The notes below the pieces were generated by a model. The model saw nothing but the letters and a program-made list of their open reading frames with translations, was not told the origin of the DNA and searched no databases. Positions 1 through 64,000 of a stretch of 64,000 bases of DNA are shown piece by piece. The position numbers and the translations under genes were made by a program. The DNA lies in contig DWWV01000023.1 of the NCBI GenBank assembly GCA_019119535.1, positions 4,655 through 68,654 on the forward strand. The letters are read 5' to 3'. The DNA comes from Candidatus Blautia merdigallinarum (GTDB lineage Bacteria; Bacillota; Clostridia; Lachnospirales; Lachnospiraceae). Numbering within the stretch: position 1 is the stretch's first letter; the number at the start of each line of letters is the position of its first letter.

Positions 1-1272
1 ATTACTACAGTGGAACCGAAATTCATTCCAAAAGAAGCTGCGTCAATATCCCTGGGGGAAGACCTGGAGGCAAAAATACGCCTTATAGACTGCGTGGGCT
101 TTATGGTCCGGGATGCGGCGGGAAACATGGAGGAAGGAAAGGAGCGGATGGTAAAAACGCCCTGGTTTGGCTACGAGATTCCCTTTCACCAGGCAGCAGA
201 GACAGGAACCAGAAAGGTTATCGAAGAACATTCCAGTATTGGTCTTGTGATCACCTGCGACGGTTCTTTCGGGGAGATTCCAAGGGAAAATTACATAGAG
301 GGCGAAGAAAAAACAGTCCAGGAATTAAAAAAAACAGGTAAGCCTTTTCTGATCCTGGTAAATTCCCAGAAGCCTTACAAGGAAGAGACCCAGAATCTGG
401 TCCAGGAGCTGAAAAAAAAGTATCAGGCAGGGGTCATGAGCGTAAACTGCGAACAGCTGCGGAAAGAGGATATCACCAGGATACTGGAGAAGATCCTCTA
501 TGAATTTCCAATCGTACAGATGGAGTTTTATGTACCCAAATGGGTGGAAATGCTGCCGGCAGACCACTATCTGAAGGAAAACCTGCTGGATGGGATCCGG
601 GAGCTGATGAGCAAGATGAAATATGTAAAAGATGCAGCCCGGGAACATCTTCCTTTTACTTCGGAGTATGTAAAAAACATGACCCCGGAAAAAATTTCTC
701 TTTCCAACGGCAGGGTACAGGTCCGGGTGGATATGGATGAGAAATGGTATTATGAGATCCTCAGTGAGATGACGGGAGTGTCCATCTCTGACGAATATGA
801 GCTGATCCATACTATGCAGGAAATGGCCAGGATGAAGAAAGAATATGTGAAGGTTCAGGACGCCATTTCAGCAGTGCGGGGAAAGGGATATGGAGTTGTG
901 ACTCCTGATAAAGAAGAAATCAAGCTGGAGGAACCTGTGGTGATCAAACAGGGAAGTAAGTACGGGGTGAAGATCAAATCTGTTAGTCCTTCTATTCATA
1001 TGATCCGAGCGAATATTGAGACAGAGATCGCCCCTATTGTAGGAAGCGAGGAGCAGGCAAAGGATCTGATCGAGTATATTAAGACCTGTGATGAACGAAA
1101 GGAAAGCGTATGGCAGACTAATATATTTGGTAAATCCATTGGACAGCTGGTGGAAGACGGAATCCATACCAAGCTGGTACAGATCGGGGATGAAAGCCAG
1201 ATCAAGCTGCAGGACACTATGCAGAAGATTGTGAATGACAGCAAAGGCGGACTGGTCTGCATTATCATATAG
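1..1272 (+). CDS. spoIVA: Stage IV sporulation protein A (spore coat ATPase), 5' end outside the window
   Basis: Frame open from base 1 (ITTVEPKFIP). Motifs RLIDCVG, RMVKTPWF, HSSIGLVITCDGS, SIHMIRANIETEIAPIVGSEEQ and C-terminal GGLVCIII. Confidence 0.95.
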   Translation: MTTVEPKFIPKEAASISLGEDLEAKIRLIDCVGFMVRDAAGNMEEGKERMVKTPWFGYEIPFHQAAETGTRKVIEEHSSIGLVITCDGSFGEIPRENYIEGEEKTVQELKKTGKPFLILVNSQKPYKEETQNLVQELKKKYQAGVMSVNCEQLRKEDITRILEKILYEFPIVQMEFYVPKWVEMLPADHYLKENLLDGIRELMSKMKYVKDAAREHLPFTSEYVKNMTPEKISLSNGRVQVRVDMDEKWYYEILSEMTGVSISDEYELIHTMQEMARMKKEYVKVQDAISAVRGKGYGVVTPDKEEIKLEEPVVIKQGSKYGVKIKSVSPSIHMIRANIETEIAPIVGSEEQAKDLIEYIKTCDERKESVWQTNIFGKSIGQLVEDGIHTKLVQIGDESQIKLQDTMQKIVNDSKGGLVCIII

Positions 1273-1281
1273 AAATAAATG

Positions 1282-1322
1282 GCGGGTGTGCAAAAAGGGT
1301 TTTCTGTACACCCGCTTTTTTC
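1282..1322 (+). terminator. Intrinsic terminator after spoIVA
   Basis: GCGGGTGTGCA/TGTACACCCGC stem followed by a T run. Confidence 0.75.
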
Positions 1323-1372
1323 TGTGATAAACTGGGAGTACAGGAAAACAGCAGGGAGGGTGGATAAAAAAG

Positions 1373-2032
1373 ATGGAAAACAGAGAATCTAATTATGAGA
1401 AAGTATTCGGCCAATTCCGGGAATGGTTTGTACAGAGCCCTCAGGAGAGTATTTCTGAGAAAATAGGGGCAGAAATTGATCAGGAGAATCTGATCCTACC
1501 CTTTTTTGGCGAGCTATGCAGGATCCAAAGAGATACAGGAGAGATCACAGGGGAGGGAAAACGGGAGGTTCCGGTGACGGAAAGGCTGACGATCATGCAC
1601 CATCTGCGGTATTGCCAGAGATTTGCCAGAGAAGGGAACAAAATGGTGCCATTCAGAGAAATAAGAGAAGCGGCGGTGTTCGAGAGAGCCTATGAAAAAG
1701 CTGCCCTGGAACCTCTGAAAAAATACTTTTCCGGCCGTCCCCAGAGGCTGCTGGAGGCTGGCCTTGGCCTGGGTGGACAGCAGGAGAAATACGGAGATGT
1801 AAGTGTTACCATTCATGCGTTCCCTAAGATAAAGCTTACTTATATTTTCTGGGATGGGGACGATGAATTTCCGCCTTCTGCCAATATCTTATTTGAAGAT
1901 ACCATTGCCCAGTGGACCCATCCGGAAAGTGTACCTACGCTGGCCCAGATCGGAACAGAAAGACTGTTAACCCCTTTGTCTGCGGAAATAAATTGTGACC
2001 AACAGACAGGTGGGATTTCTGGTTTGCGTTGA
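1373..2032 (+). CDS. DUF3786 domain-containing protein
   Basis: 219 aa with RBS GGAGG. Motifs VPFREI, FPKIKLTYIFWDGDDEFPPSANILFEDTI. Confidence 0.75.
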   Translation: MENRESNYEKVFGQFREWFVQSPQESISEKIGAEIDQENLILPFFGELCRIQRDTGEITGEGKREVPVTERLTIMHHLRYCQRFAREGNKMVPFREIREAAVFERAYEKAALEPLKKYFSGRPQRLLEAGLGLGGQQEKYGDVSVTIHAFPKIKLTYIFWDGDDEFPPSANILFEDTIAQWTHPESVPTLAQIGTERLLTPLSAEINCDQQTGGISGLR

Positions 2033-2057
2033 CTTTTTGCACAGAAAATTATATAAT
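2029..2057 (+). promoter_or_regulatory. SigA-type promoter of the cob operon leader
   Basis: TTGACT (2029-2034), 17 bp, TATAAT (2052-2057). The -35 overlaps the DUF3786 stop codon. Confidence 0.75.
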
Positions 2058-2084
2058 AAACAAGGTCATTCGTGAAAAAATAAT

Positions 2085-2161
2085 CTGAAAATCTTAATGG
2101 AAGCAGGTGGAATTCCTGTGCAAGTCCGTTACTGTGAAAGCCAGATACATGAGATTTCCAG
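2085..2161 (+). promoter_or_regulatory. Compact (class II-like) cobalamin riboswitch aptamer
   Basis: TAATGGAA-GCAGG-TGGAATT-CCTGT-GCAAGTCCGTT-ACTGTGA-AAGCCAG-ATACATG, closed by CTGAAAATCT/AGATTTCCAG. Lies between the promoter and cbiD. Confidence 0.72.
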
Positions 2162-2240
2162 AAGGTGTGGAGGTTTTCTGCGGCAACCGGATACCTTCAT
2201 CAGTATAGTATAAATCTAGGGCTGCCTGCAGCTCTGAGAG

Positions 2241-2270
2241 AATCCGTTGTCATCTGACAGCGGATTTTTC
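2241..2270 (+). terminator. Attenuator hairpin in the cob leader
   Basis: AATCCGTTGTC-ATCT-GACAGCGGATT followed by TTCC, 60 nt upstream of cbiD. Confidence 0.6.
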
Positions 2271-2329
2271 ATTATATAAACCAGATATACCTGCAGTATA
2301 CTGCAGATTTAGGGAAACAGAGGCAGAAT

Positions 2330-3499
2330 ATGGAGCATAAAACAGGATTAGAAGGATATTACAGTATAAAAAACAATAAAAAAATGAGGTACGGCTATAC
2401 CACCGGTTCCTGTGCTGCAGCAGCAGCCAAAGGAGCAGTGGAGATTCTTCTGGAAAACAAAAAGATACAGCAGGTAGAACTGATGACGCCAAAGGGAATC
2501 CTTCTGAACCTGGAACTTCTTCATATCAGTCAGGGCAATGGATGGGCTTCCTGCGCTGTAAAAAAAGACGGAGGAGATGACCCGGATGCCACAAACGGCC
2601 TGGAAATTTATGTAAAAGCCCAAAAGACAGGGATTCCCGGAATCCGTCTGGAAGGGGGAGAAGGGGTCGGAAGAGTGACAAAAAAGGGGCTGGAACAGCC
2701 AGTGGGAAGTCCGGCTATCAACAAGGTGCCCCGGTCTATGATCTTAAAGGAAGCAGAAGAAATCTGTTCCCGGGCAGATTATGAAGGCGGGCTTCTTCTT
2801 ACAGTCAGCGTTCCCGGAGGAGCTGAAGTAGGGGCCAGAACTTTTAATCCCCGGCTGGGGATCCAGGGAGGCATTTCTATACTGGGTACTTCCGGGATTG
2901 TGGAGCCTATGAGTGAGGCGGCACTGATCAAAAGCATTGAGATCGAAATGCGCCAGAAGGTGGAGAATGGAGCAGAGTATCTTCTGATCACTCCGGGAAA
3001 CTACGGGGCTGCCTATTTAAAAGAACATATGGAACTGCCTTTTGAGGAGAGCATGAAATGCAGCAACTACATAGGGGAAACCCTGGATATGGCCTTGGAC
3101 ATGGGGGTAAAGGGAATCCTTTTTGTGTCTCATATCGGAAAGTTTGTAAAGGTGGCAGGAGGCATTATGAACACTCATTCCAGGTGTGCTGACAGCCGGG
3201 CAGAACTGCTGGCGGCCAATGCCATACGGGCGGGAATCTCCATGGATGGAGCAAAAGAAATACTGGATACCATTACCACAGATGAAGCTCTGTCTGTGAT
3301 CATCCGGGAAGATCTGTTGAATCCGCTGATGAAGGAACTGACCGGCAGGATCCTGTATTATCTCAATCACAGGACTTACGATAGGATGCTCCTGGGAGCT
3401 GTGATTTTTTCCAATGAATACGGCTATCTGGGAGAAACAGAAAATACAAGGGAATTGATCCGGCTTATAAAAGAACAGTATAAAAAGCCGTCAATGTAG
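2330..3499 (+). CDS. cbiD: Cobalt-precorrin-5B C1-methyltransferase
   Basis: GYTTGSCAAAAA, KDGGDDPDATNG, GVGRVTKKGL, TFNPRLGIQGGISILGTSGIV. Confidence 0.96.
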   Translation: MEHKTGLEGYYSIKNNKKMRYGYTTGSCAAAAAKGAVEILLENKKIQQVELMTPKGILLNLELLHISQGNGWASCAVKKDGGDDPDATNGLEIYVKAQKTGIPGIRLEGGEGVGRVTKKGLEQPVGSPAINKVPRSMILKEAEEICSRADYEGGLLLTVSVPGGAEVGARTFNPRLGIQGGISILGTSGIVEPMSEAALIKSIEIEMRQKVENGAEYLLITPGNYGAAYLKEHMELPFEESMKCSNYIGETLDMALDMGVKGILFVSHIGKFVKVAGGIMNTHSRCADSRAELLAANAIRAGISMDGAKEILDTITTDEALSVIIREDLLNPLMKELTGRILYYLNHRTYDRMLLGAVIFSNEYGYLGETENTRELIRLIKEQYKKPSM

Positions 3500-3527
3500 A
3501 ATCAGACATAAGTAAAGGAGAAAATAT

Positions 3528-4229
3528 ATGAGTGGAAAGTTATATGGAGTGGGAGTGGGACCTGGGGATCCGGAGCTCCTTACTTTAAAGGCGCTGAGAC
3601 TGATAAAGGAAAACCAGGCCATTGCAGTACCAGGTAATGATATTTACACCAGCGTCGCCTATAAGATTGTAAAAGGAGCCTATGAGGGGCTGGATGAGAA
3701 AACTCTTTTTCCGGTGGCAATGCCTATGACAAAGGATCCGGTTGTACTTCAGGCCAACCATGAGAAAGCCGCAGATGATGTGGAAAAATATTTAAAAGAA
3801 GGTCAGAACGTGGTTTTTCTTACCCTGGGAGATCCTACGGTTTATTCCACTTATCTTTATGTACATAAAAGGATCCTGGAGAGAGGTTATGAGGCGGAAA
3901 TCGTCAGCGGTATTACCTCTTTTTGTGCTGTAGCAGCCAGACTAAATATGGGGCTGGTGGAAATGGCGGAACCCCTCCATGTGATTCCGGCCACTTATAA
4001 GGCCCAGGAAATGGACCAGATCCTGGAACTGCCGGGAACCAAGGTTTTGATGAAAACAGGGAAGAAAATGCAGCAGGTAAGAGAGAGCATTTTAAACAGC
4101 GGACAGGATGCAGTGATGATCGAAAACTGTGGAATGGAAGATGAAAAAATATATCGGTCAGCAGAGGAAATTCCGGAGGCTTCCGGTTATTACTCACTGA
4201 TCATTGTTAAAGAAAACCAGCAGAAATGA
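3528..4229 (+). CDS. cbiL: Cobalt-precorrin-2 C20-methyltransferase (CobI family)
   Basis: LYGVGVGPGDPELLTLKA, FLTLGDPTVYST; operon position. Confidence 0.92.
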   Translation: MSGKLYGVGVGPGDPELLTLKALRLIKENQAIAVPGNDIYTSVAYKIVKGAYEGLDEKTLFPVAMPMTKDPVVLQANHEKAADDVEKYLKEGQNVVFLTLGDPTVYSTYLYVHKRILERGYEAEIVSGITSFCAVAARLNMGLVEMAEPLHVIPATYKAQEMDQILELPGTKVLMKTGKKMQQVRESILNSGQDAVMIENCGMEDEKIYRSAEEIPEASGYYSLIIVKENQQK

Positions 4230-4239
4230 GGAAAGAAAA

Positions 4240-5004
4240 ATGGTACATTTTGTAGGAGCAGGAAGCGGAGCAGCAGATCTGATCACCCTCCGCGGAAAGA
4301 ACTTGTTAGAAAAGGCAGATGTGATCATCTATGCGGGCTCTCTGGTAAATCCCCAGCTTTTGGAGTATGCCAGGGAAGACTGTAAGATTTTCAACAGCGC
4401 TAAAATGACACTGGAAGAAGTCCTGGAGGTGATTTTCCAGGCAGAAGAAGAAGGGAAAACAACAGTCCGCCTTCATACAGGAGATCCATGCCTTTACGGT
4501 GCTATTCGGGAACAGATGGACGTGCTGGATGAGAAGGGGATTGCCTACGACTACTGCCCGGGGGTAAGCTCTTTTTCCGGGGCAGCAGCAGCTTTGAACC
4601 TGGAATATACCCTTCCAAATGTTTCCCAGAGCGTGGTCATTACCCGTATGGCAGGAAGGACTCCAGTGCCGGAAAAGGAAAGCATCCAATCCTTTGCAGC
4701 TCACCAGGCAACCATGGTAGTGTTTTTAAGTACAGGCATGCTGGAGGAGCTGTCTAAACGTCTCATTGAAGGAGGCTATAAACCGGACACACCGGCAGCG
4801 ATTGTCTATAAGGCTACCTGGGAGGATGAAAAAAAGTTTGTATGTACCGTGGCGACTCTGGCCCAGACAGCAAAAGAAAACAACATTACGAAAACGGCCT
4901 TGATGATCATCGGGGATGTGGTTTCCCATAATTCCTATGACCGCTCCCTGCTGTATCATCCGGAATTTACTACAGAATTCAGAAAAGGTACAGGACCTCA
5001 GTGA
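4240..5004 (+). CDS. cbiF: Cobalt-precorrin-4 C11-methyltransferase (CobM family)
   Basis: VHFVGAGSG, IYAGSLVN, RLHTGDPCLYGAIREQ. ATG 4240 preferred to the upstream TTG. Confidence 0.94.
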   Translation: MVHFVGAGSGAADLITLRGKNLLEKADVIIYAGSLVNPQLLEYAREDCKIFNSAKMTLEEVLEVIFQAEEEGKTTVRLHTGDPCLYGAIREQMDVLDEKGIAYDYCPGVSSFSGAAAALNLEYTLPNVSQSVVITRMAGRTPVPEKESIQSFAAHQATMVVFLSTGMLEELSKRLIEGGYKPDTPAAIVYKATWEDEKKFVCTVATLAQTAKENNITKTALMIIGDVVSHNSYDRSLLYHPEFTTEFRKGTGPQ

Positions 5005-5033
5005 TATGAGGAAGAAGATAAGAGGTGAAGGAA

Positions 5034-6149
5034 ATGAAAATAGCGATCATAAGCTTCAGCCGGGCAGGCTATCGTCTCAGCGAAATGCTCTATTGGGTAT
5101 TGAAGGAGCGGAACTATGAAGTCAGTTCCTATGCAAAAAGCAAGTATACCAAAAAAGTTCTGGACGAATCCCAGCTGGATGAAGATTCCAGAGATTTTCG
5201 AAATGTAAAGGATTTTGCAAAGCCTGTAGACGAGTCCATCAGAGAATGGACCAAGCAGAGATTTGCAGACTGTGACGCCATAATTTTTATCGGAGCCTGC
5301 GGTATTGCGGTGCGGAGCATTGCTCCTTTTGTAAAAAGCAAAAAGGTAGACCCGGCGGTAGTGGTAATAGATGAACAGGGAAAATTTGTCATTTCCCTTC
5401 TGTCCGGACATATCGGAGGGGCCAATGAACTGACTCAGGAAGTGGCGGAAATCGTCCATGGACAGCCAGTGGTGACTACAGCTACAGACCTGAACAATAA
5501 ATTTGCAGTGGATGTTTTTGCAAAGAAAAACAGCTGTTTTATTTCTGATATGACTCTGGCCAAAGAGGTTTCAGCAGCTCTTCTGGCAGAAAAAGAAGTT
5601 GGTTTTGCCAGTGATTTTCCATGGTTTGGGGAGATTCCTGAGGAATTGAAGCTTCTGGAAGAGGGAAAAGAAAAACCAGAGCTGGGAATCTATGTGACCA
5701 ACGGCTATATGGAGCATCCTTTTGTACACACCTTGTACCTGATCCCCAGAGTGATCACTACAGGAGTAGGATGCAAAAAAGAAACTCCGAAAGAAATCGT
5801 GGAAAAAGTAATCCGGAGAGCCTGTGATGAGCTGCTGATCCCTTCCGTAGCCATGGAACAGGTAGCCAGTATTGACCTGAAAAAAGACGAGGAAGGGATT
5901 CTGGAATACTGTCAGGAAAGAAACCTGCCCTTTGTCACTTACAGCAGGGAAGAACTGGAGGAAGTAGAGGGAACTTATGCTTCTTCTTCCTTTGTAAAGG
6001 ACGTTACAGGAGTCGATAATGTATGTGAAAGAGCTGCTCTTCTGGGAAGCAGCAAAGAAGGAAAAGGACGGCTGATACTTAGAAAATTTGCCCAGGACGG
6101 TGTGACCGTAGCTCTGGCTATGAAGAAATGGAGTGTGAACTTTGAATAA
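5034..6149 (+). CDS. cbiG: Cobalt-precorrin-5A hydrolase
   Basis: FIGACGIAVRSIAP, DPAVVVIDE, LLSGHIGGAN, PVVTTATD, GVGCKK, VCERAA. ATG 5034 follows GAGGTG. Confidence 0.93.
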   Translation: MKIAIISFSRAGYRLSEMLYWVLKERNYEVSSYAKSKYTKKVLDESQLDEDSRDFRNVKDFAKPVDESIREWTKQRFADCDAIIFIGACGIAVRSIAPFVKSKKVDPAVVVIDEQGKFVISLLSGHIGGANELTQEVAEIVHGQPVVTTATDLNNKFAVDVFAKKNSCFISDMTLAKEVSAALLAEKEVGFASDFPWFGEIPEELKLLEEGKEKPELGIYVTNGYMEHPFVHTLYLIPRVITTGVGCKKETPKEIVEKVIRRACDELLIPSVAMEQVASIDLKKDEEGILEYCQERNLPFVTYSREELEEVEGTYASSSFVKDVTGVDNVCERAALLGSSKEGKGRLILRKFAQDGVTVALAMKKWSVNFE

Positions 6150-6873
6150 ATTATATGTAGTTGGGATCGGGCCGGGAGCCTATGAGAAGATGACCATTGA
6201 GGCGGCCCAGGCTCTGAAAAACAGCGATGTGATCATTGGATATACAGTGTATGTGGACCTGGTAAGAGACCATTTTCCAGGTAAAGAATTTATGACCACA
6301 CCTATGAAAAAAGAGGTGGAGCGCTGTGAAATGGCCTTTGAGGAGGCGGTAAAAGGAAAGACTGTTTCCATGATCTGCAGCGGCGATGCAGGGGTTTACG
6401 GCATGGCCGGCCTGATGTATGAGGTGGGAGTAAAATATCCCCAGGTAGAGCTGGAGATCATCCCGGGAGTAACTGCAGCTACAGGAGGCGCCGCAGTGCT
6501 GGGAGCGCCCCTGATCCATGATTTCTGTCTGATCAGCCTCAGCGATCTGCTGACTCCCTGGGAGAAGATCGAGACCAGACTGTTAGAAGCTTCTAAAGCA
6601 GATTTTGTCATTTGTCTCTATAATCCTTCCAGTAAGAAACGCCACGATTATCTGGAAAAAGCCTGCAATCTGATGATGGAATATAAGTCTCCGGATACAG
6701 TCTGCGGCATTGTGGGGAATATCGGAAGAGAGGGAGAGTCCATGAAGGTTCTTTCTCTGGAAGAGTTAAAAAATACAAAGGTAGATATGTTTACCACAGT
6801 CTTTGTAGGAAATTCCCAGACAAAAAATGTGGGAGGAAAAATGGTAACTCCCAGAGGGTATAAGAATGTGTAA
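6142..6873 (+). CDS. cbiH: Cobalt-precorrin-3B C17-methyltransferase (CobJ family)
   Basis: LYVVGIGPG, SGDAGVYGMAG, DFCLISLSDLLTPW, MVTPRGY. TTG start overlapping the cbiG end. Confidence 0.93.
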   Translation: MNKLYVVGIGPGAYEKMTIEAAQALKNSDVIIGYTVYVDLVRDHFPGKEFMTTPMKKEVERCEMAFEEAVKGKTVSMICSGDAGVYGMAGLMYEVGVKYPQVELEIIPGVTAATGGAAVLGAPLIHDFCLISLSDLLTPWEKIETRLLEASKADFVICLYNPSSKKRHDYLEKACNLMMEYKSPDTVCGIVGNIGREGESMKVLSLEELKNTKVDMFTTVFVGNSQTKNVGGKMVTPRGYKNV

Positions 6874-8848
6874 AGTGATTGTTTTTGCCGGCACCACAGA
6901 AGGCAGAAAAATTGCAGAATTTCTGGACCGCCGTAGAATACCGGGTTATGTCTGTGTGGCTACGGAGTATGGGGAACAGCTTCTGCCGGAGAGCGGAGTG
7001 CTGGAGATATCCCACCAGCGCCTGGATGTGGAAGAGATGAAAGTTCTTTTTCAGCAGAAAAAACCGGATATGGTGCTGGATGCTACTCACCCCTATGCGG
7101 CCCAGGTCACAGAAAACATAAAAAAAGCCTGTGAGGAAACCGGCAGGGAATATATCCGTATTCTCCGGGAAAATCAGAAGACAGAAGGGGACAGCGGCTG
7201 GATTTTTGCAGACAGCGTAGAGGAGGCTGTAGAGATTCTTTCTCATACAGAAGGGAACATTCTGGCTACCACAGGAAGTAAAGAGGCTGCCAAGTATACC
7301 AGGCTTCCAGACTATCAGGAGAGGGTCTTTCTGAGAGTCCTGTCTCTGCCAAAGGTAGCCCTTCAGTGCGGAGAACTGGGATTTCAGGGAAAAAATCTGA
7401 TCTGTATGCAGGGGCCTTTTTCCAGGGAACTGAACGCTGCCATGATCCGTCAGCTGGACTGTAAATATCTGGTAACAAAGATGTCAGGAGACGTGGGAGG
7501 ATTTCAGGATAAGATCGACGCAGCCAGGGAATGCGGCTGTATCCCGGTAGTCATTGGAAGACCTCTTAAGGAAGAGGGAATCTCTGTAAGACAGTGCCGG
7601 CAGCTTTTGTGCAGGAGATATGGTCTGAAAGCTCAGGGAGAGATTGCTCTGGTAGGAATCGGCATGGGCAGCAGGGAAGGACTTACCGTGGAAGCCCAAA
7701 AGGCAATTAGCGGGGCTCAGCTCCTTATCGGCGCCAGAAGGATGACCGATTCCTGCAAAAATCCCGGGCAGGACTGTTTTATCGAATATGACAGCCAAAA
7801 GATTGCTGCATATATAGAAGAACATCCAGAGTATGACAGGATTGCGGTTTTACTTTCCGGAGATGTAGGCTTCTACAGTGGGGCCAGAAAGCTTCTTGAG
7901 GCTCTTAAGGGGAAAAATGTCCGGATCATCTGCGGCATTTCTTCCGTGGTATATTTTATGAGCCGTATCGGAAAATCCTGGGACGACGCCCTGATCACCA
8001 GTGCCCACGGAAGAGCGGCGAATCTGGTCTCTCTGATCCGCCATAACCGAAAGGTTTTTGCAATCCTGGGAACCAGGGAAGGAATCTCTGATCTGGCCAG
8101 AAAACTTCTGGAATATGATATGAAAAATGTAACCCTGTATACAGGAGAATGTCTTTCTTATCCTGAGGAAAAGATTCAAAAGGGCAAGCCAGAGGACTTT
8201 ACGAACTATGAAGGAGATCCTTTAAGTGTGGTCTGTGCAGAAAATGAAGAATGTCAGGAGCTTTTGTCGGTTCATGGAATTTCGGATGGGGAATTTATCC
8301 GTGACAAGGTGCCGATGACAAAAGAAGAAGTCCGTACAGTCTCCCTTGCCAAGCTGAGACTTCGGCCAGATTCTGTCTGCTATGACGTGGGAGCAGGAAC
8401 CGGTTCGGTATCTGTGGAGATGGCGCTGCGGACTCCTTACGGAAAAGTCTTCGCCATTGAGAAAAAGGAACCGGCAGTGGAGCTTTTAAAGAAAAACAAA
8501 AAGAAGTTTGCTGTAGATAATCTCAGGGTGATCCAGGGAACAGCGCCGGAGGCACTAGAAGACATTCCGGCACCTGACCAGGCTTTTATCGGCGGTTCTT
8601 CTGGAAATATGAAGGAAATCCTGGAACTGCTCCTGGAGAAAAATCCCCAGGTGAGGATTGTGATCAACTGCATTGCACTGGAGACTGTGGCGGAAAGTCT
8701 CCGCTGTATAAAAGAACTTCCGGTGACGGACACAGAAATTGTCCAGCTCAGTGTGAGCAAGTCCAAAGAAATCGGCTCTTATCACATGATGATGGGGGTA
8801 AATCCCATATATATTATATCCTGTACAGGACGAGGAAAGGGGAGCTGA
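6866..8848 (+). CDS. cbiJET: Fused precorrin-6A reductase (CbiJ) + precorrin-6B C5,15-methyltransferase (CbiE-CbiT)
   Basis: N-term FAGTTEG, DATHPYA, LICMQGPFS (CbiJ); middle VGIGMG, LLSGDVGFYS (CbiE); C-term PMTKEEVR, YDVGAGTGSVS, AFIGGS (CbiT). Confidence 0.9.
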   Translation: MCKVIVFAGTTEGRKIAEFLDRRRIPGYVCVATEYGEQLLPESGVLEISHQRLDVEEMKVLFQQKKPDMVLDATHPYAAQVTENIKKACEETGREYIRILRENQKTEGDSGWIFADSVEEAVEILSHTEGNILATTGSKEAAKYTRLPDYQERVFLRVLSLPKVALQCGELGFQGKNLICMQGPFSRELNAAMIRQLDCKYLVTKMSGDVGGFQDKIDAARECGCIPVVIGRPLKEEGISVRQCRQLLCRRYGLKAQGEIALVGIGMGSREGLTVEAQKAISGAQLLIGARRMTDSCKNPGQDCFIEYDSQKIAAYIEEHPEYDRIAVLLSGDVGFYSGARKLLEALKGKNVRIICGISSVVYFMSRIGKSWDDALITSAHGRAANLVSLIRHNRKVFAILGTREGISDLARKLLEYDMKNVTLYTGECLSYPEEKIQKGKPEDFTNYEGDPLSVVCAENEECQELLSVHGISDGEFIRDKVPMTKEEVRTVSLAKLRLRPDSVCYDVGAGTGSVSVEMALRTPYGKVFAIEKKEPAVELLKKNKKKFAVDNLRVIQGTAPEALEDIPAPDQAFIGGSSGNMKEILELLLEKNPQVRIVINCIALETVAESLRCIKELPVTDTEIVQLSVSKSKEIGSYHMMMGVNPIYIISCTGRGKGS

Positions 8849-8850
8849 CC

Positions 8851-10230
8851 ATGAAGACACCACGTTTTCTGCTGACTGCAGGAGCCAGCGGCAGCGGTAA
8901 AACCCTTCTTACCTGCGGGATTCTTCAGGCCTTGAAAAACAGGGGCTTAAATCCGGCCTCTTTTAAGTGCGGACCAGATTATATTGATCCCATGTTCCAC
9001 ACAAAGGTTATCGGAACAAAGTCCAGAAATCTGGATACGTTTTTCACCGGAGAAGATACTCTGAGATATCTTCTGGAAAAGAACAGCCGGGACTGTGACA
9101 TTGCTGTGATGGAAGGGGTCATGGGATATTATGACGGCGTAGGCGGGACCACCTGCCGGGCCAGCGCCTATGATCTGGCAAGGATCACGAAGACTCCTGC
9201 AGTGCTGATCGTCAACAGCAAAGGCATGAGCCTTTCCATTCTGGCATATATCAAAGGATTCTGTGAATATAAAAAAGACAGCGGGATCCAGGGGATAATC
9301 TTAAATCAGATGTCCCCCATGCTGTATCCCAGGATGAAAAAGCAGATAGAAGAAGAGCTGGGGCTGAAGGTTTACGGATATGTCCCTAAAGTGGAGGAAT
9401 GTACCATTGAAAGCCGGCATTTAGGCCTGGTGCTGCCAGGGGAGATACAGGATCTGAAGGAAAAGCTGAACCGGCTGGCAAAAGTTCTGGAGGAGACTCT
9501 GGACTTGGATGGACTTCTGAAACTGGCGGATACAGCGCCGGCCCTGGAAGCTGCAAAACCAGCCCTCCCTGAAATCTGTGAGAAGTCATCTGTTCGGATC
9601 GGCCTGGCAAGGGACGAGGCTTTTTGCTTTATTTATGAGGACAATTTAGAACTGCTGCGTGAGCTTGGGGCTGAACTGTTAGAGTTCTCTCCCATACATG
9701 ATCAGGAGCTGCCAGAGAACCTGGACGGTCTTCTTCTGTATGGCGGGTATCCGGAGCTTTATGCAGAGGAACTTGAGAAAAATATAAATATGCGCAGCCA
9801 GATAAAGGATGCGTTGGAAAAGGGCCTTCCGGTCATGGCGGAGTGCGGGGGTTTTATGTATCTCCACCAGACCTTCCAGGATATGGAGGGAAAAGACCGG
9901 GAAGGGGTAGGAATCATAGAGGGCAAAGCTTATAAGACCCCCAGACTTTCCAGATTCGGCTATCTGACTCTGGAGAAAAAAGAGGGAAAGGTTTTCGGAC
10001 AGGACACAGGTCCCTGTCCGGCTCATGAATTCCATTATTTTGATTCTACAAGCTGCGGGGAGGGTTTCCACGGACAGAAGCCGGAAAGCAGCCGGGGATG
10101 GGACTGTATCCATTGTACAGATTCCATGATCGCCGGATTTCCCCATTTCTATTACTGGGGGAATCCTAAATTTGCGGCAGCTTTTGTAGATAGATGCAGA
10201 AACTATGCGAAAGAGAGAAGGAGGCAGTAA
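8851..10230 (+). CDS. cbiA: Cobyrinate a,c-diamide synthase (CobB family)
   Basis: SGSGKT, FKCGPDYIDPMFH, ESRHLGLV, GGYPE, AECGGFMYL, HEFHY. Confidence 0.95.
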   Translation: MKTPRFLLTAGASGSGKTLLTCGILQALKNRGLNPASFKCGPDYIDPMFHTKVIGTKSRNLDTFFTGEDTLRYLLEKNSRDCDIAVMEGVMGYYDGVGGTTCRASAYDLARITKTPAVLIVNSKGMSLSILAYIKGFCEYKKDSGIQGIILNQMSPMLYPRMKKQIEEELGLKVYGYVPKVEECTIESRHLGLVLPGEIQDLKEKLNRLAKVLEETLDLDGLLKLADTAPALEAAKPALPEICEKSSVRIGLARDEAFCFIYEDNLELLRELGAELLEFSPIHDQELPENLDGLLLYGGYPELYAEELEKNINMRSQIKDALEKGLPVMAECGGFMYLHQTFQDMEGKDREGVGIIEGKAYKTPRLSRFGYLTLEKKEGKVFGQDTGPCPAHEFHYFDSTSCGEGFHGQKPESSRGWDCIHCTDSMIAGFPHFYYWGNPKFAAAFVDRCRNYAKERRRQ

Positions 10231-10232
10231 TT

Positions 10233-11282
10233 ATGAACTTACAGGAAGCAGTCAATGGAATCCAGCCTTTAGATGAAAAGGCTATGGAACAGGCAAGAGA
10301 GCATTGGGACAGTATCGCCCATCCTCTCCACAGTCTTGGAAAACTGGAGGATATGGTGGTACAGATTGCAGGAATCACCGGAGATCCCAGAGTACATACA
10401 GACAAAAGGGTTCTGGTCCCCATGTGCGCAGATAACGGAGTTGTAGAGGAAGGGGTTACCCAGACCGGCCAGGAGATCACAGCCCTGGTTGCAGAGAGCT
10501 TCCTTCAGACAAAGGCGGCTTCCAGTATTATGTGTAAAACTGTAAACTGCGATATTTTCCCTGTTGATGTGGGAGTGGCTACAGAGGTTAGTATTCTCAA
10601 CAGGAAAATTGCCTACGGTACAAAGAACATGGCTAAGGAACCAGCCATGACCAGAGAACAGGCTATCCAGGCTGTGGAGACAGGTATTGAGGTAGCCTGT
10701 ATGATGAAGGAAAAAGGCTACCAGATCATGGCTACCGGAGAGATGGGAATTGGAAATACCACTACCAGCAGCGCTATTGCTTCTGTACTCCTGGATCTTC
10801 CGGTAGAGAAGATGACAGGCAGAGGGGCCGGGCTTTCTACAGAAGGACTTAACCGGAAAATACAGGTGATCAAAGAGGCCATTGCCCTTCATAAACCAGA
10901 TAAAGAAGATCCCATAGATGTTCTGGCAAAAGTCGGAGGCTTTGATATCGGCGGGATCGCAGGTCTGTTCCTGGGAGGCGCTGCTTGTCATATGCCTGTA
11001 GTCATTGACGGAGTGATCTCTGCCACCGGAGCGGTTCTGGCGGCTGCTTTATGTCCTCAGGCAAAAGATTACATGCTGGCTTCTCATGTATCCAAAGAGC
11101 CGGCAGGAGAATTGATCTTAAAAGCCCTGGGAAAAGAAGCGCCTCTTCACTGCGATATGTGCCTGGGAGAAGGAACCGGAGCTTTAAATCTCTTCCCTCT
11201 TCTGGATACCGGACTGGCCGTATATCACGGCATGAGCGATTTCGGAAACTTCGGCATGGAAGCATACCAGCACCTGGAATGA
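10233..11282 (+). CDS. cobT: Nicotinate-nucleotide--dimethylbenzimidazole phosphoribosyltransferase
   Basis: SLGKLE, CADNGVVEEGV, GEMGIGNTTTSSA, GRGAG, LGEGTGA. ATG 10233 follows GGAGG. Confidence 0.95.
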   Translation: MNLQEAVNGIQPLDEKAMEQAREHWDSIAHPLHSLGKLEDMVVQIAGITGDPRVHTDKRVLVPMCADNGVVEEGVTQTGQEITALVAESFLQTKAASSIMCKTVNCDIFPVDVGVATEVSILNRKIAYGTKNMAKEPAMTREQAIQAVETGIEVACMMKEKGYQIMATGEMGIGNTTTSSAIASVLLDLPVEKMTGRGAGLSTEGLNRKIQVIKEAIALHKPDKEDPIDVLAKVGGFDIGGIAGLFLGGAACHMPVVIDGVISATGAVLAAALCPQAKDYMLASHVSKEPAGELILKALGKEAPLHCDMCLGEGTGALNLFPLLDTGLAVYHGMSDFGNFGMEAYQHLE

Positions 11283-11371
11283 GAATGGGAATCCGGATTT
11301 GCGGGAGCGCCTGGCACGTAGCAATCCGGGGCTTTTATAAAAACACCCAAAGTACACAGGAGGTTTAGGAT

Positions 11372-11911
11372 ATGGTTACACTGATAACCGGAGGCAGCGG
11401 CAGCGGGAAGTCTGCCTATGCGGAGAGCGTCATTACCGGATTCGGGGAACATGAGCGGATCTATATCGCTACGATGTATCCTTTTGATGAAGAAAGCCAT
11501 GAGCGGATCCGCCGTCATCGGAAAATGAGAGCGGAAAAAAACTTCCAGACACTGGAATGTTATACAGGATTAAAAAATCTCCAGGTTCCTCCAGGCTCCT
11601 GTGTACTGCTGGAATGTATGTCTAACCTGGTGGCAAATGAAATGTACCAGGAACAGGGAGCGGGAGAAAATACAGTGGAGGAAATCTTAAAAGGGGTCCG
11701 CTCTCTGGCAGAGCAGGCTGGAGAGCTGGTAGTGGTGACCAATGAGATTTTTTCCGACGGAATCCAGTATTCACCGGAGACCAGACAGTATCAGGCCTAT
11801 CTGGGGCAGATCAATCAGGAGATCGCCAGGATGGCGGTCAATGTAACAGAGGTGGTTTATGGAATCCCCCTGTGTCATAAAAACGAGAGAAAAGAAGGAC
11901 AGAAAATATGA
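11372..11911 (+). CDS. cobU: Adenosylcobinamide kinase/guanylyltransferase family, paralogue 1
   Basis: P-loop GGSGSGKS, YIATM, RIRRHR, VVVTNE, EVVYGIP. Confidence 0.88.
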   Translation: MVTLITGGSGSGKSAYAESVITGFGEHERIYIATMYPFDEESHERIRRHRKMRAEKNFQTLECYTGLKNLQVPPGSCVLLECMSNLVANEMYQEQGAGENTVEEILKGVRSLAEQAGELVVVTNEIFSDGIQYSPETRQYQAYLGQINQEIARMAVNVTEVVYGIPLCHKNERKEGQKI

Positions 11912-12681
11912 AAACATGGTGGAACAGTTTTAAAATCGCCTTTTCTATGTATTCAAAAGTTCCAATGCCAAAAAGCGACTGGACAAAAGAAAACATGCGG
12001 TATGTTATGTGCCTTTTTCCCCTGATCGGAGTGATCATCGGAGCGGTTACCTGGCTGTGGGGATACTGGGGGCTTCAGATTACACAGAGTCATACTTTTT
12101 ATTCTATTGTGCTGGTGCTGATACCGGTGATCATCTCTGGAGGAATTCATCTGGACGGGCTTCTGGATACCTCAGACGCCCTTCACTCCTATCAGCCAAG
12201 AGAGCGGAAGCTGGAAATCCTTAAAGATTCCCATGCAGGGGCCTTTGCCATTATCACTGCAGTAATCTATTTTCTTTTTTATCTGGGAGTCTACAGTGAG
12301 ATGACTTTGAAGGCACTGCCGGTGGTATGTATTGGATTTGTTTTATCCAGGGCAATGGGAGGATTCTCCATCGCTGCTTTTCCTATGGCAAAAAATACAG
12401 GGCTGGCCGCTACCTTTTCCGACGGCGCCCAGAAAACATGCGTGAAGATTTTTTCTCTGGTTTACGTAGTAATCTGTGCAGTTCTTATGCTGGCTTATGA
12501 GCCGGTGATCGGAGGATGCGTCCTTATAGGAGCGGCCCTGGAATATCTGTATTATTATAAAATGTCCCAGAAAGAATTCGGCGGCATTACCGGAGATCTG
12601 GCAGGCTTTCATATGCAGGTCTGTGAGCTGGTGATCGCTTTTGGGGCAGTGATAGGAGAGAAATTATGCGGTTGGTTATAG
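11908..12681 (+). CDS. cobS: Adenosylcobinamide-GDP ribazoletransferase (cobalamin synthase)
   Basis: GGIHLDGLLDTSDA, LEILKDSHAGAF, FGGITGDLAG; multi-TM. Confidence 0.95.
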   Translation: MKTWWNSFKIAFSMYSKVPMPKSDWTKENMRYVMCLFPLIGVIIGAVTWLWGYWGLQITQSHTFYSIVLVLIPVIISGGIHLDGLLDTSDALHSYQPRERKLEILKDSHAGAFAIITAVIYFLFYLGVYSEMTLKALPVVCIGFVLSRAMGGFSIAAFPMAKNTGLAATFSDGAQKTCVKIFSLVYVVICAVLMLAYEPVIGGCVLIGAALEYLYYYKMSQKEFGGITGDLAGFHMQVCELVIAFGAVIGEKLCGWL

Positions 12682-13052
12682 GCGGAGCCTTTCAAGGAAA
12701 AAAAGACTATGTAAAACAAACCTTCCACCTGAAGGAAGAGGAGATGAAGGATGGGGCAATGGCCTCTTATGAGGATATTTTTCACTGTCCGTGTCTCTAT
12801 CATTTTCATGAATGGATCCGGAAAGAATTAGAGGAAAACTGGAATCTGGACAATCTGGAAGGAGAGCTTCTGGAGAAAAATCCAGAGATCATCCTGGTGT
12901 CCAATGAGCTGGGGTATGGGGTAGTCCCTATAGAGGCTTTTGACAGGAATTACCGGGAGACAACAGGAAGAGTCTGTACCAGGATCGCTCAGAAAAGCAG
13001 CCAGGTGATCCGGGTAGTCTGCGGAATTGGGACGGTGATCAAAGATGCTTAA
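12666..13052 (+). CDS. Short CobU-family paralogue 2
   Basis: 128 aa; IGGAFQGK, SNELGYGVVP, RETTGR, RVVCGIG. Confidence 0.8.
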   Translation: MRLVIGGAFQGKKDYVKQTFHLKEEEMKDGAMASYEDIFHCPCLYHFHEWIRKELEENWNLDNLEGELLEKNPEIILVSNELGYGVVPIEAFDRNYRETTGRVCTRIAQKSSQVIRVVCGIGTVIKDA

Positions 13053-13650
13053 GATTTATCTTATCCGCCACGGAAAGACCCAGGGCAATCTTTCCGGGAA
13101 ATATATCGGTTCCAGAACAGACGAACCTCTCTGCGAAGAAGGAATCCGGGAACTGAAAGGGAAAACCTATCCCCAGGCCCAGATTCTTTTTGTAAGCCCT
13201 ATGAAACGTTGTATCCAGACCGCAGAGCTTCTGTATCCCGGCCTGGAACAGAGAGAAATTCCTCTTTTGCAGGAATGTGATTTCGGTGATTTTGAGAACA
13301 AAAATTATAAAGAACTGTCGGGAAATCCAGACTATCAGGCCTGGATCGACAGCGGCGGCACCCTTCCCTTTCCGGGAGGAGAGGATTCTGAGGAATTTCG
13401 TTCCAGGTGCTGCAGAGGTTTTCTCCAGTGTGTGGAGACGGCCTTTTCCCTGGGGAGCCCTGAAACGGCTATTGTGGTTCACGGGGGTACGATCATGAGT
13501 ATTTTAAGCGCTTATGGCCGGCCTTCCCGGGATTATTTTGACTGGCAGATAAAAAACGGAGAATATTATGCACTGACTTTGGAGGAGGAATCCTGGAAAA
13601 AGGACAGAAGCGTACTCTCCGCTGAGAAAGGATTATGGACAGATGTTTAA
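13045..13650 (+). CDS. cobC: Histidine phosphatase, probable alpha-ribazole-5'-phosphate phosphatase
   Basis: LIRHGKT, SPMKRCIQTA, ECDFGDFE, VVHGGTI; cob operon context. Confidence 0.8.
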   Translation: MLKIYLIRHGKTQGNLSGKYIGSRTDEPLCEEGIRELKGKTYPQAQILFVSPMKRCIQTAELLYPGLEQREIPLLQECDFGDFENKNYKELSGNPDYQAWIDSGGTLPFPGGEDSEEFRSRCCRGFLQCVETAFSLGSPETAIVVHGGTIMSILSAYGRPSRDYFDWQIKNGEYYALTLEEESWKKDRSVLSAEKGLWTDV

Positions 13651-14623
13651 ATGGACACCACTGGCCCTGGTTCTGGGCTTTATCATAGATTTGCTTCTGG
13701 GAGATCCCCGGTGGCTGTACCACCCGGTACGGGTGATCGGCCTGGAGATCAGCTTTTTGGAAAAGAAGCTGAGAGGAATTTTTCCAAAAACACCAAAGGG
13801 GGAACGGCAGGCAGGACTTCTCATGGTAATTCTGCTGTGTATCCTGGGCTTTGCAATCCCGGCGGGAATCCTTTTCCTGGCCTATAAGATCCATACAGTG
13901 CTGGGAATCCTTCTGGAAACCTTTATGTGCTACCAGATGCTGGCGGCCAGATCTCTGAAGGAGGAAAGCATGAAGGTATACCGGGAGCTGAAAAAGGAAG
14001 ATCTGGAAGGCTCCAGATATGCAGTTTCCATGATCGTGGGCAGGGATACACAGAACCTTACCTTTGAAGGCGTGACCAAGGCAGCGGTGGAAACCGTGGC
14101 AGAGAACACCTCAGACGGAGAGATCGCTCCCCTGTTTTATATGGCCTTGGGAGGCCCTCCCCTTCTCTATCTGTATAAAACCGTGAATACCATGGATTCC
14201 ATGGTAGGATACAAAAATGACAAGTATCTGAACTTTGGCAGATACGGAGCCAAACTGGATGATATAGTAAATTATATTCCCGCCAGGCTCTCAGCTCTGC
14301 TGCTGATTGAGGCAGCCTTTCTGGCAGGAATGGACGGGAAAAATGCCTGGAAGATTTTTAAAAGGGACAGGTATAACCATGCAAGCCCTAATTCCGCCCA
14401 GACAGAGGCGGCTATGGCAGGAGCCCTGAATATACAGCTTGCAGGAAATGCGTATTATTTCGGAAAGCTGTATGAGAAGCCTACCCTGGGAGATCCCAAA
14501 AGGCCTGTGGAGTTTGAAGATATTCCCCGGGCTAACCGGCTTTTGTATATAAGCGCTTTATTAGGTACGGTGATCTTTGCAGGAATCCGGCTGGCAATAA
14601 TGGGAATCTTTTCCCTGGTTTAG
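13643..14623 (+). CDS. cbiB: Adenosylcobinamide-phosphate synthase
   Basis: GDPRWLYHPV, IVGRDT, ETVAENTSDG, YKTVNTMDSMVGYKN, HASPNS. Confidence 0.95.
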   Translation: MFKWTPLALVLGFIIDLLLGDPRWLYHPVRVIGLEISFLEKKLRGIFPKTPKGERQAGLLMVILLCILGFAIPAGILFLAYKIHTVLGILLETFMCYQMLAARSLKEESMKVYRELKKEDLEGSRYAVSMIVGRDTQNLTFEGVTKAAVETVAENTSDGEIAPLFYMALGGPPLLYLYKTVNTMDSMVGYKNDKYLNFGRYGAKLDDIVNYIPARLSALLLIEAAFLAGMDGKNAWKIFKRDRYNHASPNSAQTEAAMAGALNIQLAGNAYYFGKLYEKPTLGDPKRPVEFEDIPRANRLLYISALLGTVIFAGIRLAIMGIFSLV

Positions 14624-14633
14624 AGGTGAGATA

Positions 14634-15677
14634 ATGACAGAGATACACAAACATGGAGGAGATATTTACCGGCACAAAAATGTTCTGGATTTTTCTTCTA
14701 ACTGTAATCCTTACGGAACTCCCGATGGGGTAAAAAAAGCAGGGGCGGCGGCTATGGCTCAGGTCTGCCACTATCCGGATGTGGAGTGTGAAGAACTGCG
14801 CCGGGCTCTGGAAAAGGCAGAAGGCGTTCCTATGGAATCCATTATCTGCGGAAATGGAGCGGCGGATCTGATCTTTGGTCTGGTATTGGCAGTAAAACCC
14901 AGGAAAGCGCTCCTTCCTGCGCCCACCTTTGCAGAATATGAACAGGCTTTGAATGCCTGGGGATGCCAGACGGAATACTGTTTTCTTTCAGAAGAGAGTG
15001 GTTTTTGTCCTGGAGAGGAGTTTTTGGATGCTATTAAACAGGATACGGATATGGTGTTTTTCTGCAATCCAAACAACCCTACCGGAGTGGCCGCAGAACC
15101 GGAGTATTTGAAAAGACTGGCAGAACGATGCCGGCAGATGGGTGCCTTCCTGGTGCTGGACGAATGTTTTGAAGACTTTCTGGAGGAGCCGGAGAAATAT
15201 TCCATGAAAGGATATCTGAAAGAATATCCCCGGATGTTTCTGCTGAAGGCCTTTACAAAGAAATATGCCATGGCGGGAATCCGGCTGGGCTATGGCTTCT
15301 GCGGAAGCTCTGAGACTTTGGAACAGATGAAGGCTGTCATGCAGCCCTGGAATGTTTCTGTAGTGGCCCAGGAAGCAGGGATCGCCGCTCTGAAAGAAGA
15401 GACATATGTGAAAGAGTCTATGGTAAAAATCCGAAAGGAGAGGAAACGTCTTCTGGAGGGTATGGGAAGACTGGGATTTTTCACATTTGCCTCAGAGGCG
15501 AATTATATCTTTTTTAAAGGCCCTTGGGATCTTCAGGAAAAGTGCCTGGATAAAGGAATCTATATCCGGGACTGCAGCAATTACCGGGGATTGAGAAAAG
15601 GCTATTACCGGGTGGCTGTCCGGACAAAAGAAGAGAACCAGAAGCTTTTGGAAGTTCTGGAGCAGATTATAAAATAG
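14634..15677 (+). CDS. cobD: L-threonine-O-3-phosphate decarboxylase (PLP aminotransferase I/II fold)
   Basis: [44 protein letters not shown]. Confidence 0.88.
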
Positions 15678-15696
15678 ACAAAAAGAGGGAAGGATT

Positions 15697-17205
15697 ATGG
15701 TAAAAGCAATTATGATACAGGGGACTATGTCCAATGCAGGAAAAAGCCTGCTGGCGGCAGGTCTTTGCAGGATTTTTAAACAGGATGGGTATAAGGTTGC
15801 CCCTTTTAAATCTCAGAATATGGCTCTGAATTCTTTTATCACCCAGGAGGGACTGGAAATGGGAAGAGCCCAGGTCATGCAGGCCGAGGCGGCAGGGATC
15901 AGCCCATCTGTATTGATGAACCCTATACTGCTGAAACCTACCAATGACGTAGGCAGCCAGGTGATCGTAAACGGAGAGGTCCTGGGGACTATGAGCGCCA
16001 GGGACTATTTTAAGTATAAAAAGCAGCTTGTGCCAAAAGTTATGGAAGCTTATGAAAAACTGGCTGAAGAATATGATATCATTGTCATAGAGGGAGCGGG
16101 AAGCCCTGCAGAGATCAATCTAAAGGAAGAAGATATTGTCAATATGGGTATGGCCAAAATGGCAAAGGCGCCGGTGCTCCTGGTGGGCGATATTGACCGT
16201 GGAGGGGTTTTTGCTCAGCTGATGGGAACCATTATGCTTTTGGAACCAGAAGAACAGAAGATGGTAAAGGGCATGATCATTAATAAATTCCGTGGCGATA
16301 AGACCATACTGGATCCCGGCGTAGAAATGCTGGAGGAGCGGACCCATATTCCAGTTGTGGGAGTGGCCCCCTATATGGAGCTGGAGGTAGAGGACGAGGA
16401 CAGCCTGACAGAACGGTTCTCCGGAAACCAGGAAGTAGGCCTTATCGATATCGCTGTGATCCGGGTGCCAAGAATCTCCAATTTTACAGATTTCAATGCT
16501 CTGGAGGTGATCCCAGGAGTTTCTCTCCGGTATGTGCGCCATGTCCAGGAACTGAAAAATCCAGATATGATCATTCTTCCCGGAACCAAGAATACCATGG
16601 AAGACCTGCTGTGGATGCGGCAGAATGGCCTGGAGGCAGCAGTGCTGAAGAAAGCTGCTGAGGGAAAGATTATTTTCGGCGTATGCGGAGGTTACCAGAT
16701 GCTGGGAGAGACTTTGTCAGACCCGGAGCACGTAGAGGCCGGAGGAGCGATCAAAGGCATGGGACTTCTGCCTATGGATACCGTGTTCAGAGAAGGAAAG
16801 ACCAGAACCCGTGTGGAAGGAACTTTTGGTCAGGTACAGGGGCCTCTCCATACACTGACAGGAGTGAACCTGGAAGGCTATGAGATCCATATGGGAGAGA
16901 CGAAACTGCAGGATAACGTCCACAGTTTTACCAGGATCACTGATACGGTAAAGAATGAAACCAAAGCAGACGGAGCTTTTTATAACAATGTATATGGCTC
17001 TTATGTACATGGCATTTTCGATAAAGAAGAAGTGGCCAAGAAAGTAGTAGAAGCCATAGGAGAAATCAAGGGGCTGGATGTTTCTTCTATGACAGGAGTG
17101 GATTTCGCAAGTTTTAAAGAAACGCAGTATGACCTGCTGGCTCGGGGCCTCAGGGAACACTTAGATATGAAAAAGATCTATCAGATCCTGGAAGAGGGAA
17201 TCTGA
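15697..17205 (+). CDS. cbiP: Cobyric acid synthase (CobQ family)
   Basis: [57 protein letters not shown]. Confidence 0.96.
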
Positions 17206-17234
17206 CAGGAGCAGAAAAAACAGGAGATGGCAGT

Positions 17235-17885
17235 ATGAAAGTAGAACTGGAAAATGTAAAACCAAAAGAAATAGAGACCAGAAGCTTTGAGATCATTACC
17301 CAGGAGCTGGGAGATAAGAAGCTGATCCCGGGAACTGAACTGATCGTAAAGCGCTGTATCCATACCAGTGCAGATTTCGATTATGCAGACAATCTGTGCT
17401 TCTCAGAAGGGGCAGTGGAAAAAGCCATAGAAGCCATTAAAAAAGGTGCCTGTATCGTGACAGATACGCAGATGGCAAAAGCCGGGATCAATAAAAAGGC
17501 GCTGCAGAAATATGGCGGAGAGGTTTACTGCTTTATGTCCGATGAAGACGTGGCTGCTGCTGCAAAAGAACAGGGCTGTACCAGAGCAACTGCCTGCATC
17601 GATAAGGCGGCGGCCCTTGGAAAGCCGGTAATCTTTGCTATTGGAAATGCCCCTACGGCTCTGGTGCGTCTTTATGAGCTTATACAGGAGAAAAAACTTT
17701 CTCCATATTTGATCATAGGGGTTCCAGTAGGCTTTGTAAATGTGGTACAATCAAAAGAAATGATTATGGATACAGAGATTCCCTATATTGTAGCCCGTGG
17801 AAGAAAGGGCGGAAGCAATATTGCCGCCTGTATCTGTAACGCATTGCTTTACATGATTGATAATGAGCGAGATTACTGGAAGTAA
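17235..17885 (+). CDS. cbiC: Precorrin-8X methylmutase (CobH family)
   Basis: IETRSFEII, RCIHTSADF, AIGNAPTAL, GVPVGFVNV, RGRKGGSNIAA. Confidence 0.95.
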   Translation: MKVELENVKPKEIETRSFEIITQELGDKKLIPGTELIVKRCIHTSADFDYADNLCFSEGAVEKAIEAIKKGACIVTDTQMAKAGINKKALQKYGGEVYCFMSDEDVAAAAKEQGCTRATACIDKAAALGKPVIFAIGNAPTALVRLYELIQEKKLSPYLIIGVPVGFVNVVQSKEMIMDTEIPYIVARGRKGGSNIAACICNALLYMIDNERDYWK

Positions 17886-17906
17886 AATTGCCGGGAAGGA
17901 ATTTGT

Positions 17907-19274
17907 ATGAAGTGCGAAAGATGCGGAAAGGAACTTTCTGATATTGACTTATACTGCAGCAGATGCGGTAAGGCCGTTTTTCCAGAGTATATGGACGAGG
18001 AAGACATCTGGGCCTACTATAAGTCAGATGAAGAGCTGGAACAAATCTTAAAGGCAGAGAAAGAACAGGCTGGAGCTTCTCAGAAGAATGCTTCGGATGG
18101 AGAAACTTCGGAACCAGAAGAAAAAGAGAGAATTTCGGAACAGGAAGATTCTGAAGATGGGGTTTCTGAGATAAAGAGTGCTAAAGCAGAGGAATCTGAG
18201 TCTAAGGCTTTTGAACCAGAGGAGGCTGCGGCGAAGGATTCTGAGACAGAAAATATAGAGCAGGAAAATTCTGAAAGGGAAAATTCTGCCCTGAGTCCAG
18301 AGAATGGATTTTTGGAAGAGGATTTTCAGGCAGAAGACTCCGAAAGGGAGATTTCAGAAGAGGAGACTTCCCAAGAGGAAGTTTCTGGGGAAGATTTTCC
18401 CTCAGAAGAACTTACGGAAGAAGCAGGCCTGGAAGAACAAAGCTTTGTTCAGGAAATAGAGAGTCCGGAAGATAAAGTGTCTTCCTCAGATGAAGGAGAT
18501 CTGCCAGAGGAAACTCTGGAATCTCAAGAGACAATGGAGTTGGAATCAGGGTCTGACTTTGACGAGGAAGAGGACGAAGATGAGGATGAAGAAGAGGAAG
18601 AAGAGAAAGAACCGCTGACGCCGGAGAAGAAGAGAGCCAGACGATATACGGCTCTTCTGGCAGGGGTTTTTCTCCTTCTGTGTCTGGCAGCAGGTATCAT
18701 TCTGGGGATCCGCAGAATGAATCATCTGGAGACATTGGAAAGAGAGTATACTCAGAAACTGGAAGATAGAACCGAAACAGAGCCTACGGCTGCTGATACT
18801 GGAAATATCCGTCTCCTTTCAGAAGAAGCAGATCTTTCCCAGAATACAAAACTCCAGCCCGCATCTGCTCAGGCAGATTCCCAGAAACAGTCAGAGGAAG
18901 AAGACTATAGCGGAAGCCGTCTTATAGACGGAGATCCGGCAACTTCCTGGCAGGAAGGAGAAGAAGGCACCGGAGAGGGAAAAGGAGTTACCCTGACCCT
19001 GGACGGCAGTCATCAGATCCGTTATCTTGTTCTCTACCTTGGCAACTGGAAAAGTGACGAGCTGTGGAACTATAATGCCCGTCCCCAGTCCCTGGCTGTT
19101 CAGGTGGGAGAGGGAGAAGAGGAAGTCCTGGAATTTCCAGATGAGAAAAAAGTCTTTTACCTGGCACTTCAGGAACCGGTGGAGACTTCTGAGATAAAGA
19201 TACGGATACAGTCTTCTTATGAAGGTGAGAGATGGGAGGACAACTGTATCTCAGAAATAGAAGTTTATGAATGA
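17907..19274 (+). CDS. Membrane-anchored protein: N-terminal zinc ribbon, acidic low-complexity linker, one TM helix, C-terminal discoidin/F5-8 (NADase-type glycan-binding-like) domain
   Basis: CERC..CSRC; E/S/D-rich tract; hydrophobic ALLAGVFLLLCLAAGIILGI; RLIDGDPATSWQEG, NARP, CISEIEVY. Confidence 0.75.
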   Translation: MKCERCGKELSDIDLYCSRCGKAVFPEYMDEEDIWAYYKSDEELEQILKAEKEQAGASQKNASDGETSEPEEKERISEQEDSEDGVSEIKSAKAEESESKAFEPEEAAAKDSETENIEQENSERENSALSPENGFLEEDFQAEDSEREISEEETSQEEVSGEDFPSEELTEEAGLEEQSFVQEIESPEDKVSSSDEGDLPEETLESQETMELESGSDFDEEEDEDEDEEEEEEKEPLTPEKKRARRYTALLAGVFLLLCLAAGIILGIRRMNHLETLEREYTQKLEDRTETEPTAADTGNIRLLSEEADLSQNTKLQPASAQADSQKQSEEEDYSGSRLIDGDPATSWQEGEEGTGEGKGVTLTLDGSHQIRYLVLYLGNWKSDELWNYNARPQSLAVQVGEGEEEVLEFPDEKKVFYLALQEPVETSEIKIRIQSSYEGERWEDNCISEIEVYE

Positions 19275-19300
19275 TGCCCATTTTAAGGAATTGCTGTATA

Positions 19301-19370
19301 AAGAGCTGTCGCATGAAACCTATGGAGAATATTTATACCTGTGTTTTTATGCGGCAGCTCTTGGTATTTT
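19301..19370 (+). terminator. Long inverted repeat after the zinc-ribbon gene (probable terminator)
   Basis: AAGAGCTGTCGCATGAAAC (19301-19319) pairs with GTTTTTATGCGGCAGCTCTT (19343-19362); T-rich tail. Confidence 0.5.
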
Positions 19371-19377
19371 TCTGTGA

Positions 19378-19621
19378 ACGGTTATCATGGAAAATACTTG
19401 TATTATAACCGTAGCTTTTAGGTCTCTAGTACGGTTGTGATATAAGAAATTGGTTTTAAGCCGTAGTTTTATGGTCTACAGTACGGTTATATAAGAAAAA
19501 CCAGGTGTGCAACCGTAATAAACTGGCTAAAGGAACGGTTGTATAAGAGAATCCAGATTATGAAACCGTAATTGTATACGAAAAAGGACGGTTACATCAT
19601 CGGAAATGTATTTTGGACCGT
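19378..19621. repeat. Non-coding degenerate tandem array, period 52-53 bp, of alternating inverted hexamers ACGGTT / AACCGT
   Basis: ACGGTT at 19378, 19431, 19483, 19535, 19588. AACCGT (or one mismatch) at 19407, 19459, 19511, 19564, 19616. AACCGT-to-ACGGTT gap is always 18 nt. Confidence 0.9.
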
Positions 19622-19662
19622 TTTTCCGTTGAAAAATATAGTTTAGCCGAGAGGAGAAGGAA

Positions 19663-20445
19663 ATGACAAATCAGGAAATAATGAAGACTGCCATGGAGCA
19701 GTCTGGAGCAGATTTAAACTGTAAGGCAGAAGATTTTTTAAAAAAGGAACCGGTTGTGGTCAGCGGGGGTCTAGGACCAGGAGCCAAGAAATATTATCAG
19801 GAGCCGGTTTCTGCCAATTTGGTATCCTATGGAAATAATATTGTTGCTTCTGTGAAAGAAGAGTATCGGGAGCTTATATGGGAGTATATCCATAGATTTA
19901 CATTTTACCATTGTTTTGAAACACCTAATATGCACTGGCTGGAGGACAGACTCAGAAAAGAAGGACAGAGGGTCTGTTTTATGGCGGAATATTATCTGCC
20001 GGATGTGGAAAAGGTAAAGCCCCTTCCCTGCAGTTACTCCCTGAAAATTATACACAGAGAGGACTTTTGGGAGCTGTACAGGCCAGAATGGAGCAATGCT
20101 CTGTGCAGGGAAAGGAAACACCTGGATGTTCTTGGAGTAGGGGCATATGACGGCAAAAAGCTGGTTGGCCTGGCAGGATGCTCTGCTGACTGCGACAAGA
20201 TGTGGCAGATTGGCGTGGACGTATTGCCGGAATACCGCAGGGCAGGAATTGCCTCTGCACTGACCAGCAGACTGGCTGTTGAGATACTGGAGCGGGGCAA
20301 GGTGCCTTTTTACTGTTCTGCCTGGTCCAACATCCGCTCTGTGAGAAACGGGATCAAAAGCGGATTTATTCCTGCCTGGGTGGAGATGACGGTGAAACCG
20401 GCTAAGATTGTTCAGGATATGAATGAGATTACGCTGCTGTCTTAA
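19663..20445 (+). CDS. GNAT family N-acetyltransferase
   Basis: RBS GAGGAG. C-terminal GNAT fold WQIGVDVLPEYRRAGIASAL, NIRSVRNGIKSGF. Confidence 0.88.
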   Translation: MTNQEIMKTAMEQSGADLNCKAEDFLKKEPVVVSGGLGPGAKKYYQEPVSANLVSYGNNIVASVKEEYRELIWEYIHRFTFYHCFETPNMHWLEDRLRKEGQRVCFMAEYYLPDVEKVKPLPCSYSLKIIHREDFWELYRPEWSNALCRERKHLDVLGVGAYDGKKLVGLAGCSADCDKMWQIGVDVLPEYRRAGIASALTSRLAVEILERGKVPFYCSAWSNIRSVRNGIKSGFIPAWVEMTVKPAKIVQDMNEITLLS

Positions 20446-20457
20446 TGCGTTCCACAA

Positions 20458-20877
20458 CTAAAACTTAAATAAATTCAGCCCGATTTCTTCACTGTAAGCC
20501 CTGTCCACAGTTCCCTCAATGAGAGTTATGACCATTTCACAGGTGGCGCTGACCATAGCCTGGTTCAGATGACCACCGAAGACTTCTCCCTTATCATTTC
20601 CTGCGCTCATATGTAAATGGCAGTAAAATTCACCGTCCATAGTGTTGATAGTTCCGGTAAGAGATACGATTTCGAAACTGCCGCTGAAATGATTGGAATA
20701 ATATTTTTTCTCGTCAGTTTTAAAAACTCCTACAGTAAAATCATTGATGGCGCCCAAAGCCTGGATGCTTGCCAGCTTTATATTTTCTTTCAGAGCGATT
20801 TCTTTTACCTGTTCCAGGATTTCTTCTCCTTTATCGATTCTTGCGATCAAAGTGTTTCCAAATTTTCTGTATTCCAT
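20458..20877 (-). CDS. PPC-domain (DUF296) putative DNA-binding protein
   Basis: ARIDKGEEI, FEIVSLTGTI, CHLHMS, GGHL, TCEMVI. ATG 20877 follows GGAGG. Confidence 0.88.
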   Translation of the reverse strand: MEYRKFGNTLIARIDKGEEILEQVKEIALKENIKLASIQALGAINDFTVGVFKTDEKKYYSNHFSGSFEIVSLTGTINTMDGEFYCHLHMSAGNDKGEVFGGHLNQAMVSATCEMVITLIEGTVDRAYSEEIGLNLFKF

Positions 20878-21034
20878 AATAGTACCTCCCAGATTTATAT
20901 AGTTAATCATACAGTCTGAGGAAAACGATTGTCAAGAACTGGATTTCAAAGGAAAGAAAGTCCGTATATTTTATGACTTTTTTGACAGATTGTGATATGA
21001 TTTATGAAAATATAGTTATGTAGAGGAAAATATT

Positions 21035-21637
21035 ATGAACAGGTGTAAATGGTGTCTATGCAATGAGAAAATGATACATTACCATGATGAGGAATGGGGC
21101 GTCCCTCTGTGGGACGATCAAAAACAGTTCGAATTTCTGATGATGGAGGTTATGCAGTGCGGTCTGAACTGGAACATGATGATCCAGAAACGGGAGATCT
21201 TCCGGCAGTGTTTTGAGGAGTTTGATTTTGACAAGGTGGCGGAGTATGGAGAGGAGGATATTGAAAGGATTCTGAATACCGAAGGCATGATCCACTCAAG
21301 AAGAAAAATTGAAGCAGTGATGCACAATGCCAGGTGTTTCCAGGAAATCCGTAAAGAATGGGGTTCTTTCAGCAAATATATCTGGAGTTTTACCAAAGGA
21401 AAAACTTATCTCTATACCGGACATCAGAAAGGAGAGATTCCGGCAAGAAACGGCCTGTCTGACAGAGTCAGCAGTGATCTGAAAAAGCGGGGCATGAAAT
21501 ATATGGGGTCTGTTACGGTATATTCTCATTTACAGGCCTGCGGGATCATTAATGATCACCTGGATACCTGCTTTCGGTTTCCAGAGCTGATGGAACTGTC
21601 AGACGCAGTCAAAAAAAGAAGAGAGAAAGAGCAGTAA
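21035..21637 (+). CDS. tag: DNA-3-methyladenine glycosylase I
   Basis: RCKWC, YHDEEWGVP, QCGLNW, IHSRRKIEA, GSVTVYSHLQACGIINDH..C. Confidence 0.92.
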   Translation: MNRCKWCLCNEKMIHYHDEEWGVPLWDDQKQFEFLMMEVMQCGLNWNMMIQKREIFRQCFEEFDFDKVAEYGEEDIERILNTEGMIHSRRKIEAVMHNARCFQEIRKEWGSFSKYIWSFTKGKTYLYTGHQKGEIPARNGLSDRVSSDLKKRGMKYMGSVTVYSHLQACGIINDHLDTCFRFPELMELSDAVKKRREKEQ

Positions 21638-21687
21638 AGGAAATCTAGGCTCTTACTCAGAGAGTAGAAACGAAAAAGCAGGAAGAG

Positions 21688-21966
21688 GTGGCAGAGATGG
21701 AAATACGAGACATGGAAAGTAAAGACTACCCGGAAATTGACAGGCTTATGAAGGAACTTCATGAGCTTCATGTAAAAGGCAGGCCGGACCTGTATACAGA
21801 GTTGGAACACCCCTATTCCAGAGAAGAATTTGAAAAGATTGTAAGCGATCCGGAAATTATTGCCATACTTGCTGAAGAAAAAAGTGTGATAATCGGTCTT
21901 TGTATAGGAACTCTACGGAAGAAAAGCGGTATGGTGGAGATGTTTTCAGAAAAACTCTTGACTTAG
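21688..21966 (+). pseudogene. 3'-truncated GNAT acetyltransferase
   Basis: The N-terminal half is GNAT-like (IRDMESKDY, LHELHVKGRPD, AEEKSVIIGLC). It ends before the acetyl-CoA-binding motif A; the last codons (FSEKLLT) are promoter DNA. Confidence 0.7.
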
Positions 21967-21988
21967 AGTTGACTTCAAGAGCTATGAT
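21957..21988 (+). promoter_or_regulatory. MerR-type promoter (19-bp spacer with dyad)
   Basis: TTGACT (21958-21963), 19 bp, TATGAT (21983-21988); dyad CTTAGAGT-TG-ACTTCAAG. Confidence 0.6.
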
Positions 21989-22073
21989 ACAAATAAATGA
22001 TCATTCAGATTATACCGAAAGCTTTCCGGTATATTATGCTGAACTATCAAATACAGGAAAGAGAGGGAAAAAT

Positions 22074-22964
22074 ATGAAGGCAAAGGTTTACTTTACTAGA
22101 GAAATTACCCCTGAAAAGGTTGTAGAGATGTATCAGGCTCTTGGAGTGGAGCTGCCCGGAAAAGTGGCTGTGAAGGTTCATTCTGGAGAAAAGGGAAATC
22201 AAAATTTCCTCCGTCCGGAGTTTTGGCGGCCTATGGTTGAGAAAGTTCAGGGAACGATTGTGGAGTGCAACACTGCTTATGGTGACGCCAGCGGAGGTGT
22301 ACGGGACCATACAGAGTCTCATCTGAAACTTTTGGAAGAGCACGGCTGGAATAAATACTTTGATGTAGATCTTATGGATGCCCAGGGACCGGATGTGATC
22401 TGGCCCATTCCAAATGGCAAAGTTCTCAAAGAAAACCACCTGGGTAAAAATATTATGAATTATGATTCTATGCTGGTCCTGGCCTATTTTAAAGGACACC
22501 CTATGGGCGGCTACGGCGGAGCTCTTAAACAGCTTTCTATTGGCTGCGCTTCAAGAGCCGGAAAGGCTCTGATCCATTCTGCCGGCAAGACCGATGACCG
22601 TTATGAGACATGGAAACAGCATGCCAGCAGCGTTGAATTTCCAGAGGCCATGGCTGACGCAGCGGCCAGTGTAGTGGAGCATTTTAAAGGCAGAACTGCT
22701 TTTATCAATGTAATGAAAAACCTTTCTGTGGACTGCGACTGCTGTGCAGTAGCGGAGGATCCCTGTATGAAAGATATCGGTATTCTGGCCTCCACAGATC
22801 CGGTTGCTATTGATCAGGCCTGTATGGATCTGGTAATTCATTCCGATGATCCCGGCAGAGACCACTTTATGGAGCGTGTGAACAGCCGTAATGGAATCCA
22901 TACCATTGAAGCTGCTGAGGATCTGGGAATCGGAACCAGGGAATATGAACTTATAGAACTTTAA
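22074..22964 (+). CDS. DUF362 domain Fe-S protein
   Basis: AVKVHSGEKGN, VECNTAY, FKGHPMGGYGGALK, SVDCDCC, ASTDPVAIDQAC. The 58-codon upstream extension in the ORF track is not credible. Confidence 0.85.
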   Translation: MKAKVYFTREITPEKVVEMYQALGVELPGKVAVKVHSGEKGNQNFLRPEFWRPMVEKVQGTIVECNTAYGDASGGVRDHTESHLKLLEEHGWNKYFDVDLMDAQGPDVIWPIPNGKVLKENHLGKNIMNYDSMLVLAYFKGHPMGGYGGALKQLSIGCASRAGKALIHSAGKTDDRYETWKQHASSVEFPEAMADAAASVVEHFKGRTAFINVMKNLSVDCDCCAVAEDPCMKDIGILASTDPVAIDQACMDLVIHSDDPGRDHFMERVNSRNGIHTIEAAEDLGIGTREYELIEL

Positions 22965-22990
22965 AAACAGAATACATCTGTCATTCTTAT

Positions 22991-23022
22991 AAAAAGCCGT
23001 CCCCAAGGTGGGACGGTTTTTT
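22991..23022. terminator. Bidirectional intrinsic terminator
   Basis: AAAAAGCCGTCCC-CAAGGT-GGGACGGTTTTTT between convergent genes. Confidence 0.8.
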
Positions 23023-23133
23023 GTCTATAGGAAAGTCCCTCGGACTGCCCTATAGAATAAAAATGAAAAGGAGAACTGGACGATATTAAACCGACTATTT
23101 GGCGAAAAGAGGTGCTATAACAGATCTGGCCTT

Positions 23134-23751
23134 CTAGGTATAACAGCAATAATAGGTTACATTTATTTCTTCATCCAGAATTGGAATGGTAATGCGGTTG
23201 GGAACTTTGCCCTCTCTTTGGATAACCAGGTCACTGTTGAATGTAGGAAGGGCGGATGCCTTTACTAATTCATCAAAATCAGTATCTTTTTGGACAATGA
23301 AATGTGTGTTCGGCATTTTCTCGTTTATGATATGCTCCCAGAAGCCAAGCTGGGGGCGAAGAAGCATGGACTCACCATTCAGGTCTTTTAAATACAAGCC
23401 GCTGCTCCCGGATAAGGGATGGGCCGGAGGCAGAGAGAACAGGAGATGCTCTTCTTTATATTTTACACAGAAAATTCCTTTTTCTTCAACGCTAAACGGC
23501 AGCAGAATAGTCTGATAGGTTCCGTCCTGAAGGCCCTGGAGCAGTACTTCGCTGTCGCGTATCTCAGAGGAGATTGTCATATCAGGATAAAGGTCAGAAA
23601 GCGCCGGGATCAGATTCTACAATGGGGCTGGAGCACAGGAGCCCACAAATATGGTACGGCGTTTTCTGTCGTAATCCCGGATGCTGTTTACCATATCGCC
23701 TGTCTGATCCAGGATTTTCCTTGCATATTCAACAGCTAATTTTCCAGCATC
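23134..23751 (-). pseudogene. LysR-family regulator remnant (HTH deleted, internal TAG)
   Basis: DAGKLAVEYARKIL...TIFVGSCAPAPL*NLIPAL...EEHLLFSLPPAHPL in one frame, with an in-frame stop at 23617-23619. Confidence 0.8.
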
Positions 23752-24024
23752 TTTACCCATCCTGTGCTGACAGAGATTGGTAAAAAATATGGAAAGAGCG
23801 CTGCACAGGTGGCTCTGCGCTGGAATGTACAAAGGGGCGTAACTGTCATTCCAAAATCTGTTCATAAAGAGCGTATGGAGCAGAATCTGGATATCTGGGA
23901 TTTTGAACTTAGCACTAAAGATATGGCAGAGATTGCCAAACTGGATCTTGGTCACAGTGAGATTGTGGATCATAGTGACCCTGGATTCGTGAAGATGCTG
24001 CACAGCATGAAAATTCATGACTGA
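23749..24024 (+). pseudogene. Aldo/keto reductase C-terminal fragment
   Basis: IFTHPVLTEIGKKYGKSAAQVALRW, IPKSVHKERMEQNLDIWDFELS; no N-terminal catalytic region. Confidence 0.85.
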
Positions 24025-24051
24025 TTTGTTTTGAGATAGGAGGATAAAATT

Positions 24052-24612
24052 ATGTCAGTAAGAAAAAATTTTGGAGCAATGCCTCTTCTTTTTCCACAGC
24101 CGATTCTGATCATCGGAACCTATGATGAAAGCGGGAAAGCAAATGCAATGAACGCCGCATGGGGCGGTATTGTAGGAGCAGATGAGATCATGATCGATCT
24201 TTCCCACCATAAGACCACAGAAAATATACTCAAAACGAAAGCTTTTACCGTAAGCGCAGCAGATGTGGAGCATATGACAGCCTGCGACTATGTAGGGCTT
24301 GTCTCAGGGAACAGAGAGCCGCAGAAAATGGAAAAAGCCGGTTTTACAACGAGCAAAAGCAGCTTTGTCAACGCACCGGTCATCAACGAACTTCCGGTAA
24401 CTCTGGAGTGTGAACTGGTAGAAGTGATTGATGGAAGCAAATATTTGGGAAAGATTAAGAATGTCAGTGTTGATGAAAGGGTCCTTGGAGCAGATGGGGA
24501 GATCAGCCTGGAACTGTTCCATCCGATTACTTTTGACACAGTCCATCGGGGTTATTATAAGCTGGGTGAAAAAGTGGGAAATGCCTTTAAGGATGGTGAA
24601 GCATTAAAATAA
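24052..24612 (+). CDS. Flavin reductase-like FMN-binding protein
   Basis: IIGTYDESGKANAMNAAWGG, HKTTENI, ELPVTLEC; RBS AGGAGG. Confidence 0.88.
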   Translation: MSVRKNFGAMPLLFPQPILIIGTYDESGKANAMNAAWGGIVGADEIMIDLSHHKTTENILKTKAFTVSAADVEHMTACDYVGLVSGNREPQKMEKAGFTTSKSSFVNAPVINELPVTLECELVEVIDGSKYLGKIKNVSVDERVLGADGEISLELFHPITFDTVHRGYYKLGEKVGNAFKDGEALK

Positions 24613-24643
24613 GAAACTCTGCTGATATAAGGAGGAAAGCATC

Positions 24644-25414
24644 ATGGTATTTTATTTTACAGCTACAGGCAACAGCCTGTATGCGACCAGGCATTTTTCG
24701 GATGAACCGGTCAATATCCCACAGATTATGCGTGGAACAAAACGACAGTTCTCCGATGACGCCATCGGTATTGTCTGCCCGGTCTATGCCGGTGAGCCGC
24801 CGAAAATGGTACTTCAGTTTCTGAAGGCGTCCACTTTTCAGACAGAGTATTTTTATTTTATCCTGACCTACGGCTTTGACCAGAGCGATGCCCCGGAGTT
24901 TACTGCAGAGCTGGCCAAAGAGGCTGGAATACATGTGGATTACGTTGCTGCCATTCAGATGGTGGACAATTATCTGCCGATGTTTGATATGGATGCGGAA
25001 ATGGCTCTGGATAAGCATATAGAGAAACAGCTTGCTGATGCAGTGAAGGCAGTTGCTGACAGAGTACGGAAAATCCCCGAGGCCAGTGAGGAGGGGCGCA
25101 GGCTTCACGTCCAGGTTGCCGCTATGAATCGGGAGAACCCAGCCTTTAACAATGGTAGCCAGATCACTGTATCAGAGAACTGTATCGGCTGCGGTATCTG
25201 TGAAAAGGTTTGTCCGATTGATAATTTTTACATTGAGAATGGAAGGGCAATGCGCAGAGAGGACACCTGTGAGTTCTGCCTTGCCTGTGCTCAGAACTGC
25301 CCCCAGAAGGCTATCGGTCTGAGCATGGCGGACAAGAATCCGGATGCAAGATACCGCAATCCGAATATTTCTTTACAGGAGATTATAGAAGCAAACGAAA
25401 ATCGTAGTGAATGA
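24644..25414 (+). CDS. EFR1-like flavodoxin + 2x[4Fe-4S] ferredoxin protein
   Basis: FYFTATGNS, VCPVYAG, CIGCGICEKVCP, CEFCLACAQNCP. Confidence 0.88.
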   Translation: MVFYFTATGNSLYATRHFSDEPVNIPQIMRGTKRQFSDDAIGIVCPVYAGEPPKMVLQFLKASTFQTEYFYFILTYGFDQSDAPEFTAELAKEAGIHVDYVAAIQMVDNYLPMFDMDAEMALDKHIEKQLADAVKAVADRVRKIPEASEEGRRLHVQVAAMNRENPAFNNGSQITVSENCIGCGICEKVCPIDNFYIENGRAMRREDTCEFCLACAQNCPQKAIGLSMADKNPDARYRNPNISLQEIIEANENRSE

Positions 25415-25417
25415 AAT

Positions 25418-25750
25418 CTACAACCTGTTTTGGTCTCCCCATTCACACATACTGTCTAAAATAGGAATTAAAGATTTTCCGCGTTCAGTCAAACTATACT
25501 CTACTTTGGGAGGAATCTGTGGGTATTCTTCCCGATGAACAAGCTGGTCGGCTTCCAGTTCTTTCAATGTGGAACTTAGAGTTTTGTATGAAATTTTACC
25601 GATATATTTTTTCATTTCATTGAATCGGACTACGCCGAACTCCATTAAGGTATATAAGATGGTCATTTTATATTTTCCGTTGATCAATGACAGTGTGTAG
25701 CTGAAGCCAGTTGAACTGAGGCATTCGTTTGCTATACATCTTTCGCTCAT
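25418..25750 (-). CDS. HxlR-family winged-helix regulator
   Basis: LINGKYKMTILY, RFNEMKK, LKELEADQLVHREEYPQIPPKVEYSLTERG. Confidence 0.92.
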   Translation of the reverse strand: MSERCIANECLSSTGFSYTLSLINGKYKMTILYTLMEFGVVRFNEMKKYIGKISYKTLSSTLKELEADQLVHREEYPQIPPKVEYSLTERGKSLIPILDSMCEWGDQNRL

Positions 25751-25788
25751 TTTACACTCTCCTTTAGGTAAGTATTTAACTTAATTGT

Positions 25789-25815
25789 AAGTATCGCACT
25801 TTAATGTGCGTACTT
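25789..25815. promoter_or_regulatory. Dyad operator in the HxlR/flavodoxin divergent intergenic region
   Basis: AAGTATCGCAC-TTTAAT-GTGCGTACTT. Confidence 0.5.
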
Positions 25816-25911
25816 GTTTTTGGTTTCATTCTTGCTATGATTATAATGTCAGTACTTGAAAAAGTCAATTTTGTTTAAGCAAGCATAAAACATTAAAGGA
25901 GGCAGAGTCTA

Positions 25912-26463
25912 ATGAGTAAAAAAATTGTGGTATTGAATGGAAGTCCCCGAAAGAAAGGCAATACATCCATGCTTGTAAAAGCATTTACCGAAGGTGCGGA
26001 AAGTGTCGGAAATACAGTGACAGAGTTTTTTCTGGACAGTATGGAAATCCACGGCTGTAAAGGCTGCTTTGGCGGGCACAGCAGTAAAGAATGTCCGTGT
26101 GTACAAAAGGATGATATGGCTCAGATTTATCCGGCTGTAAAGGAATGTGATGTGGTGGTACTGGCAACTCCGCTCTACTATTGGAATATGAGCGGCCAGA
26201 TCAGAATCGCTATTGACCGTTTATTTGCTTTAGAGGAAGGCGATGGCAATCTTCTCAGAGGACACGATAGAGCCTCCGCTCTGCTGATGGCCGCAGAAGG
26301 TCATGGATTTGAGGACGTACTCACCTATTATGACCATCTGATGGAACATTTGCGCTGGAAAAATCTCGGACATGTTCTTGCTGGCGGGAATATGAATGTG
26401 GGGGATATTAATGACAAGCCTGAAATTCAGCAGGCGTATGAACTTGGAAAATCTATTCAGTAA
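25912..26463 (+). CDS. Flavodoxin-like NAD(P)H-dependent FMN reductase / iron-sulfur flavoprotein
   Basis: LNGSPRKKGNT, CKGCFGG, CPCVQKDDM, ATPLYYWNMSGQ. Confidence 0.88.
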   Translation: MSKKIVVLNGSPRKKGNTSMLVKAFTEGAESVGNTVTEFFLDSMEIHGCKGCFGGHSSKECPCVQKDDMAQIYPAVKECDVVVLATPLYYWNMSGQIRIAIDRLFALEEGDGNLLRGHDRASALLMAAEGHGFEDVLTYYDHLMEHLRWKNLGHVLAGGNMNVGDINDKPEIQQAYELGKSIQ

Positions 26464-26490
26464 ATAATGGTATCTTTTAGGAAAAGCATT

Positions 26491-26525
26491 ATGAGGGTAG
26501 CAGATTTTATTTCGGCTGCCCTCAT
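26491..26525. terminator. Hairpin between convergent genes
   Basis: ATGAGGGTAGC / GCTGCCCTCAT. Confidence 0.5.
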
Positions 26526-26529
26526 ATAT

Positions 26530-27006
26530 TTACTTATTATTAGAATTTTGCTTCAAACCATTTTTTATCCAATCCATAGGAATATCATCACTTGGATAAC
26601 CAGCAATTAAAATTGCTTGAGCATGAACACCATAGTCGCCAGTTTGAATGACAGCTTTACAACGATCACGCAGTTCATAATAGTCTGGGATGTACGGTAT
26701 TTCATGGATGTTCTCTTTACCCATCAGATTTACAATAAAGTCGTAGTCCTTATGATTAAGTTTTGGCATTAAATCTGTAATAATCGCACCCTCAAAGTCT
26801 CCGACTTCTACGATTGTTGAAACAATATCTTGAAAACTAGGAGAGCCTGTAACAGCTTCCAAATCAAGATACTCCACATCGGGACTTAAAGGATACAATG
26901 CCTTTTCTGATGTTCCGCTCCCTGCGTCTGCAATAAAAAGCATTTCGCCATGCCGGATACTGGCAACAATGGCGGCCAGTCTTTCATTTAATATTCTTTT
27001 CTTCAC
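26530..27006 (-). CDS. RbsD/FucU-family sugar pyranase/mutarotase
   Basis: ILNERLAAIVASIRHGEMLFIADAG, KAVIQTGD..HAQAIL. Confidence 0.75.
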   Translation of the reverse strand: MKKRILNERLAAIVASIRHGEMLFIADAGSGTSEKALYPLSPDVEYLDLEAVTGSPSFQDIVSTIVEVGDFEGAIITDLMPKLNHKDYDFIVNLMGKENIHEIPYIPDYYELRDRCKAVIQTGDYGVHAQAILIAGYPSDDIPMDWIKNGLKQNSNNK

Positions 27007-27514
27007 GTTTCATTTCCTCCTTAATACTGTCTTGTTCTGTGATTTTACGTAATACACGACATGGATTTCCAACAGCAATTACGTTGGAGGGGATGTCTTT
27101 TGTAATAACACTTTTTGCTCCGATCACGGTATTATCTCCGATTGTTACGCCTGGTAGTATTGTAACATCTGCACCAATCCAAACATTGCTGCCGATTGTA
27201 ATTGGTTTTGCTTTTTCAAGTCCTTGATTTCGTTCTTCTGAAAGTAAAGGGTGTGTCGCCGTATACATTCCGCAGTTCGGGCCGATAAAGCAGTTATATC
27301 CATAATCGGTGTAAAAAGGCGAGAGTATGGTTGTATCTTTCCCTCTATTTGGCAAAAGAGTACCCATAATTTCTTCTCTTTTCTTTGTCATTTTAGGAGA
27401 GGTCTGATTAAGAAAATAGCATAGTTCCTCTGCATCCTCCCGCTGTTCTAACAACTCAGTATCGTTATTTGCGTCATACCAAAATCCCATTTTTAATTTT
27501 TCGCGCTCTGTCAT
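26984..27514 (-). CDS. Maltose/galactoside O-acetyltransferase family, with an apparent internal in-frame deletion
   Basis: FYTDYGYN, YTATHP, PITIGSNVWIG, PGVTIGDNTVIGAKSVITKDIP, GNPCRV; lacks the segment normally between GYN.. and IGPNC. Confidence 0.8.
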   Translation of the reverse strand: MTEREKLKMGFWYDANNDTELLEQREDAEELCYFLNQTSPKMTKKREEIMGTLLPNRGKDTTILSPFYTDYGYNCFIGPNCGMYTATHPLLSEERNQGLEKAKPITIGSNVWIGADVTILPGVTIGDNTVIGAKSVITKDIPSNVIAVGNPCRVLRKITEQDSIKEEMKREEKNIK

Positions 27515-28503
27515 TTTATTACTCCTTTCAAATCCAATGCTTTCTGATACATTCCCTCAAGGTAAAAGGCATTGAAATCGCCTTCATAGATAAAAGTCGG
27601 CATATATTCATCTGGAATATATTGCGAGCAATCTTTCCTTATCCAATCTAAGCTATCTTCGCATAGCAGGTCGCCAGTTAATACAATAATTCCCGGATTT
27701 ACGATAGCGATGATAGAGGTAAGGGCTTTTGAGACGAATGGACGGCAGGTGTCTTTTTCCAATAGTTCAAGTTCTTTTTTCCGCTCCACTCCATATGGCA
27801 AAAAACCAACCATACCAGCAAACTGATTTTTCCCTTTTAATATCATTCCGGCATGAACGCTTGCGGTTCCGGGAAGAATATGAGCAGGAAAATTTGCAAG
27901 CGTAATAATTTCATCTGCTTTGCCGTACTTACTGTAATACCCATAGGCTTTAAAGTGCATATCGTTTTCCAAATATACCGGAATGCGAAATTGCTTTTCT
28001 AATTGACGTATTATTTCAACATTCTCCAGTTCAGCAATATCACAATGGCGTATTATGCCATTTTCCGCTATACTTGGTGTTCCTACAATGATTTGGGATA
28101 TATTATTACGTTGCTTTAGTATGCTGTCTATTTCATTGGCAATTACTGCATAATCAATAATCTCACATTTTTTTTCGATTTGTTCTATGATATTTCCGAT
28201 TGCCGACAGAAGATAAAGTGTTAATGTTCTTTCTCCGTTGAGCAATTCAAAATAAATACAAAGAAAACTTTCAAATTCTTCATTGATCTGATAGCATACG
28301 CTTTCCCTGCCTACTTCTTGTAGCCGTTTCTTCTCTCCGATAACTTCTTTAGATTGCTCCATATCATTCAGCAGAGTGTTGCAAGTGGCTATGCTCAAAC
28401 CCGTTTGCATGGAAATCTGCTGCTTGGTATATTGTCCCCCTTTCCAGAGAATTCTTTGAATTTTGTGCTTATTTATCTTTCTAATATCAGCAGAGTCTTT
28501 CAT
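27511..28503 (-). CDS. ROK-family transcriptional regulator
   Basis: N-terminal HTH (TKQQISMQTGLSIATCNTLLNDM..GR), PVYLENDM, GMVGFLP. ATG 28503 follows AGGAGG. Confidence 0.82.
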   Translation of the reverse strand: MKDSADIRKINKHKIQRILWKGGQYTKQQISMQTGLSIATCNTLLNDMEQSKEVIGEKKRLQEVGRESVCYQINEEFESFLCIYFELLNGERTLTLYLLSAIGNIIEQIEKKCEIIDYAVIANEIDSILKQRNNISQIIVGTPSIAENGIIRHCDIAELENVEIIRQLEKQFRIPVYLENDMHFKAYGYYSKYGKADEIITLANFPAHILPGTASVHAGMILKGKNQFAGMVGFLPYGVERKKELELLEKDTCRPFVSKALTSIIAIVNPGIIVLTGDLLCEDSLDWIRKDCSQYIPDEYMPTFIYEGDFNAFYLEGMYQKALDLKGVIK

Positions 28504-28640
28504 ATCGTTCCTCCTTATTATAACTGTTATAATAACACTTATATTATAAGAGTTCAAGAGGGAATGTGTTATTTCTGCTACCCATGGGCTATCCTAATGT
28601 AAGTGCTGTCCCTTGAGGTCTGTTTCCGGAATTGGACCAA

Positions 28641-28700
28641 AAGAGAAAGCTGGTGAACTTCACATACAGATTTCTGTGTGAAGTCCACCAGCTTTCTCTT
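28641..28700 (-). terminator. Very long hairpin (~27 bp stem) just after the iadA stop
   Basis: AAGAGAAAGCTGGTGAACTTCACATACAG-ATTT-CTGTGTGAAGTCCACCAGCTTTCTCTT. Confidence 0.65.
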
Positions 28701-28702
28701 TC

Positions 28703-29896
28703 TCAAGCCTTTTCAAAAGTTCCAAATATCTGCAGCTTTCCGTCTCTTACCATGACCTGTCCTTTTGCCATAACAGTCTTAAGCTCTAAGCGGTCTTCTG
28801 ACAGAAGACAGATATCAGCGTCAAAGCCTTCTTTTATCCGACCTTTGCCATGGAGTTTTAAAATAGAAGCAGGGTTGGAGGTGATTCCTTTCACTGCAAT
28901 TTCCAGAGGGATTCCCTCTTTTTGTACACACTCACGTACTTCTTTTAACAGGCAGGAAGCTTTTCCAATCCCGATTCCCTGATACTTGCCTTTTTCATTA
29001 AATACGGGCATACTGCCCTGACCGTCTGAAGAGATCGTGAACCGGTCACTGGAAATGCCAAGGTCAAGGAGACGGCAGATTCCTTTGCATACCCGGATCT
29101 CATCACAGATTGTTTCCCAGTAATCAATGTCCTCATTGCCGGTGAAATCAATAGTTCCCCCTTTCTTTGCAAAGTCCAGACAGGCCTCAAAAAGTGAGGC
29201 ATTGCGGTTTACGTGGGTAGGCAAAAACTGAGATGGGGGAATCTCTGTCTCATGGACCACCTGCTGGATCAGATCCAGCCTGCGGGGGCTGTCTCCAAGG
29301 TGAACATTAACGATCCCGGCCTTGCCAGAGAGCATTCCGGCCACACGGGCGTCTGCTGCGATCCGAGCAAATTCCTGGAAGGAAGGCTGGGAGGAACGAT
29401 GGTCGGAGATGGCAATTTCTCCCACGCCGATCACTTTGTCCAGCATCATGATGTCCTTCATCAGACTGTCGGTCAGTGTATGGACCGGAACCTGATACGA
29501 ACCGGTATAGGCGAAAGTAGTAATACCTTCGTTTTCCAGACCATGTGCTTTAGCCAGCAGAGCAGTCATATCTCTGCCTACGCCGTCTGTGCCGATACAG
29601 CCGACTACGGTGGTGATACCGTTGAGGATAAGATCTTTAAGGGAAGCCTCCGGGGTTCTGGTGTGAAATCCACCTTCGCCGCCGCCTCCCAGGATATGCT
29701 CATGACTGTCGATAAATCCGGGAAGGGCAGCCATTCCTTCTCCATTGATTTCCTGTACTTCTATACTTCCTCCGAAATCTGCTTTTAGTTTTTCACCAAC
29801 TGCGGCAATCTTACTGCCCAGGATCAGAATATCCTTTATTCCTGCATATTCCGGCTGGTAAACTTTTGCATTTCTGATAATCGTTACCATTGACAT
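28703..29896 (-). CDS. iadA: Isoaspartyl dipeptidase (beta-aspartyl peptidase)
   Basis: PGFIDSHEHILGGGGEGGFHTRTPE, GEIAISDHRSS, VHLG, PTHVNR, SSDGQGSMP. Confidence 0.94.
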   Translation of the reverse strand: MSMVTIIRNAKVYQPEYAGIKDILILGSKIAAVGEKLKADFGGSIEVQEINGEGMAALPGFIDSHEHILGGGGEGGFHTRTPEASLKDLILNGITTVVGCIGTDGVGRDMTALLAKAHGLENEGITTFAYTGSYQVPVHTLTDSLMKDIMMLDKVIGVGEIAISDHRSSQPSFQEFARIAADARVAGMLSGKAGIVNVHLGDSPRRLDLIQQVVHETEIPPSQFLPTHVNRNASLFEACLDFAKKGGTIDFTGNEDIDYWETICDEIRVCKGICRLLDLGISSDRFTISSDGQGSMPVFNEKGKYQGIGIGKASCLLKEVRECVQKEGIPLEIAVKGITSNPASILKLHGKGRIKEGFDADICLLSEDRLELKTVMAKGQVMVRDGKLQIFGTFEKA

Positions 29897-29945
29897 ATCG
29901 GTACCTGCTTTCCTTATATTAATATTCTGCCGCGAATCAGAAGTT

Positions 29946-31691
29946 TTACTGAAGATTCACGGCCACAGCAACTGCTATGATGATCGTACCCATGATGAAG
30001 AAAAATGTCTGCATTTTAATGGCGAATTTCGCCCATTTTCCCCATTCGATCCTGGCAACACCCAGAACGCCGATAAGGCTGGCAGATACCGGAGTAAAGG
30101 CATCTACAAAGCCGGCACCCATCTGATATGCCAGGACGGCAATCTGACGGGGCACGCCTACCAGGTCGGCTAAAGGAGCCATGATAGGCATTGTCAGAGC
30201 TGCCTGACCAGAGTTAGAGGTTACCACCAGGTTAAACAGACTTTGGAAGATATACATAGACCATGCGCCGATAAAGGCTGGCACACCTTCCAGAACAGTG
30301 CCGATACCATAGAGGACGGTGTTCAGCGTGGAAGGAGTGTTTGCATCAGAACCGCCCAGTACCAGAAGGATTCCCTGAGCCATACCTACAACCACTGCAG
30401 TACCTGCCAGGTCTGATACGCCTCCCTGGAAGGCAGAGGCCATTCCGTTTATGGTCATGCCGTTCAGCTTGAAGATGATCGCAATGACACCGGCTACAAA
30501 TCCCATAACAAAAAACTGGGAGGCGATTTCCGGAATATAGAAGCCTTTCTGAGTAACGCCCCAGATAATCCAGATCAGTACGGCAAGCATTTCGATAAGG
30601 ATTAGTTTGTGGCCCAGATTGAATTCTCTTTCTTCTTCCGGTACAGCATCCATACGGTCACGGAAATAAGCGTCTCCTGTATATACCACAGAACTTTCCG
30701 GGGTTTTCCGGATGCGCTCTGCATATACCATCATAAACCCGGCAGAAGCCAGAGTTACCACAAACCACATCACCAGACGGAAATTAGCGCCGGAGAGTAC
30801 AGGAACCCCTGCAATACCCTGGGCAACAGCCACAGAAAAAGGACTCATCCAGGAAACTGCATTTCCTACCTGAGAGGCCACATAAGTTACTGTTACGGCT
30901 ACAATGGAGTCATAACCAAGTGCAATAACAAAAGGAACCATGATCATGGCAAAGGGAATACATTCCTCCGCCATACCAAAAGTAGCTCCTCCAAGGGAAA
31001 ACAAGATAAAGAGAAGTGGAAGAGCCAGACGTTCCAAGCCCTTTGTAGTTTTTATAAATGCATAGATACCTGCGTCTATAGCGCCAGTCTTCATAATAAT
31101 GCCAAAGGCGCCTCCCACTACCAGGATCAGAGCACAGATGCCGATGGCGGAGCCGGAACGGTCACCAGTTACCAGACCTTCAAATACATAATTCAGAAAT
31201 CCAAAGCCGCCGAAATCTTCAGTTCCCCAGATACCTGCGGTTTTATGAAGTTTCTTACTGGTATCATAGAAATCTTCCCCATAGCGGGCATACATTTCAT
31301 CATCGCTGATGCCTGCCGCGTCCAGGTCTTCCTGAGTCCAGGCAGAAGAATCTGTTTCCAGAAGGGCTGCCAGAGCTTCCGTGTCTACTTCCATCTCTTC
31401 CAGGGCAGAAGGATCCTGGCTGATGTCAGTGAGAGCTTCTTTTACAAAATCTGTATCCAGATTATAGCTGTATCGGAAAGTCTCTGCCATCAGTACCGTT
31501 CTTTCGGCAATCTCTCCATTGGAATCTGTATACTCGATGGTATGGGTGCTGAATTTTCCTGCCGGCACTAAAAATGTGAGAATCCAGCAGAAAACTACCA
31601 CGAAAAAGATAATCGCGTAGGTATGGGGAGTTTTTAGCTTTGTCAGGTCCCTTTTTACCGGAGCCGCTCCCCTTTTTTTCTTAAATGACAT
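29946..31691 (-). CDS. YfcC-family (DcuC/ArcD-related) transporter with an enlarged acidic loop
   Basis: PHTYAII, VGGAFGII, GATFGMAEE, SNSGQAALTMPIMAPLADLVGVPRQIAVLAYQMG; ~12 TM. Confidence 0.88.
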   Translation of the reverse strand: MSFKKKRGAAPVKRDLTKLKTPHTYAIIFFVVVFCWILTFLVPAGKFSTHTIEYTDSNGEIAERTVLMAETFRYSYNLDTDFVKEALTDISQDPSALEEMEVDTEALAALLETDSSAWTQEDLDAAGISDDEMYARYGEDFYDTSKKLHKTAGIWGTEDFGGFGFLNYVFEGLVTGDRSGSAIGICALILVVGGAFGIIMKTGAIDAGIYAFIKTTKGLERLALPLLFILFSLGGATFGMAEECIPFAMIMVPFVIALGYDSIVAVTVTYVASQVGNAVSWMSPFSVAVAQGIAGVPVLSGANFRLVMWFVVTLASAGFMMVYAERIRKTPESSVVYTGDAYFRDRMDAVPEEEREFNLGHKLILIEMLAVLIWIIWGVTQKGFYIPEIASQFFVMGFVAGVIAIIFKLNGMTINGMASAFQGGVSDLAGTAVVVGMAQGILLVLGGSDANTPSTLNTVLYGIGTVLEGVPAFIGAWSMYIFQSLFNLVVTSNSGQAALTMPIMAPLADLVGVPRQIAVLAYQMGAGFVDAFTPVSASLIGVLGVARIEWGKWAKFAIKMQTFFFIMGTIIIAVAVAVNLQ

Positions 31692-31735
31692 GATAAATGT
31701 CCCCTTTCTCTAAAAATGCATTAATATAATACATG

Positions 31736-31753
31736 ATTGCATAAAGATACACA
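31736..31753. promoter_or_regulatory. Possible ArgR/AhrC (ARG) box upstream of yfcC
   Basis: AT-TGCAT-AAAG-ATACA-CA, plus a second TGCAT half-site at 31717. Confidence 0.3.
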
Positions 31754-31775
31754 ACTGTTATTTTCTGGTTTCAGC

Positions 31776-31834
31776 AAAAAAATACCCGGATAATTCAACA
31801 CAGTCTTTTGGCTGTGCTGAGTTATCCGGGTATT
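31776..31834 (-). terminator. Terminator of cbiMNQ-cbiO/K
   Basis: 23-bp stem AATACCCGGATAATTCAACACAG / CTGTGCTGAGTTATCCGGGTATT, with a minus-strand T tract. Confidence 0.78.
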
Positions 31835-31854
31835 GTCAGAATTTTTCCTGGCGT

Positions 31855-33519
31855 TTACATCTCTGCGGCAGTTCTCAGGTGTTCTACCAGCAGGCTGCGG
31901 ATTCCAGTATATTCGCCAAGTCCCTTTATCACTGGCTCCACTTCAAAACCGGCAGCTTTAAACTGGCTGTACCAGGAATCTGGATCGTCTCCGGCCATAT
32001 CATTTTTGGCATGGTCTCCGGCTACGATCATAAAGGGAGCCAGCACTACTTTAGAAGGATTGTATTCTTTCACCATCCGCATCAGACTTTCCATAGAAGG
32101 ATAGGCTTCCACTGTGCCAAGGAAAATGTTTTTATAGCCTTTATCCTTGAAAGTATAATCCAGAGCGGCATAGATAGAGTTGGCATAATGAGTGGTACCG
32201 TGGCCCATAAGTACCAGCACCTGATCCTGGGCAAGGTCAGAAAATTCATCGGCAATTGCCTGAATCACTGCCAGATTGTCTTCTGCACTGGTCAGGAGAG
32301 GGTCGCCGAAAGAGATGGAATGGAAATCGTTGCGGTAAGCCAGGGCGTCTTCTTTCATCAGATCATTTTCGATACCATTTATAACATGGGTAGGCTGTAC
32401 CAGAACATCGGTGATCCCGTCCTTTTTCATCTGCTCCATGGCTTCACGGACATTGAATACATGGACATTGTCTCGCTCTTTCAGTTTTTTAATGATCATT
32501 TTGCTGGTCCATGCCCGGTAAAGAGCGTAGTCGGGAAAGGCTTCCTGCATATCCCTTTCAATAGCGTCAATCGTGATTTCTCTGGTGTCGTTGTGGCTGG
32601 TGCCGAAGCTTACAGCCAGAATGGCTTTTTTTGTTTCTGCTGTCACTGGTTTCTTTCCTCCGTAATGTGGGTTTAATTTTATTTCTTCTATATATTGCTC
32701 CAGGGTCTTTAAGTTCCTGGGAATTTCAAGGGATGCTTTCAGGATGCCTTTTCTGCACAGACTTTCAAAAAGCTCCAGAACTGCAGGAGGTTCCAGATTT
32801 GTCTGGCTCAGGATCCGTTTATTGGAAAAGACCTGGCTGGGAGAACCGTGAAGGAGAACTTTTCCCTCATGGAAAAGTATCACTTCATCTGCCCACTCAT
32901 AGGCATAATCTACATCATGGGTAGCCATAAGAACGGTAATTCCTGCTTCTGTCATCTGGTCTACAATATGGTTTACCATCTGGGTATGCTTTGGATCCAG
33001 GGCCGCTGCCGGCTCGTCCAGGATAATGATATCCGGATGCATGACCAGGATATCTGCAATGGAGACCTGCTTTTTCTGTCCGCCGCTTAAAGCGTGGGTA
33101 GGCTTATGCCGGAAAGGAGTGATCTCCAGATAATCGATGACTTTCTCCACCTCTTTTTTTGCCTCTTCGGGAGAAACGCCGAGATTCAGGATGCCAAAAG
33201 AGATTTCCTGGTAGACACTGGCAGAGAAAAGCTGGTTATCCGGGTCCTGAAAGACGATGCCCACTTTGCTCCTCAGATCCAGAAGGCTTTTTTTGTCGTA
33301 GGCATATTCCTTTCCTTTAAAAAACAGATGCCCTTTCTGAGGCTTTAAAATCCCTGTACAGCAGAGGAAAAAGGTGGATTTTCCACTGCCGTTGGCTCCC
33401 ATAACGGCTATCTTTTGACCTTTTTTTATTTCCAGAGACAGTCCATTGAGAGAATGGCTGTTGTCATCGTCATAAGAATAATAAAGGTTCTCTGCTTTTA
33501 AGATAATATCTTGATTCAT
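31855..33519 (-). CDS. cbiO-cbiK: Fusion of cobalt ECF ATPase (CbiO) and sirohydrochlorin cobaltochelatase (CbiK)
   Basis: Walker A GANGSGKST, LSGGQKK, LDEP; then AVSFGTS, RAWTS, LMGHGT, PFMIVAGDHAKNDMAG. ATG 33519 overlaps the cbiQ stop (ATGA). Confidence 0.92.
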   Translation of the reverse strand: MNQDIILKAENLYYSYDDDNSHSLNGLSLEIKKGQKIAVMGANGSGKSTFFLCCTGILKPQKGHLFFKGKEYAYDKKSLLDLRSKVGIVFQDPDNQLFSASVYQEISFGILNLGVSPEEAKKEVEKVIDYLEITPFRHKPTHALSGGQKKQVSIADILVMHPDIIILDEPAAALDPKHTQMVNHIVDQMTEAGITVLMATHDVDYAYEWADEVILFHEGKVLLHGSPSQVFSNKRILSQTNLEPPAVLELFESLCRKGILKASLEIPRNLKTLEQYIEEIKLNPHYGGKKPVTAETKKAILAVSFGTSHNDTREITIDAIERDMQEAFPDYALYRAWTSKMIIKKLKERDNVHVFNVREAMEQMKKDGITDVLVQPTHVINGIENDLMKEDALAYRNDFHSISFGDPLLTSAEDNLAVIQAIADEFSDLAQDQVLVLMGHGTTHYANSIYAALDYTFKDKGYKNIFLGTVEAYPSMESLMRMVKEYNPSKVVLAPFMIVAGDHAKNDMAGDDPDSWYSQFKAAGFEVEPVIKGLGEYTGIRSLLVEHLRTAAEM

Positions 33520-34292
33520 GAGAAAAATCTCCTCCATAAGGCAAAAATGAAAAGTGCAGTATCAAAGACTGCGATAGCGGCAATGATTTTTTTTCTGGGA
33601 GGCTGATTCTCTGACAGCACCTGAATTCTGCCATCGTAACACCGGGCTTCCATAGAGTCATAAAGTTTATTGGAGCGGGAGATAGCCCGCATCATAAGTA
33701 CAGAGCCCAGCAGCCCGAAAGACTTTAAAGAAGTCCTGTAATCTTTATTTCCAAGACGGCAGTTCTGGGATGTGGTAATAGCAGAAGCTGTGTTCAGGAG
33801 AATAAAAATAAAACGATAGATCAGCAGCATCAGCTCAATAAGAAGACCAGGGCAGTGGAGTTTTCCCAGTACTTCCAGAATATCCGGCATAGGAGTGGTA
33901 AAGGACAGAAAATACAGGCAGGATACAGCTCCCAAGGCTGTCAGGATCAGCTGTACTGCATAAAAAAAAGAATCGGTACTTGCCGTCACATACCAGCTGC
34001 CGATTGGAATCGCAAAAAGATCCAGAGGGGCTTTTTTGATATTAAACATGATCGCTATTGTGCTTAGAAATAAAAAAGCCAGTGGTACAGTGAGAAACCT
34101 CAGATAACGGAAAACAGGGACCCCGCCTTTCCATACAGCAAGAATCCCTGTCACAGCTAAAACAATACATGCCACTGCAATGGAACGACTCATTACACAA
34201 ATGCAAAGTGTAATCACTGCAAAGGCAAATTTTTCACCGGCATTTTCATAGCGAAGCTTTGAATTATAACAGAGCTTGTCTATGGTAATCAC
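33516..34292 (-). CDS. cbiQ: Cobalt ECF transporter T component
   Basis: FTTPMPDIL, LIYRFIF, SQNCRLG, MEARCYDG. Confidence 0.92.
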   Translation of the reverse strand: MITIDKLCYNSKLRYENAGEKFAFAVITLCICVMSRSIAVACIVLAVTGILAVWKGGVPVFRYLRFLTVPLAFLFLSTIAIMFNIKKAPLDLFAIPIGSWYVTASTDSFFYAVQLILTALGAVSCLYFLSFTTPMPDILEVLGKLHCPGLLIELMLLIYRFIFILLNTASAITTSQNCRLGNKDYRTSLKSFGLLGSVLMMRAISRSNKLYDSMEARCYDGRIQVLSENQPPRKKIIAAIAVFDTALFIFALWRRFFS

Positions 34293-34307
34293 GGGAAACT
34301 CCTTCCT

Positions 34308-34613
34308 TTATTGTTCTTCATGTTTCATCCATTTTCTTCGTTCCACGAACCTGCCCATGATAAAGGCAATGATTCCCACACCGATACCGGTCTGGATACA
34401 AAAGAAAAGGCTTTCAACCTCTCCTGGCAGTTCTCCGCCAATGAGCCTTTCCAGAATAGGAGTGGCCCAGGGCTCATAGGAAGAATCCACCTCTTCTACT
34501 ACCTGGCTGCCTGCATCATCGGAGCCTCCGAACTTGGCATCTTTTAAAGCAAAGAGAGGAACCAGAGCGATTAAAAAAATTAAGAGGATTCCCAGAAACA
34601 CTTTCTTTTTCAT
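34308..34613 (-). CDS. cbiN: Cobalt transport protein CbiN
   Basis: FGGSDD, YEPW, GEVESLFFCIQTGIG. Confidence 0.92.
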   Translation of the reverse strand: MKKKVFLGILLIFLIALVPLFALKDAKFGGSDDAGSQVVEEVDSSYEPWATPILERLIGGELPGEVESLFFCIQTGIGVGIIAFIMGRFVERRKWMKHEEQ

Positions 34614-34616
34614 GGC

Positions 34617-35363
34617 TTATTTTCCCTCCTTTATAAATCCGATAGTACGAAGCTCTGGCTTTGCATAGGTTTCCAGTCCCATGACGATGAGGACTGTAAT
34701 AATCCCTTCAATGATGGCCAGAGGCACCTGGGTAGGAGCAAAAACCACAAGAAATTTCACCAAAGCGCCGCCTATGCTAGTATCTGCATGGTGAGCAAGA
34801 GCCATCTGTAAAGCGGTGATGCAGTATGTGAATAAGTCGCCTAAAGCGGCGGCCAGAAAAACACTGGCCCGCTTGTTCATCCCACTTTTGTTACAAAGTT
34901 TATATATCCCATAGGAAAGGAAAGGTCCTGCTATGGCCATGGAAAAGGTATTGGCCCCAATAGTGGTAAGGCCGCCGTGAGCCAGCAGAATGGCCTGGAA
35001 CAAAAGAACGATCAGTCCCAGCACAGAAACAGCAGAGGGACCGAACAAAATGGCACCCAGTCCAGTTCCTGTCATATGAGAACAGCTTCCTGTTACAGAA
35101 GGGATCTTCAGTGATGAGATCACAAAGATAAAAGCGCCGGACATGGCCAGCAATGTGATCAGATTTCGGTGGTCATTTAAAGTTTTCTTTATGGACATGA
35201 AACCTGCGATCAAAAAAGGCAGGCACAGAACACCCCAGGCAATGCAAAAACCTCCGGGCAGATATCCCTCCATAATGTGCATGGCGCTGACATTGGGGAC
35301 AATGCCGAAGGTGAGGGCAAAAGCCCCTGCCAGAGCCAGAATACGTTTTTCCTGTTTACTCAT
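34617..35363 (-). CDS. cbiM: Cobalt ECF S component with cleavable leader
   Basis: Signal peptide ending VSA, then MHIMEGYLP; SCSHMTG, LLAHGG, QVPLAIIEG. Confidence 0.94.
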   Translation of the reverse strand: MSKQEKRILALAGAFALTFGIVPNVSAMHIMEGYLPGGFCIAWGVLCLPFLIAGFMSIKKTLNDHRNLITLLAMSGAFIFVISSLKIPSVTGSCSHMTGTGLGAILFGPSAVSVLGLIVLLFQAILLAHGGLTTIGANTFSMAIAGPFLSYGIYKLCNKSGMNKRASVFLAAALGDLFTYCITALQMALAHHADTSIGGALVKFLVVFAPTQVPLAIIEGIITVLIVMGLETYAKPELRTIGFIKEGK

Positions 35364-35461
35364 TTTCTTCTCCTTTCTGATAGTAAAATGTGATTTTTCC
35401 GCCGCAGTGCAATCTTGACACTTGACGGAGATTTTATTACAGGGCGAAAAAGTTCCCCTGC

Positions 35462-35493
35462 AATAAAAAAACCTGAGGGACGATTCCCACAGG
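35462..35493 (-). terminator. Riboswitch attenuator
   Basis: Minus strand CCTGTGGGA-ATCG-TCCCTCAGG followed by TTTTTTTATT. Confidence 0.7.
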
Positions 35494-35590
35494 CTACCAG
35501 AAGAACAAGAGGTATAGCAAAGCGAATTGAACTGCTATGAGCCAACCTGTTCTTACACGAGGCCATCGTTCGTAACCTGTGTAAATTTCG

Positions 35591-35777
35591 TGTACAAGGC
35601 AGGTCTTCTGACTCGGGTATCTTCATCGTATTTCAGCCTTCCCAGGTGATTTCCCAGTGACGCAGGTTTGCAGAAACCTTGCAAGAAATACAATTCCTCC
35701 CTTACAGCGGCGTGACCGTGTGAGCTTTCCACTCAGCTTTCCTATTCTCCTGCATTTTATGCAGGCACCTTTGTACA
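35591..35777 (-). promoter_or_regulatory. Full-length (class I) cobalamin riboswitch
   Basis: Minus strand AAGGTGC..AATAGGGAA..GAGTGGAAAGCTC..CGCCGCTGTAA..GTCACTG..TGGGAAGGC..GAGTCAGAAGACCTGCC, closed by GTACAAAGG/CCTTGTAC. Confidence 0.92.
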
Positions 35778-35792
35778 TTCAATTCTGGATTT

Positions 35793-35820
35793 ATTGTAGC
35801 ATATACAGGATTTTTGTCAA
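35793..35820 (-). promoter_or_regulatory. SigA promoter for the cbiM leader
   Basis: TTGACA-16-TACAAT with extended -10 TG. Confidence 0.65.
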
Positions 35821-35833
35821 TAGGAATCAATCA

Positions 35834-35862
35834 TTGCACGGGAAAGAATTCTATGCTAAGAT
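35834..35862 (+). promoter_or_regulatory. SigA promoter for the hem operon (back-to-back)
   Basis: TTGCAC-17-TAAGAT with extended -10 TG. Confidence 0.55.
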
Positions 35863-35932
35863 GAGAAAAGATTGAGTGGAGATAAGACCGTTCATAATTC
35901 ATAAGAGAAAGAAAATAGGGGAGAGTAAAGAC

Positions 35933-37162
35933 ATGAGTATTTCCATGATTGGAATCGACTACAAAAAGGCATCAGTAGATGTTCGGGCCCAGTTTTCATT
36001 TACGAAAAAAAATACAGTTGCAGCCCTGGAAAATCTGAAAAAAGAGCCGGGAATCCTGGGCTGTATTATTCTGTCTACCTGTAACCGTATGGAGATTTGG
36101 GCCAGTACTGGGGAAGACTGGAAAGGTTCTCTCTATGAATTTTTATGCAGAGAAAAAGAGAAGGATCCGGATGAATTCCGGCAGTATTTTGTTTCCAGAA
36201 AAGAGGAGGAGGCAGTAGAGCATTTGTTCTATCTTACCAGCGGCCTGAAATCCCAGATTCTTGCAGAGGACCAGATCATTACCCAGGTGAAAGATGCCCT
36301 GGCCCTTTCCAGAGAAGCTTACTGTACAGATAATGTTCTGGAGGTATTATTCCGCATGGCGGTTACTGCTGCAAAGAAAGTAAAGACCCAGGTAAGCTTT
36401 TCCAGAGCCAACAGCTCTGTGATCCACCAGGCTATAGAACGTCTGGAAAATCAGGGATTTTCCATCCAGGGAAAAACCTGTATGGTTATTGGAAACGGCG
36501 AAATGGGGAAGGTAACTGCTCTGGCTCTTAAGGAAGCAGGAGCAGATGTAACGGTCACAGTGCGGCAGTACCGCAGCGGGATTGTGACAATCCCTCAGGG
36601 CTGCGACAGGATCAATTATGGAGAACGGCTGGAGTTTCTTCCAAAATGTGATCTGGCAGTCAGCGCTACAGCAAGTCCCAATTATACGCTGACTATGGAG
36701 CAGATTGAAAATGCAGAAATTCCCGGACATATTGTTCTTATCGATTTGGCAGTGCCAAGAGACATTGAGCCTTCAGCAGGGACCCTTAGTAATGTGACCT
36801 TATACGATATTGACAGTTTCAAGATCGATGCCGTATCCCCCAAGCTCCAGGCCAGCCTTGACCAGGCAGGGAAGATCCTTCAGGAGCAGCAGGAGGAGTT
36901 TTACAGCTGGTACAATGGCAGAGATCTGATCCCAAGGATTCAGGAGATCAAGGCAGATGCAGTAGAAGATCTGAACCTGCGTATCATGAAGATATTAAGG
37001 AAGACTCCCATGGAAGAGAAAGACCGGGAAAATCTTTTAAATGCCATTGACACAGCTGCCGGGAAAGTGGTCAACAAGATGATGTTCGGCCTGAAGGATT
37101 TTATGAAAGAAGAAGAGTTTATAAATTGTGTGGAAGGGTTGGAGAAGCTATATGAAGAGTAA
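35933..37162 (+). CDS. hemA: Glutamyl-tRNA reductase
   Basis: ILSTCNRMEIW, SGLKSQILAEDQIITQVK, IGNGEMG, DLAVPRDIEP. Confidence 0.93.
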   Translation: MSISMIGIDYKKASVDVRAQFSFTKKNTVAALENLKKEPGILGCIILSTCNRMEIWASTGEDWKGSLYEFLCREKEKDPDEFRQYFVSRKEEEAVEHLFYLTSGLKSQILAEDQIITQVKDALALSREAYCTDNVLEVLFRMAVTAAKKVKTQVSFSRANSSVIHQAIERLENQGFSIQGKTCMVIGNGEMGKVTALALKEAGADVTVTVRQYRSGIVTIPQGCDRINYGERLEFLPKCDLAVSATASPNYTLTMEQIENAEIPGHIVLIDLAVPRDIEPSAGTLSNVTLYDIDSFKIDAVSPKLQASLDQAGKILQEQQEEFYSWYNGRDLIPRIQEIKADAVEDLNLRIMKILRKTPMEEKDRENLLNAIDTAAGKVVNKMMFGLKDFMKEEEFINCVEGLEKLYEE

Positions 37163-37661
37163 AGAGAAAAAAATGTTTCCCCTCTTTGTGGACCTGACCC
37201 AAAAAAAAGTTCTGGTAGTAGGGGCAGGGAAGATTGCTTCCCGGAGAGTAAAAACCCTTTTGCCCTTTGCAGGGGAAGTGGCAGTAGAAGCCCCTGAGGC
37301 TTCTGAAGAGATCCTCAGCCTGGCCCGTCAGGGAGAGATCCTTTACAGAGAAAAGACCTATTCCAGAGAGGACCTTTATGATGCAGATCTGGTCATTGCG
37401 GCCACAGACAGCAAAGAAGTAAATGAAGATATTTACAGTGCCTGCAAATGTCTGGGAATTCAGGTAAATGTAGCCAGCGACCAGAATAAATGCGACTTTC
37501 ATTTTCCAGGAATCCTGGAATACGAGGGTGTAGTCATAGGATTCAACGGAAGCGGAAAAGACCACAGGAAAGTGAGAGAGGTCCGGGAAAAAACCCAGAA
37601 GACATTGCTGGGAGACAACATGGAGGTACAAGATGAAGAAAGTCATAATCGGCAGCCGTGA
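37152..37661 (+). CDS. sirC: Precorrin-2 dehydrogenase (SirC/Met8p-like, CysG N-terminal family)
   Basis: FPLFVDLTQKKVLVVGAGKIASRR, VIAATD, CDFHFP. Confidence 0.8.
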   Translation: MKSKEKKMFPLFVDLTQKKVLVVGAGKIASRRVKTLLPFAGEVAVEAPEASEEILSLARQGEILYREKTYSREDLYDADLVIAATDSKEVNEDIYSACKCLGIQVNVASDQNKCDFHFPGILEYEGVVIGFNGSGKDHRKVREVREKTQKTLLGDNMEVQDEESHNRQP

Positions 37662-38529
37662 AAGCCGGCTGGCAGTGATCCAGAGTGAAATGGTAAAAAA
37701 ATATATAGAAGAACACTCTCCGGAGATCCAGGCAGAGATCCTGACTATGAAAACAACAGGGGACATTATCCTGGACAGGACACTGGATAAGATCGGAGGA
37801 AAAGGGCTTTTTGTGAAAGAACTGGATAAGGCCCTTATGGAAAAGAGAAGTGACCTCTCTGTGCACAGCCTGAAGGATATGCCTATGGAAGTACCGGAGG
37901 AGCTGCCTTTGGTGGCCTATTCCAAAAGAGAGGATCCCCGGGATGTGCTGGTCCTTCCCAAAGGACAGGAAACCATGGACAAGAGGAAGCCTATAGGCTG
38001 TTCCAGCCTCCGGAGGATCCTTCAGCTGAAGGAGCTTTTTCCGGATATGGAATTTAAGAGCGTACGTGGAAATGTCCTGACCCGGCTGAAAAAGCTGGAC
38101 AGCGGAGAATACAGCGCCCTGGTCCTGGCAGCAGCAGGCCTGAAGAGACTGGGGCTGGAAGACAGGATCAGCCGTTATTTTACTGTGGAAGAAATCATAC
38201 CCGCTGCTGGCCAGGGAATCCTGGCAGTCCAGGGAAGGGCCGGAGAGGATTATTCTTACCTGGCAGATTTCCAGGATCCGGAGGCTGCCGCTGCAGCCAG
38301 AGCAGAGAGGGCCTTTGTCCGCTATCTGGACGGTGGCTGTTCTTCTCCCGTAGCGGCTCACGGACAGGTTCTGGGAGAGGAATTATTCCTCATGGGATTG
38401 TACTATGAGGAAGAAACAGGAAAATACATAAGAGGCAGCGAAAAAGGCAGAATTTCCTCGGCAGAGGAACTGGGGATTTCCCTTGCCCGCAAGCTGCAGG
38501 AAACATACAGGAAAGAAAATCAGCAGTAA
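37633..38529 (+). CDS. hemC: Hydroxymethylbilane synthase
   Basis: GSRESRLAVIQ, KTTGD, GKGLFVKE, VHSLKDMP, RGNVLTRL, GGCSSP. Confidence 0.96.
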   Translation: MKKVIIGSRESRLAVIQSEMVKKYIEEHSPEIQAEILTMKTTGDIILDRTLDKIGGKGLFVKELDKALMEKRSDLSVHSLKDMPMEVPEELPLVAYSKREDPRDVLVLPKGQETMDKRKPIGCSSLRRILQLKELFPDMEFKSVRGNVLTRLKKLDSGEYSALVLAAAGLKRLGLEDRISRYFTVEEIIPAAGQGILAVQGRAGEDYSYLADFQDPEAAAAARAERAFVRYLDGGCSSPVAAHGQVLGEELFLMGLYYEEETGKYIRGSEKGRISSAEELGISLARKLQETYRKENQQ

Positions 38530-38543
38530 AGGAGCAGATAGAT

Positions 38544-40055
38544 ATGAGTACAGGAAAGGTCTGGCTGGTAGGCGCCGGCCCGGGAGATCCGGGCCTGTTT
38601 ACCGTAAAAGGCAGAGAAATCTTACAGAACGCAGAGGTGGTAGTCTATGACAGCCTGGTTGGACAGGGAGTCTTATCCCAGATTCCCAAAGAGGCAAAAG
38701 CCATCAATGTGGGAAAACGGGCTTCTCATCACACTATGCCCCAGGAGAAGATCAATCAGGTCCTGGTAGAAGAGGCAAAGAAAGGCTACCGTGTGGTTCG
38801 TCTGAAGGGAGGGGATCCTTTCCTTTTCGGAAGAGGAGGAGAGGAGCTGGAGCTTCTGACAAAGGAGCAGATTCCCTATGAGGTGGTGCCGGGAGTAACT
38901 TCACCTATTGCAGTGCCTGCCTATAACGGCATCCCTGTGACTCACCGGGACTATACTTCTTCCCTTCATATTATCACCGGTCACAAACGCCAGGGAGAAG
39001 CCTACGATATTGATTTTAAGGCACTGGTGGACACCAAAGGCACCCTCGTTTTTCTCATGGGAGTTACAGCCCTTCCGGATATCTGCGCCTCTCTTCTGGA
39101 GGCAGGAATGGATCCTCAGATGCCTGCGGCAGTTCTCCAGAAAGGAACGACTGCAGGGCAGAAAAGGATTGTTTCCACAGTGGCGGAACTGCCGGAAGAA
39201 GTAAAGCGGCAGGGAGTGGAAACTCCGGCGATTATTGTGGTAGGGAAGGTCTGTGCTCTGGCAGAGGAATTTGCCTGGTATGAAAATCTTCCTCTGGCCG
39301 GGTATAAAGTATTGGTGACCAGACCAAAAGATCTGATTTCCACCATGTCTGCCAAGCTTCGGACACTGGGTGCGGAAGTTCTGGAACTGCCTGCTATACG
39401 GACAGAGCCTCTGGAAGACCAGAGAGAACTGCATCAGGCCTTTAACGAGCTGGATACTTATGACTGGGCTGCTTTCACCAGTCCTACAGGAGTGAAGATA
39501 TTCTTTGAAGAACTGCTGAAAACAGGAACAGATATCAGGAAGCTGGGAGGGATCCGGATTGCCGCTATCGGCAAAGGCACCGAGAAAGCTTTGAAAGAGA
39601 GAGGCTTGATCCCGGATCTGATTCCGGAAATCTATGACGGAGCTTCCCTTGGAAAAGCCCTGCGAGAAGCCTGCTGCGGGGAAGAGCGGATTTTGATCCC
39701 TCGTGCTAAGATTGGAAATCATGAAATTCTGGAGGAGCTGGAAAAGAAACCAGGCCTTCGGATCTCAGATATTGCCACTTATGATACCTTTTATGAAAAG
39801 CAGGAAATCATAGATGAGAAAAAAGAATTTGAACAGGGCGGGATAGACTGTGCGGTATTTACCAGCGCCTCTACAGTAAGAGGATTTGCAGCGGCCTGCC
39901 CGGATCTGGATTATACAAAGGTCACAGCGGCCTGTATTGGAAAACAGACAAAAGCAGCGGCAGACTCCTATGGAATGAAGACCTATATGGCCGAAAAAGC
40001 TACCATAGACAGTGTGCTGGAGCTGGTAATAAGATTAAAGGAAAAGGAGTGTTGA
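38544..40055 (+). CDS. cobA-hemD: Uroporphyrinogen-III C-methyltransferase / uroporphyrinogen-III synthase fusion
   Basis: LVGAGPGDP, RLKGGDPFLFGRGGEE; then VLVTRP, FTSPTGV, FTSASTV, CIGKQT. Confidence 0.93.
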   Translation: MSTGKVWLVGAGPGDPGLFTVKGREILQNAEVVVYDSLVGQGVLSQIPKEAKAINVGKRASHHTMPQEKINQVLVEEAKKGYRVVRLKGGDPFLFGRGGEELELLTKEQIPYEVVPGVTSPIAVPAYNGIPVTHRDYTSSLHIITGHKRQGEAYDIDFKALVDTKGTLVFLMGVTALPDICASLLEAGMDPQMPAAVLQKGTTAGQKRIVSTVAELPEEVKRQGVETPAIIVVGKVCALAEEFAWYENLPLAGYKVLVTRPKDLISTMSAKLRTLGAEVLELPAIRTEPLEDQRELHQAFNELDTYDWAAFTSPTGVKIFFEELLKTGTDIRKLGGIRIAAIGKGTEKALKERGLIPDLIPEIYDGASLGKALREACCGEERILIPRAKIGNHEILEELEKKPGLRISDIATYDTFYEKQEIIDEKKEFEQGGIDCAVFTSASTVRGFAAACPDLDYTKVTAACIGKQTKAAADSYGMKTYMAEKATIDSVLELVIRLKEKEC

Positions 40056-40058
40056 CAA

Positions 40059-41045
40059 ATGGACATGGGGATCAGACCCAGAAGACTCAGAGGGGGAGAA
40101 AGTTTAAGAAAGATGGTAAGAGAGACCAGAATGGATAAAAGCTCTCTGATCTACCCCATCTTTGTAAGAGAGGGAGAGAATCTGAAAGAAGAAATCGCTA
40201 CTATGCCTGGACAGTACCGGTACAGCCTGGACCGGCTTCCGGAAAAACTGGAGGAATTAAAAAAAGCAGGAGTAGATAAGGTAATGTTTTTCGGTATTCC
40301 TGACCACAAAGACGAGGTCGGAAGCCAGGCATATGCAGAGGATGGAATTGTTCAGAAGGCTCTTCGGAAAGCGAGAGAAGAATTTCAGGATGAGCTATAT
40401 CTGATCACCGATGTATGTATGTGTGAGTATACTTCCCATGGACACTGCGGCATCCTCTGTGGACACGAAGTGGACAATGACAAAACCCTGGAATATCTGG
40501 CCCAGACAGCTCTTTCTCATGCAGAGGCTGGAGCGGATATGGTAGCGCCCTCTGATATGATGGACGGAAGAGTCCGGGCTATCCGCACCATCCTGGATAA
40601 GAACGGCTACCGGGATATTCCCATTATGTCTTATGCAGTGAAATATGCCTCTGCCTTTTACGGACCTTTCCGTGATGCAGCAGGTTCTGCCCCGGCTTTC
40701 GGCGACAGAAAGAGCTATCAGATGGACTTCCATAACCGAAGAGAAGCTATTAAAGAAGCTCTTCTGGATGTAGAAGAGGGAGCGGATATTATCATGGTAA
40801 AACCGGCAATGAATTATCTGGACATTATCCGGGAGGTAAAAGACCAGATCCATCTTCCGGTGGCATCTTATTCCGTCAGCGGAGAGTACGCTATGGTCAA
40901 GGCAGGAGCAAAGCTGGGATACATAGAGGAGGACCGGATCATCTGTGAGATGGCAGTCAGCGCTTTCAGAGCAGGAACAGATATTTATTTAACTTATTTT
41001 GCAGAAGAAATCGCAAAATTCTTAGACGAAGGGAGAATCGGATAA
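40059..41045 (+). CDS. hemB: Porphobilinogen synthase
   Basis: RPRRLR, DVCMCEYTSHGHCG, APSDMMDGR, FYGPFRDAA, MVKPA. Confidence 0.96.
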   Translation: MDMGIRPRRLRGGESLRKMVRETRMDKSSLIYPIFVREGENLKEEIATMPGQYRYSLDRLPEKLEELKKAGVDKVMFFGIPDHKDEVGSQAYAEDGIVQKALRKAREEFQDELYLITDVCMCEYTSHGHCGILCGHEVDNDKTLEYLAQTALSHAEAGADMVAPSDMMDGRVRAIRTILDKNGYRDIPIMSYAVKYASAFYGPFRDAAGSAPAFGDRKSYQMDFHNRREAIKEALLDVEEGADIIMVKPAMNYLDIIREVKDQIHLPVASYSVSGEYAMVKAGAKLGYIEEDRIICEMAVSAFRAGTDIYLTYFAEEIAKFLDEGRIG

Positions 41046-42316
41046 TGACAAGATCAGAAGAGCTGTTTCAGAGAGCAGTGAAAAGAATCCCGGGAGGAGT
41101 AAACAGCCCGGTACGAGCCTTTGGTTCTGTAGATGAGGCTCCCAGATTTATCCAGGGAGCTGTGGGAAGCAAGATTTTTGATGTGGACGGAAACGCTTAT
41201 ACAGATTATATCGGTTCCTGGGGTCCTATGATCCTGGGGCATAATGATGAGCGGATAAAAGAAGCGGTGATCCGTGCCAGCGAGAACGGATTAAGTTTTG
41301 GCTGCGCTACAGAGCGGGAAGTAGAGATGGCAGAGTTTATCTGCCAGCGGATCCCTCATGTGGAAATGATCCGTATGGTGAATTCCGGTACAGAAGCAGT
41401 TATGAGCGCTATCCGCACGGCCAGAGGCTATACCGGCAAGAATAAGATTATTAAGTTCGCCGGCTGCTACCATGGTCATACGGACGCCATGCTGGTAAGT
41501 GCAGGAAGCGGCGTGATGACCAGCGGCGTACCGGATAGTGCCGGTGTGCCAAAAGGCTGTACCCAGGATACCATGATCGCAGTGTATAATGATCTTGACA
41601 GCGTGGAAAAATTAATGGCAGAAAGCCAGGACCAGGTGGCAGCAGTGATCGTAGAGCCGGTGGCTGCCAATATGGGTGTGGTTCCTCCTAAAGACGGTTT
41701 TCTTCAGGGGCTGCGGGACCTGTGCGATAAGCACAAAGCGCTGCTGATCTTTGATGAGGTGATTACCGGTTTCCGCTTAAGATTCGGGGGAGCGGCAGAA
41801 TACTACGGAGTGACGCCTGACATGGTTACTTATGGAAAAATCATCGGCGCAGGCATGCCTGTGGGAGCCTACGGCGGAAGAAAAGAGATCATGGAAATGG
41901 TGGCCCCCAGCGGCCCAGTCTACCAGGCAGGTACATTAAGCGGCAACCCTATTGCTATGGCAGCAGGTCTGGCTCAGCTGAAAATCCTCTGGGAGGACCA
42001 GGATATTTATAAACGTCTCTTCCAGAAAGGAGAAATCCTCTTTGAGGGAATCCGGAAGATTTTTGCGGAGAAGGAAATCGGATATCAGGTAAATTCCGTA
42101 GCTTCTCTTGGAAGTATTTTCTTTACAGAAACCCCTGTGGTGGATTACCAGTCAGCTAAGACTTCTGACACGGCGGCTTTCTCAAAATATTTTGAATATA
42201 TGCTGGAGCATGGAGTTCATCTGGCGCCTTCTCAGTTTGAAGCTATTTTCCTTTCTGACGCTCATACAGAGGAAGATATCCAGCAGTTCTTAGAACTATT
42301 AAACAATTATTTTTAG
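41045..42316 (+). CDS. hemL: Glutamate-1-semialdehyde 2,1-aminomutase
   Basis: PGGVNSPVRAF, NSGTEA, GCYHGH, FDEVITGFR, GKIIGAGMP, AGTLSGNP. Confidence 0.96.
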   Translation: MTRSEELFQRAVKRIPGGVNSPVRAFGSVDEAPRFIQGAVGSKIFDVDGNAYTDYIGSWGPMILGHNDERIKEAVIRASENGLSFGCATEREVEMAEFICQRIPHVEMIRMVNSGTEAVMSAIRTARGYTGKNKIIKFAGCYHGHTDAMLVSAGSGVMTSGVPDSAGVPKGCTQDTMIAVYNDLDSVEKLMAESQDQVAAVIVEPVAANMGVVPPKDGFLQGLRDLCDKHKALLIFDEVITGFRLRFGGAAEYYGVTPDMVTYGKIIGAGMPVGAYGGRKEIMEMVAPSGPVYQAGTLSGNPIAMAAGLAQLKILWEDQDIYKRLFQKGEILFEGIRKIFAEKEIGYQVNSVASLGSIFFTETPVVDYQSAKTSDTAAFSKYFEYMLEHGVHLAPSQFEAIFLSDAHTEEDIQQFLELLNNYF

Positions 42317-42323
42317 GTGAACT

Positions 42324-44021
42324 ATGTATAACGATACCGTAATCGGGCTGGGAGTGATCCTTTTGTTCCTGGTGGGAGCGGGAGTCCTGAATCATTATGA
42401 AAAGAGAAATCGAAAGAAACTTTTTCTGGAAAGGATGATGGCTTCCTGGGGCAAGATCCCCCAGCGGGAATACAGTTATGATGAACTGGAGCATATATCC
42501 CAGTTTTTCCGCAAAAGAGAAAAAGAAGGCTTTTATATTGACGATATTACCTGGAATGACCTGGATATGGACAGGATATTTGCCCTGGTCAACCAGAGCA
42601 TTTCTCCTATAGGAGACGAATATCTCTATGAGCTCCTGAGAAAGCCGGTTTTTGAGGAACGGGAATTACAAGAGCGGCAGAGACTTCTGGAATTTTTCTC
42701 AGAGAAAGAAAAGGAGCGGCACAAGGTACAGGCTCTTCTTGCCGGAATCCGAAAACCGGGAAATGTAAGCGTTTATGAGGCTGTCAGTGTAACGAAAGAG
42801 GTAGAGATCCAGGGAAAAGGATTCCAGATAGTTATGTGCGGCGCCTTTTTCCTTTCCCTTATGTTTTTTGCAGCCATGCCTTCGCCGGGAATCTTTTGCT
42901 TCCTGGGAGTCTGCATTCTGAATATTATTACGTATTTCATGCGAAAGCAGGATATTGATCTGTATCTAACCAGTTTCCGCTGTGTGATCCAGCTTCTGGA
43001 GGCACAGAAAAATCTGGAAAAACTGAAGATTCCGGAGCTCGTCTCTTATATGGAAGAAGGAAAAAGATGCCGGAAAGAACTGCGGGCCTTTCAGAAGGGA
43101 TCCTTTCTGGTCCTGGAGCAGAGCAGCACAGGGGGAGGGATGGAAGGGCTGATCATGGATTATATCCGTATGCTTACGCACATTGACCTGATTAAGTTTT
43201 CTACCATGATGAAGGCTATGCAGGAACATCAGGAAGAAATTTTGGGTCTGATGAAGATTTTCGGATATCTGGATGCCATGATCTCCATTGCGTCTTTCAG
43301 AGTAAGTCTGCCTTACTACAGCATACCGGAACTTGAAATGGCAGGCAAAGCTTATCTAAAGGTGGAAAACCTGTACCATCCGCTGCTTTCTCATCCTGTG
43401 GCCAACGGCATAGAGGCAGAGAACGGGATTTTGGTAACTGGCTCTAACGCCTCGGGAAAATCCACTTTTCTGAAGAATATAGCGGTAAATACCATTTTGG
43501 CTCAGACTATCTATACTGTTACAGCTTCTGAATACCAGGCGCCTTATTTTAAAGTTATGACTTCCATGGCTCTTCGGGATGATCTGGAAAGGGGAGAGAG
43601 CTATTTTATCGTGGAAATACGTTCCCTGAAAAGGATTTTAGATGAGACAGAAAAAGAAGGCTGTCTTTTATGTATCATTGATGAAGTCTTAAGAGGGACG
43701 AACACGATTGAAAGGATTGGTGCATCTTCCAGGATACTGGCGGGTCTGGACAGGGAGCATGTGCTGCCCTTTGCAGCTACCCATGATATTGAGCTGTCTT
43801 ATATTCTGGAGGACCTGTACGAAAACTATCATTTTGAGGAAGAAGTAAAGGAACATGAGGTAGTCTTTAATTACCTGCTGAAGGAAGGCAGAGTGACCAC
43901 CAGAAATGCCATACGCCTTTTGGAAATGACGGGATATCCGGAAAACCTGTCAGAAGAGGCAAAAAAAGCAGTGGCAGATTTTGAAGAGACAGGAATCTGG
44001 GAGAAAGTACAAAAATTCTGA
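42324..44021 (+). CDS. Membrane-anchored MutS-related protein (ATPase domain V only)
   Basis: N-terminal TM, DDITWNDLDM, YHPLL, TGSNASGKST, IIDEVLRGTNT, ATHD. Confidence 0.85.
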   Translation: MYNDTVIGLGVILLFLVGAGVLNHYEKRNRKKLFLERMMASWGKIPQREYSYDELEHISQFFRKREKEGFYIDDITWNDLDMDRIFALVNQSISPIGDEYLYELLRKPVFEERELQERQRLLEFFSEKEKERHKVQALLAGIRKPGNVSVYEAVSVTKEVEIQGKGFQIVMCGAFFLSLMFFAAMPSPGIFCFLGVCILNIITYFMRKQDIDLYLTSFRCVIQLLEAQKNLEKLKIPELVSYMEEGKRCRKELRAFQKGSFLVLEQSSTGGGMEGLIMDYIRMLTHIDLIKFSTMMKAMQEHQEEILGLMKIFGYLDAMISIASFRVSLPYYSIPELEMAGKAYLKVENLYHPLLSHPVANGIEAENGILVTGSNASGKSTFLKNIAVNTILAQTIYTVTASEYQAPYFKVMTSMALRDDLERGESYFIVEIRSLKRILDETEKEGCLLCIIDEVLRGTNTIERIGASSRILAGLDREHVLPFAATHDIELSYILEDLYENYHFEEEVKEHEVVFNYLLKEGRVTTRNAIRLLEMTGYPENLSEEAKKAVADFEETGIWEKVQKF

Positions 44022-44123
44022 GACATGCTGTAAATATAGAAGAGAAAAGGCAGGAATCCACCGGAAACTGTCAGACTGTTTTCCTTGACGGAGAGGCCGG
44101 ATGTTGTCATAATAGAAGATGTC

Positions 44124-44155
44124 AAAAGACAATGCTGTCTTTTCTTTTTACTTTT
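44124..44155. terminator. Hairpin plus T tract after the hem-mutS operon
   Basis: AAAAGACA-ATGC-TGTCTTTT followed by CTTTTTAC. Confidence 0.55.
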
Positions 44156-44399
44156 TGTTTTTATTTCTTCAATCAGCGTGTCTGCTGGAAACTCAAAGAC
44201 TAAATCATCATTCGCTGTGAGAAAACAGAAGATGGGAGTGATAAAAGAAAAAAGAACCCGTTCTAAATCTGCACAGGCAGACATTTCTCGTTTATCGCAG
44301 CGGTGCATAAACGTCTGATTTATGACCATGGAAAGCACAGTCTTCGAGTTTACCATTGGGTTGGAGCTGCGGATACGCAGCTCCATTTGCACAATATGG

Positions 44400-44440
44400 G
44401 GACTGCCGCATAAGCAGAAATCTGCTTTATGCGGCAGTCC
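44400..44440. repeat. Near-perfect palindrome downstream of the Cys-rich gene
   Basis: GGACTGCCGCATAAGCAG-AAAT-CTGCTTTATGCGGCAGTCC. Confidence 0.7.
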
Positions 44441-44452
44441 TTTCCTGTTATT

Positions 44453-44695
44453 TTAGCAGCATCCGTTTCCGCATCCGTTGCCACATCCGCACAGGAGCAG
44501 TAAGATCAGGATCAGACAGCTAGAGTCGCTGCATCCGTCATTACCGCTGAAGGTATTGCCGTTTCCACAGCAGCTCAATAAAAGCAGAATCCAGATGATG
44601 CAGCTGCATCCGCCGCCGAATAAGCCACGGCTCATGCCTCCTCCGCAGTTATCGTCGCAACCGCAACCACAATTTGTAGCAGCTAAATCACTCAT
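44453..44695 (-). CDS. Small Cys/Gly-rich protein (80 aa, 15 Cys), probable spore coat/exosporium component
   Basis: RBS GGAGG. MSDLAATNCGCGC.. with two repeats of C-hydrophobic-CxCGNG. Confidence 0.8.
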   Translation of the reverse strand: MSDLAATNCGCGCDDNCGGGMSRGLFGGGCSCIIWILLLLSCCGNGNTFSGNDGCSDSSCLILILLLLCGCGNGCGNGCC

Positions 44696-44729
44696 GAATG
44701 TTTCCTCCAAAAATATTGTTTACACTTAC

Positions 44730-44757
44730 ATACTATGCATTGGGAAAAAAAGGGTGC
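44730..44757 (-). promoter_or_regulatory. SigK-type promoter
   Basis: Minus strand GCAC-N16-CATAGTAT matches the AC-N16-CATANNNT consensus. Confidence 0.55.
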
Positions 44758-44765
44758 AAAATATT

Positions 44766-46460
44766 TCAGGGAGAAGACAGAGAAACAAATACCTGATACA
44801 CATCTAAAAGTCCGTACCCCCATTCCCGGTTTGGATAAAGATTATCTCCCCGTCTTTGGGCTCCCCGGATGAAGAGGGATTTCATCTCCTCACTGTTAAA
44901 GATCCTGGAGGGAGTCCGATTCATACCCCATTCCATGACCAAAGCACTGGCCCCTGCGGTAATTGCAGCAGCAGCAGACGTACCGGTAATCGTGGTATAG
45001 CGCTGTCTCGGAGCAGGGGCAAAAACATTTACTCCCGGAGCAGCAATATCCGGCTTGATCTGTCCTGTTCTTGTATAACCCCGGCTGGAATTCAGATAGA
45101 GACTGTTGTTGTATGCATTGTAGGCGGCTGTTGTGATTACAGAGAGAGAAGTGCCGGGGGAGGTAATGGTGGTATCAGGATTAGGCTCCAGAAAAGTCAC
45201 ATCCGGATTTGAAAAACCAGTGATCGGAAGCCAGATATGATAGCTGCCGCTGTTGTAGTTTCCTGTATACACACGGATTTTCCAGGATCCGGGAGTTGGA
45301 TCTGTGAAACGGATAAAAATAAGCTGGCTTCCGGAAACTGTCTGGATGATTTCAGAACTGACAAAAATTTTGGTATTTTCCAGGATAAAAGAAATATTTT
45401 CACTGTAGCTGAGTCTGGGAGGAATCTTCTGGACCACCTCCCCTAAAGGGGATTCAAAACCAACCGCATAGACTTCCGGAGGCTGTCCCCAAAGTTCAGC
45501 GCAAAATCCCCGGGTGCCTTCCTTTACCAGAATTTCCACAGCGTTATACTCTGTAGAGTTTAGAGCAGTACCATAGTAGTGGTGAGCTCTTCCGGCTTCA
45601 TTGCCTGCAGCGGATACGCCGATAATGCCCCGGAACTGATTTGTGACAGACAGCATGGAGTCCAGTGGAGAATCCCCAGAATGAGCACCCTGGCTGGTGC
45701 CAAGCCCCAGACAGATTACCAGAGGTTTTAACAGCTCTTCCGAGAGCCGGATGAGATAACGGATGCCGGCCATGATGTCCGTCATCTGATAGGCAGGAGC
45801 GTCTCCTGTAACATAAAAAAGAGACTTTAAGTATTCCTTGGCAGGCTTCAGCTTGACTGCTGCGATCATTGCCTGGGGAGCGGCTCCAGCGAAGTCATTT
45901 TCAGGAAGGGCAGTACCGGCGGCAATCCCGGCAAGAGCCGTACCATGGCCGATTTCGTCCTGGCTGGGAACCAGAGAATAAGGATCCTCCAGTGCCAATG
46001 CCTGATTAATTTCCTGCCGGGTATAGACACTTCCATATTCCAGATCGTAGGGCGGTGTGCCGGTCTGAACCGTCTGGTCCCAGAGACCGTATATACGGCT
46101 GCTGCCGTCACTTCTTCTAAAAGCCGGATGAGTATAGTCAATTCCCGTATCAATAAATCCCAGGATAATATCCTGGCCGGTAAGTTTCAGTACCGGCTGG
46201 TTCTGTACCTGGGTAATCCCTGCTGCATCCAGATTTACCGTGTCCAAAAGTGTGTAGAGCTTGGGCACAGTGGCATAAAAAAAGCCCTCCTCAAAAAAAG
46301 CGGCAAAGGACCGCTCAGAAAGGGGATAATGGATCATCCCGTAATACTCATTAAAGACTTGTGCGCCCTGTTCCCGATATTGATTGAGAAAACAGGGAAA
46401 ATAAGGGACGATGACATCTGCGTACTCTTCGGAAAGAATCATTTCTCGTATAGATGGCAT
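44766..46460 (-). CDS. Csp-like subtilase (S8), germination protease family
   Basis: Triad GFIDTGIDYTHP, DEIGHGT, ITGTSAA; jelly-roll insertion; WGYG. ATG 46460 follows GGAG. Confidence 0.85.
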   Translation of the reverse strand: MPSIREMILSEEYADVIVPYFPCFLNQYREQGAQVFNEYYGMIHYPLSERSFAAFFEEGFFYATVPKLYTLLDTVNLDAAGITQVQNQPVLKLTGQDIILGFIDTGIDYTHPAFRRSDGSSRIYGLWDQTVQTGTPPYDLEYGSVYTRQEINQALALEDPYSLVPSQDEIGHGTALAGIAAGTALPENDFAGAAPQAMIAAVKLKPAKEYLKSLFYVTGDAPAYQMTDIMAGIRYLIRLSEELLKPLVICLGLGTSQGAHSGDSPLDSMLSVTNQFRGIIGVSAAGNEAGRAHHYYGTALNSTEYNAVEILVKEGTRGFCAELWGQPPEVYAVGFESPLGEVVQKIPPRLSYSENISFILENTKIFVSSEIIQTVSGSQLIFIRFTDPTPGSWKIRVYTGNYNSGSYHIWLPITGFSNPDVTFLEPNPDTTITSPGTSLSVITTAAYNAYNNSLYLNSSRGYTRTGQIKPDIAAPGVNVFAPAPRQRYTTITGTSAAAAITAGASALVMEWGMNRTPSRIFNSEEMKSLFIRGAQRRGDNLYPNREWGYGLLDVYQVFVSLSSP

Positions 46461-46588
46461 AAAAACTCCCATGTTTTTGGCTCTTCATTCTTTTCAATCT
46501 ATGAATGTTCCCTGAAAATCTTGACTGGAACCAGGGAGATTTCCCAAGAATATGATATAGAAAAACAAAGGTATATCTGAGAAAGTTC

Positions 46589-47419
46589 ATGAGGGAATTA
46601 AGTGGTAAGGGAATCGGAGTGGCTGTTTTAGATACAGGCGCTTTTCCTCATATAGATTTTGGCAGCAGGATCTGGGCCTTTCGGGATTATATCCATGGAC
46701 GGGAACAGGCCTATGATGATAACGGACATGGCACCCATGTGCTGGGAATACTGGGCGGGAGCGGGGCTGCCTCTGGCGGGAAATACAGGGGTACAGCGTC
46801 TGGCTGCGGCCTCATTCCCATTAAAGTTTTAGATGAAAAAGGAAACGGAAATAAGGAAAAGGTTATCCAGGCACTGAAATGGATTGAAGAAAATATGGAA
46901 CGCTATCATATCCGGATTGTAAATATTTCTGTAGGGACTACCCAGGGGAAAGGACATGAGGACCTGATAGAGGCAGTGGAAGAAGCCTGGGATAAAGGAC
47001 TGGTGGTTGTGGCTGCAGCAGGCAATATGGGGCCGGGAAAAGGGAGCATTACAGCTCCGGGCAGCAGCCGGAAGATCATTACAGTAGGCTCCTCCGATAT
47101 GCTGGTACGTAATCAGGGAATATCCGGAAGAGGCCCTACGAAAGACTGCATCAGCAAGCCGGACATTGTGGCTCCGGGAAATGAGATTATTTCCTGTTCT
47201 AATAAAAATTGTCCTTATCCCTACACCAGAAAAAGCGGTACTTCTATGTCTACCCCTGTTGTATCCGGGGGAATCGCACTGCTTCTGGAAAAATATCCGG
47301 AGCTGACCAATCTGGAAGTGAAAAAACGGCTGAGGGCTACAGCAAAAGACCTGGGCTATCCCCATAATCTTCAGGGTTGGGGACTTTTTCAGCTGCAAAA
47401 CTTTTTGAAAATGCCATAA
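46589..47419 (+). CDS. Subtilisin-like serine protease (AprX-like catalytic domain only)
   Basis: AVLDTG, DDNGHGTHV, AAAGN, KPDIVAPG, SGTSMSTP; no signal or pro-peptide. Confidence 0.87.
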   Translation: MRELSGKGIGVAVLDTGAFPHIDFGSRIWAFRDYIHGREQAYDDNGHGTHVLGILGGSGAASGGKYRGTASGCGLIPIKVLDEKGNGNKEKVIQALKWIEENMERYHIRIVNISVGTTQGKGHEDLIEAVEEAWDKGLVVVAAAGNMGPGKGSITAPGSSRKIITVGSSDMLVRNQGISGRGPTKDCISKPDIVAPGNEIISCSNKNCPYPYTRKSGTSMSTPVVSGGIALLLEKYPELTNLEVKKRLRATAKDLGYPHNLQGWGLFQLQNFLKMP

Positions 47420-47456
47420 CTGCTGGTTATGGACATTATTAAAGTTGAAAAATTTA

Positions 47457-47492
47457 TTGACAGGCTTTGTATAATTGTATACAATGATACAA
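47457..47492 (+). promoter_or_regulatory. SigA promoter overlapped by GntR/FadR-type operator
   Basis: TTGACA (47457)-17-TACAAT (47480); perfect palindrome TTGTATACAA at 47475-47484 with flanking half-sites. Confidence 0.7.
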
Positions 47493-47551
47493 GCAGTTCT
47501 ATATAGTAGCGTATGAAACTATGATTTTACAGAGAATGAGGAGTGAGAGAA

Positions 47552-48943
47552 ATGATTGACAGAGCTGTGCGTATGAATTGTCACACGAACCTGCTGGAGC
47601 TGGAGGAGCATATGTATCCTCTGGTGGATGTAGAAAAGCCTAATGTATTCCGGAACCTGTTTCCTTATACAGAGGTACCGAAGATTGCTTTTAACGACAG
47701 GATCGTACCTCATCATATGCCCGATGATATCTGGATTACAGACACCACCTTCCGTGACGGACAGCAGTCCAGAGCCCCCTACAGTACAGAACAGATCGTA
47801 AAGATTTATGAATATCTCCATAGACTGGGAGGACCTAACGGAAAGATCCGTCAAAGCGAATTTTTCCTCTACAGCAAAAAAGACCGGGATGCAGTATATA
47901 AATGTCTGGAAAAAGGCTATAAATTTCCCGAGGTTACAAGCTGGATAAGAGCAAGCAAAAAGGATTTTGAACTGGTAAAAGATATTGGTCTGAAAGAAAC
48001 GGGAATCCTGGTCAGCTGTTCTGACTATCATATTTTCTATAAAATGAAGATGACCCGCCGCCAGGCTATGGAACATTACCTCAGCGTAATCCGCGACTGC
48101 CTGGAAATCGGCATCAGTCCCAGATGCCATCTGGAGGATATTACCAGGGCAGATATCTATGGTTATGTAATTCCTTTCTGTCTGGAACTGACAAAGCTGA
48201 TGGAGGAATATTCCATTCCCATTAAGGTCCGGTGCTGCGATACCATGGGGTATGGGGTAAATTATCCCGGCGCTGTGATCCCCAGATCTGTTCCAGGAAT
48301 CATCTACGGTATCATGACCCATGCCGGATTTCCTTCTGAACTTATTGAGTTCCACGGCCATAACGATTTTTATAAAGCGGTAAGCAATTCTACAACAGCC
48401 TGGCTCTATGGAGCCAGTGGTGTAAACTGTTCTCTTTTCGGTATTGGAGAGCGGACAGGGAATACACCTCTTGAGGCTATGGTATTCGAGTATGCCCAGC
48501 TGAAGGGCTCTCTGGATGGAATGGACACCACAGTCATCACAGAACTGGCTGAATACTATGAAAAAGAGATTGGTTATAAGATTCCGCCCCAGACTCCTTT
48601 TGTGGGAACTGCCTTTAATGTTACAAGAGCCGGAATTCATGCAGACGGACTGTTGAAAAATGAAGAGATTTATAATATATTTGATACAGAGAAATTCCTG
48701 AACCGTCCGCCTCAGGTGGCAGTCTCCAATACTTCCGGCCTGGCAGGGATTGCCCACTGGATCAACAATCATTTCCGCCTGTCCGGCGAGAAGCAGATTG
48801 ACAAGAACAGTGAGCTGGCAGTCATGGTCAAAGCCTGGGTGGACAAGCAGTACGAAGAAGGCCGTGTAACGGTACTGACTGATGATGAGCTTTTAGCCGT
48901 AATTGATGAGTGCTGCAGCCGTTTGGGAGTGAAACTGGAATAA
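47552..48943 (+). CDS. DRE-TIM acyltransferase, probable Re-citrate synthase (often auto-annotated 2-isopropylmalate synthase)
   Basis: ITDTTFRDGQQ, CHLEDITRAD, EFHGHND, GIGERTGN, TRAGIHADG; no LeuA regulatory domain; upstream of icd. Confidence 0.8.
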   Translation: MIDRAVRMNCHTNLLELEEHMYPLVDVEKPNVFRNLFPYTEVPKIAFNDRIVPHHMPDDIWITDTTFRDGQQSRAPYSTEQIVKIYEYLHRLGGPNGKIRQSEFFLYSKKDRDAVYKCLEKGYKFPEVTSWIRASKKDFELVKDIGLKETGILVSCSDYHIFYKMKMTRRQAMEHYLSVIRDCLEIGISPRCHLEDITRADIYGYVIPFCLELTKLMEEYSIPIKVRCCDTMGYGVNYPGAVIPRSVPGIIYGIMTHAGFPSELIEFHGHNDFYKAVSNSTTAWLYGASGVNCSLFGIGERTGNTPLEAMVFEYAQLKGSLDGMDTTVITELAEYYEKEIGYKIPPQTPFVGTAFNVTRAGIHADGLLKNEEIYNIFDTEKFLNRPPQVAVSNTSGLAGIAHWINNHFRLSGEKQIDKNSELAVMVKAWVDKQYEEGRVTVLTDDELLAVIDECCSRLGVKLE

Positions 48944-48958
48944 GGACGGCGAAAGAAG

Positions 48959-49624
48959 ATGGCAGGAGAGTCATTGAGAGAAAAAGTTTTTCAGAAACTC
49001 AGGGAAGACATTCTGAAAGGAAAATATAAAAAAGGCGATGAGCTGGTAGAGTGCACTATTGGAAAGGAACTGGGGGTGAGCAGGACTCCTGTAAGAGAGG
49101 CTGTACGGCAGCTGGCCCTGGAAGGACTGGTACAGATCATTCCTAATAAAGGTGCCTTTGTCACCGGCATTTCCTCCCAGGATGTTATGGACATGTATCA
49201 GATAAGAGCCCGGCTGGAAGGTCTGTGCGCTTCTATGGCAGCCGGGAGGGCCACAAAAGAACAGCTGGAAGGTATGGAAGAGGCTATTGTCCTTTCCGAT
49301 TACCATGCAGGAAAGGGCAACTATGAACAGGTCTGCCAGCAGGATGGCAGATTCCACGAACTTTTGTATGAGGCTTCTGGAAGCAGGATCCTTACCCATA
49401 CCCTGGGAGATTTTCACCAGTATCTGCAGAGAGTCCGTAAGGCCTCGGTGCAGTACAGAATGAGAGTGCGGCCTTCTAACAGCGAGCACAGAGAAATCCT
49501 GGAGGCTATCCGGCAGGGGAACAGCCAGGAGGCGGAAAAAGCTGCCTACGGACATATTGCCAATACCATAGAAAATCTGAAGAACTTTGACATTGAGAAG
49601 GTTCTTCGGGAAGAAATGAAGTAA
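48959..49624 (+). CDS. GntR/FadR-family regulator (FCD domain)
   Basis: [31 protein letters not shown]. Confidence 0.92.
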
Positions 49625-49653
49625 AGAAAGATGGGAGAAAGGAGATTTTACCT

Positions 49654-50856
49654 ATGGAAAAAATTAAAATGACCACACCTCTAGTGGAGATGGATGGAGA
49701 TGAGATGACCAGAATCCTCTGGAAAATGATCAAAGATGAGCTGCTCCTTCCCTTTGTGGACCTGAAGACAGAATATTATGACCTGGGCCTGGAGCACAGG
49801 AATGAGACCAATGACCAGGTAACTATAGATGCGGCAAATGCTACAAAGAAATATAAGGTTGCTGTAAAATGTGCCACTATTACCCCCAATGCCGCACGTA
49901 TGGATGAATATCATTTAAAAGAGATGTATAAAAGTCCAAACGGAACCATCCGTTCTATGCTGGATGGTACGGTTTTCCGGGCACCTATTGTGGTAAAAGG
50001 CATTGAGCCCTGTGTGAAGAACTGGAAGAAGCCGATCACCCTTGCCAGACATGCATACGGTGATGTATATAAAAATACAGAAATGATCATACCAGGACCA
50101 GGAAAGGTAGAATTGGTATATACAGACCAGGAAGGAAAAGAGACCAGAGAACTGGTCCATGAATTTCAGGGGCCGGGAGTGGCTCAGGGAATGCATAACC
50201 TGGACTCTTCCATTGAAAGCTTTGCAAGAAGCTGTTTCTCCTATGCCCTGGATACAAAGCAGGATTTGTGGTTTGCCACCAAGGATACGATTTCCAAGAA
50301 GTACGACCACACCTTTAAAGATATCTTCCAGGAAATTTATGACAAAGAGTACAAAGAGAAGTTTGAGGCTGCAGGTATCACCTATTTCTATACACTGATC
50401 GACGACGCAGTAGCCAGAGTCATGAAAGCAGAAGGCGGCTTTATCTGGGCCTGCAAGAACTATGACGGCGATGTGATGAGCGACATGGTATCCTCCGCCT
50501 TTGGTTCTCTTGCCATGATGACCTCTGTACTGGTGTCTCCTCATGGATATTTTGAGTATGAGGCAGCTCATGGAACAGTTCAGCGCCACTACTACAAACA
50601 CCTGAAAGGAGAAGAAACTTCCACCAACTCTGTGGCCACCATTTTTGCCTGGTCAGGAGCTCTGAGAAAGAGAGGGGAGATGGATGGAAATCAGGATCTT
50701 TGTGATTTCGCTGACAAGCTGGAGAAGGCTACCGTAGGTGTCATTGAGAGCGGAAAGATGACAAAAGATCTTGCCTTGATCACCAGTCTGGAGAACCCTG
50801 TAGTATTAAACAGCCAGGAATTTATCCAGGAGATCCGCAAAGAACTGGAAAAGTAG
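49654..50856 (+). CDS. icd: NADP-dependent isocitrate dehydrogenase
   Basis: [50 protein letters not shown]. Confidence 0.96.
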
Positions 50857-50886
50857 AAATAGAAATTTCAGGAATCTCTGAAAGAT

Positions 50887-50933
50887 AAAAAAATGGGAGA
50901 AACCTGCCTATTGGGCAAGTTCCTCCCATTTTT
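50887..50933. terminator. Bidirectional terminator between icd and ABC-F
   Basis: AAAAAAATGGGAG..CTGCC-TATT-GGGCA..CTCCCATTTTT; the ABC-F stop lies in the loop. Confidence 0.75.
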
Positions 50934-52818
50934 CATAAAGCTCCTCCAGTTTTTCAGCAATTTCCGCCTTCTCTGCGGAAAGAGGAATACACTTAGAGGG
51001 GTCTGTGGCTACTTCAGGCTTTGCAAGCTCTTCATCGATTTCTTTGTCCCGGGTTTCCAGGTCTTCAATAGCCTTTTCCGTTTTCTTAAGCTCATTTTCA
51101 CGCTTTCGTATACGGGCCTGCTCCTCTTTTTTCTGCTGCCAGTCCTGCTTGGTAGAAGATACCTTTTCAAGAGGCTTCTCTTCCTGAAGCTGAGGGGCGT
51201 AGACCGAAGTCAGCTCTTCTTTTTTCTCCAGATAATAATCGTAATTTCCGATATAATTTACCAGCTTCTGGTTGGTCAGCTCCAGGATTCTTGTGGCTGT
51301 CCGGTTAATAAAATAACGGTCGTGGGACACATAGAGGACGGTTCCTTCATAGCTTTTTAAAGCGTCCTCCAGGATCTCCTTGGAGATGATATCCAGATGG
51401 TTGGTAGGCTCGTCCAGGATCAGGAAGTTGGCCTCTGACAGCATAAGCTTTGCCAGAGAGACTCGTCCCCGTTCCCCGCCGCTTAAAGCAGAGATAGGCT
51501 TGAATACATCGTCCCCTGTGAAAAGAAAAGCGGCCAGAAGATTCCGGATCTCCGTATTGGTCAGCTTTGGATACTCATCGGAGATTTCTTCAAATACCGT
51601 CTTTTCCATATGAAGTACATGGTGCTCCTGGTCATAGTAGCCGATATGTACTTTGCTGCCCAGACGGAAGCTGCCCTCATCGGCAGGAAGAAGGCGGTTT
51701 AAAATCTTTAGAATGGTAGTCTTTCCAGTACCATTATTTCCGATAATAGCCACTTTTTCCCCTCGTTTAATGGTAAAGTTCAGGTCTTGAAACAGTGGGA
51801 GAGAGGGGAAGGATTTGGAAAGATGCTCCACCATCAGCACATCATTTCCGCTGGTGATCCTGGGCTTTAAGGAAATCCGCATAGCTGCGTCTGCCTCTGT
51901 AGGTTTTTCCAGAACATCCATTTTTTCCAGCATTTTTTCCCGGCTTTCCGCTCTGCGGATAGATTTTTCCCGGTTGAACTGCCGAAGCTTGGCGATGACC
52001 TCCTCCTGGTGTTTGATCTCCTGCTGCTGATTTAAATAGGCCTGATAGGCGGCCTTCCGGAGCTGTGCTTTCTTTTCACTGTATGCAGAATAATTTCCGG
52101 TAAAAACCGTAGACTTTGTATTATCCAGCTCAATAATCTTAGTGACTACCTTATCCAGGAAGTACCGGTCATGGGATACAATGAACACAGCTCCCGGATA
52201 ATTCAGCAGATAAGTTTCCAGCCAGGCAATGGATTCCATGTCCAGATGGTTGGTAGGCTCATCCAGAAGGATGATATCCGGACTGGAGAGAAGAAGACGG
52301 CCCAGAGCTACCCGGGTTTTCTGACCTCCGGACAAAGTGGAGACCATTTTATCAAAGTCCTTCTCTTCAAAGCCAAGACCTTTCAGAACCCCTGTGATCT
52401 CACTTTTGTATGCATAGCCGTTTTCCTGTTCAAATTTCTGGGTAAGGCGGGAATAGGATTCCATGATCTTGGAAAGTTCTTCCCCGGAGGCATGCTTCAT
52501 CTCCTGTTCCAGGGACCGCATGGTCTGTTCCATGTCCAGGATATGCTGCTTCATTTCCAGCAGTGAACCGTAGATGGAAAGATTGGTGTCAATTTCCTGA
52601 TGCTGGGCCAGATAGCCGATGGTTTTTCCCTTGGACAGGATTACCTGCCCGCTGTCAGCGGGCAGCTCACCCATAATGATCCTGAGCAGAGTAGTCTTGC
52701 CCGCACCGTTGATACCGATGAGTGCCGCTTTTTCCCGCTCCTCTATGTGAAAGTTTACGTCCTGCAGCAGAAGTTCGCCGTCAAAGGATTTTTCAATATT
52801 CTGACATGCAAGTATCAT
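50908..52818 (-). CDS. ABC-F family ATP-binding protein
   Basis: Two ATPase domains (GINGAGKTT, GNNGTGKTT, LSGGQK/LSGGER, LDEPTNHLD), C-terminal coiled coil, no TM. Confidence 0.93.
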   Translation of the reverse strand: MILACQNIEKSFDGELLLQDVNFHIEEREKAALIGINGAGKTTLLRIIMGELPADSGQVILSKGKTIGYLAQHQEIDTNLSIYGSLLEMKQHILDMEQTMRSLEQEMKHASGEELSKIMESYSRLTQKFEQENGYAYKSEITGVLKGLGFEEKDFDKMVSTLSGGQKTRVALGRLLLSSPDIILLDEPTNHLDMESIAWLETYLLNYPGAVFIVSHDRYFLDKVVTKIIELDNTKSTVFTGNYSAYSEKKAQLRKAAYQAYLNQQQEIKHQEEVIAKLRQFNREKSIRRAESREKMLEKMDVLEKPTEADAAMRISLKPRITSGNDVLMVEHLSKSFPSLPLFQDLNFTIKRGEKVAIIGNNGTGKTTILKILNRLLPADEGSFRLGSKVHIGYYDQEHHVLHMEKTVFEEISDEYPKLTNTEIRNLLAAFLFTGDDVFKPISALSGGERGRVSLAKLMLSEANFLILDEPTNHLDIISKEILEDALKSYEGTVLYVSHDRYFINRTATRILELTNQKLVNYIGNYDYYLEKKEELTSVYAPQLQEEKPLEKVSSTKQDWQQKKEEQARIRKRENELKKTEKAIEDLETRDKEIDEELAKPEVATDPSKCIPLSAEKAEIAEKLEELYEKWEELAQ

Positions 52819-52909
52819 TTTGTTGTCTCCTTTAAGGTTTCTCATAAAAGTCTGTCCCTACTATTATAGCGGAAAATCCAAATTTGACAACAGATAAAAG
52901 GAATAATAA

Positions 52910-52938
52910 TTGACTTTATTTTAACGATTATATATAAT
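52910..52938 (+). promoter_or_regulatory. SigA promoter of rex
   Basis: TTGACT-17-TATAAT. Confidence 0.7.
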
Positions 52939-52974
52939 ATTACTTAGAAATTTGCTTATATAGGAGGGTTTGTC

Positions 52975-53625
52975 GTGGACGGTAAAGGAATATCAAAAGC
53001 AGTAATAAGAAGACTACCCCGCTATTACAGATATCTTGGAGAGCTTTTGGAGGAGGGTGTGGAGCGGATCTCTTCTAATGAGCTAAGTGAAAAAATGCGG
53101 GTAACCGCCTCTCAAATCCGCCAGGATCTGAACAATTTCGGTGGTTTCGGACAGCAGGGATATGGCTATAATGTCCCGTATCTGTATGCGGAAATCGGAA
53201 AAATACTGGGTCTGGACAAGACGCATCATATGATCATTATCGGTGCCGGAAATCTTGGACAGGCTCTGGCTAATTATGTGAAATTTGAAAAAAGAGGATT
53301 TAAAGTCGTAGGGATTTTTGATGTGAATCCGGTGCTGAAAGGAATTTCCATCCGGGGAAATGAAATCCGGATGATGGACGAGCTTCCAGAGTTCCTGAAA
53401 ACCCATGATGTGCAGATCGCAGCTCTGACCCTTCCAAAGAATAATGCGGCGGAAACAGCAGATCTGCTGGTGCAGCAGGGGATCAAGGCTATCTGGAACT
53501 TTGCACATCTGGATCTGGACGTACCAGAAGACGTAATTGTTGAGAATGTACACTTGTCGGAAAGTCTCATGCGTCTTTCCTATAATTTGAACCGCTATGT
53601 ATCAGAGCACAAAGAGAAAAAATAG
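52975..53625 (+). CDS. rex: Redox-sensing repressor Rex
   Basis: RRLPRYYRYL, SQIRQDLNNFGGFGQQGYGY, IGAGNLG, IWNFA. Confidence 0.96.
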   Translation: MDGKGISKAVIRRLPRYYRYLGELLEEGVERISSNELSEKMRVTASQIRQDLNNFGGFGQQGYGYNVPYLYAEIGKILGLDKTHHMIIIGAGNLGQALANYVKFEKRGFKVVGIFDVNPVLKGISIRGNEIRMMDELPEFLKTHDVQIAALTLPKNNAAETADLLVQQGIKAIWNFAHLDLDVPEDVIVENVHLSESLMRLSYNLNRYVSEHKEKK

Positions 53626-53633
53626 TGGAAAGG

Positions 53634-53666
53634 GCTGCTGTAAAAGAAATTTTGCGGCAGTTTTTC
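53634..53666 (+). terminator. Terminator after rex
   Basis: GCTGCTGTAAAA-GAAA-TTTTGCGGCAGT followed by TTTT. Confidence 0.6.
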
Positions 53667-53696
53667 TGTATAAACGGATAGAAAGGCGGTGACGAA

Positions 53697-55181
53697 ATGG
53701 AACTTCTGGTGACAGGAAGCCAGATGAAGGCTTTGGATAATTATACTATCCATGAAATGGGAGTTCCCTCCCTGGTCCTCATGGAACGGGCGGGACTTGC
53801 AGTATTTGAAGAGATGAAGCGGGAAAATCTTCCTCTTCAAAAGACTTTGGTTCTATGTGGAGGGGGAAATAACGGCGCGGACGGAGTAGTTATTGCCCGT
53901 CTGCTTTTTCTGGCAGGCTATCAGACGGATGTCTGTATTTTGGGAAATCCCGGTCATTTTACAGAAGAAATGAAAAAACAGATAGAAATTGGGAAAAAAT
54001 ATGGAATTTCCTTTGTCAATACTTTTTGTCTCAATGAATATACTACTATAGTAGATGCCATCATGGGCGTAGGACTGTCCAGGGAGGTATCAGGAAAATA
54101 TAAGGAAGCCGTCTGCCAGATCAATGAGTTTTCAGGTAAAGTGGTGTCAGTGGACATCCCCTCAGGAATCAGCGCAGATACCGGCGCCGTACTTGGCGCG
54201 GCGGTGAAGGCCGACCTGACAGTTACCTTCGGGTACAAAAAGGCAGGCCTCTGCTTTTATCCGGGAGCTGCATATACAGGGAAGCTTGTTCTTGCAGATG
54301 TGGGAATTTACAGAGACAAAAAAACGGTTTTGAAGCCGGAGATTTTTGCATGTACCGGAGAGGATCTGAAAATTCTGAGAAGAAAGCCGGAAGGCAACAA
54401 AGGAACTTTCGGAAAGATTTTTCTGGTGGCCGGAAGCAGGGAAATTTTTGGGGCCGCCTATTTAAGCGGATACGCTGCTATGAAAACCGGAGCGGGGATG
54501 ATCAAGATCTGTACGGCCAGGGAAAACCGGGAAATGTTTTCCAATTTTCCGGAAGCAATGCTTCAAGTATACGATGAAAATACGGATATAGAGACCATGA
54601 TAAAAGAAGGGATGGATTGGGCGGATGTATACGGAATAGGACCGGGAATCGGCACAGGTCCTCTTGCAGAGAGAATCCTGGAGCTCCTCCTTTCTGGAGG
54701 GACCAAACCTTTGGTCATTGATGCAGACGGCATAAATCTTCTGAAAGGAAAAGAAGGACTTTTGAAAAATCACCCCGGAGGGACCGTCCTTACGCCCCAC
54801 CTGGGGGAGTTTTCCAGACTTACGGGAATTTCCCCGGCCAGGTGGAAGGAAGATCCTGTGGAGATCACAGGCAGATGGGCCCGAGAGCTGAATACAGTGC
54901 TCATATGCAAGGACTCCAGAACCGTGATCGCCCAAAATGAGGAGCAGGTCATGATCAATCTTACAGGAAATGACGGCATGGCTACTGCAGGCAGCGGGGA
55001 TGTGCTTACCGGGATCCTTCTGGGAGTACTGGCTCAGGGCATACCTGTTTTAACAGGCGCATGTTTAGCTGCATATCTTCATGGAGCGGCGGGGGACCTG
55101 GCAGCAGAAAAGAAGGGGCGTGCCGGCATGCTGGCAAAAGATATCGCTCAGGCTGCGGCTGCTGTTTTAGATAAACTTTAA
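53697..55181 (+). CDS. nnr: Bifunctional NAD(P)HX epimerase/dehydratase
   Basis: LMERAG, CGGGNNGADG, VDIPSG, KGTFG, VIDADG, TPHLGEF, ATAGSGDVLTG. Confidence 0.92.
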   Translation: MELLVTGSQMKALDNYTIHEMGVPSLVLMERAGLAVFEEMKRENLPLQKTLVLCGGGNNGADGVVIARLLFLAGYQTDVCILGNPGHFTEEMKKQIEIGKKYGISFVNTFCLNEYTTIVDAIMGVGLSREVSGKYKEAVCQINEFSGKVVSVDIPSGISADTGAVLGAAVKADLTVTFGYKKAGLCFYPGAAYTGKLVLADVGIYRDKKTVLKPEIFACTGEDLKILRRKPEGNKGTFGKIFLVAGSREIFGAAYLSGYAAMKTGAGMIKICTARENREMFSNFPEAMLQVYDENTDIETMIKEGMDWADVYGIGPGIGTGPLAERILELLLSGGTKPLVIDADGINLLKGKEGLLKNHPGGTVLTPHLGEFSRLTGISPARWKEDPVEITGRWARELNTVLICKDSRTVIAQNEEQVMINLTGNDGMATAGSGDVLTGILLGVLAQGIPVLTGACLAAYLHGAAGDLAAEKKGRAGMLAKDIAQAAAAVLDKL

Positions 55182-55196
55182 AGAGAGGATAAACAG

Positions 55197-56345
55197 ATGG
55201 AACTACCAAGCAGAATCCAGGCGGACATTGATCTGGATGCATTTGCTTTTAACTTGGAAAGCATAAAAAAGAATCTGAAGGAAGATACGAAAATCATTGC
55301 TGTGCTGAAGGCAGACGGATATGGACATGGGGCGCTGCCCCTGGCCAGGGAAGCGGCAAAAGATCCCAGAGTCTGGGGGATTGCTGTGGCCACAGTAGAG
55401 GAAGCAGAGGAGCTGCGCCTTGGAGGGATCCAGAAGCCTCTGCTGATCCTGGGGTATACTTATGAAGAAAATTATGAACGGATCGTCAGGGGAGACTTCC
55501 GGCCTGCAGTGTTTAAGCTTTCTATGGCGAAGAAGCTTTCCCAGGCGGCTGTAAAAAACAACACTGTGGTAAAAGTGCATATTAAAATCGACACAGGAAT
55601 GAGCCGCATCGGCTATCGCGATCTGGAAACAGCTGTGCCTGAAATCCTGGAAATTTCCAGACTTCCGGGAGTAAAGATCGAGGGACTGTTTACCCATTTT
55701 GCAAGGGCTGATGAGGAAAAAACAGAGCCTGCTTACAGGCAGCTTGAAAAGTTTCAGGAATTTCAGAAGGCTTTGGAGGCCAGAGGACTGGAGATTCCCC
55801 TGTGTCACTGTTCCAACAGTGCCGGGATCATCCGTATGCCTGAGGCGAATCTGAATGCAGTGCGGGCCGGCGTGATCCTTTACGGGCTTTATCCTTCAGA
55901 GGAGGTAGAGAGAGAACCGGTTCCCCTGAAACCTTTAATGGAGTTAAAGAGTCATATTGCGTACATAAAAACAGTGGAGGCCGGAGTACAGATCAGCTAC
56001 GGAGGCACCTTCACCACCCAGAGAGAGACCCGGGTAGCCACTATCCCTGTGGGCTATGCAGACGGTTATGCCAGGGGACTTTCTAATAAAGGCAGTGTTC
56101 TGATCCATGGAAAAAGAGCGCCTATCCTGGGAAGAGTCTGTATGGATCAGTTTATGGCAGATGTAACAGATATCCCCCAGGCCAGAGAGCTGGATGAGGT
56201 CGTGCTTCTTGGAAAAAGCGGGGATGAACGGATCACCATGGAAGAACTGGGAGAGTTATCTGGAAGATTTAATTATGAATTCGCCTGCTGCATCAGTAAA
56301 AGGGTACCCAGGATCTACTTTAAAGGCGGGCAGGTGACAGAATAG
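55197..56345 (+). CDS. alr: Alanine racemase
   Basis: AVLKADGYGHG, KIDTGMSRIG, NSAG, ISYG, GYADG, GRVCMDQ. Confidence 0.96.
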   Translation: MELPSRIQADIDLDAFAFNLESIKKNLKEDTKIIAVLKADGYGHGALPLAREAAKDPRVWGIAVATVEEAEELRLGGIQKPLLILGYTYEENYERIVRGDFRPAVFKLSMAKKLSQAAVKNNTVVKVHIKIDTGMSRIGYRDLETAVPEILEISRLPGVKIEGLFTHFARADEEKTEPAYRQLEKFQEFQKALEARGLEIPLCHCSNSAGIIRMPEANLNAVRAGVILYGLYPSEEVEREPVPLKPLMELKSHIAYIKTVEAGVQISYGGTFTTQRETRVATIPVGYADGYARGLSNKGSVLIHGKRAPILGRVCMDQFMADVTDIPQARELDEVVLLGKSGDERITMEELGELSGRFNYEFACCISKRVPRIYFKGGQVTE

Positions 56346-56454
56346 AAATACCTTGGATAATACATGAATACACACAAAAAAACTGGGCAGAATCATAGCA
56401 AAAAGGAGAAAGCCGCTGCTGCTTTCCCCTATTAAAAATCGGAGTGTGAAATCT

Positions 56455-56802
56455 GTGGTTATCAAACGAGGTGACATTTTTTATGCGGACCTGCGCCCGG
56501 TAGTGGGCAGTGAGCAGGGCGGTATCCGGCCGGTTCTGATCATTCAGAACGACGTGGGAAACAAACACAGTCCCACAGTGATCTGTGCGGCCATTACTTC
56601 CAGGATGAATAAAGCCAAGCTGCCTACGCATATAGAGATCGATGCGTCTTCTTATGCGATCGTGAAAGACTCGGTAATTCTCCTTGAGCAGCTTCGGACT
56701 ATTGACAAAAGGAGACTGAAGGATAAGGTATGCCATTTGGATGCGGAAATACTCCAGAAGGTTAATCACGCCCTCTGTATCAGCCTTGAGCTTCCTACAT
56801 AG
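56455..56802 (+). CDS. mazF: MazF/PemK-family endoribonuclease (NdoA/EndoA-like)
   Basis: [53 protein letters not shown] 56455 follows GGAGTG. Confidence 0.92.
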
Positions 56803-56825
56803 CCTGACCCTGGCGGGCTCTTTTT
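56801..56825 (+). terminator. Terminator after mazF
   Basis: AGCCTG-ACCCTGG-CGGGCT followed by CTTTTT. Confidence 0.6.
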
Positions 56826-56917
56826 GGCGGGAAATCTTGACGAATGTAAGAGAAAATGGTATCTTAATTGAAGATGTGCGTAAAAACAGAGGAAGAAAGA
56901 AGGAATAGAAAAGATTT

Positions 56918-58312
56918 ATGGACGACAGCAGCGGCCCTTTATGGGCTCTCATATTTTTTGTCTTGTTTATTATCATTAACGGAGTTTTATATGGATTCGG
57001 CTCTGCAGTGCAGAAAGTCAGTGAAAGTGAGATCGAGAAGAAGGCCAAAGAAGAAGGCGATAAAAAGTCTGCCTGGCTCCTGAAAGCTATGAATCATCCG
57101 GTCCCTATCGTGAATACAATCCTGACTACGGCTACTCTTTTAAGTATCCTTACCGGATACATAGGGATCAGAGGCATCAGTCCATATGTATATGAAGGCT
57201 GTCTTCAGGCAGTCAGATTTATAGGAATAGAGATCCCCTCTCAGGTGGTCATGACAGTTTCCATTATCTTAGTGGTTGTTTTTGCATTGATCCTCCTGGT
57301 ATCTTTAGGAGTGGTTTCCGCAAAAAAGATATTCAGCAGCAATCCGGAGAGTTGGGTGTACCGGACAGCGGGGATCGTTCGTTTTTTTGCAGGGCTGTTC
57401 AGACCGCTGACCTTTATTATTCTGAAACTTTCCAACGGTGTGGTCCGTCTTTTTGGCGTGGATCCCCACCAGCATGAAGACCAGGTGACAGAGGAAGAAA
57501 TCATTTCCATGGTAGATGATGCTCATGAAAAGGGCGTTATAGAAGAAAACGAAGCGGAAATGATACAGAACATTATGGAGTTTTCCGAGACAGAGGCTCA
57601 GGATATCATGACGCACAGAAAGAATATCAATGCTATTGAGGAAAACACAGCTTTGCAGACTGCCCTGGAGTTTATGCTGGACAACAGCAATTCCAGATAT
57701 CCGGTGTACAGGGAAGACATTGATCATATTGTGGGAATCCTTCATCTGAAGGACGCTATGCGGCAGATGTCAGATCCGGAATGCAAGGAGCTGCCCATAA
57801 AGCGTATTCCAAATTTAGTGCGGGAAGCTTCCTATATTCCCGAAACCAGAAACATAAACGAACTTTTCAAAGCCATGCAGGCAAAGAAGATACATATGAC
57901 CATAGTAGTGGATGAGTATGGACAGACTTCCGGACTGGTCACTATGGAAGATATACTGGAAGAGATCGTAGGAAATATTTTGGATGAGTACGATGAAGAA
58001 GAACAGTTTATTCATGTGCAGACAGACGACTCTCTGATCATGGAAGGATTTACCCCTTTAGAGCAGGTAGATGAAGTGCTGGGATCGGATTTTGATGAAA
58101 CAGAGGAATTCGATACTTTGAACGGATATCTGACCTCTATGCTGGGACATGTGCCGAATATGGCAGAGGACAAGGAGATCAGGACAAAAGGTTATTTATT
58201 TACCATTCTTGCAGTGGAGAATAATACAATACAAAAAGTCAGGGTAGAGAAGCTGCCCGAAGAAGAAAAAGGAGAAGAAACATGTCAGGACATTCAAAAT
58301 TCGCAAACATAA
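56918..58312 (+). CDS. Hemolysin-family CNNM/CBS/CorC-HlyC membrane protein
   Basis: TM CNNM domain, [40 protein letters not shown]. Confidence 0.9.
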
Positions 58313-59013
58313 AGCATAAAAAGGAGAAAAACGACGCAAAGAAAGGGAAAATCTTTACGGTTATCGGAAGAGAGATCGTTGTTGCTGTAAAAGAGGGCGG
58401 ACCGGATCCTGCAAACAACAGTAAACTGAGAGATGTGATCGCAAAAGCAAAAGCAAATAACATGCCCAACGACACGATTGAAAGAGGAATCAAGAAAGCT
58501 GCGGGAGACGCCAATGCTGATAACTTTGAAAAACTCACATATGAAGGATATGGGCCAAGCGGAGTGGCTATTATTGTAGAAACACTTACAGACAACAAAA
58601 ATCGTACAGCAGGCAATGTAAGAAGTGCATTTACAAAAGGAAGCGGAAATATCGGGACACCTGGCTCTGTATCTTTTATGTTTGATAAAAAGGGACAGAT
58701 CATCATTGATAAGGAAGAGTGTGAGATGGATGCTGATGACCTGATGATGACAGCTTTGGATGCAGGGGCTGAGGATTTTCAGGAAGAAGAAGACAGCTAC
58801 GAGATCCTTACGGATCCTGATGAGTTCAGCAAGGTGAGAGAAGCTCTTGAAGCAGCCGGAATTCCTATGGCGGAAGCGCAGATAGCGATGATCCCTCAGA
58901 ACTATGTAACACTTACAGACGAGCAGGATATCAAAAATCTGCAGAAAACACTGGATCTCCTTGAGGATGACGATGACGTTACGGATGTGTGGAACAACTG
59001 GGACGGAGAATAA
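58282..59013 (+). CDS. YebC/PmpR-family protein
   Basis: [29 protein letters not shown]. Confidence 0.95.
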
Positions 59014-59036
59014 ATTTAGTTAGGATACACATAATA
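59008..59036 (+). promoter_or_regulatory. SigG-type forespore promoter
   Basis: GAATA-17-CATAATA directly upstream of tepA. Confidence 0.5.
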
Positions 59037-59066
59037 CCTCCAGTAAATCAAACTGGAGGTATTTTT

Positions 59067-59768
59067 ATGTCTGAAGAGAAAGAAGAAAAACTGGAAGCTG
59101 TCCGGGAACAGAACCAGCAGATCCAGGATCTGGGAGAGGCTATGCTGGAAGAAAACGAGAAGAAATATCATATTCAGCTTCTGACCATCATCGGAGAGGT
59201 AGAGGGACATGAATGTCTTCCAAATAACAGCAAAACTACGAAATATGAACATATTCTTCCAAAGCTTGCAGTGATCGAGGACAGCCGGGAGACCGATGGT
59301 CTTCTGATTCTATTAAATACTGTGGGAGGAGATGTGGAAGCAGGGCTGGCCATCGCAGAGATGATCGCTTCCCTCAGCAAGCCTACAGTCTCCCTGGTAC
59401 TGGGAGGCGGACATTCCATTGGAGTTCCCATGGCAGTATCGGCGGACTATTCTTTTATTGTCCCCAGCGCTACCATGGTCATCCACCCAGTGCGGAGCAG
59501 CGGCATGTTTATCGGGGTTATGCAGACCTACCGCAATATGGAAAAAATCCAGGACCGGATCACCAGATTTATCGCAGGACACTCACATATGAAAAGAGAG
59601 CGGATCGAGGAGCTTATGCTGGATACCTCTCAGCTGGTAAAAGATGTGGGAACTATGCTGGAAGGAGAAGAGGCAGTTAAAGAGGGACTGATCGACGAGA
59701 CAGGAGGAATTCAGGAAGCAATGGAGAAGCTCTATGAATTGATTGAAAAAAGAAAAAACATATGCTAA
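59067..59768 (+). CDS. tepA: ClpP-like protein TepA
   Basis: IIGEVEGH, KTTKYEH, NTVGGDVEAGLAIAEMI, GGHSIGVP, IHPVR. Confidence 0.88.
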   Translation: MSEEKEEKLEAVREQNQQIQDLGEAMLEENEKKYHIQLLTIIGEVEGHECLPNNSKTTKYEHILPKLAVIEDSRETDGLLILLNTVGGDVEAGLAIAEMIASLSKPTVSLVLGGGHSIGVPMAVSADYSFIVPSATMVIHPVRSSGMFIGVMQTYRNMEKIQDRITRFIAGHSHMKRERIEELMLDTSQLVKDVGTMLEGEEAVKEGLIDETGGIQEAMEKLYELIEKRKNIC

Positions 59769-59814
59769 AATAAACTGTTGATAATATGAAAATACAAATG
59801 AAGAGGTTAGAACA

Positions 59815-60693
59815 ATGACGATAATCGAAGCATTGCTTCTGGGACTGATCCATGGAATCACAGAATTTATTCCCGTGAGCAGTTCCGGCCATATGGCAAT
59901 CATAGAGAACCTGTTGAAGATAAGCAGTGAGGAATGCCTTCCTTTTATGATCCTTGTCCATGTGGCTACTCCTGCAGCTGTGCTGGCGGCTTTACGGAAA
60001 GAGATAAAGAAAATTTTTATAGAATTTTGCAGAAGTGCCTACGACATATACGAAAATATCAGGATCTATTCTCATAACAGACACGAGAAAGATGCGAGAA
60101 GGTATAAGAAAATCATTTCTAATAACTATAGAAAACTGTTTTTGCTCCTGGTGACGGCAACGCTCCCTGCTATGGTGGAGACAGCTCTTCTCTGGAATAT
60201 GGCAGATTTGGCTGGAGGGAATTTTCTGGCTCCCGGGATGGGGCTTTTCATTACAGGAATCGTGCTATTGGTAGCTGATTTCTTCCCCAGAGGGAAAAAG
60301 ATTCCCAGGGATATCAGCTATTCCACTGCTTTAGTTATCGGACTTATCCAGGGCCTTACGGTGTTTCCAGGAGTTTCCCGTCTGGGGATCACTCTGGCGG
60401 TCTGTATGGGTTATGGATTTCAGAGAAAGTTTGCGGTGAAATATACCTTTCTGCTGTCTATCCCTGTGCTTATTGAGAGTGTTATCTTAGAATGCCTTCG
60501 CCTTGGAGGAACATCTGCAGGATGGCAGATGTGGGGAGGATATGCGGCAGGCGCCGCTGTGTCAGGAATTGCAGCTTATTTCTTCATTGGAAAAATGCTG
60601 AAAGTCCTGATGAACAAGAAACTTTACGGATTTTCTGTCTACTGCTTCCTTATTGGTGCGGCAGCAGTTGCAGGAAACTTTTTACTTGTGTAA
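59815..60693 (+). CDS. uppP: Undecaprenyl-diphosphate phosphatase (BacA family)
   Basis: GITEFIPVSSSGH, IGLIQG...PGVSR; multi-TM. Confidence 0.85.
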   Translation: MTIIEALLLGLIHGITEFIPVSSSGHMAIIENLLKISSEECLPFMILVHVATPAAVLAALRKEIKKIFIEFCRSAYDIYENIRIYSHNRHEKDARRYKKIISNNYRKLFLLLVTATLPAMVETALLWNMADLAGGNFLAPGMGLFITGIVLLVADFFPRGKKIPRDISYSTALVIGLIQGLTVFPGVSRLGITLAVCMGYGFQRKFAVKYTFLLSIPVLIESVILECLRLGGTSAGWQMWGGYAAGAAVSGIAAYFFIGKMLKVLMNKKLYGFSVYCFLIGAAAVAGNFLLV

Positions 60694-60756
60694 CCATTTT
60701 ATACCCCGTTGCTTTCGCAGCGGGGTTGTTGACTAAAAAATAAGGGGAGAATAAGA

Positions 60757-63276
60757 ATGGCAGCGAAAAAGGGCGCTACAGGAGGGAAAAAAAGAAAATC
60801 AACAGGAAAAAAGACAGGAACAAGAAAAAGAGAAGCCCCTGACAGAAGCATGGAGACAGAGATCTTTCTCTGGATCGTGCTTGCTTTGTCAGTAGTTCTT
60901 CTGCTCAGCAACTTTGGTATAGGGGGAGCTGTGGGGAACGCGTTCAGCAGCTTTTTCTTCGGACTGGTAGGACTGGTCTGTTATCCCCTTCCCTTTTTTC
61001 TGTTTTTAGGTACGGCTTTTGTGATCTCTAACAGTAAAAATCCCAGAGCCTATAGGAAAATGGCTGGTTTTATCCTGCTTTTTATTACTGCCTGCATGTT
61101 TATGCAGATGCTTACAGAAGGTGCGGTGTCAGAAGATAATCTGGGAGCTTATTTTCGCATTTCTGCAGAATATAAGACCGGAGGCGGCGTCCTGGGAGGA
61201 ATCTTGTGCCGCCTGTGCGTAATTGCCTTTGGCGCGGCAGGAACCTATGCGATCATTGTGTCCGCCCTGATGATCTCACTGGTGCTTATTACTCAGAAAT
61301 CCATCTTTGATATGATACGGAAGTTCAGCCAAACTATCTATGAAGGAGCGGCAAGAAGACAGGAAGAGAGAAAAGAAGCAGTGAGACTGCGCCGGGAGGA
61401 GAAAGAAAAACAGGACGAATTGGAAGAAAAGCGGAGACACCGCAGAGAGAGAACAGCCCAGGACAGCGAAGAAGTCTCAGAACAGTCGGGAAGAAAAAGG
61501 AAAAGAAGAGATTTTCGGGCTTCAGAAGCTGCTGCAATTTCTGAGAAAACGAGTACGAAAAGACAGACCTGGGAAGAACCGGAAGAAGAGATGCCCTTTG
61601 TACCTGAAAAAGCTTTTCCTATCCACAGAGGCGACCGCCTGGTCCAGGATCTGGAGGAAATCGCCGTAGCGGAGGAAGAGCCAAAAGAAGCGCAGAAAGA
61701 GGAAAAAGAAGAAAAGTCCAGAAAAAATCCGAAATCTTCACCGGAAGAAATCCGTCAGAGTGTGGATGAAGTAAAATCACAGATTGAAAATAAAGCGGCG
61801 GCAAAGAAAAAAGAGTACAAATTTCCACCTCTTTCTCTTTTGAAAAAAGGGAAAAATACCGGGGGAGATTCGAATACTCATCTGAGGGAGACTGCCAGAA
61901 AGCTTCAGGAAACCTTACATAATTTCGGAGTAAACGTGACCATTACCGACGTGAGCTGCGGTCCTACAGTGACTAGATATGAAATGCAGCCGGAACAAGG
62001 GGTAAAGGTCAGCAAGATCGTCAGTCTTACAGATGATATTAAGCTGAACCTGGCCGCAACAGATATTCGCATCGAGGCCCCTATTCCGGGGAAAGCAGCG
62101 GTGGGGATTGAGGTACCTAATGAAAATAACAGTACGGTCATGCTCCGGGATCTTATTCAGTCAGAAGCCTTTAAAAACTGTCCTTCCAAGCTGGCTTTTG
62201 CAGCAGGAAAGGATATCGGCGGCCGCCCGGTGATCGCTGATATTGCAAAAATGCCTCACCTTCTAATAGCAGGGGCAACAGGTTCCGGAAAATCTGTATG
62301 TATCAATACGATTATCGTCAGCCTTCTTTACAAAGCAGCCCCAGATGAGGTAAAATTAATCATGATAGACCCTAAAGTGGTGGAATTAAGCGCATATAAC
62401 GGAATTCCCCACCTTTTTATCCCGGTAGTGACAGATCCTAAAAAAGCTGCCGGAGCCCTGAACTGGGCTGTGGCAGAGATGATGGAGCGATATGACAAAT
62501 TTGCCCAGTACAATGTAAGGGATTTGAAAGGATATAACGCTAAGATTGAGGCTTTAGATGATATTGCAGACGAAGATAAGCCTAAGAAGCTGCCTCAGAT
62601 CGTGATCATTGTGGATGAGCTGGCGGATCTGATGATGGTGGCCCCTGGAGAAGTGGAGGACGCAATCTGCCGTCTTGCCCAGCTTGCAAGAGCGGCGGGA
62701 ATCCATCTGATCATTGCCACCCAGCGGCCTTCTGTAAATGTTATTACAGGACTGATCAAAGCCAATATGCCATCCAGGATTGCTTTTTCTGTGTCTTCCG
62801 GTGTGGATTCCAGAACTATTCTGGATATGAACGGAGCAGAAAAACTTTTGGGAAAAGGGGATATGCTCTTTTATCCTCAGGGCTATCAGAAGCCGGCCAG
62901 AGTCCAGGGGGCATTTGTGTCAGATCAGGAAGTTGCAGCAATTGTAAACTTTCTGTCCTCACAGCATCCGGAAATGGAGTATGACAAAGAAATACAGCAG
63001 AAAATCGAGTTGGCAAAGGAAACCGGGGGACAAAATCCCCAGGGAGGCTCCGAGAGGGACGCTTATTTTACAGATGCCGGAAAATTTATCATTGAAAAGG
63101 ACAAAGCTTCTATAGGAATGCTGCAGAGAGCCTTTAAGATTGGATTTAACCGGGCTGCCCGGATCATGGATCAGCTCTGCGAGGCTGGAGTGGTCGGTGA
63201 GGAAGAGGGTACAAAGCCCAGAAAGGTTCTGATGTCCATGGAACAATTTGAGCAATATATAGATGATTATTTATAA
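60757..63276 (+). CDS. ftsK: DNA translocase FtsK/SpoIIIE
   Basis: N-terminal 4TM, GPTVTRYE, HLLIAGATGSGKS, ATQRPS, C-terminal gamma domain IGFNRAARI. Confidence 0.95.
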   Translation: MAAKKGATGGKKRKSTGKKTGTRKREAPDRSMETEIFLWIVLALSVVLLLSNFGIGGAVGNAFSSFFFGLVGLVCYPLPFFLFLGTAFVISNSKNPRAYRKMAGFILLFITACMFMQMLTEGAVSEDNLGAYFRISAEYKTGGGVLGGILCRLCVIAFGAAGTYAIIVSALMISLVLITQKSIFDMIRKFSQTIYEGAARRQEERKEAVRLRREEKEKQDELEEKRRHRRERTAQDSEEVSEQSGRKRKRRDFRASEAAAISEKTSTKRQTWEEPEEEMPFVPEKAFPIHRGDRLVQDLEEIAVAEEEPKEAQKEEKEEKSRKNPKSSPEEIRQSVDEVKSQIENKAAAKKKEYKFPPLSLLKKGKNTGGDSNTHLRETARKLQETLHNFGVNVTITDVSCGPTVTRYEMQPEQGVKVSKIVSLTDDIKLNLAATDIRIEAPIPGKAAVGIEVPNENNSTVMLRDLIQSEAFKNCPSKLAFAAGKDIGGRPVIADIAKMPHLLIAGATGSGKSVCINTIIVSLLYKAAPDEVKLIMIDPKVVELSAYNGIPHLFIPVVTDPKKAAGALNWAVAEMMERYDKFAQYNVRDLKGYNAKIEALDDIADEDKPKKLPQIVIIVDELADLMMVAPGEVEDAICRLAQLARAAGIHLIIATQRPSVNVITGLIKANMPSRIAFSVSSGVDSRTILDMNGAEKLLGKGDMLFYPQGYQKPARVQGAFVSDQEVAAIVNFLSSQHPEMEYDKEIQQKIELAKETGGQNPQGGSERDAYFTDAGKFIIEKDKASIGMLQRAFKIGFNRAARIMDQLCEAGVVGEEEGTKPRKVLMSMEQFEQYIDDYL

Positions 63277-63296
63277 AAAATGAGGATTTGATATAG

Positions 63297-64000
63297 ATGA
63301 AGTGTGGAAACTGTGGTACAGATTTGGAAGAAGGAACCCTGTTTTGCCCTGTATGTGGAAAGGAAGTTCAGTGGGTGCCGGAATATAATACGCTGGAGAC
63401 CCTTATTAAGCAGAGAGAGCTTGAAGAGCAGGAAAAGAAACGCAGGGAAATGGAGGCCAGAAAGGAAAGAGAGAAAGAAGAGAGAAAAGCGGAATTAGAG
63501 AGGAAAAAGAAAAAGCATAAGCAGCAGATGATTGCCGGCATAGCAGGAGGAATTATAATCCTGGGCATCGCTGCTTTTGCATTTGTCTATCAGACACAGA
63601 TAAACTCTTTTGACTATCAGATAAGCCGGGCAGAAGCAGCTTACAAGGAAGGAGACTATGACAGCGCTCTCCAATATGCAGCCAGAGCCCAGGAATTGGA
63701 ACCAGACAATCCGGAAGCCGAAATTCTGGAAGCCAGGATCTATGTGCGTGATAACAATGCGTCAGCCGCTCAATCGATCCTCCTTTCTGTGATCGAGGAG
63801 AATCCGGAAAACACAACGGCCTATGGAGAACTTTTAAGACTTTATGAACAACAGGGTGAGTATACGGCTATCCGCGATCTTATGAACCAGGCCAACGGCA
63901 ATATGAGAGAAACCTATCAGAACTATGTTTGCTCTCTTCCGGAGATTTCTCAGGAGGGGGGCTCCTACAGCGAAGAAGTGACGATAGAAATTTCCAATAT
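63297..64000 (+). CDS. Zinc-ribbon / TM / TPR protein, 3' end outside the window (absent from the ORF track)
   Basis: My translation: MKCGNCG..FCPVCG, charged coiled coil, IAGIAGGIIILGIAAFAFVY, TPR-like repeats, then PEISQEGGSYSEEVTIEIS (start of an Fn3-associated/chitobiase-like domain). Confidence 0.8.
   Translation, partial: MKCGNCGTDLEEGTLFCPVCGKEVQWVPEYNTLETLIKQRELEEQEKKRREMEARKEREKEERKAELERKKKKHKQQMIAGIAGGIIILGIAAFAFVYQTQINSFDYQISRAEAAYKEGDYDSALQYAARAQELEPDNPEAEILEARIYVRDNNASAAQSILLSVIEENPENTTAYGELLRLYEQQGEYTAIRDLMNQANGNMRETYQNYVCSLPEISQEGGSYSEEVTIEISN

What the first reader, a model, noticed from the sequence alone, without database searches (positions are those of the whole stretch)
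19378..19621. Phased non-coding array: AACCGT-N18-ACGGTT units every 52-53 bp
Seen: ten alternating hexamers that are reverse complements of each other. ACGGTT occurs at 19378/19431/19483/19535/19588 (all exact). AACCGT occurs at 19407/19511/19564 (exact), with AGCCGT at 19459 and GACCGT at 19616. The inner gap is exactly 18 nt in all four complete units, the outer gap is 22-23 nt, and the period is 52-53 bp, about five helical turns. The sequence between hexamers has largely diverged (units 1-2 still similar; TATAAGA recurs after three ACGGTT) while hexamers and spacing are kept, the signature of selection on sites rather than a recent duplication. The period is not a multiple of 3 and no ORF spans it. 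It sits where the housekeeping cob operon gives way to a string of single-gene cassettes. Inference: a cooperative protein-binding or recombination scaffold (iteron-, centromere- or att-like), or an RNA with four tandem hairpins (degenerate mini-array). I do not recognise it as a named element.
Basis: partly seen in the sequence, partly recalled or inferred. Interest (0 to 1): 0.8.

Follow-up and report, generated by a model that had tools for sequence, protein, structure and literature searches.

The report
Phased repeat array with partner nuclease
This non-coding array is real and is one of about a dozen in the genome; their short inverted motifs match the array in front of a single unnamed nuclease-like gene, a pairing common in gut Clostridia that I found in no paper or library searched.

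Summary
Window 19378-19621 holds five modules ACGGTT-N22/23-AACCGT separated by exactly 18 bp, with a period of 52-53 bp.

The array is not unique. This genome has about 11 such arrays, and 122 multi-unit arrays were found in Lachnospiraceae assemblies. They are almost always intergenic and lie mostly at gene 3' ends. Only the hexamers, the spacing and a central A-tract are conserved, including at the orthologous locus in other species. Hexamer variants are one-sided, so base identity is conserved and pairing is not.

A ~264-aa protein with no Pfam, NCBIfam or PDB match is encoded directly downstream of such an array in at least 19 genomes. Its model (pLDDT 97) has a C-terminal PD-(D/E)xK nuclease-like domain. 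It co-occurs with the arrays. Its diverged homologues carry upstream arrays of the same geometry but with private hexamers. Array periods cluster at about 53, 63 and 74 bp, which is 5, 6 and 7 helical turns.

Best reading (about 0.6): a double-stranded DNA scaffold for cooperative, same-face binding by this protein. The window array is a dispersed, gene-less copy, analogous to REP/BIME with RAYT but built from unrelated parts. Binding, cleavage and cellular role are inferred, not shown.

The parts
19378..19621 (+). Whole array: five modules ACGGTT-N22/23-AACCGT separated by four 18-bp spacers, period 52-53 bp. The orientation is called '+' because the A-tract of each linker is on the + strand.
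   Evidence: Orientation comes from the family logo (array a118 has orient 0).
19378..19412 (+). Module 1: ACGGTT-N23-AACCGT, with A-run GGAAAAT at 19389-19395.
19431..19464 (+). Module 2: ACGGTT-N22-AGCCGT (one-sided A>G change), with A-run AAGAAA at 19444-19449.
19483..19516 (+). Module 3: ACGGTT-N22-AACCGT, with A-run AAGAAAAA at 19493-19500.
19535..19569 (+). Module 4: ACGGTT-N23-AACCGT, with A-run AAGAGAA at 19545-19551.
19588..19621 (+). Module 5 (terminal, degenerate): ACGGTT-N22-GACCGT.
19413..19587 (.). The four 18-bp inter-module spacers (19413-19430, 19465-19482, 19517-19534, 19570-19587). Their sequence is not conserved but their length is.
   Evidence: The inner gap is 18 in 552 of 618 family units.
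17907..19274 (+). Upstream gene: 455-aa protein with a zinc ribbon and an F5/8-type-C / NADase_transloc-like domain. It ends 104 bp before the array. The same neighbour is found at orthologous arrays.
19663..20445 (+). Downstream gene: 260-aa GNAT acetyltransferase, starting 42 bp after the array. The same neighbour is found at orthologous arrays.
19614..19642 (+). Weak sigma-70-like match (TGGACC-17-TATAGT) overlapping the last half-site. It is a possible GNAT promoter, but this is a consensus match only.

Best explanation
The array is a double-stranded-DNA binding-site scaffold. It is one of about 11 dispersed copies in this genome of a repeat family whose cognate protein is an unannotated ~264-aa protein. 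That protein has an N-terminal long helical hairpin plus a beta-hairpin and a C-terminal PD-(D/E)xK nuclease-like domain. The protein is encoded elsewhere in the genome (G000 contig C128) directly downstream of its own 'master' array. In this assembly that gene carries a 1-nt deletion.

Proposed mechanism (inferred): a symmetric oligomer reads the two inverted hexamers of a module ACGGTT-N22/23-AACCGT, whose linker carries a central A-tract, a sequence class known to bend DNA. Modules recur every 52-53 bp, which is five helical turns, so bound proteins sit on one face of the helix and can assemble cooperatively. The array in front of the protein's own gene probably autoregulates it. Arrays grow and shrink by tandem duplication and loss, and new loci are seeded rarely. 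Protein and hexamers co-diversify, so each gene lineage has private arrays.

Functionally the pair behaves like REP/BIME with RAYT: a single-copy nuclease-type gene with a vertically inherited population of extragenic cognate repeats. It is built from unrelated parts.

Shown: the array family, its geometry, its conservation, gene adjacency, co-occurrence, motif co-variation, helical quantisation of periods and the nuclease-like fold.

Inferred: physical binding, cleavage, cooperativity, how arrays spread and any benefit to the cell.
For: (1) Genome-wide family. There are 22 exact AACCGT-N17-19-ACGGTT sites in G000 against 0 for the reversed control, in about 11 arrays of 2-6 units.

(2) 110 stretches in Lachnospiraceae assemblies give 122 multi-unit arrays of 2-12 units. 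The period is 53 (367 cases) or 52 (114 cases), and the inner gap is 18 in 552 of 618 units.

(3) Only the hexamers, position 7 and a central A4-5 tract carry information. Hexamer variants are one-sided: for example at position 2 there are 32 A-C, 25 G-T and 20 A-A pairs and no compensated pairs.

(4) The orthologous locus (the same two flanking genes) keeps hexamers and spacing in Ca. Blautia pullistercoris, G008 and G019, with different interiors and 4 to about 10 units. G028 retains only a vestige.

(5) A ~264-aa ORF lies 26-142 bp downstream of an array in 15 loci, with 14 of 15 arrays in the same relative orientation. The same is seen in G008, G014 and G019 and in P0020 loci.

(6) Co-occurrence. 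All 8 same-genus genomes with 3 or more array hits have a closely related homologue (full-length copies 64-74% identical; G004 and G014 only contig-end fragments, 49-84%). Of the 53 other genomes searched, only 2 have such a homologue, one of them a fragment.

(7) Diverged homologues carry upstream arrays with other inverted motifs but the same architecture. Examples are TAGGTGG/GCCTAC (52 bp), CCGGTAGAAAT/CCTAC (53 bp), GCATCG/CGATGC (62 bp) and CAGTCCTAC (64-65 bp). TAGGTGG/GCCTAC arrays are dispersed only in G005 and G022, two of the four genomes with that type of protein gene.

(8) In 70 metagenome loci of homologues, 59 have a strong upstream array. Periods are 51-56 (46 loci), 63-64 (11 loci) and 74 (1-2 loci), with none at 57-62 or 65-73. 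Many have private hexamers.

(9) Partner-protein evidence, as detailed in the full report: the AF2 model, the weak Foldseek hits, the nine invariant residues and the PADLOC match of the C-terminal domain.
Against: There is no direct evidence of binding or cleavage.

Foldseek hits are weak (no hit with E at or below 0.001). Pfam, NCBIfam and PDB sequence searches find nothing.

Co-occurrence within one genus is confounded by phylogeny.

The shared-8-mer analysis of gene and array is confounded by general divergence of the locus.

The partner gene in this very assembly is frameshifted, and a second-type copy is a pseudogene, yet the arrays persist. So current function in this organism is uncertain.

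A few distant homologues lack an obvious upstream array (L138, L140, L141, G057).

Preservation of inverted symmetry across types would also fit recognition of a hairpin.

No clean empty site was found to show how arrays arrive.
Confidence: 0.6

Rival explanations
1. Host architectural or regulatory sites bound by some other factor. The arrays would be curved-DNA and binding-site elements, for example transcriptional insulators or roadblocks at gene ends, or nucleoid-organising sites, used by the cell. The nuclease-like gene would merely carry one in its promoter.
For: Arrays are conserved at orthologous loci. They sit mainly between co-directional (44) or convergent (22) genes. They carry phased A-tracts. 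They persist in G000 although the candidate partner gene is frameshifted.
Against: The motif changes together with the adjacent gene's lineage. Arrays of a given motif occur only in genomes with the matching gene type. No other recurrent neighbour was found: the next largest neighbour clusters are syntenic orthologues.
Confidence: 0.15
2. Transcribed tandem RNA hairpins: 3'-UTR stabilisers or terminators, or a processed multi-hairpin RNA. ACGGUU would pair with AACCGU.
For: The halves are perfect inverted repeats. The + strand folds better than shuffles (z -4.6). Many arrays lie at gene 3' ends, as REP elements that stabilise mRNA do.
Against: There is no Rfam match even at E up to 10. There are essentially no compensatory substitutions among 619 units, while one-sided changes are common. 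The stems are only 6-8 bp with loops of 14-23 nt. Orientation relative to flanking genes is mixed (27 against 17). Periods quantised at 53, 63 and 74 bp fit B-DNA helical turns, not RNA. No terminator-like site was found.
Confidence: 0.08
3. Non-autonomous mobile DNA (MITE/REPIN-like) that is actively copied to new sites by the nuclease. Conservation would come from transposition competence, not from a stable nucleoprotein complex.
For: There is a single-copy partner gene with cognate dispersed repeats. Several orthogonal types coexist in one genome (G003 and G008 have types A and B). Contigs often break at the arrays. The arrays are absent from phages and plasmids, so the system is inherited vertically like REPIN-RAYT.
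Against: Interiors of arrays at different loci are unrelated, unlike copies of a transposing sequence. Units within an array resemble each other, which points to local tandem duplication. No target-site duplications or empty sites were found. PD-(D/E)xK proteins alone are not known to carry out copy-out transposition (my own knowledge).
Confidence: 0.12
4. Neutral decayed minisatellite, or a degenerate CRISPR-like mini-array.
For: The arrangement is tandem and periodic, and the interiors differ between arrays.
Against: Hexamers and spacing are conserved across species and more than 120 arrays. Both 'repeat' and 'spacer' parts are similar within young arrays, which is a signature of duplication, not of spacer acquisition. 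An 18-bp 'spacer' is too short. No cas genes are adjacent.
Confidence: 0.03

Closest known systems
REP/BIME (REPIN) elements and their RAYT (TnpA-REP) genes of Proteobacteria (PMC3116915, PMC3337134, PMC5581495, PMC3686654)
   Same: A single-copy nuclease- or transposase-type gene is flanked by its cognate repeat. Tens of extragenic copies lie mostly at gene 3' ends. Repeat and gene co-vary. Several orthogonal pairs can coexist in one genome. Inheritance is vertical and the system is absent from phages and plasmids. Tandem clusters occur (BIMEs).
   Different: The partner is not an HUH Y1 protein; it has a PD-(D/E)xK-like fold and is in no library. The repeats are not 20-40-bp hairpins conserved along their length. 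They are 6-7-bp inverted half-sites at fixed 18 and 22-23 bp gaps with a central A-tract, in arrays phased at whole helical turns. No hairpin covariation is seen. The host lineage is Gram-positive Clostridia.
Plasmid centromere or operator arrays bound by their adjacent gene product (parC/ParR of R1, tubC/TubR, omega-protein heptads) and iterons; this comparison rests on my own knowledge
   Same: Arrays of short repeated binding sites lie immediately upstream of the gene for the binding protein. Binding is cooperative and helically phased, autoregulation is likely, and protein-site specificity co-evolves rapidly.
   Different: There is no ParA, ParM, TubZ or Rep partner nearby. There are about 11 to more than 30 arrays per chromosome, not one per replicon. 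The period is 52-74 bp, not 11-22 bp. The protein has a nuclease fold.
Mycobacterial interspersed repetitive units (MIRU), 46-101-bp intergenic minisatellites; this comparison rests on my own knowledge
   Same: These are dispersed intergenic tandem arrays of roughly 50-bp units whose unit number varies between strains.
   Different: MIRUs are direct repeats conserved along their length, are often translationally coupled to flanking genes, and have no known cognate protein. There is no sequence relationship.
PADLOC candidates PDC-S68 and PDC-S69, and AAA-ATPase or helicase proteins with the same C-terminal domain
   Same: The C-terminal ~130 residues (the nuclease-like domain) are homologous (E 4e-25). 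The same domain is fused to AAA ATPases or RecQ on plasmids.
   Different: Those are ~1,200-aa single-gene defence candidates, or a 289-aa protein, with no reported repeat arrays. Here the domain is joined to a helical-hairpin N-terminus and paired with cognate DNA arrays.

Membership tests
REP/BIME-RAYT system | The partner is an HUH Y1 (IS200/IS605-like) tyrosine transposase. | tested here: not met
   The only Y1_Tnp match in G000 is a pseudogene with 5 stops on C182, away from any array. The array-linked gene has no Pfam hit and a PD-(D/E)xK-like fold.
REP/BIME-RAYT system | The repeat is a 20-40-bp imperfect palindrome conserved along its length, typically with GTAG. | tested here: not met
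   Only the hexamers, position 7 and an A-tract are informative, and the interiors are unrelated between arrays. A GTA(G/C) core is present but position 8 is not conserved.
REP/BIME-RAYT system | A single-copy partner gene is flanked by cognate repeats, many extragenic copies exist, and gene and repeat co-vary. | tested here: met
Plasmid iterons / partition centromeres | There is an adjacent Rep initiator or a ParA/ParM/TubZ NTPase, and one array per replicon. | tested here: not met
   Neighbours of the gene are an ABC transporter, DegV and similar genes. There are about 11 arrays in G000. No full-length homologue is found on 72,556 plasmids.
CRISPR array | Near-identical repeats alternate with unique spacers of about 26-40 bp, with cas genes nearby. 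| tested here: not met
   Both segments vary together and are similar within young arrays. The 18-bp segment is too short. Flanking genes are a zinc-ribbon/F5-8C protein and a GNAT.
Known structured RNA (Rfam 15) | A match to a covariance model, or covariation supporting the helices. | tested here: not met
   There is no relevant hit at E up to 10. Among 619 units compensated pairs are essentially absent.
Integron attC / cassette array | One attC per gene cassette, with R''-L''...L'-R' sites and an intI integrase. | tested here: not met
   The units are tandem with no ORFs between them. The same two flanking genes are syntenic across species. The presence of intI was not searched for.
PD-(D/E)xK nuclease superfamily (partner protein) | An alpha-beta-beta-beta-alpha-beta core with conserved acidic catalytic residues. 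| tested here: inconclusive
   The AF2 model has pLDDT 96.9. All informative Foldseek hits are PD-(D/E)xK nuclease domains, but they are weak (best E 0.02, probability 0.98, TM 0.26/0.42). E178, D192 and E207-H208 are invariant. Catalysis cannot be tested here.
Vsr / DUF559 (EDxHD-type) nucleases (partner protein) | A match to PF03852 or PF04480 or to their solved structures. | tested here: not met
   No Pfam hit at E up to 1. There is no Vsr or DUF559 structure among the Foldseek or PDB sequence hits. The motif ..PDF..(x14)..EH.G resembles them only by eye.

The most novel reading that the evidence does not exclude
A very large unannotated protein family of Clostridia (at least 5,870 clusters at 50% identity) consists of site-specific nuclease-fold proteins. 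Each maintains a private population of helically phased binding-site arrays in its host chromosome. This would be a second, independently evolved nuclease-repeat partnership of the REP/RAYT kind, or else a new chromosomal architecture or self-marking system. Specificity would diversify rapidly, so the proteins would be a natural library of orthogonal DNA readers with long, split recognition sites.
Probability: 0.45. Interest if true: 0.85.

Novelty: categorically new. Interest (0 to 1): 0.8.

Why it matters
If the inferred pairing holds, a large and widespread protein family of gut and rumen Clostridia gains a first functional handle: a cognate DNA element.

A class of dispersed intergenic repeats in Gram-positive gut bacteria also gains a candidate partner. 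Such repeat-protein partnerships have so far been characterised mainly as REP/RAYT in Proteobacteria.

The strict quantisation of array periods at 5, 6 and 7 helical turns, together with private hexamers, gives directly testable predictions about cooperative same-face DNA binding.

It also offers a natural series of orthogonal protein-site pairs.

Practically, these arrays break short-read assemblies of Lachnospiraceae MAGs, and their unit number varies between species, so they could serve as typing loci.

Tried and rejected
- Rfam at E up to 10 on 18500-20500 found nothing relevant.
- TRF found no tandem repeat because the units are too diverged.
- Literature searches on the hexamers, on Lachnospiraceae interspersed repeats and on PDC-S68 found nothing relevant. 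The search returned only noise.
- A single-sequence AF2 model was useless (pLDDT 44).
- Pfam, NCBIfam, PHROGs and PDB sequence searches of the partner protein gave no family.
- The complete genome of Sellimonas catena has too few arrays to map orientation against replication.
- The search for an empty orthologous site found only occupied sites, a vestige in G028 and a non-syntenic GNAT in G033.
- The scan for specificity-determining positions between types A, B and C was uninformative because the groups were heterogeneous.

Rejected readings:
- A simple promoter-operator array, because 22 arrays are convergent and only 5 divergent.
- CRISPR-like, iteron/centromere, attC and phage-borne elements.
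- RAYT-driven REP.

Full report
OBSERVATION

The sequence at window 19378-19621 is exactly as described. There are five exact ACGGTT hexamers. Each is followed 22-23 nt later by AACCGT (three exact, plus AGCCGT and GACCGT). There are exactly 18 nt between each AACCGT and the next ACGGTT.

The composite patterns do not occur by chance. ACGGTT-N20-26-AACCGT gives 3 exact matches against 0.00 in shuffles. AACCGT-N18-ACGGTT with up to 1 mismatch gives 4 matches against 0.03 expected.

The array lies in a 388-bp gap between two + strand genes. One encodes a 455-aa zinc-ribbon / F5-8-type-C protein (17907-19274). The other encodes a GNAT acetyltransferase (19663-20445). Tandem Repeats Finder reports nothing, which confirms that the unit interiors have diverged. 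Rfam gives no relevant hit even at E up to 10.

NOT A ONE-OFF

The window's own genome (G000, 3.08 Mb, 204 contigs) contains 22 exact AACCGT-N17-19-ACGGTT sites. The reversed control pattern gives 0. The sites are grouped in about 11 arrays of 2-6 units on 11 contigs, all with a 52-53-bp period.

A two-unit exact pattern found 110 stretches in the species-representative genome collection, nearly all labelled Lachnospiraceae or one of its genera (one 'uncultured Firmicutes', one 'Eubacterium sp.'). The NCBI labels include Blautia, Mediterraneibacter, Pullilachnospira, Acetatifactor, 'Roseburia' MAGs, Eisenbergiella, Claveliimonas monacensis and Sellimonas catena. IMG/VR gave none.

By GTDB sampling the AACCGT type is concentrated in a sub-clade of the window's own genus. 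It occurs in 8-10 of 35 genomes there, at 19-35 hits each. It is nearly absent from 300 other genera of the family.

From these loci I extracted 122 multi-unit arrays of 2-12 units. The period is 53 bp in 367 cases, 52 in 114, and 51 or 54 in 15. The inner gap is 18 in 552 of 618 units.

WHAT IS CONSERVED

An orientation-resolved logo, weighted per array, shows information only in three places:
- AACCGT and ACGGTT.
- The adjacent position 7 (A/T).
- An A4-5 tract at the centre of the 22-23-bp linker, with weaker A/T positions on either side.

The 18-bp segment carries almost no information. The arrays are therefore oriented. In the window the A-tracts are on the + strand.

Arrays usually start with an unpaired ACGGTT (68 of 111) and end with an unpaired AACCGT (75 of 111), against a chance rate of 1.8%. 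The repeating module is therefore ACGGTT-(A-tract linker)-AACCGT, spaced by 18 bp. The window has five such modules.

Among 619 units, departures from the hexamers are one-sided. Examples are A-C, G-T and A-A at position 2, and C-A and T-G at position 4. Compensated pairs are essentially absent. Base identity is what is kept, not pairing.

Units within an array resemble each other, while arrays at different loci share only the hexamers and the geometry. This points to local tandem duplication followed by divergence under constraint on the sites.

ORTHOLOGOUS CONSERVATION

The same two flanking genes enclose an AACCGT array in several genomes:
- Ca. Blautia ornithocaccae (L023), where it is near-identical to the window.
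- Ca. Blautia pullistercoris (L082), with 4 full units plus a lone half-site at each end and different interiors.
- G008 and G019, with about 9-10 units. Several of these have a variant right half, ACGGTAGAAAAT.

G028 retains only a one-module vestige. Another array has 3-4 units in G000 (C128) and about 7 in G008.

GENOMIC CONTEXT

Arrays are almost always intergenic. Only 6 of 122 overlap an ORF of 110 aa or more. Of 71 arrays with both neighbours callable, 44 lie between co-directional genes, 22 between convergent genes and only 5 between divergent genes. Their orientation relative to co-directional neighbours is mixed, 27 against 17.

In G000 the neighbouring genes are unrelated housekeeping genes: GH32, RqcH-like, FolC, a V-ATPase subunit, a sortase and pilin, sigma factors and regulators. 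This does not look like a promoter-operator regulon. It does resemble the distribution of REP/BIME elements.

THE PARTNER GENE

I clustered all ORFs within 1.5 kb of the arrays. One family stood out. A ~264-aa ORF lies immediately downstream of an array (26-142 bp to its start) in 15 loci from 15 assemblies, and 14 of these 15 arrays share the same relative orientation. In two of these loci a second array follows the gene.

The same arrangement holds in G000 (C128), G008 (C300), G014 (C18) and G019 (C4). It also holds in four metagenome contigs carrying a 73%-identical protein of human-gut Lachnospiraceae.

The protein has no hit in Pfam, NCBIfam or PDB sequences. Every source that names it calls it 'hypothetical', and most give no name. 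The family is very large, with 5,870 clusters at 50% identity at E up to 1e-3 and 1,254 at E up to 1e-30.

With a 133-sequence alignment AlphaFold2 gives a confident model, with pLDDT 96.9 and pTM 0.84. It has an N-terminal long helical hairpin, a beta-hairpin and a C-terminal alpha/beta domain. Foldseek against the PDB gives only weak matches (best E 0.02, probability 0.98). The informative ones are all PD-(D/E)xK nuclease domains: the DrdV nuclease domain, NucS/EndoMS, Bax1, Card1, BamHI, MunI and the R2 endonuclease.

S158, Y177, E178, D192, E207, H208, G210, Y217 and E244 are invariant. The C-terminal ~130 residues match the C-terminus of the PADLOC defence candidate PDC-S68 (E 4e-25) and PDC-S69. 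On plasmids the same domain is fused to AAA ATPases or RecQ. Full-length homologues are absent from 72,556 plasmids. They are essentially absent from 50,697 phage records, the only match being one unannotated 4.2-kb fragment.

LINKING PROTEIN AND ARRAYS

(a) Co-occurrence. All eight same-genus genomes with three or more array hits carry a closely related homologue. Full-length copies are 64-74% identical to the query. G004 and G014 yield only pieces cut at contig ends (49-84%). Of the 53 other genomes searched, only G028 (76% complete) has such a copy and G026 has a 46-residue fragment. This test is confounded by shared ancestry.

(b) Co-variation. Genomes whose best homologue is only 51-54% identical have no AACCGT arrays. 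Upstream of those genes sit arrays of the same 52-53-bp period built from (G)TAGGTGG ... GGCCTAC. A 64%-identical paralogue ('type B', present beside type A in G003 and G008) has CCGGTAGAAAT ... CCTACRG arrays at 53 bp. A 32% homologue has GCATCG-N22-CGATGC at 62 bp. A 38% homologue has CAGTCCTAC ... GTCGGAC at 64-65 bp.

(c) The TAGGTGG/GCCTAC arrays are themselves dispersed, on 3-4 contigs, in G005 and G022. The exact pattern found none in G025 and G032, which encode the same type of gene, or in four genomes without it. G000 has one type-B-like array (C58:58400-58760) and a decayed type-B gene (C161).

(d) A metagenome survey of 70 homologue loci with at least 200 nt upstream found a strong periodic array directly upstream in 59. 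Many have different inverted hexamers, including AATCAA, GCTGTA, CAACAG, AAGTCA, GGCGAT, TTTGAC, TATAGG and TACGGC. Inner and outer gaps are similar, about 14-20 and 20-27 bp.

(e) The periods are quantised: 51-56 bp (46 loci, mode 53), 63-64 bp (11 loci) and 74 bp (1-2 loci), with none at 57-62 or 65-73. These values are 5, 6 and 7 turns of B-DNA. This is the strongest argument that the arrays act as double-stranded DNA with proteins on one helical face, and not as RNA or single-stranded hairpins.

MECHANISM (INFERRED)

A symmetric oligomer, probably joined through the helical hairpin, reads the two inverted hexamers of a module across an A-tract-bent linker. Phasing at integral helical turns lets neighbouring complexes interact along one face. 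The array in front of the gene would give autoregulation. The dispersed arrays, including the one in the window, are additional cognate sites. The invariant acidic and histidine residues suggest that nuclease activity is retained, but nothing here shows cleavage.

How arrays reach new loci is unknown. I found no empty site or target duplication. In this assembly the type-A gene has a 1-nt deletion relative to an intact near-identical copy. This is either an assembly error or a recent loss. If it is a real loss, the window array may currently be an orphan.

COMPARISON WITH KNOWN SYSTEMS

The behaviour matches REP/BIME-RAYT (PMC3116915, PMC3337134, PMC5581495) in these respects:
- A single-copy partner gene sits next to its cognate repeat.
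- There are tens of extragenic copies.
- Gene and repeat co-vary.
- Orthogonal pairs coexist in one genome.
- Inheritance is vertical.

The system fails the two defining features. The partner is not an HUH Y1 transposase; the only Y1_Tnp in G000 is a pseudogene elsewhere. The repeats are not hairpins conserved along their length.

It resembles par centromeres and iterons in having site arrays upstream of the binder's gene. It lacks a Par or Rep partner, and it is multi-locus. I found no description in the paper library.

Two earlier notes of this scan, which are AI notes and not independent evidence, describe the same kind of gene-plus-array in other genomes. One reports a 64-bp period in rumen Clostridia. 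My 62-65-bp examples are consistent with it.

LIMITS

There is no biochemical evidence. The fold assignment rests on weak structural matches plus invariant residues. I put the probability at about 0.6 that the array is a cognate dsDNA binding scaffold of this protein family. The remainder is divided among a host element bound by another factor, an actively mobile repeat, an RNA element and neutral decay.

Noticed in passing
G000 contig C128:3429-4260 (- strand; outside the window): The type-A partner gene of this genome is split into 76-aa and 186-aa ORFs by a 1-nt deletion (CCGGG-GAAAAG against CCGGGAGAAAAG) relative to the intact near-identical copy in L108. This is either an assembly error or a recent pseudogenisation.
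   Followed up: partly
G000 contig C58:58400-58760 and C161:20478-20935: There is a second array type (GGTAGAAAT...CTACC, period 53) at C58. At C161 there is a decayed type-B homologue of the nuclease-like gene, with internal stops. It lies next to the same conserved upstream gene and terminator that precede intact type-A or type-B genes in other species (L038, L142, L143).
   Followed up: partly
L145-L148 (contigs carrying P0020), about 1-2480: Immediately upstream of the array and nuclease-like gene, four otherwise syntenic contigs carry four different defence-type islands: CBASS-like with SAVED, Prok-E2 and JAB; DEAD/MZB helicase with a D12 methyltransferase; SLFN/AlbA_2; and DUF6414. This is a variable-island hotspot. 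A conserved ~200-bp segment (2480-2690) separates it from the array.
   Followed up: partly
G019:C30 and G008:C205 (L156, L157), the orthologous array upstream of the GNAT: These arrays have 9-10 units, most of which pair an AACCGT left half with an ACGGTAGAAAAT right half that looks like the type-B motif. They may be hybrid units.
   Followed up: no
window 19271-19408 (+): A 45-aa ORF runs into the first module and has a weak hit to the DUF5717 C-terminus (E 0.0045, below the cut-off). It is probably spurious or a gene remnant.
   Followed up: no
G000 contig C134:16030-16230: A small ORF encodes three tandem 17-aa repeats (AACGTACGAGDKPEEKP-like, 51-bp DNA period). It is a cysteine-containing repeat peptide of unknown role.
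   Followed up: no
G000 contig C84:7850-7960: Two 53-bp direct repeats each contain a hairpin (gacgagtgacggttctgactcgtc), upstream of a gene. They are not of the AACCGT array type.
   Followed up: no
G000 contig C182:2461-2796: This is the only IS200/IS605-type Y1 transposase match in the genome. It is a pseudogene with five in-frame stops.
   Followed up: no
L149, L150, L151 and many loci: Contigs carrying homologues of the gene very often end within or just upstream of the array. These repeats therefore seem to break short-read metagenome assemblies.
   Followed up: no

Follow-up and report, generated by a model that had tools for sequence, protein, structure and literature searches.

Among the described systems closest to the locus analysed here are the CbiMNQO cobalt importers of Salmonella enterica, Rhodobacter capsulatus (PDB 5X3X) and Clostridium perfringens (CbiO1, PDB 3GFO), and the class II chelatase CbiK of Salmonella enterica (PDB 1QGO/2XWP). 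The importer has a CbiM:Q:O stoichiometry of 1:1:2, i.e., two CbiO subunits (PMC7689651). CbiK as described is a free cytosolic enzyme that draws Co(II) from a buffered pool, driven only by thermodynamics; no delivery protein is described for it, and cobalt supply can limit B12 synthesis (PMC7689651). Our locus shares the cbiM-N-Q-O order and the cobalamin riboswitch of these importers; it differs from them in that CbiO has no stop codon and runs on into a complete CbiK, and from the described CbiK in that the chelatase shares one polypeptide with the importer ATPase.

In the window (the whole stretch of 64,000 nucleotides of DNA that was analysed), the operon lies on the minus strand. A sigma-70-like promoter (35793–35820; TTGACA-16-TACAAT with a TG, 11 of 12 matches in a consensus scan) precedes a cobalamin riboswitch in the operon leader (35581–35788; Rfam RF00174, 92.8 bits against a gathering score of 31.5, covering the full model, 1–189), followed by cbiM for the S component (34617–35363; PF01891, 183 bits; TIGR00123, 268 bits, above cut-off), cbiN (34308–34613; PF02553, 74 bits), cbiQ for the T component (33516–34292; PF02361, 141 bits; TIGR02454, 155 bits, above cut-off), and, as the last gene, the fused cbiO-cbiK ORF (31855–33519; 554 aa and stop). 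The same order, with cbiO directly after cbiM, cbiN, and cbiQ, is found in relatives and in distant fusions. The frame is open from 31855 to 33537, which gives 560 aa at maximum length; the true start is probably the ATG at 33519, giving 554 aa, as this codon overlaps the TGA stop of cbiQ in an ATGA, has a GGAGGAG 9–10 nt upstream, and yields the length called in most homologues. On the plus strand, a divergent operon (35876–42316) carries hemA, a precorrin-2 dehydrogenase-like gene, hemC, a cobA-hemD fusion, hemB, and hemL (Pfam GlutR, NAD_binding_7, Porphobil_deam, TP_methylase plus HEM4, ALAD, and Aminotran_3, respectively), and is the supplier of the other substrate of CbiK, sirohydrochlorin.

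The CbiO domain (32686–33519, minus strand; residues 1 to about 278) contains an ABC_tran match over residues 30–177 of the 560-aa form (PF00005, 108 bits) and scores 230.4 bits against the TIGR01166 cbiO model (cut-off 211.8); scores against the CbiO equivalog models (PRK13636 and others) lie below their cut-offs. It aligns end to end with the solved CbiO chains, 3GFO (residues 3–257) and the CbiO of 5X3X (residues 6–270), with all ATPase motifs kept. The Walker A motif, Q-loop, LSGGQ signature, Walker B aspartate, and H-loop histidine are invariant in 42 fused homologues, the invariant residues being G41, N43–S48, S145, G147, Q148, D168, and H201. To judge from these matches, the CbiO half is a complete ATPase of an ECF cobalt importer.

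The CbiK domain (31858–32646, minus strand) matches PF06180 over residues 304–558 with 288 bits (cut-off 26.2), spanning profile positions 1–261 of 262, and scores 266 bits against the NCBIfam equivalog NF047852, under its strict 400-bit cut-off. Residues 297–553 align with residues 2–257 of Salmonella CbiK (1QGO), a full-length match that retains the His/Glu/His positions; with the register set by this alignment, GHGT (H440), E471, and GDHA (H503) are invariant in the 42 fused homologues. E471 matches Glu175 of the Salmonella enzyme, which we take to be the third catalytic position beside two histidines. These two, His145 and His207, are the metal-binding and catalytic residues of Salmonella CbiK (PMC7689651). 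The CbiK half is thus also complete, with its catalytic residues intact, and the genome encodes no further CbiK or CbiX domain, nor any other class II chelatase. Profile match and alignment therefore bear out the preliminary description, made from the letters alone, of one ORF joining an intact ECF ATPase to an intact CbiK with both histidine motifs in place.

About 18 residues (279–296; 32632–32685, minus strand) form a flexible linker between the two domains. The AlphaFold monomer model consists of two confident domains, the last CbiO helix being 270–278, joined by a low-confidence segment with a pLDDT of 54 for the block 281–290. Together with the pTM of 0.52, the low linker pLDDT suggests that CbiO and CbiK have no fixed mutual orientation. 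The linker is also the most variable segment of the protein, with the exception of a Y-G-G. The tyrosine is encoded by the junction codon TAC (32662–32664, minus strand), where cbiO formerly had its stop codon, and the Gly-Gly by GGAGGA (32656–32661, minus strand), which reads as a Shine-Dalgarno (SD) sequence; a spacer of 9 nt (32647–32655) separates it from an in-frame GTG (32644–32646). This arrangement, as well as the 263-aa CbiK that it predicts, had been noticed at the outset and is read directly from the sequence. The N-terminus of the predicted free CbiK is only about four residues longer than that of the Salmonella enzyme.

The fusion is widespread. A survey of homologues for fused versus split arrangement and for conservation of the internal SD, as proposed with the preliminary description, finds it in 64 of 78 representatives of related species, among them Blautia producta, B. 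hansenii, Lactonifactor, Murimonas, and Oliverpabstia, with the internal SD present in 59 of the 64. Within the genus, 32 of 33 species carry it, and it spans about ten Lachnospiraceae genera (nine further ones were counted). Distant fusions with 36–43% identity, one of them in Chloroflexota, have the same cbi(M)NQ context. According to the gene tree, the 80 relatives compared include at least seven interconversions of fused and split states, some of them through a single base. The junction codon illustrates this: among the 33 genus members it is TAC in 27, TAT in 5, and TAG in 1, and the single TAG species (OM04-13BH, G033), nested among fused ones, has a TAT species (G010) as its sister, so that one base, TAT to TAG, separates the split from the fused gene. 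Machine annotation in databases names the fusion, for example, “sirohydrochlorin cobaltochelatase” or “cobalt ABC transporter, ATP-binding protein”; no account of a CbiO-CbiK fusion turned up in full-text searches outside the subscription journals or in a B12/cobalt review. Of the refuting case named at the outset, an architecture already widespread and described, the first half thus holds: it is a widespread genomic architecture, present in databases, for which we found no describing paper.

Taken from one genome alone, the internal SD and start are weak evidence: GGAGG with an in-frame NTG 4–13 nt later occurs 581 times in 1509 long ORFs, about 0.39 per gene. What places the site far beyond chance, on comparative grounds, is that it lies precisely at the domain junction and is conserved from species to species. 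The GGA of the SD is present in 33 of 33 species with no synonymous change, against a mean of 8.0 changes at 100 conserved fourfold sites, and is one of only two zero-change sites among these; all 26 other conserved glycine columns use three to four codons each. GGAGG is the only invariant 5-mer of the gene that is not explained by Met/Trp or twofold-degenerate codons. In the distant fusion L144, the SD is in a different reading register, AGG AGG, followed by 9 nt and GTG; it encodes Arg-Arg there, so that what is kept is the nucleotides and not the amino acids. The varied codons of the other glycine columns and the Arg-Arg of L144 also led us to reject GGA GGA as merely a favored Gly-Gly linker. 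Intermittent selection during split phases was likewise rejected as the only force keeping the SD, with one nested split species in 33 set against an average of eight changes at synonymous sites.

The start codon behaves in the same manner. Its column in the genus is GTG in 18 species, TTG in 8, and ATG in 3, and the remaining four have an ATG 3 or 6 nt nearer the SD; across seven state changes (among GTG, TTG, and ATG, or a shift of 3–6 nt) the position never moved to a non-start codon. Gene-wide, GTG makes up only 25% of valine and TTG 6.6% of leucine codons. The preference for TTG is partly discounted as evidence in its own right, TTG being one of the two leucine codons one step from GTG, and because of this reachability the informative fact about the column is its third position, which shows no change at all. 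The local 50-nt fold at the internal start is among the weakest 1–11% of the ORF in eight of eight species, and the spacing from SD to start lies inside the range of real starts in the genome. By these comparisons, selection acts on the nucleotides of the internal SD and start codon themselves, and we infer that internal initiation does occur; the initial idea that a free CbiK is also made is strongly suggested by the same data. A consensus scan found no promoter-like site on the minus strand within cbiO, a weak negative by which an internal promoter was set aside as the source of free CbiK. In the split revertant OM04-13BH, translation of cbiK must use the junction SD because the genome has no other CbiK. 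Initiation within the fused genes may be weak, since the genus mostly uses GTG or TTG, versus ATG for cbiK in 13 of 13 split relatives. Nor does free CbiK seem to be universally needed, because some fused lineages (G099, G168, Ca. Fusicatenibacter, and the distant fusions L142 and L146, from G+C-rich organisms with 70–75% G+C) do without any internal SD or start and encode no second chelatase.

Our preferred explanation, to which we give a probability of about 70%, is an old in-frame fusion of cbiO and cbiK that is selectively maintained and whose one mRNA yields both CbiO-CbiK and a free 263-aa CbiK. The cbiO stop, directly before the cbiK SD, would have mutated to a tyrosine codon, and the short intergenic spacer would have become the flexible linker. 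Initiation at the cbiO start would then give a 62-kDa CbiO-CbiK, while the former ribosome-binding site of cbiK, still in use, would give the free form of 29 kDa. As CbiMQO has two CbiO subunits per complex (PMC7689651), two chelatase domains should sit at the cytoplasmic end of each importer. The tethered CbiK might have first access to imported Co2+, with the free CbiK providing bulk capacity, and channelling of cobalt from importer to chelatase is in this sense plausible. A more ambitious version, a working importer-chelatase machine, we consider rather unlikely: here, Co2+ would pass kinetically to the tethered CbiK before reaching the buffered cytosolic pool, or CbiK occupancy would gate the ATPase, the CbiK domain reporting its metal or sirohydrochlorin occupancy and so controlling import, and free CbiK would tune the ratio of tethered to free enzyme or partner the tethered domains. 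The C-terminal end of CbiO, here the fusion point, is presumably far from the membrane in ECF structures. A literal cobalt channel is for this reason not obvious.

Is the fused state itself selected? The free CbiK from the internal start could be the working chelatase, with a tethered copy that adds little and a fused state that is nearly neutral. We regard such tolerated read-through as improbable, less so than the other alternatives; it accounts well for the strong selection on the SD and start, which says that the free form matters, and for the ease with which fused and split states have toggled, and the test of the junction codon is only suggestive. That codon has undergone a single transversion that creates a stop, where fourfold sites average 4.3 and 10 of 98 sites are equally low, which lends modest support to selection for the fused state. 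Tolerated read-through fits poorly with the at least four fused lineages in which the internal SD and start are gone; two of these, G099 and G168, lack any other CbiK or CbiX, and there the fused protein must suffice as a chelatase. It also leaves unexplained why the fusion recurs in distant phyla at the same operon position, and why only one genus species in 33 has reverted, though two of three third-position changes at TAY create a stop. Those lineages without an internal start codon would suit the opposite proposal, in which only the fusion protein is made and GGAGG acts, for example, as an anti-SD pause that lets CbiO fold or dock on CbiQ before CbiK emerges. The position of GGAGG exactly at the domain boundary and its conservation at the nucleotide level also agree with a pause. 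SD-induced pausing in elongation is itself disputed, and a pause explains neither why a start-capable NTG always lies 4–13 nt downstream through seven state changes, nor the locally unfolded mRNA, nor why the split revertant uses the very same site as its cbiK start; we therefore think this proposal very unlikely.

A further alternative, an assembly or sequencing error or a recent, strain-specific loss of the cbiO stop, was also raised in the preliminary description, and it has in its favor that the tyrosine codon (TAC) is one base from a stop. By the comparative evidence it is already refuted, with practically no chance of being correct. The open junction is found in dozens of independently assembled genomes, some of them complete and some from type strains in culture (such as B. 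producta DSM 2950, B. hansenii, B. caecimuris DSM 29492, and Lactonifactor longoviformis DSM 17459), and identical or near-identical proteins are encoded on several other contigs. Loss of the stop does fit as an ancient origin, as TAY lies exactly where the nested split relative has TAG, and fails as a recent event, given a fusion that is fixed throughout almost the entire genus and shared by about ten Lachnospiraceae genera.

A recurrent, selectively kept fusion of ATPase and chelatase suggests that physical proximity pays off for the cobalt supply of CbiK. The importer-chelatase machine, if true, would exemplify natural channelling of a metal to a class II chelatase, an enzyme currently thought to work without a delivery system. 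Nature provides the controls: G010 and OM04-13BH, fused and split by their one base, and the fused lineages with an internal start beside those that have lost it. As an example of gene-fusion evolution, the locus presents an old intergenic ribosome-binding site that survives as coding Gly-Gly or Arg-Arg, and one ORF that probably gives two proteins while its fused and split states toggle. Blautia are abundant B12 producers in the gut, so cobalt capture bears on gut cobamide supply, and annotation as either a transporter subunit or a chelatase means that pathway reconstructions can miss one of the two functions.

Several known systems share single features with this gene. Two proteins are made by internal initiation from lysC, cheA, and infB of Bacillus subtilis. 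Another such gene is cas8, in which internal in-frame initiation gives Cas11 as the second product (PMC11899642), and internal initiation sites have been mapped by retapamulin profiling (bioRxiv 10.1101/520783). The likeness lies in an in-frame internal SD and start from which the C-terminal part is predicted to be made separately; unlike in those genes, the predicted short product corresponds to an entire former gene rather than to a subdomain, the site is the visible relic of an old intergenic ribosome-binding site, and close relatives still switch between fused and split forms. The ABC importer ATPases MetN (C2 domain), ModC, and MalK carry C-terminal substrate-sensing regulatory domains. 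CbiO-CbiK resembles these in topology, with an extra domain able to bind the transported ion or a pathway intermediate at the C-terminus of the NBD, modelled on a flexible linker; here, in contrast, what is attached is a whole enzyme, one that uses up the substrate. Finally, fusions in tetrapyrrole and B12 synthesis, such as cobA-hemD in the window (38544–40055) and a methylase-CbiG in L142, similarly place consecutive steps on one polypeptide. Those join two soluble enzymes, whereas in cbiO-cbiK an enzyme is linked to a transporter subunit and an internal start has been kept.

The cbiO-cbiK gene lies on the minus strand in an open frame of 560 aa (33537 to 31855), within which the likely true start is the ATG at 33519, giving 554 aa, the length called for most database homologues. 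This ATG is preceded 9-10 nt upstream by GGAGGAG and overlaps the cbiQ stop as ATGA (33516-33519), an overlap that typically signals translational coupling; a further ATG upstream, at 33537, falls within the SD and is probably not used. The frame holds a complete ECF-type ATPase (ABC_tran in Pfam and, above cut-off in NCBIfam, TIGR01166 cbiO) and a complete CbiK (PF06180, 288 bits, profile positions 1-261 of 262), and each half is an ordinary member of its own family. It carries the sole CbiK or CbiX domain of the 3.08-Mb assembly. The linker reads TAC GGA GGA AAG AAA CCA GTG, with GGAGGA at 32656-32661 and the in-frame GTG at 32646, just as the preliminary description had placed and spaced them; this GTG would open a 263-aa product, and the free CbiK so predicted has about four more residues at its N-terminus than Salmonella CbiK. 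In the AlphaFold model of the fused protein (mean pLDDT 84, pTM 0.52), two confident domains are separated by a segment, 281-290, with a pLDDT of 54, which points to a flexible tether that fixes no orientation between CbiO and CbiK.

The fused gene is the last of an operon composed of a sigma-70-like promoter, a full-length cobalamin riboswitch (35581-35788, 92.8 bits), cbiM, cbiN, cbiQ and then cbiO-cbiK. From the same intergenic region a second operon is transcribed divergently on the plus strand (35876-42316; hemA, a precorrin-2 dehydrogenase-like gene, hemC, cobA-hemD, hemB and hemL), in which cobA-hemD is itself a fusion (503 aa) and whose genes make the tetrapyrrole substrate of CbiK. 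Cobalt import and sirohydrochlorin synthesis thus flank one shared control region, in which only the cbiM side has a riboswitch that reaches the Rfam gathering score; scanning the whole window against Rfam at gathering thresholds gave this riboswitch alone. Directly 3' of hemL is a gene for a protein whose only match is to MutS domain V (MutS2-like, 565 aa; 42324-44021, plus strand).

Proteins of the same length and 83-100% identity are abundant in databases, for example in Blautia hansenii DSM 20583 and in several MAGs of "Candidatus Blautia" from chicken gut. A whole-genome search shows that almost all species of the genus have a single CbiK per genome, within an open frame of about 567-570 aa. 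The genes are fused in 32/33 genus members in the codon alignment and in 64 of 78 named species representatives, including B. producta DSM 2950, B. caecimuris, B. hominis, B. schinkii, Hominisplanchenecus, Lactonifactor longoviformis, Murimonas intestini, Oliverpabstia, Robinsoniella and Ca. Fusicatenibacter; the closest named representative is Ca. Blautia ornithocaccae (96%). The preliminary description had allowed for a sequencing error or a recent loss of the cbiO stop, and these counts contradict both: close relatives do not all carry a stop in the linker, only one of the 33 genus members being split, and the probability of an artefact or recent mutation is negligible. Across Lachnospiraceae, a survey of one genome per genus found CbiK in 164 of 300 genera, with free-standing CbiK in most genera, and 20 fetched loci in which CbiK sits in a long open frame yielded CbiO-CbiK fusions in nine genera beyond the window's own. 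In other families of the order, a separate cbiK comes after cbiMNQO, which makes the gene order older than the fusion. Further fusions at 36-43% identity, in the same cbi(M)NQ-[O-K] context and in one case in Ca. Limnocylindrales (Chloroflexota), are probably independent events.

Two side observations concern these relatives. At ~1480-1505 of a Ca. Blautia stercoravium MAG locus (L072, DXFK01000031.1), an additional base next to a T7 run, compared with the B. hansenii locus (L071), removes the cbiQ stop/cbiO ATGA overlap; a locus of another relative genome (L020, from G012) is similar, and both have cbiQ, cbiO and cbiK in one open frame of more than 750 aa, which could be a real triple fusion or a homopolymer assembly error. 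Many Lachnospiraceae (loci L056, L057, L058, L062 and others) also have a second type of CbiK-family protein without CbiO fusion, with matches of ~828 nt in open frames of 400-600 aa and a long extension at the N-terminus that closes with a conserved FGRDTGDAS...D.PLN.D.IGE motif; comparison with a hit to FetB (PDB 9B86) suggests that this type may be an extracytoplasmic or haem-related paralogue.

In all fused Blautia, GGA GGA is preceded by a Tyr codon (TAC 27, TAT 5). The sole split genus member, "Firmicutes bacterium OM04-13BH" (G033), reads CAA TAG GGA GGA ACT ATG, and its sister genome G010, 98% identical in protein, reads CAA TAT GGA GGA ACT ATG. In the gene tree of the fused protein itself, G033 is nested within the fused clade (sister-pair support 100/100), so its split is a one-base reversion, and the tree of 80 relatives, likewise of this gene, has at least seven fused/split state changes. 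The fusion is best explained by an ancient stop-to-Tyr change at a cbiO stop abutting the cbiK SD. As G033 has no other CbiK or CbiX, the internal site must drive cbiK translation there.

By itself the internal motif is weak evidence, because GGAGG followed by an in-frame NTG 4-13 nt later occurs 581 times inside the 1509 long ORFs of this genome; the weight rests on position and conservation. Single-codon use is found at only one of 28 fully conserved Gly columns, the first linker Gly (GGA 33/33), and since the second is GGA or GGT, GGAGG is invariant; every conserved Gly column outside this pair uses 3-4 codons. On the genus tree, third-position changes average 8.0 over 100 conserved fourfold-degenerate columns, and the GGA of the SD is one of just two columns with none. 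Invariant five-nucleotide windows number 13/1655; in 11 of them the first codon is Met or Trp, a twelfth is GAA-TA, and GGAGG, in the protein's least conserved stretch, is the only one that spans a fourfold site. The second zero-change column is a conserved Thr codon (codon alignment column 542, 33 species; residue ~334-340 of the 554-aa protein, near 32500-32520), in or beside an invariant TGGACC run (Trp-Thr).

Nine nucleotides downstream of the SD, the 33 genus members have GTG (18), TTG (8) or ATG (3), the remaining four having ATG 3 or 6 nt nearer the SD; across the whole gene, GTG accounts for 25% of the codons for Val and TTG for 6.6% of those for Leu. None of seven state changes at this site led to a non-start codon, and its third position never changed. 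GGAGG with an in-frame start 4-13 nt later is kept in 59 of the 64 fused genes, and one more has AGGAGA and ATG. A distant fusion (L144, 43% identity) reads AGG AGG AAG CCA TCG GTG, with the SD in an Arg-Arg register, so the constraint acts on nucleotides; another fetched locus, L145, has GAG GAG (Glu-Glu register), 6 nt and then TTG, which is no more than suggestive of an SD in yet another register. In 8/8 species, the 50-nt stretch around the site has weaker folding than 89-99% of same-ORF windows, weak mRNA folding being a known property of initiation regions (PMC3121790), and the 10-nt gap from the end of GGAGG to the start lies inside the range of real starts here (mode 7-9 nt, 27 genes at 10 nt). 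This comparative sequence evidence shows selection on the internal ribosome-binding site.

With no stop codon, each ribosome on cbiO runs on into cbiK, so CbiO-CbiK protein is made, and since CbiMQO contains two CbiO subunits (PMC7689651), two CbiK domains are expected in the complex. Because the SD and start are under selection, free CbiK is probably made too. We favour, with a probability of about 0.7, a dual-product gene that would supply a chelatase tethered at the importer as well as a free pool. The cbiK start is ATG in 13/13 split relatives and mostly GTG or TTG in fused Blautia, a contrast that fits internal initiation tuned down, not lost. Cobalt channelling or ATPase gating by the tether, a stronger reading, seems rather unlikely.

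If read-through were simply tolerated, only free CbiK would matter. This is unlikely, because in two relative genomes, G099 and G168, the fused gene carries the sole chelatase domain and the internal SD and start are absent, so the tethered enzyme must suffice there. The SD and start are likewise absent from Ca. Fusicatenibacter and two distant G+C-rich fusions (70-75% G+C), these five fused lineages having lost, or never had, them. That the fusion recurs in distant lineages likewise suggests that the fused protein itself is useful. At the junction codon, one stop-creating transversion is seen against 4.3 expected, with 10/98 control sites equally low, a modest and only suggestive sign of selection against re-splitting in Blautia. 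The SD could also be an elongation pause site without internal initiation, which we regard as very improbable given the start codon retained through every state change, the weak folding in all eight species, and the split G033, which must use the same site to translate cbiK.

A review of B12 and cobalt (PMC7689651) presents CbiK as receiving its metal from the buffered pool, describes no delivery protein for CbiK and does not mention the fusion. Full-text searches, in a collection outside which most subscription journals lie, and one comparative-genomics paper likewise gave no description of it. The architecture is present in databases under machine-given names. In topology it resembles ABC ATPases that bear a regulatory domain at the C-terminus (MetN, ModC, MalK), and B. 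subtilis lysC is a further case of one ORF giving two proteins. Among the nearest functional analogues are cas8/Cas11, where one ORF likewise yields two proteins (PMC11899642), and the internal in-frame starts that retapamulin profiling has mapped (10.1101/520783).
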